A model generated the notes under the pieces. That model was given only the letters and a program-made list of their open reading frames with translations. It had not been told where the DNA came from and made no database searches. Below, piece after piece: positions 1 to 64,000 of a DNA stretch of 64,000 nucleotides. The translations under genes and the position numbers were made by a program. How positions within the stretch are numbered: position 1 is the stretch's first letter; each line of letters starts with the position of its first letter. This stretch comes from Klebsormidium nitens. Taxonomy: Eukaryota > Plantae > Klebsormidiophyceae. Where the stretch lies: NCBI GenBank assembly GCA_000708835.1, contig DF236961.1:1-64000 (forward strand), given 5' to 3'.

Positions 1-649
1 GTATCTCTCTCACCCCGAGTCGATTCTGTTCAGCGCCGCTTCAGTATGTGTCATGAGGTGCATTAGTTGGGGGGTAGGCTATCGCATTGCGATAACCCCC
101 CTTCAGCAGAGAGGTTAAGATCTGGATTAGCCACCCTGGTAACAGCAGATGTGGCTGATTGGGGGCTGATTGAGATAAGAAAAGTTTTTGGAACCGTTCT
201 GATGGTGCGTTTTTGAGAATGGATGCCACCCGAAGTTGGCACGCGCCGCCTGGTGGAAGACAGACAACAGTGGACGCGTGTTCCACCTTTCCATTTATAG
301 CAGATAACGGGTCAGTCCGAAAGGACATATAACAGTTAATAGAGAAATGGAGAAGAGAAGAAGCTGTGCTCGGCATTATTCTCCGTCATACCTAATGATT
401 GCAGCTCGTGGGAACCTCTGCGGAAAAGCGAGTGGCGGGCCGATTTGAGTGTAAAAAGATTCAAAGAAGTGTCTAGTTCCTTTAGACGACGCCCAAGCAT
501 TATTGACGCAATCAGTGACCAAAAGTCCTTCGAGAGCTTTCTCCAAAGGCTGAGAAGCACTGAGATCGAATGATGAGCCTGTTGCCTTGTCTTTAAAGCA
601 ACTCCGAACACGTGCGAATAGAAGAAAATCAAGGAGCAGAGAGTTTTAG

Positions 650-968
650 AGTTACCGATACTTTCGTTCTCTTGACGGAAACTATTGTTCTCCGTCTGGA
701 CAGGGGAGCCCTGGCCGTCTGTACTATGTCGGTCCGCATGATTTCGTCGTCCTTGGAGTCCTGGGCCGTTTGGAGCTTGACGGTGATGACGGTGACGTCG
801 GCTTGGAGCGCCTGGGTGAAGAGGGAAAGGCGGAGAAGTAAGTTCGTCTTCTTGTCCGCGTTTGTGTTCTGTTGGGCCAAGGTTTGAAAGTTAATTGCTG
901 GGTTATGGTCGGGGTTTTGGTTTGTCTGTGGAGGGATCCCTTCAAGTGGGTTAGGGCCCTGGGGTGCC
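650..968 (-). other. Possible exon of an unknown gene
   Basis: Stop-free minus frame with GC3-rich codons (…PQGPNPLEGIPPQTNQNPDHNPAINFQTLAQQNTNADKKTNLLLRLSLFTQALQADVTVITVKL…), preceded by a ttttccag acceptor-like site. No recognisable motif; boundaries are approximate. Confidence 0.25.
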
Positions 969-1713
969 GCTGGAAAATTGTTTTAATTCCGTAGTATATA
1001 GGACTACCGTACGTCGTCCGATCGGAACAGCGCCGTGTTTCCGATATGTTGTTCTGCGGATTCGGGGCCGGTATCGGGGCGAGGTTTCCTTTCCAGTTCC
1101 GGATTCCGCGGCTTCGTTATCGCCGTACGTACGGGGGGTAGTTTTAACCTGCGATTGCCAGCCATTCCTTATTTTTGGATTGCCTAACCGCGCCTAACCT
1201 CGCGTGCTTCGGCGTGACCGAGTAGGCACCCGGGCTGTAAAAGGAGCACTTTTTCTTATATTTGGCGTACGGTATTAGCGTATGGAAGGCGGGGCAATCA
1301 TAAATGGCCGTTCGTGCTTGGGGGCGTGGGAAAACTTGCATTTGGGTTCGGTGCAGGGTTTATCCTGAGCCGTTTTAACACATAGCTGCGTGAACTCCCC
1401 TTGGACGGTTCAATGTGAAGTAAGGAGTCGCGGCTGCCTGCGCCCTAATGCAGGGAGAGTTGCAACAACACATAGCCTCACACTAGTAGGTACTAGGTGG
1501 TGCTGGTTGGCACTCATGGAACAGCATGGCGGGAAGACGTAAAGATGGCATCAGCTACTCTGCAAAGTTTTTTGGTTTTTTGGCGGCAGAAGCACTTTCC
1601 TTGGTTCTTGCCACAAAAGTTTCCCTTCTAGACCTCAAGCAGCGCGACTTCTGGCCCGTGGCAGCTGCCGAGCACAGTCACGAGAGAAATTTGAGTCAAA
1701 GATCATTCAGAGG

Positions 1714-2442
1714 TTGCCAGCCGTGAATAGAGAGGAGCTGAAGAAGCTCTCAGAGTTCCGTCATGACCTACTAAACGTCCGAGATGCGGTAGGCAAAGAT
1801 CAGCGGATAAGGTTAAGTCCTGGAGCTACACCTGTGCACATCGGCGCGAGGATTGCCATAAATCATTTGGTGGTGCACCGCGAGAGCGAAGCTAGGGTGG
1901 ATAGGGCAGAGGAAGAGGATGTGTCGGACTCAGCAAAAGCGGCCCAGCTCCTCCAGGAGCGCTTCGCCACTACCGCAATACCTGCATTGCCGCCCTTCAC
2001 AGGAAATGACATCCCAGAATGGGCACAATTTCTCATAAGTAGCCAGCTGAATCTACAGCAAGGCCAGGGTATTGTGCAAGATGCGCTTCTAATGCTCTCC
2101 AAGCAGCTAGATGCCATAAGCAAGCAGCTTGGCAGCCTCGCGCATGACATGGGCGACTATGCTCAAGATAACATGTTGGCTTACATATCGGACGATAGCA
2201 TCTTTGGGCAAAGGGGTGCGCTGCCTCATGCGGTGCGCTCAGCGCAATTTTTAGTCAGCTTCATTACAGGATCGGCGCCCTCGAGTAACGAGACACGCGC
2301 AGTTGCAGCGGCACTGCTGCCAGCAGTGAGTGAAGTGCTGTATGATGTATTGAGTTTTCCCTTGTACCACAAATCACCAGACAAGTTGCGTTTTGCTGTT
2401 CGAGATGTTCTGAGGAGGCCTCCTAAGCAATCAAGATTCTGA
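1714..2442 (+). CDS. Orphan 242-aa ORF (frame is open back to ~1543); unknown function, possibly TE-associated
   Basis: Long ORF in ~50% GC DNA with protein-like composition. No start context, family or motif recognised. Confidence 0.35.
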   Translation: MPAVNREELKKLSEFRHDLLNVRDAVGKDQRIRLSPGATPVHIGARIAINHLVVHRESEARVDRAEEEDVSDSAKAAQLLQERFATTAIPALPPFTGNDIPEWAQFLISSQLNLQQGQGIVQDALLMLSKQLDAISKQLGSLAHDMGDYAQDNMLAYISDDSIFGQRGALPHAVRSAQFLVSFITGSAPSSNETRAVAAALLPAVSEVLYDVLSFPLYHKSPDKLRFAVRDVLRRPPKQSRF

Positions 2443-3079
2443 TGCTGCAACATTTCTCCTCAGAGGAGACCTGCTCCTGTCAACTTAGAGGGACACAACA
2501 AATGGCCGATCATTGGGTTCTTGTTGTATCATAAAGATGATTGAGTACGGTGACCAGCCAGCATGTTGTTTCCTCCGTTCATCTGTTGATTTTAGTCTAT
2601 TGACGCTTCAATGACCCACAGCCTTGCATTCATGGAGTCCCTTCAACTTCTTGAATGGAGGCCAAACTCCTTGGAACAGGCTGACTTCAGTAATTTGCTA
2701 TTCTGTGTTTTGCAGCATCACACGTTTCACAAGCTGGTGCTCTGTACCGGGATTTGCATTACGTTTGAGTTCCTCCGAGCAATCAACAACCTTGGTGACA
2801 GTGTGAGTTCCTTTGACTTGAATCAAACCATATTTGCCAATATTGGTCGATGCACGTAAAAGCAGAATCGAGTTTCTTATGAGCCCGACGCTGAGCTGCT
2901 TCTGGGAAGATGTAGTTCTCAGCTGTCCACAGACGCATAAAGGACAAGTTTGTTTTGTTTGGAGGCCTTGTTGAGAGAGGTCTGCTTTCAAGGATTCATT
3001 CACTGCCACAAGGTAGCTTATTATGAGTGGCTAGGTTCAAATTTTCTGGTCCTCTGCAAGTCTTCAGACACAGGTTGGT

Positions 3080-3532
3080 GTGCAAGCACTCTTGACATCT
3101 GGTTGCATGTTCCTCTGCCCAGGCATCTTTGCGAGCAAGCCAGATCAGCTCACTGCGACATCAGGCTACCGAGTCAACGGAAGGCCTAAGACTAATACAA
3201 AGATGCATCGGTGTCTCGAGCATGAGGGACATTTTGCTAGACTAGTAGCGCTTGCAGACCAGAAACTGCGCAAAGTGTCCAGTCGGCAAACAGCAAATTC
3301 CGCTTTGCTCACGAGCATTCTCGTCACCTACTGCTCGACAGCAGCCCAAAATACCGAGGGCCTCATTGAGTTTCTCATCGAGCAGCCCCGCGTCTTCATG
3401 TTTCTCTTGTCCGCTCTACTCTTCGGTGAACTATATGAGGTGGTCGATGTGGACGCAGTTGGGAAAACGACTCATCGAGAACGGGCGGAAGATCTACAAG
3501 GTTGGGGAGACCAAGTCCTCAACATCAGGTAG
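3080..3532 (+). CDS. Orphan ORF or exon, unknown function
   Basis: 150-aa ORF with a helical-looking segment (HEGHFARLVALADQKLRK…LIEFLIEQPRVFMFLLSALLFGELY). No homology recognised. Confidence 0.2.
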   Translation: MQALLTSGCMFLCPGIFASKPDQLTATSGYRVNGRPKTNTKMHRCLEHEGHFARLVALADQKLRKVSSRQTANSALLTSILVTYCSTAAQNTEGLIEFLIEQPRVFMFLLSALLFGELYEVVDVDAVGKTTHRERAEDLQGWGDQVLNIR

Positions 3533-3910
3533 GAGCGAGGCGTTTATGGGCAATCAGAATTCTTCAACAGTCAACGAGGTGTTATAGAAAGATTACTAGA
3601 GAGTCCGTCCGTGCAGTCCCTTCTCCTTCTTGAAATTCAGTGGGGGCCACTTGTGTGCACTTTTAAGTCCTGGCTCAGCCGATGTTGCTTCTTGTCCAAC
3701 ATAGCATTTCAAGCCTTGGTTGGATTTCGTGTACCGGGTTTAGGCTAGAACCGAGCTAGGCTGAGGTGGTTTACCACTGAAATCAGTGACAAACCGCGCA
3801 AAATCGGCCGTAAACCCACTGACCCACTGAAGTTCAACTCCAAGTAGGGTACCGCGCGGCCTGTGGTAGGTACCTTGTACTTCACTCGTACGGTGAAGTA
3901 CGGTAGGTCC

Positions 3911-3991
3911 AGACTTGGACCAATCACAGAGGGAAGCGGGATTTTGTGTACAGCAGAGAATCCCGCTTCCCTCTGTGAGTGGTCCAAGTCT
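3911..3991. repeat. Near-perfect inverted repeat (33-bp arms, 1 mismatch, 15-nt spacer)
   Basis: 3911-3943 agacttggaccaatcacagagggaagcgggatt is the reverse complement of 3959-3991 aatcccgcttccctctgtgagtggtccaagtct except at one base. The spacer contains tgtaca. A 9-bp-arm hairpin (gtacttcac…gtgaagtac, 3877-3901) lies next to it. Confidence 0.92.
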
Positions 3992-4653
3992 GACAGTAAA
4001 GTACACAGTACTACCTACCTTCTGACATCTGCGAGCATAGGCTGCAACTTCCAAATTTTAAAATTCGCCGTCCGATGAATTTTATGCTTAGTGAGTCGGT
4101 CGATCGGCGGTTAAAATGTCTCCGGTCTGACACGCGACGACGGGGACACGCGACGAGTTGAAATCGCCGCGGTGTCAGACCCGGCGGTTTTGAAATTTTG
4201 TCGCTTGCGGTACGTGGCGCGCGACCAGCTGTGAGTGACATCATGCAAATCGGATCTGCATTTATGTCGATTATGTCAGAATTTGGGCGGTAGGACACTA
4301 CAATTAACACTATTAGAAACTTACAGGCTCCGGCACTCTTGTATCTCGGTGCCTGGGGTGAAAATGCTGCCCTTTCCGCACTCGGTGGTACTGAGCGGGA
4401 CCGCCCTCAACTCTGCTGGGACCGGGCAATGTAGCGCGCGCAGTGTGCACTGCAGTGCAACTGTATAGTGCGGCAGCCCCCAAAGCGTGAACTTCCGCAA
4501 TTTTAGGGCACACTTTGGTACAAGCTTTCGAAGGTAGGCTTGAAATGCTATGTGGTTGCAATCTTGCCCTTTCATAGGAAGGCACGGTTCCGAATCATTG
4601 ACTCGAAAGAAGGAGTTGACCTTCTTTTTTGTCACCTTCTTCCCCTCTTTCAG

Positions 4654-5117
4654 ATTCGTTGCGGTGATCCAGAATATAGAAGATGCAAGTCAGCCCCACT
4701 GTTGGACGAAATCCAAGGAGGGCTGGATGCTAGTCCGGGTCGGTAGGACTTCGTAACATCCAATTGTGGTTGTTTCCCGGTCTTTTACAATATTCGGACT
4801 TTACCAACTTTTTTGTTCGACATGCAGGTCTCCTCAAGGCGAAGAAGCAAGGGGTGGTTTGGGGGGCTACCCTGGTTTGGGGAGAAAGAGTACTCAGAGG
4901 GCAAGTGACGTCGAAGCATAAACCAGAGCTTGACGTTAGATGCTATGTCTTCCTCCCCGCCACCGTCGATGTGGAATCGTTAAGAAGGTTAAGGAGCCAA
5001 GATGTCGAAGTGGAGTGGGTTAGCAAAGATGGCGCGACTGTAAAGGAGCAAGTGTCAGTGGTGTTCAAGCTAGGGGTGGCCAACCGCCTCAAAGGTATCA
5101 TCTTCCCATTTGAGTAG
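4654..5117 (+). CDS. Small spliced orphan gene (exons 4654-4742 and 4828-5117; 5' exons uncertain)
   Basis: Pyrimidine-rich acceptor (cctctttcag). The GT-AG intron 4743-4827 joins the exons in phase: FVAVIQNIEDASQPHCWTKSKEGWMLVRV-G-LLKAKKQGVVWGATLVWGERVLRGQV…IIFPFE*. Confidence 0.45.
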
Positions 5118-8057
5118 TTGTGTCTCTGTAGAACGTTTGCAAGACAGCGGGACTTCATCACGAAACAGCAGCCAATATAGGTTGGTATGGGAACCGTATA
5201 AAAACGACACAGGAATACTCTCTCTATAGGATCAATGCAGGTTCTATACATCCCCGTATAGGCTTATATGATGTTATATGAGTTGTATATTCCGATATAG
5301 TTATGCTTCCTGAATCTACTTATATAGGGTCCGTATAATCAGGATATGGTTCTGAATATAACCCCTTACGGAAAACTGGTGGACCAACCGCTAGCGCTTG
5401 CGCGCACGCTCTGCCGGTACATGGCATCCCGGGCGTCACGGTATGCGGTTTGGCTGGGTCAACAAGTGCCCGGAGGGGCAGGGCGGGCCCGGCAAGGTGG
5501 CCCGGCCCCCCGCGGGCCGCCGCATTGGGCCCGCCGCACTGGCATTTGAAGACGCCCGGCCGCCGGGTTTACTACGGCCGGCCGCGCTCGCATTGCATGG
5601 CCGCCGGTTTCTAATGTTCGCCGGCCGCGTATACAGCGACGGGGCGCTGGGACTTCAGTGAACGTAGGTTCACGGACTCTGACGTGGCACTGGATCGAAG
5701 CATCGAACGGTGCTTGGTTTTCAATCTACGGTCAAACTATCGCGGGCAAATTCAAATCTTATCCCAATCTTGGATTTGGCAATTTCGACCTCACAATTTT
5801 CATTTGAACTAAAGTCTGCAATTAGTCTTCAACCTTCAAGTTCACCGCATGAAGACGGCTCCAAATCAGTCAGGCGCCTCTTTGGCACCCCCCTCACCAA
5901 GTCTGTCCGCCTTACAACTCACCTGCAAGTGTACTATTTTAGGCCGCCAACCTGACTTCTCAATGCCTTTGTATGTGAAGAATGTGAGCAGAAAAGCTGG
6001 TTCGGAGAGTCGGAGCACTGGGCTGGTTGGAGAAAGGAAGGAGCGCCGCAAGGACTAAAGCAACTAAAGGTGAGAAATCAGTATGCAAGTTTCTATGCTA
6101 TCAAGGAACGAATGCTAAAAAGCAAATTTGAGTAGTCTGTGGTCAATGCTTCATCATTTGTGTTCCTCTCGTCAAGGCAGGCCTTTTAGAAGAGCAACAG
6201 GGGAGCAACGCCTACCCAGTGGTTTGCAGTAGCAAGTAGGGTTCAGGTTGCTGCCAGTGTATATCAGGAATCTGAAGAGAGCAGAAGAGTCCCCCAGGCG
6301 TTGCTGTCAACATCAAGTGTTCACCGAGCTGTCCTCATGGATGTGGCTGCAACAGTTTATGTAGCATCCGGAATCAACTTGGTATTGACAACAAGAGATA
6401 GCCAGCCGGCGCTCAGCACTCTGCCAAGAGGATGTTCAGCAGGTGTTACCTTGCTGATTACTAACGTCCTAGACATGCAGAGACGCAGCTCAGGGCAGGG
6501 AGATTTACGCTATGATTACAGTGGTGACCAAGTAACGTCAGCCAATTATCATGCCTGCAAGAGATGCACTCTGTTATTGGTGGGATTGCTGGCTTTTGCA
6601 AAGGACGCACCCTACATCTGAGTCTGCTCCAAAGCTGCAAGTCTGCCTGCGAGCTTCGTGCGCTCAAGTGTCTGTTCTAATCATGCCAGCCGATGGTACC
6701 CGTCTCGTACTGTTACCCGATTCAGTCGTCTGCTTCTGCTGTTCCTTGATGTCTGATTTGAGGCTTTTGCTTCGTGCAGGGGTATTAAAGTCCTCTACAG
6801 CAAGGCATATGCCACAAAGTATTGCCCGCCGAGCTTCGCCTACGGCAGATTAAGCATGCGGCTTGCATTTACTTTGCGCACCGCAGGTTAACAGGCAATT
6901 CAAGGTGAGTTTTATCAGCCCTCCTGTTCTTGATAGCCGTTCAGATCAGCTCACACGTTCTTCGAACCAGAGGTTGCAGCGCAGATTGTTGTCGTCTGAA
7001 AGATTGTTGTAAGGCCATGTACGGCAAGCTAGACTGTAATCAAACGTAGCATGATATGTTCGATACGTTTGTTCATTATTTATCGGTTAGAGTTTAGGTG
7101 ACCTTCTTAGTTGTAGGTCTAATCGCACTTGGTCTGTTTGCCCATTAGGTTCTGGGTGTGGTATGGTCTACCAATTGCTCAGTGGGCAGGTTCGCAAGTG
7201 CATGAGACCTTTGGAGGCAGTCGGGTGCTTTGACAGCAGTACCACAAGTCCAGGTTGTCAAGTCTGGTGCTTTTTAGCACCTGAACCTCACTGCAAATTT
7301 ATGCACCAAAGCCACATGGATACTGAACGTTCTTGACGTGTTCTGTACAGAATCTGAATAATTCCCATGCCGAAGCTCTGTGGTTCTGATACAGATCCAC
7401 ACAGGAACTCGATGAGGCAGATTCATGCATATGGACCCTATAAAGAACCTAGATGTGATTTGTATAGGGTCTACATGACTTCCATATGCAGCTTCGTATA
7501 GGAACTATACGGAACGCATCCCTGTATGGAACCGTTTGGTTCTCAACATAGTTTTTTTTCCTAGATCGGTTTCATATAGTTTCCAAATAAAACTTTACGC
7601 ATCCTTATAAATTCTGTATCGAGTGAACTTTTGTGATGTTTTCTGGCCACCTTGGTTTGGAGCCGCCAAAAAACGGGGCCTGTAAGTAGAGGGTCATGGA
7701 GAGGATAAGATAATGCGTCCATCTTCGGATCGGAGGACATCATTCGTAAGTTGAATCGTCAAAATATTTGGAGACTCGCAACACTTTGGGTGGTGTCGCA
7801 GATATTGTTGTGCCACTCGTTGGCCGCCGATTGACGCACTCCAAACCTTCTGGCTTTAATCCAAGGTGTTGTTGCCAGGATGTACGTTGCTGAGACAAGC
7901 CAGGATCCCGGCGTGCGTGTTAACATGACGGCGCGCTGTACTTGCTCGAGACGCAGATTCACGTCTCTGTTTGCATGTGGTCGTAAGGCCGGACCACCAT
8001 ACTAACGCGCGGCGCGGACGGTACGCCTCATGCAACGTAGGTGTATCATATCCGTCA

Positions 8058-8818
8058 CACAAGCTACCTAGGGTGGGCACCGGCCGAGTCGAATCTGACT
8101 CGATTCGCGACGATAATGTGACTCGGCGAATCAAATTTCGTCAGTAGTACTGGCGGTTCGCGTTACGCCGAGTGACATTTGTGTAACACGTACGGTACAA
8201 GTACTTAGAATTTTCCGCTCGGCCGTGACGCAGTGTGATAGAACCGTAAGATAGTGTTATGATTTACACTTTCAAAGAAGCAACAAAATAGTGCTCAAAG
8301 ATGAGGCTTATGCAGCACGTAGGAACCTTTGACAAGCATAAAAAATTGTTGGGAGAGCGTCACTAGGTGTTGCTTCAAGTGTTTGTTTTGTTGAGGACAA
8401 ATCTGAAGATAGAGCATACGAGGCGCAAAGTTGGCCGCCATTGTTGGTTTTCAAAAAGCGCCTTCTCTTACACTTCTCTTTCGAGTCTCTGCACTTCTCT
8501 TTCAGGCTAGGAACCGTGGTACTCTTCCGTGGTCCAAGTCGGAACTTCCGACCGACACCATAAAATTTGAATTCTCGGGACCCGCAGACTCGATCCACGC
8601 GCGACGGTACCGTACCGCCGAATTTTACGCATGTGTCAGTCGGTCGACGTGTCAGGAAAATTTAATTCATGAACTCCGACCGGATTCTCAAATACCGCCG
8701 AGTACATTCGTAAGTACCGCGTACAAAATTCGTCGCGACGCGTGACACCGGTGAATCAAATTCGTGACTCGATCGTCGCGCGACCGATACCGTCGATACC
8801 CACCCTAGGTTGCTTGTG
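8058..8818. mobile_element. Non-autonomous TIR element (MITE-like, CAC…GTG termini, CMC/EnSpm-like)
   Basis: 20-bp TIRs: cacaagctacctagggtggg (8058-8077) and cccaccctaggttgcttgtg (8799-8818), 1 mismatch. The same dinucleotide CA flanks both ends (8056-57, 8819-20), consistent with a 2-bp TSD. Subterminal gactcg/gaatcaaat motifs occur at both ends. No transposase ORF. Confidence 0.65.
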
Positions 8819-9360
8819 CAGAGCAACTGACTATATTTGCATATGGGCTCCAAAATATCTGTTTACAGGTGTACTTATTTCGATGTGACATGCGTCGATG
8901 CTGCAAGTTGTTCGGTGTATGTTGCACTGCATGTTGGCATGCGTGAATCAACCAGGGAGCGGGCTGCACAGTACCGCTATGAGCTGCATGTCAACCATGG
9001 TACTGCAATCCCCGGGCCATCGAATCGAACAGGATTCGGAATTAGATGCGGTCACCTCCAACCCGGACGGACCCGAACCGCGCTTGATGCATGATACCGG
9101 TATAAACATGTGAATAGATCCCGATCGGGCGCGGTCTAACCTCATTGTCCATGAAAGGTGTTCAGCAGATTGACGGGATAAGCTGCCAGACTTCGGCTCA
9201 AACACTGTTACCCTTGATTTAACATGGGTGCAAGGAACTGATTTCAAAACGAATATACTTGCCTTCGAGCTACAAGATCGTTGACTTGGTCTTTCGTCAA
9301 AACAATTGACTGTCTGTGTGTGTTTGGTTTCCTGGTACAAGAGGTACAACTGCCATAGCC

Positions 9361-12300
9361 TCAATACGACGCTGGCAGTTGTTGATAAGGTATTTGCGTT
9401 AAGATCTGCCCCTTTATCGTGTTTATACAAGACTCAATCTCCTTCCAAACCCGTTGGTTGTGCTGCAAAAACAAACCAGACAAGTAAGTCAGACAATGTC
9501 CAAGCGGCCTCTCCATGTTCGATAAATGTTTCAAAAGCAGCACTCTTTGAAGTTGCGCCGAGTCGAGAACCAAGTAGGAAAGCACGGCGTTACATTGGAC
9601 AAACGAGTCAACACAATCTGCCGGTCAATGGTCGGCCTCCCTAAAATGAGTCCTTGTTCAGATACGACTCCATTGAGTTAAGATCAATGCGTCGGGGACG
9701 AGTGGGATCGATCTGGGAGTTAGGTGGTACGGGTGCGGAGCACATTAACTGTGGACGCAGCCTTTGATCTCGTCTCAGCCCACGGAACGGATCCACCTCA
9801 ACATATAACTCAGTGCGAAATGGGTAACACGTCTCCCCCGGCTCACCTGCGCGTGCGGCTTGAGCGACGCGATGGCGGAGTCGAGCGTGAGCACGGTGTC
9901 CTGCTGCGGCAGCGCGCGGTCGGTGCACTGCTGGATCATGAGCAGCGTCGCCACGCAGCTAGCCATTAGCTCCGACAGGAAGCCGCCCTCCTTGCTGCGC
10001 GCGTGGCCGCCCACCTCCAGCCCCGTCAAGGGATCCCCCGGAACTGCAGCCGCCTTGCTGCGCGCCGCGTCGCCGTAGCCAGTGTCGGCCACGCTCTGTA
10101 CCCACCACAAGCACGGCAATCTGTAAAACTTGCGTCCAGAGACCGTGTCCGAAGGCTATAAGGATTACCTAATGCCCACTTCTTCTAGAATTAAAACAAG
10201 ACCGCAAAGGTAGACTCTAGTCGTAGAGTATCGGCTTGCTTCCTGAAGAGCTTTTTGGCTCCGTTTCTGACCCACAGCTGCTGTTAGAAAGCGGGTAAAA
10301 TGTGGCAAAAGTGGCGAAGAATGTATACAAGCAACCAAGCCGTGTCCTTTCAAACGATGTGATAAGTCTCCGCATCAAGTGATGGCTGCGGAGCACACCT
10401 GAAATACCAGAAAACATGCTTCGCAACGACCCTTCTTTTTCCAAAAACAACAAAAGCAGGTCGAACTCGTCTGTTCTCACATGCGCCGCAGCCGCCGCCT
10501 CCGCCCAGTTGACTCTCCCGGCTGCTCTGCTGGTGCCTAGGATCCCCGGTACAGCGTGCGGCCCGGCCGCGGAGGTGCCCCCCCGCGCCCCTGGTTGCAG
10601 CCGGCGATTGAACTTGTCGTCCAGCCCGAGCTGTGGCCCGAGCGCCTCGAGAACTAGCATGGGGTCCTCGCCCTCGCCGGCCGACTGCAGCGCCGCCACC
10701 ACCTGCGCCACCATGGCACGCGCCTGCACGGCTCACACAGCAAGCACGCGGTCAGCCGTGCACGACTTTGACCTGGCAGAGGGAATAAGGTTGACAGGCT
10801 CTTTACAGGGAAAGTCTCGCAAGCCGGACAGCCAGGCTGCAACTACCAACGGACGCATCTTCCGACGTCGTGCTGTCCCGGGCTCTCTTTCGCTTGCCAG
10901 GCTTGTCTTCCTCAACAAGGCCGCTTCTCAAGACCGCGTACAAAGGTTTCTGTGAACACAAACGCTGCATCATCTGGCCTCCGAAAGCGCACCCCCTCTG
11001 CTCCATACCTGCCGTCTGGCGCTCGCGGCCATCTCCCCAATGGGCTTCGGCGGGAGGTCCTCTCGGGGCGTCGCCGGCTGGCCCCCCCGCGGTTGACCTG
11101 GGCCACCGTTGGCGTGCACCCAGGCCGGGCTGGCGGGATCGGCGTAGCGGTTGCGCTGCCGCAATCGAACCACGCACTGCTCCACCTGGCAACACGACGC
11201 AGGCAGCACGGTTCAGGAGGTTTCGTTTTACGAAGCCGACAACGAGGACGCTTTGAGGTTGAGGAAGAGGCGTGATGACAGAAAGGAGCCCGCTGCTCAG
11301 AAGAGGGAGTCGCGCATTAAGAACGCTACCAGCCTGCTCGATGAAGGAAACAGCAGTCGAACCGATGACTGCATGCCCTGCCTAAGACTTTCCGATTGCC
11401 AACCGGAGGCGCGGCCCCGACCTGTTTGTTGACCTGCTCCAGCGCGAGCACCTTCTTCGCCAGGCCTTCCCGCAGCGCGTCGTCCTCCGTCCCCGCCTGC
11501 GCCGCCTCGCTGCTGCCCGCCTCGGCGGTGCGCCGCTCAGCGTCGGCCGTCACGTGGGCCATCTCCGCCAACAGCGCAGCCTGCACCGCACGAGCCACCT
11601 CAGCAGGGAGCGCCTCGAAACAGAGACCGAATCGCGCAACCTTTAGGAAACTGGGCCAAGGTCTTCAATAAAAACATAAGGACACCCTGAACCTAGCCGC
11701 TGCAGTCGAGCCTCCAGAGACTGGAGCGGGTCGAGAGCAGTATCCATCTCGAACCCGCCCGTTTAACAATCTGCCAACATCTGGAAGCCCTTTGCCAGTG
11801 ACTGCGCATCCCCGGAATGCCCCCACCTTTTTGTCGAGCGCCCGCTGCAGGTCCGCAAGCACTTTGACGTCCTTGTCGCGCGTCGCCTGCGCGGCGGCAT
11901 CCGTGCGCGGGCTGGCGGGTGGCGTCCCTGGCTCCGCGAGCGCCGCGCTCATGGCCTCCGCGGTGGCCTGCTTCGCCAGGGCCACCGCAGACTGCGAGTC
12001 CGCCGCAGCCATCAGCGGCTCCAGCCGCAGCACCAACAGCTCGCCTGGGGGGAAAGACGGAACGGGGAGTATTAGATCCGTTTCTTCTTTCAGCTCACAG
12101 GAAAGCCAGCCTTTGTCTTGAAAGCCCAGTAATTGCTTTGTTGGAGCAAAAGGTGTTCGAAAGGGACTTCGAAAGCGGCACGCTAGCTCCAAAGTGAGCA
12201 GGAAAGTCGAGGCGACTGTGTCGGGTGCCTTAGACGAGTTACCGGACAGGCAAGAGATTCACCATTGAAAAAAGGCAAAGTGTACAGCCGTGCAACCGAG

Positions 12301-15300
12301 AGGAGTGCGCGACAACGTAAGGTCACAATTTCTAATCCCCAAAGTGACTTCACCACCCAAGAGCTGCAAGTCATCAGCGGCTTGGCAGCCTGCGGTGCGC
12401 TGACCTGGCGTGTGGTCACGGGTGCGGGCCTCCATGAGCATCTCGAGGCGCTTCTTGCGCAGCGTGGCCGGCATGTTCTTCAGCGGGTCTGCCGGCATCA
12501 TGTCGATGTCCTGCGAACACCAGCACATCACCAACGTGTGACCTTAAAAGCTCACTCGCGTGCACACAGGCAAAAGCTCGACACAAATGTGCTGGGCAGG
12601 AATGGAAGGCTCACAGGGCTCACAAAACCACTCTCGGAACAAGGTACTACTTCCGTTTCATCGAGCAAAGCCCTTCAGCTTTACAAGCAACGAACAAAAC
12701 CCTATAACATTAAAGACACCAAGAGCATGCAGTGAACGTATGCCGTCGAGCCTCCGCCGACGGGGCAGTCCTTTGCAAATTCATTCCCCTAAAGCGCCCA
12801 CCTGCACGATCTCCGACGCCAGCTCGCGCCGGTCGAACTGCACGCGCGAGCGGCCCTTGGCATCGACCGTGAGGATGGCCCCCTCCGCAATTTGGCGCGT
12901 GCGCGGGTGCTTAGCCGTCACGCGCTGCCCCACCGCGAGCGGCGCCGGCAGCTCCGCCGGAACGTCCCCGCCCTGGCCCGCCTCCGCGTATGCCGCGCGG
13001 GCCGCCTCGCGGTATGCCGCCAGCTTCTCGCGCTCCTCGCGCAGAAACACGCTGAGAAGCACCAAGAACGAGGGTAAGCGCATGCAACACTACAGCGTGG
13101 TAAGAGATCGGAACAGGGTGGCTAGGAAGCTGCTCAAACTGCCGTAACTCCGCCTGGAAAGAGAGGAGGAACAACCAAAAGCACAAGATTTGAGCAGTCT
13201 CGTCCAGGTCGACATGCCAAGGGAACGAGACGTGTGGAACCATAAGCGTTGCAAGCCTTGTCGAACGAGAACTTCTTGTCAGACAGTATACACATCTCAC
13301 CACAGGTGCCCGGAGGACCGGTGAGGTCGAGTTCCACTTATGAAGGTCAAGAACATGCGTGATACAGGATTACGCTGTTAGATGCCGAAATCTGAGCAAA
13401 GCTCTGCCCGTACTGCTCGAGAAAGAGCCCCAATATGAGTTGAGAGCAACAGACGGCAACTCATGTGCTGCTTTGACGCATTGCGGGTGGCGGCTATATG
13501 GGCCCGCTATTAAGAATCACCTTCTCCAGCGGCGGAAGGGGTGTAAGAGGGTTACCTGCTGAGCCTGCGGGGGTGGCCAAGGCTGCTCCGTATGACCCCC
13601 CACTCGGTGCGCGTCAGCCGCTTAACGCCCCCTAGGCCGGCATGCTCCAGGTACTCCACAAACTCGTTGCGCGCAAACCAGGGGTAGTCCAACGCGCTGT
13701 AGAACCACTCGTACAGGCACCACCGCCGCACCTGGCCATAATTTATCAGCCCAAGGGTGAGAGAAGCGGAGACAATTGAAAAGTAGACTCGACAAAGCTT
13801 GAGCTTTGTGCTACCTTTCAGGAATTGTGGATTGAAGAGCAGGCCTCCCTAAAGAAGAGACTCAGACAGACTCGGTCTAGGTAAGCCCTTTGCACAATCA
13901 AGGATGGCTGCAGCGTGGGTGCAGCATGATGTCCAAGGCTGTAGTACCGCGCATGGGTCGAGATACGGCCACATTCGCTTGCATCTCTCAACCTTGCTCG
14001 GCTCAACCTGAAAACTAGAGTTATCGACCGCGCCCCTCACCCTGGAGTTGAGGCAGTGCAGCAGGTGCGCCTTGCGGCTGTGCGCGGGCCCCTCGGAGTG
14101 GTCCGTGTGGGAGCAGTGCGCGGGCGGTCGCGGGGGCGGAGGGGACGCGAACGTGAGGGCGCCCAGCCGCTGGCTGGCGGGGCGGGCCGGCTTCTTCTTG
14201 TTGCTGCGACAGGGAGACGAGCGGTAAGTGTGATAAATGGGGCAGAAACGAGCTAGGTGGTTACTAGACCTCGGCAACTATCATCGTACGGACGGCTCAA
14301 CGCCCCGCGCGGCACGAACACAGAGATGCTCACGAACGAACGTACCCACATAGAAGGCCCCGCCACGCTTACTGCCTGGCCAGGTCAGGAATTAGCGATA
14401 CCAACAGCAATGTCTTGATCTTCGTCCCAAACGACTCTCAGGCCCCAAAGGTCCTTACCGCGCCTTGAGCGGAGTGTTCTCCTGCGTGTCGGTGCTGCCG
14501 GCTGGTTGCGCAGCAGGAGCCGGGCTCTTCTGGGCGGGACTCGAGGGAGGGGGACGCGGGCGAGGGCGGGGGCGCGGCTTCTTCTCCACCTCCTTCATCT
14601 CCGGAAGGGGAGGCACCGGAGGCAGCTGCAAAAACGCACGCAGAACCGGCGATTAGGGCGCGAGAAAAAGAAACGAAAAGGCGTTCGGCAGAGGCGAGCT
14701 GTGATGGAAACCGGGGTGAGAGCCGGACACGGCGTTTGTACCATTTCAAGGAAAATTTACAGACAGCAAGGGCTAGTTGTTTCGGCACTGGTTCGCATAG
14801 CAAGGCAGGGGACCTCCAAAGGCGGCCCGCTCACCTTCTCCACGCCCGGCTTGCGCTTGCGCTTCCTCTGCTGCGGGGGGGCTAACGGCGCATCCTCGCT
14901 GCGGCTCGCCGCATCTGCCCCGCTGGCCGCCTTGTCTTTAGCCCCTCCCGGCTTACCCCCCTTGGCTTTGGCCGGACTGCCCCCTGCCGGAGGCGACGAT
15001 CCGGCGGGCTTCGGGCTTGGGGGCGCTTTTGCCGTCGACGGTTTCTCCTTAGGCTTAGCGGGCAAGATGGGCAAGTCAGCCGGGCTGTCTTCGGGGGAGA
15101 CCGCCCGAGGAGGTGGCGCTTTCTCGGGGGTGGCTTTGGGCTTTGCTTTGGGCTTGGGCTTTGCCGGGCTGGGCTTGGGGCAGGGGGGGGTGGCTGCCGG
15201 GCGGAGCTTGGCGGGCGAGGCGGGGGCGCGGGGGGGGTGGCGGGGGGCAGGCGCGACTTGGCGGTGGACTGGGTTTCGGGGTTGAGCAGCGCGGGGGACG

Positions 15301-18300
15301 CCGAAGTGGACGCGTTCGGGGGGGAGTGCAGGCCGTCACCCGCAACGACCACGCTGGAGAGAACGTCCAGGCCACTGGCGGCGCCTGCGAGAGCGAGGGG
15401 CCGTTAGAGAAAGGTTCAAAATACTAAGACTTTGGACAATGCTTGTTGATTCCTCGTAAGTCAGCGGCCTGGCGCCCAGAGGGACTCACAGTAGTGGGAT
15501 TCAGCAGCGGGCGCTGGAGAGCACGTGATACAAGGGCCGTGGTCCAAATTGCTCTGGTGCTTCTTAAGATGTGCTCTCATGAGTTTACCTCTGTTTTCGT
15601 TCGAGGCAGATTTTAGGCATAAGAAGGGGACGCTTTGCTGCAAAAGATTCTCAAGCCTTCGACTATTGTTGCAGAGCTGTCTTTAGAGAGGAAAGAAGGC
15701 CAGGACTACTCTGCCCCATACTCTTTGGATTGACTCATTCCCAACCCAACAAGTTCGTTTGGCCACAGGTTCTCACACATGGCAAGCAGAGCGGAAGCCG
15801 GGCCGCCTGGAAGCAATCCTTCCTATTTTGAACAGCAATCGTGCTTTCTTCCAACAAGCGTCCTCTTCTCTTGAAGCTTCCGCCGCGTTTGCCTCAAACC
15901 AGCTTACCTTGAAAGGCCTCCGGCCCCTTCCGCGGCGTCTTCCTCTGGGGGGTAGCTTGTTTGCTGGTGACGGCCTTGCTGTCTCGCCCCCCCCCGATGA
16001 TGGGCAGGTCGTCGCTGCGCGTGGCCTCCGAACCTGAGTCGGGCTCCGCTGCGCCGTCCCTGCTCCTGCCCCACTCCTCGCTCTTGCGCTTCTTCAGGGG
16101 ACGCCGCTCTGCCTGCAAACACAGACCCGCACCAACGTCGGCATCGGCATGACGAACAGGAGAGACTATCATTTTTACTGGTTAGAGCGTGGGTAGGAAT
16201 GTTGGTTGTTGGCAGACAAGACCGGCAGAAGTATTTCAAAAGCATCGCGTCAGCACAGCATAAGGCGTAATTGCAAAAAGTTTTCTGAAAGATTCCCACA
16301 ATGGAGGTCTATGTGGTGAGCTTTAAAGAATTGTTTAGAGAGCTCTGGCAAGACAAAAATACGCGTGAACACTTTTTTGTAGGCTTGTACGCAGTCAATC
16401 GCTCTTCAGATAAGAAAGACCTTATGGCTCCAGATGACTCTTCCCAAAATTAGGTCGGATGCGAGGATCACATAGGTGAAGGCCCTCTAAGGTAGCAAAC
16501 AACCAGCTGAGGGCCTCAAAAAAGCTGGCATCAGCTTCCTGTGATGGGTTTAGACCTTCCATTTGGGCTCCGCAAGCAGCAGAAAGAGAGACAAACAGCA
16601 CGGCAACCCTGCAGTGCAGCCGACCTGGGGGCTGGCCAGGTCCCTCCGTTTCATGATGGGCACATCCTCCTCCGGCTCTGACTCCACTCGGCCCCGCCCC
16701 GTACCCCCCACTGTTGGCCTCTCTTGCTGTGGGGGGGGCCTTTCCTCATCGCTGGACCTGCCATCGGTCCCCCCTGCGCGCCCACTGCTCGCGTTGTCCT
16801 CCAGCTCGGCCTGGCTGCCCGCCTTCTCCTCCCCGCTACTCACGCTGCGCTGCGCCTGCACCTTGGCCAAAATGTGCGCCTTCTTGCTCAACGCTCCCGG
16901 CTTCCGAACCGGCGCCGCCGGGCCCCCCGCCCCGTCTGCCTTCCTCCCCTTCTTGTTCTCTTGCTCCTCCACAGCCTCCAGCGCCTTCATGATCTGCTTC
17001 AGCCCGCCGTGCTTAGACCCCCCATCCCGCGGGGCCACCTTGCCAGGGGATCCCCCTGCTTTCCCCCTCAGAAGCTGCGCCCGATCCCTGATGGGCGAGC
17101 GCGAGAGGTCCCTGGGACGCAGCTGGCGACTCTCCCCGCTTTGGGGGGGTGAACGGGCGTCCGCTGTAAGGCTGCGCGTGGCGCGGGGGGGCGTGCGCAG
17201 CAGGTCGCCTGAGGGCTGCGGAAGAGGACGTGGGGTGCGCCGCCCGACTGGGACCACTGTGCGGGCGCGCTTGGCGGGGCGGGGAAGCTGCCCCGGGCTC
17301 CTGCAAGATACAGAAGGGCCAAGACTCTAGGGAACGGTTCTGAATTCACATGCCCCTTTCCTCAACTGACCCTCATGCGTGACTACTTGACCTACCTATG
17401 ACTGAGAAACAGTTGCACATAAACAGCTTCCACTACTTTTGGGGTTCGGCAGCGAGGGGAAAACACAGGAGGTAATCAGAGAGATCTGTGATCCACCTGT
17501 TGAGTGCGGAGCTGAGGTGCTAAGCCCAACAAACTTTAGCCCTCTTACTTCATGCTGAACGTGAAGCTCCCGTCTTCATCTTGTTTGGCAGGAGGGGTAA
17601 CCCACCTTGTTGGGGTGCCCCCTGGCGCCCGTCGGGGTGTCGGCTCGGGGGTCCTCTCTCTGCCGCCCGTGCTGCTCTCAGGTTCACTGTCCTCCTGCTG
17701 TGGCAAAACACAAGGTCAGGACACTGAGATGACAATCACAGAAGTTGATGTGCAGTTATCCCCAAGGCAGTGCTTAGAGCTAGGGTTGATTGGAGGAGTA
17801 GAAACAAGCCGACACTTGTGTGCATTAGCAGGTGTCAAAGTTTGCAAACCCTGCATCACCAGACCTGAATAAATGAAAGCCTCCAGCACCTTTGTAGAGA
17901 TTTTGTGCCCACAGGACTGCTAAAAATGAGCTTCCGATCGCGATGAGTGGGCACAATCCCAAGTTTGAGCACGCGCTGTAGTAGGCATAGTGCCCAGGTT
18001 CGAGATTCAAGGATGGGTGGATTTGCACTAAAATCTCCCTACCCTGCGCCCACATGTCTTTCTTCAGATGTGGGGTCCGCACTGATCTACCAATTTCACC
18101 AGAGTGAAGATTATGTTTGTGAGATGGGCAGCTTGCGCATGGAGGGCCCCTCACAAGCGAGTTGAAGTGGTCGGTCATCATGGCGGTCAGGCCCTGCACC
18201 GACTTGGCCCCCTCGGGCAGGGAGAGGTACGTCTTGAAGAGCGTGAACAGCGCCCCGCACTCCTCAGCGCTCCGCGTCTGAACCAGCCCCGCCACGTGCT

Positions 18301-18394
18301 CCCAGGCCGTGCCGTGCTGCTGCTGCCCGTGAAAGAATGCCTCCACCTCAGCGGGGGTCCAGGGGGAGCCCAGCAGGTCTGACATCTTGCGCTT
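9361..18394 (-). CDS. ALY: ALWAYS EARLY / LIN-9 homolog (SANT/Myb + DIRP + Tudor-like; DREAM/MuvB subunit). First coding exon not located.
   Basis: Exons (high to low): 18394-18155, 17697-17606, 17300-16625, 16112-15908, 15384-14835 (1 nt out of frame), 14625-14459, 14203-14041, 13731-13556, 13051-12802, 12510-12405, 12044-11827, 11580-11422, 11185-11009, 10723-10481, 10095-9847, 9462-9361. Motifs: [13 protein letters not shown]…TYLSLPEG…GLTAMMTDH (SANT); [27 protein letters not shown]…[21 protein letters not shown] (DIRP); [12 protein letters not shown]…QFDRREL; C-terminal [12 protein letters not shown]…[10 protein letters not shown]…[14 protein letters not shown]. Confidence 0.93.
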
Positions 18395-19857
18395 CTGGGG
18401 AACAAGGCAAGGGATGCGGTCATCGGTCAACCGGAGGAGCGGGGCAAGCAAAAGCGAGAGAGGTAAACGACTAGGCGATGGTCTTGAGCATGGCACATCA
18501 TACCAAGCGAAGAATTACCGCTTGTTGACAGCTGTGCATACAAAGGAGATGAAGGTGTGGCTGCCCAGAATTGCGCGGGTCCTCCGTGTCGCAGGACAAA
18601 TGACAATGTCATAGGGTCACACAGGACAAGCGTGTCCTCAGGGAGTTAATCATCACGACTTCACAAGAGCAAACGAACAGGGGCAGAATGATTGCCTTCA
18701 TCATGCCAAGAAAGACCAAAGCGCTGCTACCCCTAAAGTTGCGGACAACTTGCCAGGTGGCCACAACAGAATGAGCATCATCTTACACCAGGCGTTGGCG
18801 ACACCGACTCGTCCAGCATCTTCGATCTGACAGCGTGTCTGCTGGGTTGTGGCAAACAAAGACCCACACATCCAAGGCAGCCACCAGAGCTGCTCATCCT
18901 TTCTGTTGCTTCCTCACCTTGCTCCTTGCCGGAGTGTCCTGAGAAGGGCCATCCAGGCTCTGCCGTTTGTGCTTCCGGGCAGATGCCATCTACAGACCGC
19001 CTGGCCCTTAGGCACAATTTGCAACCAATGGCAAGGGGAATTGGTAATGGCAGGACACCGCACAAACGAAACCCTTCCTCAAGCTGTTTCAGCAAGGCAA
19101 GTTCCAACGCCGTTCGCAGAGCTTCAGGGATCCAAACCCCGTCTAAGCAGAAAGGAATTGCCCACGCCCACACCAGGGACTAAAAAGCAGTCATTTACAG
19201 CAAGCTAGGGACTAGATACCTCCGCTAGGTACAAATCCCGCTCATCTTCCTGGGCCACTATAGTCTATTGGCCTCAGGTAGGTACGGTACATAGGTTCTG
19301 AGGTTTGGATTCTGGAAGTGGCGCAAGAACCTGAAGTTGCTGAAGGGAGAAAGTGAATCCGGCTTGCCATCCTTGACATCCTTCTTGACAAAACCTGCTT
19401 AACCTTTGACACAAAGACTCCAGTGCAATCTGCTTCCAGACTATGCAACTTGTATTGTGTTTCTTGAACCTGGCTTTCAATGTCGGCCTGCAGCTGGGCA
19501 AGTCCTTGGACTGCTCATGGCAGAAATTTGATTTGAACGTAGCAAGACTTTGTCCAATACACAGTCACCACGTGGCCTTTGGCGATTCGCAACGCAGAAA
19601 CGGACAGCCCGCCGACAAAATGGTTCCGGCGTTCCGGTTCCGCGTTAGTATCGTGCATGCATGACTTTCCGTCGGAGTTGTCAGACTCAAATTCTCAATT
19701 GTCCCGACTCCCGAGCTAGTCCGACAACAGGTGCACGCTGCGGGGTGTGCACTGTGCACTGTGCACTGCTGGCTTTCAAGTTTGTCCGTTCATACCGTAC
19801 TGTGGCACACTGCGCAGACTTCAGCTGGCAGCTCGCGCGGCAGCCCGGAGCCTCTGG

Positions 19858-20095
19858 TGACGTCAGAGACAACAGGATCGACTGCAATCGACGGTTGCAA
19901 GTTGTTGCGAGGCGAGAAAGTCGTACGGCTTCCGCTTCTTACGGCACCTACGTCAGCTTTTCGTAAGAGAACAATGACGTAGAGATCATCTCAGCTGACG
20001 TCGAGTATCAGAATCCGATCCTTTTGACGTCAGTTTATGCAGCTGGAGGCTTATGTATGGCTTACAGGAGATTCCTGACGTATTCATACGTCAGG
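19858..20095. promoter_or_regulatory. Cluster of TGACG(T) bZIP-type motifs including a 22-bp palindrome
   Basis: TGACGTCA at 19858 and 20025; TACGTCA at 19949; TGACGT at 19975 and 19996; palindrome cctgacgtat-tc-atacgtcagg at 20074-20095. Lies between the divergently transcribed ALY and desiccation-protein genes. Confidence 0.45.
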
Positions 20096-21172
20096 GGACA
20101 GCCCAAGGCCCGGGATCAGATGTTGTGTCCACGTTGCTTATCTTAGTACCACGCATCGGTACACGCTTGGTACCGCTTCAAGTTGCCCGGACTCACTCTG
20201 GAGTCTGCATTTAGAAGTTCAAGACGGTAGCCTGTGGTCCAGAGACGGTACCAGACTCCAGAGTCCAGGGACCCGAATCAGACCGGAATCCAGATCCATG
20301 CACGACTTGTCCTGATGAAGGTAGGTACCTCGTGCATTATTTCCTGTCCACCGATAGCTAGGACTAGGGTTTCAGCTTTTGAACTGGGCGGTGTTCATAC
20401 ACCAGGGACTCGGATGCGGCCGCCCGACCGGTCCGGGTTGATCGCCGATCGTTCAATGGCTCAAGAAGTATTAAATAGCCCACCGGGCCAACGCGCCTCG
20501 CTGGTAGCGAGCATCCCCCCGCCCCTTGCCCTGGGTACCGAGCTGCTTTGTAAGAGCGCCCGGGGCTAGTGGCAGCAGGTACGTACCTTCAATAGTGTAC
20601 CTTCAATAGTGGGCCTAATGCAATTCAAGTTGTAGGTGCCTAGTACCTACGTAAGGTGAATGTCGAAGCCATGGCATGGCAGCAGTACCTGCCCACGTAC
20701 CGGGAGACTGCCAAAACTGGTTCCGTTTCGAACGCTTGTCGAATTGGGCGGTCCGGTCGAAGCACAGGAGGTCGTTCCTTCGCAACCCAGACCGGTTCGA
20801 CGGCGAAGAGCAGCCGGCCCCGGGGGCTGCTTGCAGCACAAGATGCCCGGTTGAAACGTTCGTTGGAAGAGAAACCTGGCCTCAAATACTTGAATGCTGC
20901 GCCAAGAGCAGGCATTCCAACTCTCTCAGATCTGCAGCAACAAGGAAAACTTGGTAAGCAACGAGCTCGCGTTGCCCATGGTGGAATGGCCCCTCTCTCC
21001 TGCAGCAACCGCAGCTACTGGAAGCTTGCAACGCCTGCCTCTTCCTGTGCCTGTGTCACACCACTTCTGCTTGTTCGCCAGGGAACCTCTGCCTCACAAT
21101 GCTCCTTTGACCATTTTTCCCTCCACCTAACGAGTTCCCTGTCTGTTCTGCAGTGTCCCCATCACATCCGCC

Positions 21173-23313
21173 ATGGCTTCCTTCAAGGTCCTGGTTGCCC
21201 TCCTGGCCCTGGCCGCCGTCGCTGTCTCTGCCCAGAGTGAGTGTCGCCACCACTTTCCATCCTCCTCCTGGTTGCTGTCCATTCCCCCTCTCTTGTACCT
21301 GACCAAAGTTGCTTTTGAGAAGGTGCGGAAAGTGCTTAATCTCCACAGTCGCTTGAACTGGGTTGCTGGCTGTTTTTCATGATGTGCCTTGACAGGCTGC
21401 CTGTAGTCTGACACTTGTCTCTGCTTGTTTGGCTACAGACAGCACTGGCCCCACGGGTGCCCCCATGGGTTCCACGGCTGCTCCCATGGGTTCCACAGCT
21501 GCCCCTGCTGGCAACAGCTCCGCCCCCGCTATCACTGATGCTGACATCCTGCAGTTCGCTCTCAACCTGGAGTACCTCGAGGTCAGTCTCATGTAGCTAA
21601 CAAGCAAAGATAAAAAGGGAGTGTTACCACTGGAGGGCCTAGAACTAAAGGACCCCAAGCACAGTCAAGTCTAACTCTGTGGTGGTTCAAAGGGAGAACA
21701 ATGTGAAGCAAGTACTCGTGCAATGTGTTGCTGAACTTGTCTTGGGTCGAACTGTACAAGCGTGGAGCCAGATCTCCCAAAGGTGTCACATTCCATGTAG
21801 ACACTCTCCGAGATTTTGGCATTGTCTAGTGTCGCATATGTGGTCATCAAGTGAGTTTCACTTTTACTCTAGATTTGACACAGTTCGCACTTTACTAACC
21901 ATCCCCTGTTTTCTCCCTCCCAGGCTGAGTTCTACTCATGGGCTGCCTTCGGCCAGGGTCTCAGCGCCGCCGATGCTGGCAATGGTCCCGCCTCTGTAAG
22001 TCTCCACATTGCATTACATCCAGCCAGAGCTCACTGATGACCTGCATTTGAAGTGGTAGATTTGGAGCCCTACCTTGGCGAAATAGCTTGCTTTACGCTG
22101 GTCGCTGCACCTGCAATTGTGCAGTGGACTTCTGGGAACTGTAGTCTGGGGACTAAATCTGAGGGACTGCAATCTTGAGGACTACTAAATGCTCTCGACA
22201 ATGTCGCATGCACGTTTTCCGGCTATCTTATCGTTGTCTCCTTGGCGTGCAGGTCGGAGGCCAGAAGGCCCTCCTCTCCCCCGCTGTCCAGGCCTATGCC
22301 ACCGAGATTGCTAACGACGAGATCAACCATGTGCGCTTCCTGCGCTCTGCCCTGACCGCTGCTGGCGCCACCCCTGTGGCCCGCCCCCTCATTAACATCG
22401 GGACCGCTTTCGCTGGTGCCGCCAACCTGGCCCTCTCCGCTGCCCTCAACGGCTCCATGCTCTCCCCTGCCTTCTCCCCCTATGGCTCTGACGTTGTCTT
22501 CCTGCACGGTGCCTTCATCTTCGAGGATGTTGGTGTGTCTGCCTACTCTGGTGCTGCCCCCGCCATCACCAACAAGGCTTACCTGGCGGTGAGGAACAAC
22601 TGCTCCTCTCTGTCCTCCTCGCACCTGTAACTCACTCGCACGCGCAGCTTGAGCAATGTTGCAAACTGCTAGTGATGGAAAGGCTGGAGCTTTCTAGCAG
22701 CATCTTGGGTGTTGGAGTCTGGTCCACTTCACCGGATTTTGGTCACTTGATTTGACTTGACTGAGGTTTGGGGCGACTTATTTTGTAGCTTGCTCCATGG
22801 AATGTAGAAAACAGCAGTTGCTTCCTCAGGACATCCTTAAATGGTAATTGCACCTCATGTAGAATAGATAAACTAATGATTTTGGGAATCTGGCTTGGCT
22901 ACACTTTTGCTGCCTGCGCCCCTGCGATATCTGAGGTGGTTACATAAGCATTTTGGTTGTGGGACTCACTCCACCCTCCGCTTGTGCAGCCCGCCGCCGG
23001 CATCCTGGCCGTTGAGGCTTACCACGCCGGTATTGTTCGCCTGGCACTCTCCCAGATTGGCAACCAGTACGTGTTCCCCTATGGTGCCCCCGTGACCACC
23101 ATTGTCAACGCCATCTCTGCGCTCAGGGGTGCCGTTGGCGGCGGCAACGACGTTGGCATTACCCGCAACGGCACTCTCCAGCTGGTGTATGCCACCAACG
23201 ACACCTCCATTGCCTATGCCAGGACCCCCGCCCAGGTGCTGTCCATCGTGTATGGAGGCAACATGACCGGCGGGCTCTTCTTCCCCAACGGTCTGAACGG
23301 AAACATCAAGTAG
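21173..23313 (+). CDS. Secreted ferritin-like desiccation-related protein (PCC13-62 / Ferritin_2 family)
   Basis: Exons 21173-21236, 21439-21581, 21924-21995, 22253-22588, 22990-23313, all in phase. Signal peptide [20 protein letters not shown]. Motifs: [79 protein letters not shown]. Confidence 0.9.
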
Positions 23314-24636
23314 AGACTGGATTTTCCTGTCTGCATGCTTCGCATAGGGCTGGCTCCTACCGCTTATAAGGGGGTCGATAGGGACGCTGAGGTGAACTAA
23401 GCTAGCCTCGCTTTTTTGACCCAGATGGCACAACTGATAGGGCAACTAGATAAGATTTCTTGACAATAATGCTTAATTTATTGGAGTGGTATCTGTTCAT
23501 AAGGTAGGGGTCAGTTTTGTCTTCAACCTTGTTACACCCCGATCATTTCTCGTGATAGATGTCATGTTCCGACTCTCTAACCTGATCAGAATTGAGCTTC
23601 CTTCATCCTTTCTGGTGAGATGTTATCAAAGTGAATCACGCGCAAAGAACGCATCGCTGCATGAATGCCGCCTTTGCCTGAAGGTAGTGGTCAAAATTTC
23701 TTAACCGTTGAAAGTAATATCTTAACCTCTGAATTAATTTCGTGTCTTATGAAAACTACTTCCAATCACATCATCTCAATGAGATCATCGAGAGTGATAA
23801 CGTGCAAGTCAAAAGTGAATCATTGCCCGCAACAGTCGACTGACATCCACGTCAATATACTATCCATATCAATGAATTTTGAAAATACGTTGAATTTTGC
23901 CACACTAGTTCAGTGGCAAAGGTCACACACATAAGGTTTCGGCTAGTTTCACCAGGTGATATGCAGACTGTATATTGAATGTCGACTGCATGGAAGATGA
24001 AAACTGTGTCACAATGACATCCGAGTTCCTGGGTCAAACTTGCTACCTACCTAGCTCGAAGTTGAACCAAGCTCGATTCGCCGAGATATTTGATATCTCG
24101 CCGTGTGCATTTTGCCAATCCAAGGGGAGTGTCATGGGATAAACACGTACATGACTTTGCGATGTGCACCTCGCACAATTCATTGCGATTCGACGGAATC
24201 TTCCTTAAAAAAGCTTCTGCCTTGATTTTATTGGAGAAAAGTTTGGAGGCAACTGCAAGTCGCACTGGCATCGCTCGGTCCCGGCCGGCAATTACGAGCT
24301 TGCATACATGATTCAGTGCGTGCGTAGCCGCGCCGACCACTGGTGATAGACCAACAATCGAGCGGAGCAGATTGTAATGAGCTAGACCCTTCATGCTACA
24401 ATCTGAAACTCTACTCGAATCAAGATTCAGGATCCTGACAAACAACCCGGATCTGCAATGATTCTCAATCCTTCGAACTTCAAGCTGGTCAGAATAAACC
24501 GGAGGTACCCATTGCAGAAACTGATAGTCGAAAAGGTGAGCGCTGATAGAACGACCTGAGCGTCACCAACCCCGCGTATATGAGGCGGACCGTCGACACA
24601 GCAGCCAAAGGCAACTGCTTTGCACAGGAGTATGAT

Positions 24637-24804
24637 GTTGGGGTTTAAGACGAGATTAGCTGGTCTCCGATGTAACCCGGTTGGGGTTTAAGACGAGATT
24701 AGCTGGTCTGCGATGTAACCCGGTTGGGGTTTAAGACGAGATTAGCTGGTCTGCGATGTAACCCGGTTGGGGTTTAAGACGAGATTAGCTGGTCTGCAAT
24801 GTAA
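24637..24804. repeat. Tandem repeat, 43-bp unit x ~3.9
   Basis: Unit gttggggtttaagacgagattagctggtctgcgatgtaacccg starts at 24637, 24680, 24723 and 24766. Copies are near-identical with no spacers. Confidence 0.95.
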
Positions 24805-25245
24805 GATGCCTGACGCTCACACTGCTTAGCGACTGAGACTGTCGGATCCGTATCCTGAAGAGAAACGCGTGGTCGAGAACAGGCTCTTGTTGCACACTGA
24901 GCAGGGTGATGTCGAGACCGGGACTGGGGAACACTGAAGCAGGATGACGTGGCAGATTTTAAGGTTTCGGGGGACGTCTCGATCCTGCTTGGTCGGACCG
25001 TTGGCCCATACCAGGCTTCTAGATGAAAAGCCTCGCCAAGTCATCACTTCAATAGTGTCCTCAGCCCGGATCGCCGAAGTCCTCGAGCACCTTTACTCTG
25101 ACCAGACTGTCAATATCTTCGTGCGACCAGTGTGGCATCCTTTGCGGATGTGGCTGTGTGCGTGCCAGAAGCGGCGCCCTGAACCCCCGCCTGAACCACT
25201 CCCCATGGTCCTGAGCGGCGGCCCCAGTTCTTTTCCCGGGTGCGT

Positions 25246-28200
25246 CTATGCGATGCCTTTTTTGCGCATCAGCTCCTCGATCTTAGGCACGTCCTCCGGG
25301 CAGTCCACCCCGTGCGCGTCGTGCTCCACCGCAATCACCTGCCAGCACACATTGGGAAACGTCAGAGATGCGCCGGGTGCTGCGACACGGCATTGCTCTT
25401 TCCAGCCGCAGGGTCCTGCTCGAGGTAGGGGACTGTCCGATGAGGCATGCCAGAGGTGGTGAAACCTACTGAGGAGTTCTTCTCGTCTCGAATCCGCGAC
25501 GATCGGATGTCAAAGCCGTCACAGGGCTACCGTCTGCGACATCTCTGTGCTCCATTTATCGATCCTTCAAACCCTGACGAGCCCCCTAAACGAGGTCTTG
25601 AGGCCTCCACTTTCGAATACTTTGCTCAGTGCACCCACAGGGGTTTTGATATATAGAAAACAGGCCTCCCTGCGAAGCGCTACAGAAAGATCCAGGGGCA
25701 CCTCTTCATCTCAACAAAGTCTTCGAGCCTCAACGTTTTCGAGGGGGGAGACTGGCAGACGAACAACTCCCCACTAGAGAGTTGTTCGTCCCCCAGTCTT
25801 CCCCCCTCTCCGCGGTGATCCTGGTTGCGGGCCGCGGCCCCACCTTGATGCGGTGGCCGTTTTCGAGCACCTTGAGCTGCTCTAGGTCCTCCGCTAGTTG
25901 CAGCGCGCTGTCCGGCAGTGCGCAGTATGTCCCCAGGAACGCCGCGTCAAAGCACTGCACACTCGCCCAAGCACGCGCGCGCTCAGTTGTTGTCCAGGGC
26001 AATGCGAGCTCCCCACGGCGTCTGGACCGGCTGCGGCTCTTTGAAGAGCTTGATCGGGACGGATAGCTTGTCCGAACCCATCTGATCGCTTGCGAAAAAG
26101 CTTGGTCGTATTGCATTAATTTGCGGCAGTGTTGCAACGGTTGCAAGGGACAATGGGGCGCTTACATAGAACCCCAGGTGTAGGAGGTAAGGGTACGTGG
26201 GATCCACGGCGCCAGACCTGCCACCATAAGTTACGAAGTGTCAAAAACCAGGTGTTTTGAGGTGTCAACAACGAGTCAAGCCAAAAACCTCCGTCTCTTC
26301 TCCACTGAATGTATGACGAGCATTCGGTCCGCATCATTCCAACTCGAAATCTTGGTACAATCCCAAGCTTCCTTTAGTTGGACACATCTGCTGGGCGGAT
26401 TGAAGCCTTTCCTGCCTTTTACCGATTCCTCTCCGATCAACCGTACGAGGATAACACGACGGCACACCCAAAGCCCCGAATCGCAACCTGACCCGCCATC
26501 CGGACATTGACATAGCGGCACTCACTTGTTGTGGGGCAGCATTCCCCGTGAAAAAAAGAGCGCATAGCTGTTGCGGTCCACGACGCACTTGACCCGGTTG
26601 CGGTTCTGCACATCGTCCGAAGGAAGGGCCGTCACCGCAGTACTCAGCACCGCATCTGGGGCCGCCTGCGGAAACACAGCCCAGGTGTTGAGTCGTTCAT
26701 TTGAAACATTTGGAACCTATTCGTGAAAGAGCTGAAGTCTGACTGGCGTCGATTCTTGTAACTGCTCAATGTCAAGGCGTCTCAAAGTTTTAGAGAACCC
26801 AGACGTGCTGTGAAAGTGCCTCTGGAGAATCCTCGAGAGAACGAGTTTGACCAGTGTGGAATACTCGACGGTTCAAGAGGCGAGCGAACTTCGAGTAAGT
26901 GTTTGTATCAATCGACTCCAAGCTTCCCAAAAGCAGAAGGCAGGAATTTGTTACCATGGGGGACAAGAAAGCAGCACCGCGGGCTCCTCTGCATTTTATG
27001 AGCCAGGTGAAGGCAACCCCTAGTTCTGTACAGCGAATAAGGACCGAAACCAAAGCGATTGGAAGACTATTACGGAGGGAAGAAAGGTCCCGAAGGCGGT
27101 CGCACCTGCAGGGCTGCCACAATACCGTCAATGATGACGGGGTCCACGAGCGGCTCGTCCCCCTGCAGATTCACAACCAGGTCGTACTGGCCCCCACATC
27201 GCTGCAGCGCCTCATGGCACCGCACAGTCCCTGCAAACACCAAATGCGCCAATCAGGCACCCAGGCTGGCGGGCAGGGAAGACTGACCAGGCACGGGGCA
27301 GAAAACTAAATTAGTCTTGAACCTGTGGAGACTGAGCTATACAGTTGAATTGATCTGGCAGTTCAGCTCCTGCTTGATCGGAACTCTGTTCGCTTCATTG
27401 ACAAAGGGGATGAAGTTGATGCCAGGTGGCAGGATAGGCTGGACTCACCATTGGGGCAGGCCGCTGAGGTCATGATGACCTCCGCGCCAAAGCGCTCGCA
27501 CTCCTGCCGGATGCTGTCGTCGTCAGTGGCCACCACTGTAGCCATGAGAGGAGGGGCGTTAAGACCCTCTAGATTCGAACATGAAGCAAGAAGTCATGGG
27601 AAAGGAGTGCCTATCATGGGTGCTAGTTCACGCGGAGGTCCGCTCACAAGGAAGGACGACACCACTTAGAAGAACAGCGCGAGCTTGATGGGAGAGATAC
27701 ATCAAGCACTGACAAGAATGAAAGACTCCCCTGAAACTAACCAAGCAAGACATAAGCGGACCAGATGGGCCTCCTTGTGATAATGGTAATGGAAGCATTT
27801 GACAGGACTGTCCACAGTCGCTTGGCTGGCGGTGGCAGGCCAGGACATGAGGAGACTCCAATATTAGCCAGAGTGGCTATCGCAACTGAAGGCGAGCAGA
27901 GGCTCACCAACTCTATCAAGCAAGGTGGCCTTCTTGGCCTGCTCATACGTTCGCTGCATTGCAGTATATAGAATGCGGGGTCAAGCATAGGTTACAAGCT
28001 GATCAGCGCTGCAGGAGATGTTTGCACCACCAAGCAATGCACTGTGTGCAACTTGAAAATATTGGCAGCTCAACTTGCGCCATCAGCGTCTGTGTATTCT
28101 GAGATGCATCAGAGAGATGCCTGCTGTCCCCGTGACTGTAGTGCCCTGCATTGTGCCCTTACCTGGATCATGGACTTCCCCAATATCTGCACCAGTGGTT

Positions 28201-28381
28201 TCCCTGGAAACCGGCTGGATGCGTAGCGAGCAGGGATGATGCCAATGACGCGTTGGCGCTGCCTGCGCCCAAACAGGGCCTGCCGCCCAATCAAGAGTGC
28301 GGCGGTGGCAGCACCAGCGAGGAAGGCCAAAAGGAGAGCAGCATGACCAGAGCTGCCAGAGGAGCCAGCAAAAGGCGCCAT
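25246..28381 (-). CDS. kdsB: 3-deoxy-D-manno-octulosonate cytidylyltransferase (CMP-Kdo synthetase)
   Basis: Exons 28381-28163, 27953-27908, 27535-27449, 27230-27106, 26665-26526, 26217-26166, 25954-25844, 25338-25246. Motifs: [40 protein letters not shown]…[22 protein letters not shown]. Plant-like N-terminal hydrophobic anchor. Confidence 0.95.
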
Positions 28382-29602
28382 AGTTGAGGCGCTAGTGAGG
28401 GCAGAAGGGCATTTGTAACAAAGGAAGGTGGAGAAGTGGGTTTATGTTTAAAATCAGAGTGCTGCAACCTTGTGAACTAAGCTCAAATACTCTATGAAGC
28501 CAGTTTGACAGCTCTTAGGTTGAATCACAGATATTTTTACCGATGCGTACATCGGACTCTGGAGCTTTTTCCATAGAGGTGCAATTTTCCAAAAGTTGTT
28601 GCAATTGGCCAGCAGAATCCCTACTCAGTTCACATTCAGAATTGAGGCTCTAGTGAGCTCGTCCGGCAGATGGGGTGATTGCGACGACCTTCTAGTCCCT
28701 AAGGCTAGGGCCCGGGGTTCTAACGATGGCCACCGCTTTTCCACCATGCTTTGCCCTGCCGCTTTGATCGGATCCAGGGGGAAGCAGGTAAATTCGACGA
28801 AAAACACAACCGTTCCAACTCCTTCAAGATGCGCGAGCGTCAGGACCTGCAAATAAATGTTGAATTTATCTGTGCTTGATCTAGAATGCGGCTCTGAGTC
28901 AGCCGATTTACCAGTAGTCCTGCATGGGCAGAAGTGAAGGAACTTCAGAAACCGCTGAAGAAACACCATATATTCGAGCAGACTCGAACCTGATTCGGCT
29001 TCGTGACTGGTCGACATGTGGCAGGTGGCAAGGTGGATTTCCATCGTGGAGGCACAGGAGCCGTGGATGGATGGACTGCGACATACCTACAGACTGCAGC
29101 TTCACAGACTGAGCTCAAGTTGCGACCATCGTGAAGGGCCCGGGTCCGTTGCAACTTGCAACGCATTACATTGAATTTGTGCTTTGTGTGGTTCATCAGA
29201 AGGACAGTGGTGGTTCAGGTACGCGGCCGGAGGAAGCAAACTACCTAAGGGTTTCTGAGGAAGTTGCCAAGCCTTCCAAGGTGAGGACGGAGGATGGGAT
29301 CCGGTCAAACAAGCGTTTGATCATATTAGAAGGCGGACTCGGGAGCAATCTCTTGGGCCTCAATGTCCCCGTTGTCCTTCTTAGGTTATTTGACGCTGGC
29401 ATGCACCAATCGCCACTCGACACCCCGTTGATCAGAGATACTTCGTTACGCAGCTCTCTCAGGTCTCGTAACACGACACGGGGTGTGCAGGTTTGACATT
29501 TCGGTGCCTGATCCTTTTGTGTGCAATTTGTTTGTGAACTGACCTCAACACTTCTCTTATTTGCTTCAGCGTCTTCGCGTGCGCTGCACTCTCAACATCA
29601 AA

Positions 29603-33755
<4,153 letters not shown>

Positions 33756-35120
33756 GCGAGGGGACTCCCTTCCGGTTATAAGGAAATTAACATCGACTTA
33801 TATGCAGGCGCCTGTAGATGTCCAAAAGGAGTTCTCGTGTTGAGGTTATGCCGTTTTCGAGTGTTGTGCATACGACTTGAACTAATTTCGGTTTGAATAT
33901 GTGGATAGATTTGTGACGGAGTCACCTTCTTGCTAGCGCCTGATCAATGAGAAAACTTATGATCCAGCTGTGTCGATACATAGCCGGTAAGGGGGTTGGA
34001 GCTGCAACTTTGCTTCTGCGACTTTGCTTCGACAATTTTCAAACCATTGATGGTTGTTTGACAATCTCCTGTTGATGATAGCGCTCTGATCCCTTAACCT
34101 GAATGTAAACATTGTCGGCGATTGCGAACGTGTATAATAAGCTTCCAGCCACGCCTCATGCGAATGATTGATGTTGGATGAAGCGACACATTGAAAAAAG
34201 TGAATTGAATGTCCTTTGCAATTTAGACATGGCGGTAGTGGGAGTGGCCAAACGATCGCTTTACATCTGCCGCATTGATCCGCGTGTGAGTCCCTGTCCA
34301 ATGTCGACCGTTCAAGGCGCGTGGCCCGGGGCCTCTGAGTACGCGTCTGATGGTCTAGCTCATGTTTGGTGTAAATGCACGCCGTAGCCCTAGAAACGTA
34401 GGCAATATAGACTCTTCATGGCATGCGTACGCAAATGTCTACATCCAGCTAGATTATATGCCCGACGGCCACGTATGACATGAACTTTGCAGGTTGCAAG
34501 ATGATCATGAAGCAGACATCTTCATGTATATATATACCGTCGGCATGCGATCGAGCTGGCATCATTTCACCCATAATTTTAATTTATGGATAGATCAAGC
34601 TTCAGTAGACTATATATGGAAGTATAAGAATCATGGTCAACCGTGCACATGAGCATGTCGAACGGAAGTACCAATGGTGTTGTACCCATACATGTACTTC
34701 CAAGCCAGTAACGTGACATACTTTCTACCCATGGGATTGAGGATCATATCGTGTCTAGAAAGTGTAATCTTGTGTTTCATTATTTTCAGAATCCTTTGAC
34801 GACAGGCTTTGCACCAGCCGCTGACACCAATCTGCACAATTGCGGGCTTACACAGTCCGTGAAGCACAAGTCTACAAGGCGGTGTACCAGTACATATACA
34901 TTCCTTACCTCCGGTCGAACGCAGAGCAATCTTGGTTACATGGCCCTTGGTTGACTTGAAGAATGTCTGCAAGTCCCTAGCGTCAGCATCGTCTTAGCCA
35001 CCGGAACTTGTACAGGGAGCAAACTTCTGTACACTCGTACACAACCCGGCACCTCGATTGAAAACTGAATCCAACTTGAGTGCCTACGATTGCATCTCAA
35101 CGACAAACGGATGCGCGCGT

Positions 35121-38100
35121 TTACAAGACCTTCTGAAGGGCGCTCACATCCAGGGCTTCAAACTTGTTAACAACTTTCGAAACCGCGGCAGCCAACTTCT
35201 TCGCATCCTCCTTGCTGGGTGCCTGCACAAAAAGGTGAAAGGCAAATTGCGAAGTCTACACCATACTAGCAAAGAGAACGGTGAATATAAGCAGCGAGTA
35301 ACGGGTCTCCCTGTCAAGCGGACCGACATTCAATTGTATCTCCGACGAGCACCCACCTCGATGTTGAGTGGAAGAACGGGATCGTGCAGGGACAGCCGGA
35401 GCAAGAACCAGCCTCCATGGCCGGAAACTCGGATCTGCAATCACAGGGGGCGTGGGCATCAGATGCCTCCAATCGAAGCACATTACCAAGCTCCGAGCGG
35501 CCTGACTCGGGTTTACAAGCGCTGCTCCTGTATTAAGCAAGAAGTCACACAGATCCTCTGGTTCCTGCTCCACCAGGAAACGACCTGCAACGGGAGCGTA
35601 CGAAAACATAGTTTATGCAATCTCAGCATCGATACAAGGAGGACATCATCTTCAGAGAGACATTCCTTCTTTCTGCGAGTGAGAGCAATTTGAAGTCTGT
35701 TTCGGTCGGCTCACCCCTTCGTGGTTGACGGGCGCTATTTGCAGCGCGTCGTCCTCCTTCACCGACTGCTCCAACGCCGCCAAGACCTTGTTGCCGTACG
35801 CTTTGAAGTCCCTGCAACAAGGCGCAAAAATAAACGTTTCGTCAACAAGGAAACACAACGCGGTTTTGCGACGATGCGGAAGGCTTTCCGAGGAAGCGGG
35901 TGGAGAAGAGCTCAGCCCGGCAATGCTTCAGAAAGCTTTCGAGAAGCGGCGTCTCTAGGCTGACTTGTCTCAAAGTAACCAGAGCTGTCCACACAAAAAG
36001 CTTCAGAGTCGGTCAGAGAGTATCAATAGTAGGTTCATCCTCTATACTCCTCATTCCGGCCAGCTCGAAAGATCCATTCAGTCAAGTATGCCTCACGATA
36101 GATGAACGAACATGCGTGTACGCACCCTTGCACGTCGGGGTGTGCCTGGTCGATTTTGAACCGCAGCTCCGTAGCCACCTCCGCCTCTTGCAACTCTTCA
36201 ATCAGTTTCGTCAGCACCCCGCTGCCCTTGCCCTCGCCCGCGGTCGCGGCAGCCGCCATTTTGATGAGCAGCTTGACCATAGCGTATGCGCCGTCGTCCA
36301 GCCAGTTGTTCTCTTTGAGCGCGCCGTGACCGCTCGTTTCAATGGCCAGGTGCGTCTCCTGCCCGACCGAGTTGAGCCGGATGCCCTCGTCGATCACGTT
36401 CTTGTACCCGCGCTTGAACCGGTGGTGCTTCCCGCCTGTGACAGAAGCACCGCTGACGGTTATTAGGAGCTTAGGCATACCTTGTGTCTTGTTGGTTGGA
36501 GCAGTCGTGTGTTCTTCAGAGTGCTTTCAGGCAGCGGTTCCCTTGAGTGAGCCCCATGACAGACCGGCTGTCCAAGGACAGGTTCATAGCGGCTGGGAAT
36601 TTTCCCACTCCTCCTCTCAGATTCCGGCTGCTGCTGTATGCAGCGCGACGTGTCAACACAACAGTGTATCCTTATCATCAGAGAGTCTGGGGGAGTTCCT
36701 GCAAACCAGCCAATGGCCAGCGTCCTTGTTCACCCAGGCAACTGATCGGTCTTGCCACCTGGGCTAAGAAGAGCGGCAGAGAATGATCACTATCACAAGA
36801 GTCGCCAAGGGGGTCAACCATCTTTCTCTACCTGGTAAGCGTACAAGGAGTCACATATTTAAGCAGAACTTGGACCGGCGGCCGTACCCAGCTTTTCAAT
36901 GAACTCCGTGAGGCCGTCGGAGGTGACGCTGTCGGTGACGACAGTAGTCCCCGGGTGTTCTTCCAAGATAATGGCCGACAGCAGCGCAATCAGCCGGTTG
37001 CGGTTGATCTCCTTGCCGCCAGAATCCACCGCAGCAGACCTGCAAGCTCCACGAAAACCCTCTGTCGCATCGTCCTCCCTAGAAAAGGCGATCCGAGGAG
37101 ATACTTGCACACCGGACAGACCCCAAAAAGAGGTCGATACTCGACCCTCGAGCGCTCAGTAAGAACTGATTCCATCCAACCGGAGAACCTTACATCAAGG
37201 GCGCTCATCACTCTAGTTGACTCGCAGCCCCACAGAGCCTCCGACACAAATAAACTCCTCGGAAAGCAAGCGTAATGATGACGTCCTTCCGCTATGAGGC
37301 TGCCGCCTGCAACCGTCAGTGCTCTTGCGTGACAGCGACCTGAGGCACCTGGAAACTTCCCACCCCAACACGGAAGGGCAAAACAAGCTTTTTTAACTTT
37401 TCTGGAACACCGGAGTGTGCCCCACCTATCGACGTCGGTGTCGAAGATGATTCCAAAGTCCGCCTTGTTGTCCAGCACCGCCTTTTGAATTGCCGCCATG
37501 GCCGTCTCATCTTCGGGGTTCGGGATATGGTTAGGGAAAGTGCCTGCAGCGCAGCGGACCCCGTCAGAACGTGGTGAGGAGCAGCTCCCAGGATATTAGA
37601 CAGCTTACTCTTATGTCTCACTGGTATGTGATTTGCACTAGCTGTGTGCAAGCTGCCTGGGAGGCTTAATCATCGGAGCAAGGTCTAGGGGCAACTTCAC
37701 ACGTCACTTTCTTACCAAGTTCGTATACAGTGCAGTCTAAAGATACCTGTAGAACGTTCGACAACTTGATAATGAAACCCTTCCGTCGAGAACACTCACT
37801 GAGTCTACCGTCAAGCACAAGTGGACAGACGAAGTTCCAGAACTGGGCACCCTATTGAAAGCTGTTGTGGCAGCCAAGCGGACAAAAGCAAGAGCGAATC
37901 GACTCACCGTCAGGATCCAGGAACTGGCTGCCGTCCGTCCGAGCGCCCAGGGGCTCCAACACTTGGGGCTGCACCGACAAATGTACCCAAGTCAGCGACA
38001 GCAGCCGCGCGGGTAGGTCTCAGCAAAAGAGAGTTAACCTGCAACCTACTGGTGACTGCCGAAGCCCCATAGTGACGACGGGCGGTCTTCTAGCAAAGAG

Positions 38101-41100
38101 AAGAGAACGTAGTCCGCAACAGGTATCGATTTCTGAAGAGCTGGTCAACCGGCAATCAACTTCGGGGGCGCGGAACTTCTACTGCTGTTTGCGTCAATTT
38201 GGCACCCGAGCTCGGATCAAAACGCGAGGTCCCAAATATCGCGTTGCGTTGTCGAATTTTGGTGTTTTAGCCTCCCCCGCAAGGACTCCGCATATCGATT
38301 TTTGATGCTATCACCAGGGACGGAGTACAAAGAACTTTTTCGGGGGGCTTGTCTATCAAGAACCGGGAATCGGCATTGGAAATAAAAAATGGAAAACTGT
38401 GCATTTCTGCCCGAGCTCGGGTGCCAACTTTCACGCAAGCAGCAGTATGATCCTGTGGGCTGGTGGCTTACCGCAAAGAAGCCGCCAGCACCGTTGCCCG
38501 CATCGACGACGACGTGGAAACCATACAAAGGCTTCTCTGCACGGACAAAGCACCAGCCGGATGTTAAAAGCGGAAAATGAACGACAGTCGCTCGGCGCAA
38601 ACATAACAAACCATCACTCAAGAGGGTTTCCCTTGGCCTTGCAGGGGGTCACGCAGCTAAACAAAAAGGGCACCGACAGACACCGCTTTCAGCACGCCCC
38701 GAAACCCCAGCGCATGTTCGACGAATTGCATTACCGTGATTCACAAAGATTGCTGTAACTACGTCGACCCCTGAGAACGAGTGCCAAGGCCCCGTATGGA
38801 AAGGGGCTATCGGAAAAGGTGGAAAATCGGAAGCGCCACACTTGTGCACACAGCTGGATACATGCGAGGTCAACTTCCGTGCAGAGGGCCGTTCTCACCC
38901 ACTCCCCCGGCCCCCTTCCTCACTGCCTCCACCAGATCTGCTGTGTACCGTTCCATGTAATCTACCTCGGACGTCGCGCTTGCAGCTGCCTGTGAACTCT
39001 TCTCGAGGGTCTCCTCTGTGAAACCGTCGTAGATCTTGGCGGCGCGTGCGAGAATGTCGGTGATGTCCGCCTTGCCGGTGCCCCCCGTGTTGGTGAAGAA
39101 CTTCATGCCGTTGCGGTTGAACGGCAGGTGGCTCGCTGCGGGGGAGGAGGGAGACATTAAGACAAGCTTAGCAGGCTCGAGACTATTCTGGAGGAGGCGG
39201 GGTGACGACTCTGATCCGAGGGTTAAAGAAAACGCCTCAAGATTAACCCAGTCTCTGCAGCTAATGCACGACGGTCAGCGTTTTTTCTCGCTGCTATTCC
39301 CCCTCATCCACGCGGTGAAAGATCGACTCCGCGGACTGGGGAGCAATCTTAAATCTACCATCATATATGCAGTCAGCGAGTATCCCGCTAAAACGAGCGG
39401 GCTTCTCCTCACTCAAGCCGTTTTGGTACCGGCATCATAGCCCTTTTGATCATAGAAGACATTCGTCTTTCACTGACCTGTGATCATGATGCTTCCATCG
39501 GCAGGTGTAAGCAGGCTCTCATCCTTTGTCAGTGTTGAATTGAACATGGCCGGGGTGGACGCGAGACTGCAAATCGACCAAAAAAGTGGCTGGCTGATGT
39601 CCTCTGCAATACAATTCGCTCCAACAGCAGGACAACATTCTCAAAGTGCGTCACTGTCTGGTGCAGACAATTACTTTCCCTGAAAGCCAGACTGCAGACT
39701 AAAAGGCTAAAGCACGTGCACCCAGTCCCAATATTTGCAATTGTTAACGTGGAGTCCCGTCAGGTTCCCAGCTCTTGTCACAAACACAAAAGCGTACCTT
39801 GGCGCAGGCAACTTCGAAATGTTTGTGGATAGACCCTCTTGCTCCAATCAAAACTTGCAAGTCACCTACTTGTATTGCACAACATCAAAGCCGGCGCTGG
39901 CGACGCCCCGCCCCGCTGCCTCCCGCAAGGACTTGGCAGACAGCCGGGAGTCATGCCCAATCGAGACGCGGTACTTGCGATCAGGCTTGGCCGCGCCCTC
40001 CTTCTTCTTCTTGTCCATGATCCAGTCTGCAAATCCTTGTGCAATGGCTTCCACCGCCTCTGGCGTTACATTCACTGCCTCTCCTTCAACGCCTTCAAGA
40101 GCGACCCCACGGATGTCACTGCAGCGAGAAGAACTAGTGTTGGGCCACTTCCTCATCCATCGTTTAAATGCAAAATGCACGTCACGAATATGGAAATTCT
40201 CAATAGAGATTTCAGTGCCAATTGCCTAGATTTATGGCGACCCTTAGATCAACATTGATCGCCTTTGCAATTAGTCAGACAATCTGATGGAATTCTCGCA
40301 TCAGTATCTACTGTGGTCTCAATTCTCAGGAGGAGGTCACTGACCAGCTACTTTTACAGCTTGATCATTGCATTAAGTGCAAGGAGTGGTGTGCATGGAC
40401 AGAGCTTCCAACATGGACTTTGAAAGGAAAAGGGGCCTCAGAAAGATCAGGGGCTAGAATGAAATCCTTGCCTGCCATTCTGGAGTTTCTTGAAGTCAAT
40501 CTTCTGGAGGGTGGAGACTCCCGCAGCAGCTGCAGAGAAGTAGGCTTTGGAGTGAGTAAATTCATGGGGCCAGTATTATCTGAACCTGTATCAATTTGTC
40601 AAGATTGTATGCACTTTTAGTCAGATGATTGCATTGGGAATTGTTCCTTCCGAAACTCCAAAACCTGCTTCCATCACCAAAGTAAAAGCAGCACCGCCCG
40701 ATCAGCTGTTATTTGAAGTCAACTCTAGGCTTCCAATGGTCAACCGCTGCAATCTAACCACCACCGCGGTATGAATAAACTGCGCACCTCGAATACTGGG
40801 GCCAGCATTGGAGGAGCCTGTTGCGCTAGTTTGGCCTGTCGCTTTCAATGCCGCCATCTTGGGTGCGATGCGCTCTTGCTTCCAAGAGTGGACAGCAGCC
40901 CCAGAAGATGATGGCAATAGAGGACAATTAACCCTCAACAAAGGCCTAGATGTGAGCAAGCTACTGCGAGCAGTCTGCGTCCTTGCGTGCTTCCTTCCGC
41001 TGCTTGATGGCTGCTCAAGAGGGGCAAAGGGGGCAACTGCAGGCAGCCGGATCGCCTGAGTACCTGCGACAAGCAGGACAAGTGAGAAAAAGTCCGATTA

Positions 41101-41475
41101 AAAAGCTGTTTGAAGATAGGACAAAAACAGCCAGCTAGATGGCCATAGGAGTGCAGCAAGTCCAAATATGAACCATCCGCAACCCACCTTTTAAGACATC
41201 TAGAGCTACGCAATTCTCTACAGTCAAAAGCCATTCTGAGAAGTTCCACCCACATGGATGCACAAGAAAGATTAAAAGACATGCTTCTCAGCTTTTCACG
41301 AGCCTGCCAAGCAAGAATCGAAGCTCATAATCCGCACAATTGCATGGGGACCGGGGTGCTCATGCGTTCTTGTCTATCAGCATTGCACACGCAATTGAGC
41401 GTTACAAATCCAAAGTAGATGGCAAGGCAGGTTAGCTGATTTCAAAGGTCAGCAATGCACTACTTCACCTGCCAT
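35121..41475 (-). CDS. Phosphomannomutase/phosphoglucomutase (alpha-D-phosphohexomutase) family protein, plastid-type
   Basis: Exons 41475-41469, 41063-40788, 40529-40472 (GC donor follows), 40118-39870, 39566-39478, 39135-38899, 38536-38472, 37968-37908, 37543-37426, 37039-36888, 36435-36126, 35811-35715, 35434-35357, 35222-35121. Motifs: KLQNGSDIRG, MITASHLPFNRNG (phospho-Ser), FDTDVDR (metal loop), IETSGHG, WFLLRLSLHDP. The start exon is inferred. Confidence 0.93.
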
Positions 41476-42208
41476 CAGCTGCCGCTTCTGCGCTTATCCC
41501 ACTGCTGAACGGACGGATCAGCAAGCTTCGGAGAAGCCTGTTGATGACCGCCAAAGCTTCCAAAGCTTCCCAACTGACCTTCAATCGAGCTTCAATTGGG
41601 TCAGCCGCCACAAAGATCGAGCAGCTTGCACAAATGCTGGCACAATGGTTGTCCTTCCCAGGCTCCTCCAAAGTCCACGGGCCACTTTGTCCATGCAAGA
41701 TCAGGGGGATCGCATGGCATGGCGCTTCAAACAAGGGAAGAGCCATGTCCGAGACCTGCATACGTCAGCTCCATGGATTATCTGCTTCTGCTGACGTAAC
41801 GGCAGGTACAGTCGCGGCCGCCGGCCCCCGCCCCAGCTCGATGAAATGGCTCGATACATTTAATAATGGCTCAACCTTTACCGTCTTCCTTGCTTTAGAA
41901 TTCAAAATGTAGAAACCGGCGTTCTCTTTTGCTCGTCCGTTGGATTACACAAAGAGACGGCTGAGATACGAAGTCGACAAGGCTGTTGCACGAGCCAAAC
42001 CTTCATCTGATTGGGTGCATGCAGAACAAAACGAGATCCAAGATTCTACCTAGGATCAGGATTCAGGAAGGGCGCGTCTCCTCAGGCTCAGGCTTGCCAT
42101 TGGCATTGGTGTACCTAGTTGGTGCAAAGACGCGCGATTTGTCAGCTCTTCGCGCTGCATTTTGCCGCTAGGGCGCCCAGAATTCTAGTGAACCTTCAGC
42201 AGCTGAAC

Positions 42209-45200
42209 ATGGCCTCTTGTCAAGCACCAGTGTTGGCCAATGGCCTGTCCGCAAGCGTGTCTCCAGCTGTGCTTGGAGATGCAAGCACGCAGCTCCGAAA
42301 GGCAGCATGCCGCAGGCCTGCTTTTGGCAGTGCAAGGGTGACACAACCCAAGGCGAGAATGCATGCATCCAATTCTGAGCATGAGGCAATCAGTAAGAAA
42401 CAGGTGAGAATCAATGAGGGCTGTGTCGTTCGAAAGCTGCTCTCCTTGATCGCTGACAACTGTAGCCAATTTGGGACCTGAATGATGGGCAACCAAACAA
42501 GTCAGACATTGAACGTTTCTTTTAGTGGGAAGCTTCAGATACGAGCTGTCTGATCAAATACTCGGGGTTATTTTGATTGTGTAAGAAGTACTGGAGCTCT
42601 AAAGCTTCAAGTGCACATTGATGACCTCAGCTTCTGAAATTTTGAGATTTTCAATTGTGCACACAAGCCACGTCATTCTGGAGACGATTTGAGGAGATTG
42701 GACGTCTATCTGACAATCTGTTTGTCCCTTGCATGTAATGCTCTTCTTTGGAAATGCACACAATTAAGATAAACCTCAATGATGGTCTTGTCGAACCCAT
42801 TGCTTTTTGTTGTACAAGTTGAGCTCAACTGTGCATGTCTTGCTGATCAGAACTTCAAGGTTGATTTGCCATGGTGAACTCTGGGGTGCATCAGTATAGA
42901 TGCGGTGTCTTAAAAAAGAAGGGAGGTCACAGATGATGCAACCCAAATTTTGGAACCATCCTGGGGAGGCCTTCACACAGGGGTAGTTTTGGGTTTGAAA
43001 GGCCTTTGAATCAGTTTAGCCTCCCTTTTCTCTCTTCATCTGCACCCTGTAAAATTGTCACCTGCTCCCAACATAAGACATGGTTGGTCACTTCTCATTG
43101 CTTTGTTGATTGCAATAGAGACCATAATCCTTGTTGATGCTAGGCTCCTACATTTTAGGAGCCTAGCATCCTTGTTGGTTATCAACCTTTTGATGATGCA
43201 ATTAGGGGTGCCGCAGTGACTATGATGGCTCCATTGTCGATACAGGCGTCCAAGGCAGGACTACCACGTTTTGTGCATAGGAGTCTGGCGGCAGCCGCAC
43301 TGGCTGGCCTGCTTGCCTCCGGACAGGGGGGCATTGCGCTCGCAGGTAAGCTGGCGCCCTGAGAAGTAGATGTGCACCTGGCTGCAAGTGCAGTTTCGTC
43401 TTGAAATTCTGCTAGCAGTATGCCGTCTTTGTAAGAAGGTTGCATAAGACGAGCTTGATAACGAGGTGTCTCAGCTCCAAATGTTAGCTGAGGATATATT
43501 GGGAGTCGCTTGATTGTCTAGGATTCCCTAGTCTGCGAAACTGAATTCCCTCGCTGATGTTGCTCTTACTTTAAGCCTTTCGTGCAGAGACCTACGACTT
43601 CAACACCTCTGATGAGCAGAGCCTGACCCAGAGCGTGCGGCCAGAGGGGAGCGGGAAGGCCAACACCCGCGACAATGGCCTTCTCCGGGAAGGGCCAAAC
43701 TCTCCTGAAGGAGCCAACACAGGCAAAAACAGTACTTTCAACTTCAACACCTCGGATGAGCAGACACTTGCCCAAAACTCCCAGGGGGAGGGGAGCGGCA
43801 AGGCAAACACCCGCCAACCTGGTGCTGGAAGAGAAGGTACTCTTCTTCTCAGAGGCAACTCACTTTGCGTGGGCCAATCGGATGCTGATGGGTCAAATTG
43901 GGTCAAATTGGGTCAAATCGGGTCAAATTGGGTCAAATTGGTACAAATGGGTTGATTGTATGCGTGGTCAAATTTGGCTTGATCAGCCATTTTTGAGATA
44001 GACCCAGCTTGGCACACAGTCATTAAGCTTATCCCCGTGATATCAAAATGGCTCGGACAGCTAGCCTCTCTAAGATAGTTGACCCTACAGTTACGCTTTC
44101 CAACACATTGAGCAATCTTGTTTCAAACGTGAGGCCAATGCAGCTTCCATGGAACAACTGCAAGCCTTAAATTCGTGAGACACGAACAATTGTGCACAAA
44201 GGCAATCCATGTATTGCTTTCTGTAGGTCCGACTGAGGGCGTCAAGCGAGCGTCATCCTCTCAGGCCCCAGCCAAGGACGATTTCCCTGGTCGCGCCGGG
44301 CGTGTTCTAAGCAAGGCTAAAGAAACTGCGGAGGACTTGTTGCCGGGCCAGCCTGGAAAAGCGCTCGAGGAGAAGACCCGAGGCCTGAGGCTCGGGAAGG
44401 CGCTGTCTGATGCTGGCCTGAACCTGAACACCACCGTTGCTGGTGGGTGCTGTTTCCATGTCTGTTTCCAACTGATTCCATGTCGTTAACATGACGGATT
44501 CATGAATAAAACTCTTTGCTTTGTGGCGGATTCATGAGATAAATTGGTTTTTCAACAAGGAGAACGTGGTCATCGCGAGCCCATTTGAAAATGATAAGCT
44601 GGTGGTCATCTGGACGACTTGCTGTCTATCCGTTCTCAAGGCTCCTATTCAAAAACCTTTCGAAAAAGCTCCCTGTCAAACTTCGGAATCTATTGAGCAA
44701 GTTCAATTTTCTGTTTGCGCCCAGCTGCTTTCGACTTCAACACCAGCGACGAGCAGACCCTGACTCAGAACCGGCAGCAAGAGGGGAGCGGCAAGGCCAA
44801 CACCAGGGACTCAGAGGCTAACCGAGAAGGTACGCTTGCCCCTCTCTTTCTATTTTTCCAGAACGTGTAGCAGTCGGAGCGAGACTGATACTTTCAGGCC
44901 GATCGTGTTCTGCCGAGCTGACGTACTCGTCCGGGAAGGACTGCATGACGAACGAGAGGGAATTTCCACGTTTGTCGAACACGCGAGGACCAATATCCGC
45001 TCGAAGGATGTCGGATGTCCGGACAAGCAGCTAAGAAGAAGTTATCGCCACCTACCCCTTCTTCAGCCGTACCTGCCACTTGATATGAAATCGACCTTTG
45101 TGGATCGAGAGAAGGATAAGTTACCGCACTTTACGAAGATTTGGAACCTATCCCATCGCCCCTCACTATCTGCCGCAGGCCCCACGTCCGGCGTCAAGCG

Positions 45201-46162
45201 CGCATCGTCCTCCCAGGCGCCCGAGGAGGATTTCCCCGGCCGTGCCGGGCGCGCCCTGGCCCGGGCGAAGGACAATGTGGAAAACCTGGTGCCGGGGCAA
45301 CCGGGGAAGGCGCTCGAGAACGCCGCCCGGGGAGTGCGCCTGGGGAAGGCGCAGTCGGATGCTGGAGTCAACCCAGTGACCACCATCTCAGGTGCGGGCT
45401 TTGCTCCTTTGTTTGTGCACGTTGTAATGAAAGCATTTGTTGAATGCAGAGAAGAAAGACAACGCGGTCTACGCAACTCGTACTCGTTCGTTGGTTTGTT
45501 GAATGCAGAGAAGGAAGACAATGCGCTCTATGCAACTCGTACTCGTTCGTTGGATTCTGTGCCGCTTATAACGCGTTACAACGGCTTTGCTCACAAGTGA
45601 AGAGCTAATGTGAGCTGAGCACAAGCAGGGGGCTGACAAAGGACCTGCCCGCAGATCTTAGGTCTGAAACAGCCTTTCTTGCCATTGATGCTCTCGTGCA
45701 AAGGCTCAAATATCATACACACTATAAAGCTCGATTGCCTTGTCTAATACATTAGGTCTCTCGTTCGCAAATGGAGGTCACAAATCCATATCAACGAAAG
45801 ACGTTTGCGATTGAAGGACTCCATGCCAAGCGTCACAGCGACCGCGAAGTAATTCAACTGTATTTTCAACTTTTCTGTCCCCGTCGTTTGCAGAAGCCCT
45901 GGTTGATCCCCGTGAGGGTCTGGCTGTCGCCCGCGACAGCGTGCAGAGCACCCGGACGGAGGCTCGGCGGGTGAGCAAGGAGGGGCGCGAGGCCATCATG
46001 CAAGAGAATGCGCAAAAGCAGAGTGGGGAAGACAGTGGGCCGGCCAAGACCCTGAAAGAATTGGTGGCACAAAAGCAAAAGCTGGTGGGCAAAGTGGACC
46101 CTCTGCAGGACGGCATCGACTCGGCTGCACCGGGGCAAGCCCGGGGCAAGTCGTTCTACTAA
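42209..46162 (+). CDS. Orphan ~448-aa hydrophilic repeat protein with an apparent bipartite (stroma + thylakoid lumen) presequence
   Basis: Exons 42209-42403, 43246-43345, 43588-43836, 44227-44442, 44725-44829, 45179-45391, 45894-46162 splice in phase at GT-AG sites into one ORF. Three copies of repeat A (FNTSDEQ-L-Q…EGSGKANTR) and two of repeat B (GPT-GVKRASSSQAP…DFPGRAG…PGQPGKALE…G-RLGKA-SDAG). Confidence 0.8.
43891..43940. repeat. Intronic tandem repeat, 10-bp unit ggtcaaattg x5
   Basis: Five consecutive copies, one with a single substitution. Confidence 0.95.
45436..45553. repeat. Intronic 59-bp tandem duplication
   Basis: tttgttgaatgcagagaag…gcaactcgtactcgttcgttgg starts at 45436 and 45495, with few substitutions. 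Confidence 0.9.
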
Positions 46163-47528
46163 ATGAAAGAACGAGCGCGTGTTGTTTAGCGGCAGTGCTT
46201 GATGTGAGTATCCATGTCAATTAGTGAGGAAAAGTGCTGTTGTCAACGAACGGAAGGTATGCAAGTCGGTATACGAGTTGGTGATCAGTTGCTCGAGTCT
46301 AACCTGTGTTGGAAGTACTTTGGTCACTGGGATACGTACTTGTATACTGTCTCTGTCCGAACAGTGTACGCAGACTTTTTGGAAGCGGAGAGGTTAACTT
46401 TTGAACCTTTTTGCCCGCATTGAGTGCGGCTTCCCGACCAATTCCGATACTGCGTGCATGCCATACGGGTCTACTTATTGCATCACGATATTTGCCCCAA
46501 GCAACGGTTTTACAACACGCCTGCATATGATGATGCAATGTGCGCTCAACTATTACAAAAAAACGTGAACGCGACACGATTGCGAAATGCTGCAGTGGCA
46601 CACGTTCTCACCCGGCGTGCATCAAGTGTCTACGACGGTTACGATTGGGCGTTGCCTTCTTCCAACCCTTGATATAGGACCTCGGAAGTTGGTTCAATAT
46701 TGAACCAATTTGTGTCATGTGAGTCGATCGTCAGCGCAAGGACGTACAGCTATTTGATTCGCAAATACTTGTGACGGCCAGCCGGTTATGAAGGCTTTTT
46801 CAGTCTGTGCTAAGTACGTTCAGGCTATAAGGAATTAAGTTTAACTTCAATTCAAACTTAACTTCAAATCAAACTTGCCGCTAAAAGCAGCATAGTAGTG
46901 ATCGTCGGCCGCCATGGCGCACAAACAGTATAAGCTAGCTGCCAAAGTGTCTCGGCCGGGATGAGTCAATGATGGATTCAATCCGTTGCCGCCCAGTCAA
47001 GTTTGAAGACTCTACTTGACTCAATGAAGCTAGAGGGCATTTAGCGACCAGTGAGCACTAGGAACATGATGGTGTTTGCTCGCCGAGCTAGTACCACGTG
47101 GGATTCGGCGATGTCGCGTTATGTCAGTAATGACATTACTGCAGATGCATCCGACAAGGCCCTCTTTAAGCATGTAGCAGTGGTCTCGGACAGTGGCCAA
47201 TTGCCATGAAGGCCACCGCTGAATGCTTTGCATGGACGACAGCAAAATCCTTACAGATCAGTAGGGCAATACCCTCGTATCTTGGAGGGCATGCAGAACT
47301 TACAAAAACAGACAGATGTGTTCCTGAATCATGGCCGTGATCGACCAATATCGAGTTGTTGAGTCCAATGCAATGTTCTTTCTGAACTGACCTTCAGGCT
47401 TGTAATGGCTGTAGAGCGAATCCACCTCAAGAGCTTCTTGCCACTAGAATGCCCGTTGCACCTAGAGTTATCTTCAACCCGTCTCCTAATGAACAAATGG
47501 TACACCTCGACTGTGAGCGCGTTTGGAC

Positions 47529-50500
47529 CTAAACGGTCGCTAGATCTTTCGCTGGGCTGCTCGCCAAGCTTTGCTGCAGCTGTTCCCGCAGGGCTGCCAG
47601 GTCTGCACCCGACTCTAGGATCTTGGCAGCGGCTTGACGCCCGGACAAGGTGGCGCCCTCCATGCTGTCAATGTAGTCCTGAAAAACGGGGAGAACGCAT
47701 CCATGAGTCAAAGCTTATGAGTAATCAAGGCTAACGTAAGCCACTGATAACGATTGATGCAAAAAAGAGGCTTCCGCGTGAAGGTCGTGCGAAATTTGCC
47801 CAGCTGCCACGGCTCGTCTTGCTTGAGACGACAAACTTACAAAAAGAGATTAAGGTCCATTTTTCAAATTGTGATGGGCTGAAGCAGCTAAAACCGAGGG
47901 CCGCCAACAGAAATGCTAAGCATGCCCTCAGCAAGTAATACCCATGCTTCGAGAGTGAAGGCAGCAATCGACGTACCTGTTTGGTGTAGCTGCCCGCTAG
48001 GAAAAAGTTGTCGATGGGCGTGCGCTGGTCGGGGCGGAAGACGTCCATCCCGGGGGCCTCCCGGTACAGCGACTGCCCAATCTTCACCACCGAGTGCCAC
48101 GTCATCGACAGGTTCCGAGCGGACGGGAACAGGTTGAACACCTGCACAAGCACGCACGCCGCTCAAAATGTGGCCACTCTTGGCGTGGCGAATTCCGGCG
48201 CAACTATAGCGAAGGCCCCCCTAGTAAGCTGCTTCAAGGCAAATCTGACTTTTGCGACCATTGCAGTCATCGACCAGAAAAATGGTGACAGAATGCATTT
48301 CAAGTGGGATGGTCACTGCATACATCAAGCAAGAGTCCTCGTGCCCCATGAAGATGCGAAAATCAGCTATGATTCGATTGTAAGGGGTCCGACTCCTCCA
48401 TACACCACGCGAGACTGACGCGGCCGGGCCTCTCACCTGCTCGTTCACCTTCGCAACAATCTCCTCATTGGGCAGAGCCATGTAAGGGTCCGCGGGAGTC
48501 AACACGCACCTGGACAGCAACAATCAACAGTTGACAACACCGCTCCTCACAATTGCCAGACATTGAACCCCCTCGCTTGACCGGTTCCTAGTCTGCAGCG
48601 AATTCCAAATCGGTCTGCTGCGTGAATTGGGCAATGAAACCCGGACAACCAATCCGTCGAGCTTCGATCCGAAAACACCTCAAACTTCTAGCTTCGCTCT
48701 GCTTAGCAGGAACCGCAGCGCCCTTAAAATACGATATGCACAAAGATGCAGCAAGCAGCAGAGGCAGAAGTGAACCGCTCACTGGAGCAGGGATCCCTCC
48801 CCGGGCTTGTAGTAGTCCTGGGGGCTGGTCAGAGCCAGGTCCGCAAAGCACGAAAAGTCGGCGTCCGCACTGTACAGTAAGTTGTCCAACCCCTCGGCAC
48901 GCGCCAGCTGGCTGCACCGCCCACAACGAGAACAAGGTCAGGCCAGGGCACACAGATTTCCAGAGAAAGGGTTTTCAGAGGAAGAGTTCTCAAATCCAGA
49001 ATCAGATTTTCAAATGCTGGCGTGCACCTCGGTTCACACTACCTTGCTCTACGCCAAACGCAGTCAGTACGCACGTAATCCTGTCTTGACACAACCGTCT
49101 TGTCATCTGCCAAGCCAGGCAGATGTGTCAAAACAAATGGTCCAAAGTGCGGCGTCGCCCTCATAAAAAGAAACCCCAAGACGTCGCCCTCAAAATCTAG
49201 GGCCCTCCTTTGCGGTTGGCAGAGAGCATTAGATGCAGACCCCATCAGACAATCCACAGGGTGGAAGTTGGGGGCTGCCCCCATCAATCGATGGTTCCGC
49301 CTTTTGTTGCAGGGCCCATGGGCGTGCCTCCTGACTGAACGCGTCTTTCAAAATAGAGATTCAGTCATGCACTCAAAGTCGTCAAACCACAACGAGCAGA
49401 GTCTGAGATTGTGCTGCTCCACGTGGCGCCCTCTCACTTGATCTTGGCCTGGTCCTGCAGTTCCGTGACCCAGCCGTTGTACCGCAGCTGCACCGTAATG
49501 ACGGGCACTCCCTCCAAATGGTAGATGTTGTCGAACAGCGGCCACCGCCGCCACGCGGTCGGCAGCAGCCGCTTGATCCCGGGCACGTCGCACGCGGCAA
49601 CGTACGCGTCCGCTTTCACGATCTCCGACTGGTTAGCCTGGGGGGAGAAAAGGTTAAATATAAATGGTCAACCTAACATGATGCAGGAGCCCTGCAAGGA
49701 CCGATCATTGTTGTCCACTCCACCTGCCGTTGTACACAAGAGATCCTCGACATTGTCGTCAGCACATATGCAAAGTTTATCTTGAAAAGAAAAATCCTTC
49801 AAGAAGTGAGCACGACTTGAACTCGTTGCATTCAGCCCTTGGCAATGCCTTTGGCAGTCTCCTTGACTTAGCGTACTCCAGTTGAAAAGGAATAAACCGA
49901 CAAACTGATGACCCCGAAGATATAGGGCAGGTCTTAGCTCCGTTTGTCTCCCCACCTTGGTCATGTGCAGGCCCGTTACTCGCACACTGCCATCTGCCGC
50001 CTCTTCGTATTGCACCTCCCGGCAGCCCCACCGCACATGGAAGCGACCGCCCTTGTCCTCAATGTACTTGATTAGGGGGTCGTGAAGGCCAGTCTGAGGG
50101 GAACCTGGACCAAAAATCCGCTCAAGCATGAGTCACGCAGGCATTCATTGGGTCGTGAAAGACAAGCACGAAGGTTTCAGCCGATTGTCTAGGAAAGTCG
50201 CACAAACAGAGGCATGGGGATTGTGCTGGCAACTCGTATACGTTTATGTCTTCGGCTTTGGTATATTCGTCAACCAAGATTGTCAGGCTTTGGTACATTC
50301 GTCAACCAAGATTGTCACAATTTCTTTGAAGTCCTCTAGAGTCTTCGATTGGATTATCCAATCACAGGCGACGAAGGTCTCAACTACAGAAGCCCGTACA
50401 TCCAACATCCATCACTCGTTACACGTGTAAGGCAGCCCGTCAAGTGACAAACAACCTCAGGAGTGAAAACTCGGACTATGAAAAACCGAAGCAGCGAGAT

Positions 50501-53333
50501 GAGTATGATGAAGGGACTTCACCTGCCAGCATCCGCAGCACGGAGGCCTCGGTCTTGGTGGCGAAGAATTGGAAAATTGTGAGCATGCAGCGCGCGCTGA
50601 TGTTGTCGCAGTCGATGAAGCCCAGCGCATAAGCGATGGGGTCCCACATGCGCGTAATGCTGGCGCGGGAGCCACCATGGGAGATGAACCAATCGGAGAA
50701 GGACACCTGGACGAAAGGGGGCGAAAGCCGGACTCAGACGAGCAGCACCAGATGCAATATTGAAGGGCAGCTGAGGAAATTCAGACCTGATTGTGTGGCT
50801 GCATCAAAGCGACTTACGCTACCTTTGAGGCACAGCCACACAACTTTCCAACGAAGTCGGAAATGCGTAAGAGGCAGAGCGGTCCATGTGGACACTCGAT
50901 GCCGGTATTCTACTCGGCCACATTGACCCGTCCATACAAGAAACCAACAGACGCCTAACTCCCTTCTAACAGTACGAGCAATCTCTCACTGACAGTTAGT
51001 GTAAGAAAACACCAGAGCATGCAAACGGATGGACATCCTTATGGCCTCACCTTGTCGAGGTTCCGAATGTCCCGCATGGCGCCTTCCGGGTCGACGAGCG
51101 CTCGCACCACGGGACTGGTGGCCAACGCAATGGCGTTTTGCACCTTGTCCATTGTCTGCAGCAAAGGAGCTTTCAATTAGTTACGAACCGTGATACATTC
51201 TCTGCACTGTTGTTGACAACCCGTAATACGTTCTCTGCATTGCAAGAATCGCGAGTGGATGCGAGCCAGCTGCCCACATTGCACTTGCAATAAATGCAAG
51301 CTGTGCTTGGTACTTCCAGACGGCTTGCTTAAACCAGCAGGAAGACAAAGAGAGCGGAAGTAGCGTCAACTTGATGAGCGCAAGCACGACAGGTTCAGAG
51401 CCCAAGAAGGGCCCGGCAACTTGGTTCGAACTGGAGGAGCGAGCGAAGATTTTTTTGGATTAGTGAGAGTGCGGAAGAAACTTACGGACAGCTGATTGGT
51501 GGTAAAGAAAGCCTTCAATCCGTGGAATGGGGCCCCGGTGATGAACCGAAAATCGAGCTCTGCACATAGGACAGAAGTATGTCAGAAGCTGACGTACCGC
51601 AAGAGCCAAGCCTGGAAAGAATGTGACCATCACATTCTGCCAACCTAACCGGCCCTGCTTCCAAGTCATAATTTGTGCTAAGCAAGGAAGCCGCCCTCTT
51701 CATTCAAAGAAGGCCGTTTGCAGAGGGCTTCTTCCAGAAAAGCTATCCAACAACTAGCGGAGGCCCAGCACGTGCACAAACATGCAACCCTCAACTTGGG
51801 CAAAATCTGAGAATGTACCGAGAATCTACAGAGTATCAAAGTCAGCTTTGCAAAAGAAAGACAACGTTGCTGACCCCATGACAACCCCCATCTCTGAGCG
51901 ACATTCTTCTCCTCCATAAAGAGAAAGCCCCGAAAGTTAGAATTTGTTTGGGCCAGTTGAGACAGACACCAATGAAGACACTGCATTGCAGGATGCAGTG
52001 CCGCTTGGCTTTCAAAAGTAAGCTGCCGCGCTCACCGCCTAGATTTCCCCCCTTGTTGATAAACTGATGCGTGTGCTCTTTCAACAGCAAGTTGTCCGTA
52101 GCCCCTACCTGCCATGCAATCGATGTTAGCACACATTCAGGGATGTGCGAAGGTAGTCAACGGGCAAGGGCAGTGTAGCTTGCACCTGCCGCACATGAAG
52201 CAATGGAGGGCAAGAGGAAATACACACTATCATCAACAAGTGATGGGTGGCAAAGAAAGACCTTAAGAGCGGAGAAGAAAGGGGTCCTTGCAACGTCCAA
52301 AAATGCAAAGCCAGGACGCAGGCTTACCTTCCTCATCAAGCGGAACAGATTGTTGTAGCAGCCAAAGAACACGTGCAGGCCCATCTCGATGTGGTTCCCA
52401 TCCTTGTCCTTAAAACTCGCCACTTTCCCACCAATGAAGGGTCTGCTCTCATACAAGTCAACCTGGGGTACAAACGGACATTAGCCTCATCCTCTAGACG
52501 GTCTCAACGTGAATGCTCACGCTAACAGATTGATGAAGCTGCACCATAAAATAAACATCGGCGGCGCCAACCTTGGCATCAGGAGATGCAGCTTGCTCCT
52601 CATGTGATTGGTTCAACCCGGAACCCCACGTTTTGCTTAGCCAGCTCGCTACCGCACGCAGCCTTGGCCAGCCACCAATGGTCGCAATGCTGACATCAAC
52701 AGCAACGGCAAACATATGCCGTCCGTGGCAGGTATTGCCGTCACGATGAGATTGAAGAACTAGGCATGGCAGGCGCTCACCTCGTGCCCCTGGTCTAGGA
52801 GCTCCACTGCGGTGGACATGCCTGCCAAGCCTGCCCCCACGATGGCCACCTTTAGCTTGGGCCCTGTATACTTTGGCGGCTCCGGAGGAAACAGACCTTT
52901 CGGGGCTGCACAACAACGAGGGGAAGCCATGAAACTTAGACGCACAACTTGCAAGCGAACCCTAAATGATAGCGGCATGAAGGAATCTTCGCTGATGAAC
53001 AACCTTGAAGAAAGTGCTCAAGGTGGCGGTGGAAGAGTACAGGTGTGGCATCTAAAAAGCGAGATGAAGAGACAGGGTCTAGCACCGCTACTCACCTGCT
53101 CTGCTCATGTCCGAAACCATTGTCTGAAGGTCTGCCCGTGCCCCTGCTTTCAGATGCCTTCTCGGCGCCTTTATCCGCCGCTGGCATGCTAGTGCATTTC
53201 CCACAAAACTACTGCACGAACTCCCGCTGGCCACTGGGGTCTGCAAGTGCCTACTTCTGCTGGCAACCTGCCCCCCCATCTGTGAGAGGGGGGCGCTACA
53301 CAGCGCCTGCTGCGCGGCGCTTGTAGCCATCAT
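47529..53333 (-). CDS. ZDS: Zeta-carotene desaturase, plastid
   Basis: Exons 53333-53096, 52905-52781, 52462-52328, 52108-52036, 51559-51486, 51155-51051, 50706-50523, 50104-49956, 49637-49438, 48911-48783, 48509-48437, 48141-47977, 47678-47529. Motifs: PKGLFPPEP…[95 protein letters not shown]. Confidence 0.96.
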
Positions 53334-54276
53334 CGTTCGAGCTGCTTTCAGCAGGTATTTTCACAGAGACGGCTTGACTTCCACGGCAGGCTAGCGCTTG
53401 ATGAATGCAAGTAGAAAGCACACAAGACGTAAATGCTCGCGAAGTCAGCGGCTTCCTAGAATGCCGTCTTCTAAATCTGCATAGGGGGGGTTGCTGCTCT
53501 TAGGTAGCTCTCAAACAGGCGCCTCAGATGTATCGTCCTCCTCAAAAGCCCGGTGCAGGTGTCGACAATATGATGCACCACAAGCTGAGCGCCACGAGCA
53601 GAACTTTGGAAGACGTTCTCAGTACTGGACTCTGGAGAAGGTGAGACTCAGAGGCTGTACAGAGGGTGACGCGAACTCTCCATCGCCGTAGGATTATGAG
53701 GCGGACCTGAGCTCAAGCAGAGCTTATCGAACGGCTCAGGATTACTTTAGTTTGGACGGCTAGGCAGTGTGCCAGATCATATTGTGGCACACGATTGGAT
53801 GTGCTCAGTGCCCGGGGGAAAGCGTCCCGAGCACGACTGGGGCTCAAAGTCAGGCCCGGTACAGTCGCCCGCCTAAGCAGAATGAGAGGAAGGACCGCTG
53901 CCATGGTCGAAACTTAAAGTGGGCGTGGGACCCGCTGGTCCCATTTTGATCGGACGCTGAGGATTCCATCGGCTCGATCGATCGAACGGTAGCGATTGCT
54001 AGTGACATCAGATTTTCGTCAGCGTACCGCGGTGCATTGGTACGGTACTTTTAGGCTTAGAGGTACCGCCGAAGTTGCATGACGTCAAGGCATACTTGCC
54101 CGGTAGACTCGTGTTAGACATAGAATCCACCGTTCGATCAGCCCGAATTAACTATGGTCAATTCCAGATCGCCAGATGGCCTGTCTCGGGTCATATCAGG
54201 TGCCCGGTACGGCCCCAAAAGCATGCCTTAATAACCAGATGTGGCAAAAAAGAAGAGGCAAAGTAGAAATTCTTAT

Positions 54277-54348
54277 GATTTAAACCCAGGACCTCGGACG
54301 TTTAGGCCAGGTTTAGGCGAGCGCGCTAGCCTCCTGAGCTACGGCGAC
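54277..54348 (-). pseudogene. tRNA-derived remnant (SINE head or tRNA pseudogene)
   Basis: Minus strand reads gtcgccg-TAGCTCAGGAGGCTAGCGCGC…GAGGTCCTGGGTTTAAATC. This gives an A box/D arm and a degenerate B box/T arm. The anticodon region is replaced by a duplicated gcctaaac, and there is no 3' acceptor-stem complement. Confidence 0.5.
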
Positions 54349-55313
54349 TCGGCCGAGTCCCCATTTTGTCTGGAAAATACCGCCTTTATACCCCGACGCC
54401 CACTTTAAAGCGTATTGTCAGTGGCAATGTTCACATGGTCTCTGGCAAGCATGGCAGCAATCACGATCGTGCATGATTGACTTCGTGCAGCGTCGAGACG
54501 TGATCGGCCTTGACGAACGGCCATTATATCATGTACTACGTTTTCAACCTGGCAGACAGGAAGCTGGCTTCAAAGTGAAGGTACGGGTTCAACAAGGTTT
54601 AGTATCAAAGCCTCATCCAATGTGCGGCTCCGTAAGAATTATTCATGTTCAAAGAACTCAGTTTGATAACAATTCTGGTCCAAAAAAGCTTGCCAACTTT
54701 GAAATGTGGTCTCCACAACGGTCTTAGTGACATATCAAATGTTACAACAGCTATGATGCACTTAAATGATGAAGCACGTGCGCTGTACAGATTACGTCTA
54801 TAGACGAATCTGTCCATAGTATCCATTTTCCCCTATTTTCGTAATATCTATGGACTCAAGACACCTATCTAATTTTTCGAAAAGTAGCATACAGCCATAT
54901 TTGCAACAATTCATCGACAAATTTGCCAAAAATTCGAAACAGATGAGTTCGGGATTGGACTACACGTCTTCAATAGAATGAGGTGGCAAGCTGAAGAAAA
55001 CGAATCCATGCAAGTAAACGCAATACTTCCAATTCCCCTCTTTGTCAGCAACTACAATCTAGCAAAAACGAAGCCTCCTTTCGTCTACGCTTTTCAGACC
55101 TATGAGCCTAACTTGATTATGCAACTTTCAAGGTAATTCCCTGCGCATTCAGCTACGTTTTCGACTTTGCACAAGTTCACGCAAGCTTCTGTATGTACAT
55201 TACTTTCCTACCCTCAACACTTTCAAAGCCCGGCTGAAACGTCCCTCAATCAAATCAAGTCATTTGATCAAAGATCACAGCGCTCTTAGAGAGAAGTCTC
55301 CAGCAAAGTCTGA

Positions 55314-58300
55314 TTAAGCGGTCTGGCTCGTCTTGGCCTTCCCCTCCTTCGCCGCGTTCAGCCTCTTGGTCAGACCGGCGGCCATATCCTCGTGGATCTT
55401 GCCAAACAGCCCAACGACTCGGTCCTGCAGGAACTGCTGGCAGGGCGCGAGCATGCCCACGATGTTGCTCAGCGTCTGCTCCTTGTCCTCGTCCGAGAAC
55501 TTCTCCCACAAGGCACGCGGCTGATCCCAATCATCCTGCAAGGGAGGGAGGGGACGGTAAAACTTCAGTCCAACATAAGGGAAACGGGCAACGGAAAGAG
55601 AGAAGACAACGGCTGACGAAATTATTGAGCGTCCGGCTTCTTGTCATCGTTCGAGAACTTCTCCCACAAGGCACGTGGCTGATCCCAGTCATCCTGCAAG
55701 GAAGGGGGAGGGATTTCAGCGTGCGACTATCTTCCAGGGTGCACCGGCGACGGCAACGGGAAGCTTACAAATGACGTCTAGAAAGTTTCGACTTAATGGG
55801 AATGAACTACCTTCCTTTGATCACTTTTCGCTGCTGACAATCCTGCTTTGACGTGTTTCTCCGGGGCAGGTGAAGTAGTGAGCAATTCGCCCCGTCTTGC
55901 CGTTAGCAGAAGCACAACGAAACAACGAGGAATGTTCCAACCCGCTGTTAAACTTCGCCCTGAAGCACGTCCGCTGACTTGCTCTTCTTCAAAAACGTCC
56001 TCGTACCTCGTCCGCCAACTTCTTCTTGGGCGGCAATCTGCTGTTACAAGACGTCCTCAGGCTTACCTGGTCCGCCACTTCTTGTTAGCCAAGGCTTCTG
56101 CTGTTACCAATAACGTCTTCTTACCTCGTCCGCCCACTTTTTTGGGGGGCATATTGCTGTTGGAAAGAAGACGTCCTTTTACCTGGTCCGCCCACTTATT
56201 GTTGGCCAAGGCTTCTGCTGTTACTAAGAATGTCTTCTTACCTCGTCCGCCCACGATTTATTGGGCGCAAACTGATGTTGATAAAAAGACGTCCTCTTAC
56301 CTGGTCCGCCCACTTCTTGTTGATATAGCGGCCGGCGAGACCTGCCGGGACTTGGAACGGCTCGGGGTACTTGACGGCCGGGTCGGGCCGCGGCGCGTTA
56401 GGGTACAGCTCGCGACTGTTGGGATAGTAATTGGGTCCAGAACCGCCGTTGTCACCGCACTGCATGAGGCCGTCAACCTGGGAAAACGAAAGTTTACCCG
56501 TTGCATATTACCTTCAATTAAGCTCGTTTCACTTGACGAGCTCCTGGTATCGATCCATGTTCGAATCAGCGTATCCTGTGATTGCTGCAAATTTTGCTTA
56601 CCCGTTGCATATCTAGACATTAGAAGCAGGTCCTGTGAGTTAATCAGAAGATTCAAGAGAAAGAGCGCTTGTGAATGCAGGCGGATGCGTAATCAACAGC
56701 AAGATAGGCCTTGTCAGGCCGCTGCGAGCGCCACATGATAGTTCGGAAGCACATGTCAGCGCCGTTGATCGAAATCCTCCCATACATTTGGGTTCGGTCA
56801 ACTGAGATTTCTCGTAAGAAACGCTTGTGTTTCGATTATAAAACCTATCCAAGGCTGCTCCTTTTCAAAGCTTACCTGCTCTTTCAAATTTCGCTTTTCA
56901 CAGCAACCGAAGCGCTCTGGAAACGACGAGCGACGAGCTTGGGGCAGTAGCCTATAGCTTTGTATTTATAGGCCTTGCTACCAATCTGCCCACGTACCTA
57001 TGAGCGGCGCCATATCTTGACGTAAGAGACTGACCTAATCGTAAAAGGCAGCTTCGACAGTTGCATAGCCAGAAAACTCACGTGATAGTTCTGCGCCTTG
57101 TGACGCGGCTTGTTGACGGGAATCAGTAAGAAGTTGGAGCCCAGGCGGTACCGCGCCGCATCGTCGTAGCTAAACAGGCGGGCCTGCGCGAGCGGAAGAG
57201 ACACGTGTCGGACGTCCGTTGCACAAATGAACAGCTGCTTCTGTGGACAGGTGTCAGAACCAGTAGCACAAGCCACGTTTGAAGTTCTTGTACGTCAACG
57301 ATTATGGCGCCGTTAGAAAGCCCCGGAATGTGTGGAAAAGCAGCTAGGTGGGTTAGCGCAAAAGGTTGAAGTTTTTGATGTGGAAGGTGTAAACTTGATA
57401 GCTGGAAAGTTAAGGCCTAACCGGGAGTATGCAATCAGTTATCGTTCCCCACACGAGGGCATATGCGCCGGGGCGGAAGCAGCCTGCTTGACCTCCTCGT
57501 TAAGGAGGGTGTAAATAGATGAATACTAACCAGAGATGGGTTAAAAAACTAACCTGCAGCACCCGGTCGGGGGATGCCTGGATGCCAGGGGGCATATGCG
57601 ACGGGCTGAAGGCCGCCTGCTCCACCTCGTTGAAGTAGTTGGTTACGTTGCGGTCAAGAACCAACCGGCCGACCTCCTGCAGGGGGTACTCCTTGTGCGG
57701 CCACGTCTTGGTCAGATCGAACGGGTCCCACTTGAAGGTCTCCGCTTGTTCGGGGCTCATCACCTGCAACAAGCGATCGAAAACTTGTCGATTTAGAAAG
57801 GCTGACCGTGTCTGCTTGCGGGAGCCCCGTCCCTTGTCTTGCATAGGAAACAGCCCAACTGATCGGGGCGTTGCAGCTTATGTAAGAGGACAAGCGAGTC
57901 AACAAATTGTATCGTCAACCACTCTCTCTGGTTGGCTTAGATGACCGCTTTACACAAATTTCGGCCCGAATCAACAATTGCTACAAACGCTTGTGGCTGG
58001 TTGGGATTGTCCAAGTAATTCAATGTGTGTCCCCAATATGTTGAACTCTCAAGTTTTCGGTAAATAATCCAAGACGAAGGCCACCGCCCGGATCCCTTGG
58101 ATAAACAAAAGGAATGTCAAAAGCACCTATCTCTGATGGGGGCCTCTTCGAAGGTCATCAAAGTAAACAGAGGAAAGAAACCGCACCTGAACATAGAAGG
58201 TCCAGCTCGGGTGCTCTCCCCGTGCAATCGCTTCGTAAAGGTCCTCCTTTGCAGAATCAGGACTCTCGCCTGCGACCTTCACGGCCTCCTGATGGGTCCA

Positions 58301-61300
58301 GTTTTTGATGCCCTGGGTGACAAGAGCAAGGCGTTTTTCCAATAGAGCAAACGATGAAACCGACATTCGGGTACGACCTCCAGAGGACGAACTTAAACAG
58401 AATGATTAAACAAACGCCAACCCCAAGTCTCTTGTCGATGACACGTTCACTTTCAACCTTTCTTTTTTTCGTAAGAATACTTGTTTTTCAACGGCGTGCG
58501 GGAACCTTCATAAGTCTCATAACTTTTGTCATGAGCTTCAAGCACTGACTCGCCAGCATACCGGTTAGCCTTGTCTAACCCAGTCACCACGCACGGAGGA
58601 GAAGCCGTTCAAAATAATCCTGGTAAAGAATTTGCAAAAAGCCCCTCCCCCACCTGGTTAGTCTTGAAGTGGAACTTGACCCAGTTGAACTGGCCCTCCT
58701 TGTTGACCCACTTGAAGGTGTGGCTGCCGTAGCCGTTCATGTACCGGGGGCTGACCGGGACACCACGAGGGCTGAACAGGATCAGCACCTGCACAAGCCA
58801 AAGGCGTGACGTCAGCACTTGTTGAGCAAAGTTACGACCTAGAATGATGGGCGCCGCTCGTCATATGGCAAGCTGATCGGTTGGTTAATCCCTTAAACGG
58901 ACGGAAATTGTTGCTACCTTGAGCGGGGAGTTAGAAGTGTACAGTGCATCCACCGTCGTCGTTTTAGACACACTGCCATTGTCCGAGAAGGTTCTCAATG
59001 ACAGCTCATGACCGGGAGCGCGCCCCGCGATTTTGCGCTAAGACGAGCCGGGCACGGAAAGCTGGGGCAGTCTTGATACATGTCCTTTGCTTCTTCGCAC
59101 ACCGTTTCGGCGGACAACTGGGTTCGTTCTGAGCAACACCATCGTAAAGCCATTTCACATCTGCTCGAAAACTATCATGCAAGATGTCTTAGCGCTGTTT
59201 TTAAGAAAAGCAAGAAAGAAAGTTGCGCGATTCACCTGGTGGAACGACTCGGGCACGAGGCTGAGGAAGTCCCAGAACATGTCGGGGTCCTTGGTGTGCT
59301 TCGCCGGGTGGCGCTTCTGAGTGTGGATGAGGTCGGGGAACTTGCTCGGGTCACGGATGAAGAACACCGGGGTGTTGTTGCCCACCTTCAAGCCAGCGGT
59401 TCGGTAACGTCAGGAATGCCGCAGAACGGATGCTAAAATCTTCATTCTTATTCTCATCAAGCTTGGTGAAGGGATAAACCCCTTATGCTTAAGGTCTTAA
59501 ATCAAGGACGGTTGATAACTACGAAGTCGACCAAAAAACAAGTGATCCCGAAGAAGCAAGCCAGATTTCCTTTTTACCCGTGAAATTGGTAAAGAATTAA
59601 AGCACATTTGACGGCCAGGAGCGGACCTAAGAAACGACGAGTCCGAAGCTGAACCCAGGCATGGCAGCGTTGCAAATCTGCATCTTTAAATCAGGTAAGG
59701 GAGACGATTCCAGTTTTATGAGCCTAGGGCCTCGCGACCTCACCATGTCCCAGTTGCCCTCCTCCGTATAGAACTTGACGGAGAAGCCCCGCGGGTCACG
59801 GACGGTGTCCGCACCACCGGACTCGAATCCAACGGTGGAGAAGCGAGCGAGGATGGGAGTCCTCTTGCCCACCTCGCTCAAAAAATTGGCTTTGCACAGG
59901 TGCGTGACGTCCTGCAGCAAGATGACAATCTATCACAGGAGGACAATATCGAAACAAGCAAGCCATCCAGCCGAGGAGAAAGTTTGCATCTAGTTTTGTT
60001 TGAGGCCGCTTGTGCTTCTTCCCACTCTATGCAGGCCATAAGCGACGGCGTCGACCTCGATGTAGCACGGAACTATCTAAACTTGTAAAGGGGGACATGG
60101 ACGATATCCTCGCATGGTTTGGTCGTGCAAGAGATTACACATACAACAGAGGATACTACTTGCGTAGATGCCAGCACTTTACTAGACCGAGTCTCAAAGG
60201 CTCGATGTTCAGATTCACGACCCTTTCAGAAAGTAGAACGGACTGGCTTCCTCTACTCCTACGGGAGTGTTTTATTGAGCTCCATGAACTCTTCGCCGTA
60301 TATCAGGACAAGCTCGGTCCCGTACCTTGGTGACTTCGAAGTAGCCGTGCCCTCCCTGGCCGCTCGCATGGACGACTCGCTCGGGGATTCTCTCGCGGTT
60401 GAAGTGGGCGAGCTTCTCGATCAGCGTAAAATCTTCCATCAGGATAAGGCCCCCATCACCAACCGTGAAACTGCAGAAGGTTCAGAACGCACGTGTGGGA
60501 TAGGTGTTGAACTAACAGTATATCGTTTTCAGGTGGATTGTACAAGCCTTCCGTGCAGAACACAGTCCTGCATCAAAATGAGGGCCCAATGCCGACCATA
60601 AAGGTTGAAATGTTTCCCAGCGAAATCGGGCCACGAAGACCAAATGCCAACTCGCAGAACAAGTGACAGAGAGAAATAAGTACAACAAAGAAACCAAGAA
60701 GAGTGACTATATTCGCAAGCGCGAGGTATATTGACGCAAAAAGCTCTCCCTTTCAACGATGCTGCGAGGGGCAATAGACGTGAATCTGCCTTCTTGACCT
60801 TAAAAATTGGACGAAGGACGAGGGGAAAGAGCCCAGGTTGAGAATCTGGACAAAACTATAGCCACCAGAAAGAGAAACTTATCGGAAGGACTATAGCCAC
60901 AATATAGGATTGTTCTGCAGCAATTGGTGCCCCTCAAAAGGCAAGCCTGAATATCAGAAAACTTCATGCCCACGTCTGAAAACGATGTATGGTACACTCG
61001 GGCATCTGAGGAAGTTTCCCGAAGAACAGTACTGCCGTGGGGGCGGAGCTCTTCTCCAGACCTGCCCCAAAGGCAGCTCCTTGCAAACTTCAACACGTGT
61101 TTTTCAGAGGTGATGGGAACTAACAGCTGCTGCTTTTCAGTGTGATGGGAACTAACACGCAATCAGGTTTGAACAGTAAATTCCCTGTGCATTGACCAAC
61201 CTCGCTCTGGAAAGGAGCTTCTTAGTTGGCCTCTCGAAGTTGGCAGCTGCTCAAAAGAATCGGCTTGCTATACTCTTGACCAGGAAATTTCATTCCGCAA

Positions 61301-61964
61301 CATGAGCTCGTTCTGCAATCGACAATGTCGCCCCTTCATTTCAGGCTACTGTTTTGAAGAAAAGTCTGTGAGGTTGTGACGCCTCCAGGAATCAAACTTT
61401 CAAGGGGAACTCATCTTCTCTGGGCCTTTATGAGTATGTCACAAACAGCTGTCATGCAGTACCGGTTACTTGAACCAGGTTGAGAGCATAAGTTCCAGTG
61501 TAATCTGATTGATGCAGCAGACAGACTTTTGTCATTTTAAAAGTTTAACCTGTCTTTTACACCAGCATTAATACCCCCACCTATTATACCGAATTATGAC
61601 CTTAAGAGCAGCTTTCTTCTGAAACTGATCGTTATAACATGTTCCTACTTCTGTTCTGTGCCGATTCAATTGGCTCAAACACACTCAGGACCGTCCGATT
61701 TTGTGCAGCTTTCTGCTGAGATTCCTTGCTTGCATGAACAGGGGGGCCGACATCTGGTGATAGGGTGTCAAGGGAACGTAACAAAAGCAAAGCTGACTGC
61801 AGTCAAGCGCACCTGTTGTTGTCGTCTTGGATGGGGTGGCCACCCCCCGAAGTGTACAGGGGCGTCTTCCCATCAGAGCCCATCTTCTGCTGATTGGCTG
61901 CAGCGCCACTTGACGTGGTCTTCACCTCAGCGGACCCATTGGCGTCCCCGTTGCTGGCCGTCAT
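55314..61964 (-). CDS. CAT: Monofunctional heme catalase (~528 aa), clade-3-like
   Basis: Exons 61964-61813, 60470-60326, 59911-59744, 59385-59236, 58788-58654, 58312-58187, 57763-57554, 57183-57082, 56477-56301, 55535-55314. Motifs: [18 protein letters not shown]…[55 protein letters not shown] (Tyr heme ligand). Confidence 0.96.
55622..55693 (-). other. Duplicated, truncated copy of the catalase terminal exon with its own acceptor
   Basis: ccttgcag|GATGACTGGGATCAGCCACGTGCCTTGTGGGAGAAGTTCTCG encodes [23 protein letters not shown]. It matches the start of the true last exon at 55535 ([20 protein letters not shown]…). Confidence 0.85.
55995..56322 (-). repeat. Six ~59-bp tandem units, each containing a copy of the catalase exon-9 end and 5' splice site
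   Basis: Units start (+ strand) at 55995, 56051, 56113, 56171, 56230 and 56289. Each reads acgtc…tacct(g/c)gtccgcc, i.e. minus-strand GAC(C/G)AG|GTA. Two unit types alternate. Confidence 0.88.
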
Positions 61965-63285
61965 CTTGTCCTTAACAAAATTCGAGCTCTGTTCAAGCAG
62001 CCTGCTTGTTAGTGTTCAATAAAACTGCTTTCTCAATTACGGGTCACCTCTGACACTGTTTGAGCTTTCAGCCCAACGGCAGCTAGTAGGAGCTGGCGCA
62101 GCACTGACGCAGAGACCGCTTGCGATTGCCTTAACTGCCTTCAATAATTCAACGTCGTTCCAGCTCGCAGACGCTTTTCGCAGGCGCTTTTCGTAGAGCT
62201 CAGCTGAAAACGTCAGAAGGGACATGGAACGAGGATGCCTGTACGTTGACGCTAGCACCTGATCAGAAAAGGAAAGGGAATGGACCTTCGAAAAGGACCC
62301 AAAAAGCATACACTTCAGTACAGCTCTAGCTTAGGTATCTTCGGATCATGAGCTACCGTACAATTAGGGCAGCGAAAGTCGATCTGCATGCATGCTGCCA
62401 GTGCACCGATGCGGACTCGCCTGGACGCTCTGCATGTCGGCAGAGTGGCCGCCCCTCGATCAATGTCTCCACTCAATGATTGCTCGTCTGCAGATTGGGG
62501 CTTTTGATGTGCTCGTCCGACATTCTCGCATGCAAACTTCAAAAGCCCCCGGGCCAATCATGATCAATTGAAGTGAGTCGATCGCGTCATGATCAGCGGG
62601 CCGGCCGCGCCGGCGCTCGATCCGCGCCGCGTACGCGCGCTGCATGCGAGGCTCTCCCTAGGCTTAATTCGGCCGCGCTGATGTGTGTTGCGAACGGCCG
62701 TGAAATGCAGATAACAAATTAGGAACGGCAGCTACGCGTAAATCAGTCACCGAGGCTAAACCTCCAAAACGGGGAGTAATGTGGATTCCAGCACCAAGTC
62801 AAGCGTACATCCAGACATGAAAACATCTCCACACTGCTAGGCCATGGCAAATAGGGTTTAATCGATTGTTCGACTCATTTGTCGTTTGCAGCTATCGATC
62901 AAACATGTGTGTATCTCGGTTGCACACAAAGTCAAGGCCGTGGACATGGATCTGGCCAGTCAGATTCATTGCACGTATGTGGCAGGGGGGCAAACAGAGC
63001 TAGGGTTGATGTATGGACGTGTGATCAATAAAAGGCGAGCCATCAATGCAGGTCTACCTGTGACAAGCATTCATGGATGATCCTGAGGCTGGCGCTTTCA
63101 CCATGTCAAAGCATGATAAATGGATCGACTCAAAGCAAGCACTGCCTAAAGTCGTTTGAGCTCGGTCAATCATACTCTGTGAGCAATGCAAACGATGTAC
63201 ACCCGCGCAACTTGCACACGCTTGCTTTGAGAAGCTCAGGTGACAGTTCGCATAAATTATGGTACAATCCGCTTTACTCTGATGC

Positions 63286-63780
63286 TCACCTTGTAAAGGT
63301 GACAACGACTGGGTTCCCATCCGCGGTCTTCTGCTGGTCGTAAGTCGGCTCTACCCATTTTGTACAGTTCAGCGCACGCGATACAAATACAAGCCCTGCT
63401 CCTCGGTCCCTCTCTGCAGGGTTTTTCCACTGCCCATATAACTCAACGCGAGCATCGCTTATGCCAGCAGACACGATCTCCATATACTGTGGGCTCAGCG
63501 GCGCTGAGTTGAAGTCCCCAGCCAGCACGATTGACACACGAGCCGACGAACTCGTGTCGCTAACATTGGTTACGGGCTGTTCCTGGCCCGATAACCTTTC
63601 GTCTGCCTTGCCTCCAGTTTGCAAGGCCTCCCGGATGTGCTCCGCAACTGCCCGAGCCTGTGCTGTTCGGTCTCGGTCGTCCTCGCCAAAGTGAGTGTTC
63701 ATGAGGTGTAGCGTTTGGGTCCCAACTTGAACCGTTGCATGCTGCAAGGGTGCCAACGGTAGGTTCAGGCCGAATTTCAA
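63286..63780 (-). CDS. 3' part of an endonuclease/exonuclease/phosphatase (EEP) domain gene; the rest lies beyond the window
   Basis: LHLMNTHFGEDDRDRTAQARAV, VLAGDFNSAP…Y…GISDA, GLVFVS and ADGNPVVVTF follow EEP motif order. Exon boundaries are uncertain. Confidence 0.7.
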   Translation of the reverse strand: MKFGLNLPLAPLQHATVQVGTQTLHLMNTHFGEDDRDRTAQARAVAEHIREALQTGGKADERLSGQEQPVTNVSDTSSSARVSIVLAGDFNSAPLSPQYMEIVSAGISDARVELYGQWKNPAERDRGAGLVFVSRALNCTKWVEPTYDQQKTADGNPVVVTFTR

Positions 63781-64000
63781 GCAAGTTTTCGCCAGAAGCG
63801 TTCAGCTCATCAACAACTGATTCTTGGATGGGTGAAGGATGAACGCAGTTTGCCGTGAAAGAGATCGCCCCTCCTATTCCCTCCGTCTGTGACAGACAAA
63901 GGCCAACCACAGGGTCAAGTCCCGGATAGAAGCTCGTTGACGACATCCATTTACTCGGCAACTGCATCTTTTCTGAGTCCCCTGATCTAAGAACCAAACG

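Follow-up and report, generated by a model that had tools for sequence, protein, structure and literature searches.

Introduction

Nuclear-encoded precursors of Sec-dependent thylakoid lumen proteins, such as PsbO and plastocyanin, carry a bipartite presequence, in which a stromal transit peptide is followed by a transfer signal whose Ala/Leu core lies between a basic n-region and an A-x-A site, without a twin arginine. The lumenal proteins known to us are essentially all folded, those that have been catalogued being folded enzymes, OEC subunits and immunophilins. Two further groups provide points of comparison, the LEA/hydrophilin proteins, represented in the chloroplast stroma by COR15A, and the Rubisco linkers of other algae (EPYC1-type), which are repeat-rich disordered proteins.

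Here we describe a gene of Klebsormidium nitens located in a window of 64,000 nucleotides (contig DF236961.1, positions 1 to 64,000). Its predicted precursor has the presequence layout of PsbO and plastocyanin in all the features listed above, but its mature part, unlike a folded redox or OEC subunit, consists of 350 aa of hydrophilic repeats. It resembles LEA/hydrophilins and COR15A in being predicted to be plastid-targeted and disordered and in being hydrophilic, Gly-rich and free of Cys and Trp; unlike COR15A, it is predicted to be in the lumen instead of the stroma, and the constraint on its motifs is unusually strong. With the EPYC1-type linkers it has in common that it is a lineage-restricted orphan, probably disordered and built of repeats, with short conserved "sticker" motifs between variable spacers.

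Results

Gene structure and transcription

The locus is a real nuclear gene that is transcribed in a streptophyte alga of the Klebsormidium type. Its seven exons on the forward strand (42209-46162; Table 1), all with GT-AG borders, join into 1347 nt, that is 448 codons and a TAA stop, exactly matching the in-phase product of about 448 aa proposed in the initial annotation. All six splice joints are present with 0 mismatches in four transcript contigs (X11, X13, X16 and X19; four runs from four studies), which cover about 42122-46408, and transcripts of the gene were assembled in at least ten runs from several of seven studies. The joint 42403/43246 between exons 1 and 2 was seen in four runs; exon 2, on whose use the initial annotation had made its reading depend, is used in all four transcript contigs.

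Table 1. Features of the gene, with positions counted from the first nucleotide of the window.
Feature	Position	Strand	Content
5' UTR	42122..42208	+	furthest 5' contig reach: starts 42122 (X11), 42135 (X19); ATG count 0
Exon 1	42209..42403	+	residues 1-65: Ala/Ser/Arg-rich stroma-targeting-type peptide, polar linker
Exon 2	43246..43345	+	residues 66-98 (+1 nt): thylakoid-transfer-type signal
Exon 3	43588..43836	+	repeat A1, 14-aa linker, repeat A2
Exon 4	44227..44442	+	repeat B1
Exon 5	44725..44829	+	repeat A3
Exon 6	45179..45391	+	repeat B2
Exon 7	45894..46162	+	charged tail; stop TAA 46160-46162
3' UTR	46163..46408	+	furthest 3' contig reach; contig ends 46286-46408

Predicted bipartite presequence

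The N-terminal layout read from the spliced protein is RFVHRS-LAAAALAGLLAS-GQGGIALA/E, where the slash marks the predicted cleavage point, which coincides with the exon 2/3 junction. Residues 1-53 (12 Ala, 6 Ser, 7 Arg+Lys and 1 Asp) have the uncharged start, the Ser/Ala-richness and the scarcity of acidic residues that are characteristic of transit peptides; the first basic residue of the precursor is at position 30, with none among the first 29. About 77 residues of transit-peptide-like composition stand N-terminal to the hydrophobic core. The signal encoded by exon 2 comprises a basic n-region (KAGLPRFVHRS), a short core of ~12 residues (LAAAALAGLLA) and a Gly-rich c-region (SGQGGIALA/E), in which SGQGG is followed by ALA at positions -3 to -1. 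It thus combines the basic n-region, hydrophobic core and AxA site of a thylakoid transfer signal.

The full-length orthologue mRNA L002 (68% identical, same layout) retains the start MASCQA and the transfer signal, GLPRSVERSLTAAALAGLL...AVA/ETY, with AVA/E in the same place and directly N-terminal to the conserved mature start ETY(D/N)FNT; common to both proteins is GLPR.V.RSL.AAALAGLL...A.A/ETY.FNT. Divergence is seen in the stromal part, with a dN/dS of 0.30. The twin arginine (RR, rarely KR) that precedes the core of Tat-dependent lumen precursors is absent from both species, with only a single Arg in PRFVHRS here and in PRSVERS in L002. The bipartite presequence with AxA and without twin Arg, as originally proposed, was therefore found again as the same N-terminal text and is conserved in the orthologue. 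These features make lumen targeting by the Sec route plausible and, on the whole, somewhat to be preferred. We infer that the predicted precursor is imported into the chloroplast, takes the Sec route, is cleaved at this site and comes to reside in the lumen.

The hydrophobic stretch, with a mean Kyte-Doolittle value of ~1.6 over 19 residues (hand calculation), could also stay uncleaved and anchor the protein in a membrane.

Bipartite presequences of similar layout occur in proteins of the mitochondrial intermembrane space, where a matrix-targeting part would be followed by a hydrophobic sorting signal cut by an inner-membrane peptidase. For such a protein the lack of basic residues at the N-terminal end would be atypical, as matrix-targeting signals go.

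Repeat modules of the mature part

The mature part (residues 99-448; 36.8 kDa, GRAVY -0.99, 11.1% Gly, pI 6.86) lacks Cys and Trp and also His, so that its expected hydrophilic, Cys- and Trp-free nature was borne out. Its modules are ordered A-A-B-A-B-tail, with three A and two B copies, precisely the arrangement of two repeat types and a charged tail that had been described. Repeat A (F[DN]FNTSDEQ..L.Q....E.SGKANTR) is 64-73% identical between copies over 34 aa. The two copies of repeat B (PT.G.KR.S.SQ.P..DFPGRA.R...AK.....L.PGQPGKALE...RG.RLG.A.SDA) are 70% identical over 71 aa and match each other in TBLASTN with an E-value of about 1e-25. Both repeats are far beyond chance. The tail, in which the only moderately confident predicted helix of the protein is found, carries the invariant C-terminus KLVGKVD..QDG.DSAAPGQARGKSFY.

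Two other interpretations of the modules were rejected. A relationship among A, B and the tail is contradicted by hhalign (probability < 1% for A vs B and for B vs tail), and the D-x-N-x-S of repeat A, if read as EF-hand-like, has Asp instead of Gly at position 6 and Gln instead of Glu at position 12; the exon translations had no EF-hand match in Pfam.

Each species has five N-x-S/T sequons, of which three lie within the conserved A motif, and G[VI]KR is kept at the start of both B modules. These A-motif sequons and conserved KR sites are also compatible with a secretory-pathway protein.

The sequons, the KR sites and a hydrophobic stretch borderline for a membrane helix would fit a protein that is not soluble in the lumen but retains its signal as an uncleaved anchor in the thylakoid, in the envelope or on the ER/secretory route, with repeats that are either exposed on a membrane or secreted, carry N-glycans at NTS/NTT and are possibly cut at KR. 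We consider this quite unlikely given the long transit-peptide-like segment ahead of the core, the shortness of the core and the helix-breaking G/P region and AxA site that follow it, both of which are conserved. Moreover, the A2 copy of L002 has Asp in place of the sequon Asn (FNFDTSDEQ), which indicates that the A motif is conserved and the sequon itself is not.

A repeat linker of the stroma or pyrenoid matrix has its precedent in the Rubisco linkers mentioned above. The basic, stromal character and the many near-identical repeats of the EPYC1 type were not found here: the pI is neutral (about 6.9), the repeats, of two unrelated kinds and with about 70% identity, number only 3+2, and a cleavable transfer signal, as predicted here, does not fit the known basic stromal linkers and points away from the stroma and the pyrenoid matrix. 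Such a linker and the intermembrane-space protein considered above are, even taken together, very improbable.

Distribution and conservation of the family

In a Pfam-A hmmscan of the seven exon translations with a cut-off of E<=10, neither LEA_1-6 nor dehydrin nor SMP was matched; TCAD9 and AIP3, with sub-threshold matches on the tail only, were discarded. An NCBIfam scan of every exon translation gave no usable match, PDB sequence searches with the orthologue and with the profiles of B and of the tail yielded chance-level matches only (E >= 0.058), and in ESM Atlas feature searches no match reached 0.9, which agrees with the initial failure to recognise a known family. By Pfam, phmmer and PDB searches no homology of the mature part to any lumenal protein was detected. 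Word-index protein searches with the exon 6 frame limited to B2, with full-length L002 and with profile A5 returned ten sequences (P0001-P0010), all close kin or exon-ORF fragments. Since the exhaustive phmmer search of P0001 against 1.84 billion representatives gave only six matches, fragments of 78-123 aa with 65-88% identity, the family is a lineage-restricted orphan; in these databases it is limited to close relatives of the Klebsormidium-type alga. Two candidates from a bacterial/archaeal genome scan (L003 and L004) were spurious, having the pattern DFPGRAGR only, in GC-rich non-homologous frames. None of the papers found on the Klebsormidium lumen, LEA proteins, pyrenoid linkers and proteome could be tied to the gene, for which no public identifier was obtainable.

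The seven-exon layout is the same in the second species, as seen by mapping the L002 mRNA on the genomic sequence L005, and the neighbouring amine-oxidase gene is also conserved there. The dN/dS ratios of the mature part are 0.08 and 0.13. In the alignments, 39 columns of B, 18 of A and 52 of the tail are invariant, and short motifs do not vary between repeat copies or between species. B1 groups with B1 and B2 with B2 across all three species, and hence the B duplication is older than the split of the sampled species; A2 and A3 fail to sort cleanly by copy in L002.

Predicted disorder and similarity to LEA proteins

The AlphaFold models of the whole mature part and of an A-B unit had pLDDT values of 44.7 and 53.9, respectively, and pTM values of 0.14-0.15; because the underlying alignments are very shallow (8-11 rows, 3-4 taxa), these low values are weak evidence of disorder. 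The Uversky H of the mature part is 0.39, under the boundary of 0.413. The mature part is thus predicted, as originally claimed, to be disordered (pLDDT 45-54), and with no confident fold it is probably unfolded.

Hydrophilins are delimited by Gly >6% and GRAVY < -1 (or mean hydrophilicity > 1) (PMC4190154). The mature part has nearly twice the required Gly, and its GRAVY is at the border, narrowly short of the cut-off. This composition and the predicted disorder are what speaks for a LEA-like or hydrophilin-type lumen protectant, which would accumulate in desiccation, cold or high light and shield membranes and proteins non-specifically, as the initial annotation had it. That assignment did not hold beyond composition, as the LEA, dehydrin and SMP families of Pfam are without a match. 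No 11-mer periodicity was seen in the protein by eye, and TRF, run on DNA only, found no tandem repeats in the exons. The maximal hydrophobic moment (0.63) lies below the 95th percentile of shuffled sequences (0.68), so that there is no significant amphipathic-helix signal. Purifying selection on the invariant motifs is very strong, and the number of runs with transcripts suggests, weakly because the run conditions are coded, broad and not stress-only expression. We therefore regard a LEA-like protectant as unlikely.

Discussion

We slightly favor the reading of the gene product as a Sec-type lumenal, largely unfolded repeat protein that acts as a multivalent binder, a scaffold or a chaperone-like holder. 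Exons 1-2 would encode the bipartite presequence of the 448-aa precursor: a transit peptide that directs import into the stroma of the chloroplast (roughly 50-65 aa), and a Sec-type thylakoid transfer signal of ~35 aa with an Ala/Leu core of 12 residues, arginines that occur only singly, a c-region rich in Gly and Pro, and AxA. Cutting after ALA98, the thylakoid processing peptidase would free a mature protein of 350 aa (36.8 kDa) with ETYDF at its N-terminus, soluble in the lumen, hydrophilic, devoid of Cys, Trp and His, and unfolded for the most part. Its A-A-B-A-B-tail architecture, two unrelated modules and a helical tail, would have arisen by phase-1 exon duplication before the sampled species diverged.

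The motifs invariant across copies and species and the dN/dS of about 0.1 suggest a specific binder, not a non-specific water-replacement filler; strong purifying selection of this kind would suit specific binding better than non-specific shielding. The partners would be specific lumenal or membrane-surface components. A tentative and rather doubtful extension of this reading is that a dedicated disordered lumen protein with multivalent motifs evolved in Klebsormidium and its close kin as a lineage-specific contribution to aeroterrestrial life. Its conserved A, B and C-terminal motifs would then tether or retain particular partners in the lumen, for instance in dehydration, when the lumen shrinks and pH and ionic conditions swing.

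If the lumen localisation is false, the gene is one more expressed orphan. If it is true, the short conserved peptides FDFNTSDEQ, SGKANTR, DFPGRA, PGQPGKALE and the C-terminal GKSFY would serve directly as baits, a 37-kDa disordered repeat protein would reside within the narrow thylakoid lumen, and the gene, lineage-specific and strongly constrained, would be a candidate for the means by which an early-diverging streptophyte alga manages to live out of water.

Gene structure and transcription

The interval 41800-46600 was read and translated in three frames, and coding pieces were joined at GT..AG borders. The resulting seven exons (Table) comprise 1347 nt, that is, 448 codons followed by TAA; intron 1 is in phase 0, introns 2-6 in phase 1. 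The exon 2/3 junction lies exactly at the predicted signal cleavage point between ALA98 and E99, and hence exons 1 and 2 correspond to the presequence and exons 3-7 to the mature modules, in the order A-A-B-A-B plus a charged tail that the initial annotation had described.

Table. Coordinates of the exons of the gene and of neighboring features.
Feature	Location	Strand	Description
Exon 1	42209-42403	+	GT..AG border; presequence part
Exon 2	43246-43345	+	GT..AG borders; presequence part
Exon 3	43588-43836	+	GT..AG borders; A1-linker-A2
Exon 4	44227-44442	+	GT..AG borders; B1
Exon 5	44725-44829	+	GT..AG borders; A3
Exon 6	45179-45391	+	GT..AG borders; B2
Exon 7	45894-46162	+	GT..AG border; tail
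Flavin amine-oxidase-like exon	window 47731-48153	-	PF01593, E 1.6e-5
Flavin amine-oxidase-like neighbor	L005 9666-9926	-	equivalent of the PF01593 exon of the window
Phosphoglucomutase/phosphomannomutase domain II	window 36990-37499	-	weak sub-threshold match; E 0.0011, 20 bits vs cut-off 29.3

Twenty public runs from seven studies cover the stretch, and four of them, from four studies, were compared with the window over 41700-46900. In each of the four, a spliced contig reproduces all six predicted joints, and no others, with zero mismatches (outer limits about 42122 to 46408), intron sequence being present solely in separate low-depth contigs. The run records carry no RNA statement and the RNA kind is a guessed label; we identified the contigs as transcripts because all six introns are missing from them. 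Exon 2, whose omission would have spoken against the proposed protein, is spliced in by all four runs, and the seven-exon, 448-aa model is fully confirmed by its borders and these contigs. The start codon context is gaacATGG and the 5' UTR contains no ATG.

Parts of intron 1 (42399-43242) form separate contigs in runs X11 and X13; their depth is 2-5, compared with 100-512 in the spliced contig, and their simplest source would be pre-mRNA not yet spliced or carried-over DNA. In intron 3 a 10-bp unit is repeated in tandem (TGGGTCAAAT x 6.5, 87% matches; 43889-43952), and intron 6 contains a tandem duplication of a 59-bp unit (two copies, 93% matches; 45436-45553).

Relatives and taxonomic distribution

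Exon references and two natural mRNA contigs, L001 and L002, served as search queries; the joined exons were used not as a query but for translation, composition, dN/dS and one pairwise alignment. When the stop-free frame surrounding exon 6 was used in a word-index search limited to B2, a single protein was recovered, P0001 (238 aa, 87% identical). Its contig, L001, represents a fragment of a spliced mRNA with an open frame over bases 2-991 (330 aa) and is colinear with exons 3-7. Scanning JGI metagenome contigs for the pattern of the B alignment identified L002, a full-length mRNA of 1,672 nt with an ORF at 160-1518, encoding a 453-aa protein that is 68% identical overall to the window protein and shares its presequence layout and module order. 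L002 aligns in seven blocks to L005, a section of a 77.6-kb genomic contig of a related species, demonstrating conservation of the seven-exon structure. Both the window and L005 carry a flavin amine-oxidase gene downstream, in opposite orientation (Table), and therefore local synteny is conserved as well. The phosphoglucomutase/phosphomannomutase match may mark an exon belonging to a gene upstream.

With P0001 as query, an exhaustive phmmer search of 1.84 billion cluster representatives returned six matches, all of 78-123 aa and 65-88% identical, which are plainly exon ORFs with intron-derived flanks; a profile search added just three close fragments. No family match was found in Pfam, NCBIfam, PDB sequences or the ESM Atlas, so the protein was correctly described as belonging to an unrecognised family. 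Within the data available, this family is limited to a handful of closely related taxa.

Two bacterial MAG contigs picked up by a genome scan, L003 (2001-2195) and L004 (2001-2129), were rejected as homologs: the B profile matched them solely via the octapeptide DFPGRAGR in Arg/Ala/Gly-rich frames, an example of a misleading pattern scan.

Presequence and predicted targeting

Chloroplast transit peptides are usually rich in Ala, Ser and Arg and poor in acidic residues, and residues 1-53 match this composition, containing a single acidic residue and lacking basic residues in the first 29 positions. They are followed by a polar linker, KAGLPRFVHRS, the 12-residue core LAAAALAGLLA, a helix-breaking SGQGG, and IALA preceding E at the cleavage point. 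All N-terminal elements listed by the initial annotation are thus present. The stromal part of L002 is diverged from that of the window (dN/dS 0.30); GLPR.V.RSL.AAALAGLL, a G/P-containing c-region, A-x-A and the subsequent ETY(D/N)FNT are kept. Neither protein has RR or KR before the hydrophobic core. The Sec route, to which the initial annotation had pointed from the missing twin Arg, would therefore be expected should this be a thylakoid transfer signal. Between cpSec and cpTat, the former suits unfolded passengers, which the mature part would be.

An ER/secretory fate or a membrane-anchored form is possible given the N-x-S/T sequons within the A motif and the conserved KR at the start of each B, but the long N-terminus resembles a transit peptide, the short core is accompanied by a conserved c-region and AxA, and one orthologous copy has Asp in place of the sequon Asn. 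Readings as a mitochondrial intermembrane-space protein or as a pyrenoid linker would fit worse. From the presequence, we infer Sec-route targeting to the thylakoid lumen, a reasonable reading that would apply to L002 as well.

Composition and predicted disorder of the mature protein

The mature part (350 aa, 36.8 kDa, pI 6.9) is hydrophilic (GRAVY -0.99) and lacks Cys and Trp, as previously noted, and also His; it has 11.1% Gly and 66% disorder-promoting residues and is classed as disordered by the Uversky boundary. Profile comparison finds A, B and the tail mutually unrelated. AlphaFold2 modeling of the L002 mature part with a shallow family alignment gave a mean pLDDT of 44.7 and pTM of 0.15, with only the tail helix (model residues 272-309) reaching pLDDT 53-68, and a single A-B unit gave pLDDT 53.9 and pTM 0.14, with two helices within B; as the alignments comprise 3-4 taxa, these low pLDDT values, albeit consistent with a disordered mature protein, are weak evidence of it.

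The initial annotation also called the protein LEA-like. The likeness holds for bulk composition alone: a Pfam scan of exon translations gave no matches to LEA, dehydrin or SMP profiles, and the best 18-residue hydrophobic moment (0.63) does not reach the 95th percentile of shuffled sequences (0.68). Of the hydrophilin thresholds (Gly > 6%, GRAVY < -1; PMC4190154), the mature part passes the first and narrowly misses the second. A LEA-like protectant would be one possibility among others, and not the best supported. The initial observation is thus confirmed in full and its interpretation supported in part.

Selection and repeat history

The dN/dS ratio of the mature part is 0.08 against L001 (dS 0.56) and 0.13 against L002 (dS about 1.25, near saturation), and is alike across all modules. 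Across three species B1 groups with B1 and B2 with B2; therefore, the B duplication predates the divergence of these species, and its copies have escaped homogenisation. Sorting is less clean for the short A copies, A2 of the window being about equally close to A3 and A2 of L002.

Invariant or nearly invariant both within and between species are F[DN]F[ND]T[ST]DEQ and SGKANTR in A, and KR.S.SQ, DFPGRA, PGQPGKALE and RG.RLG.A.SDA in B; the C-terminal 27 residues, KLVGKVD..QDG.DSAAPGQARGKSFY, are similarly kept between species. Short invariant peptides separated by variable unfolded spacers and repeated two or three times form the pattern expected of multivalent binding motifs. The gene is an expressed, strongly constrained, lineage-restricted orphan, and this pattern would favor a role of its product as a specific binder or scaffold over non-specific shielding.
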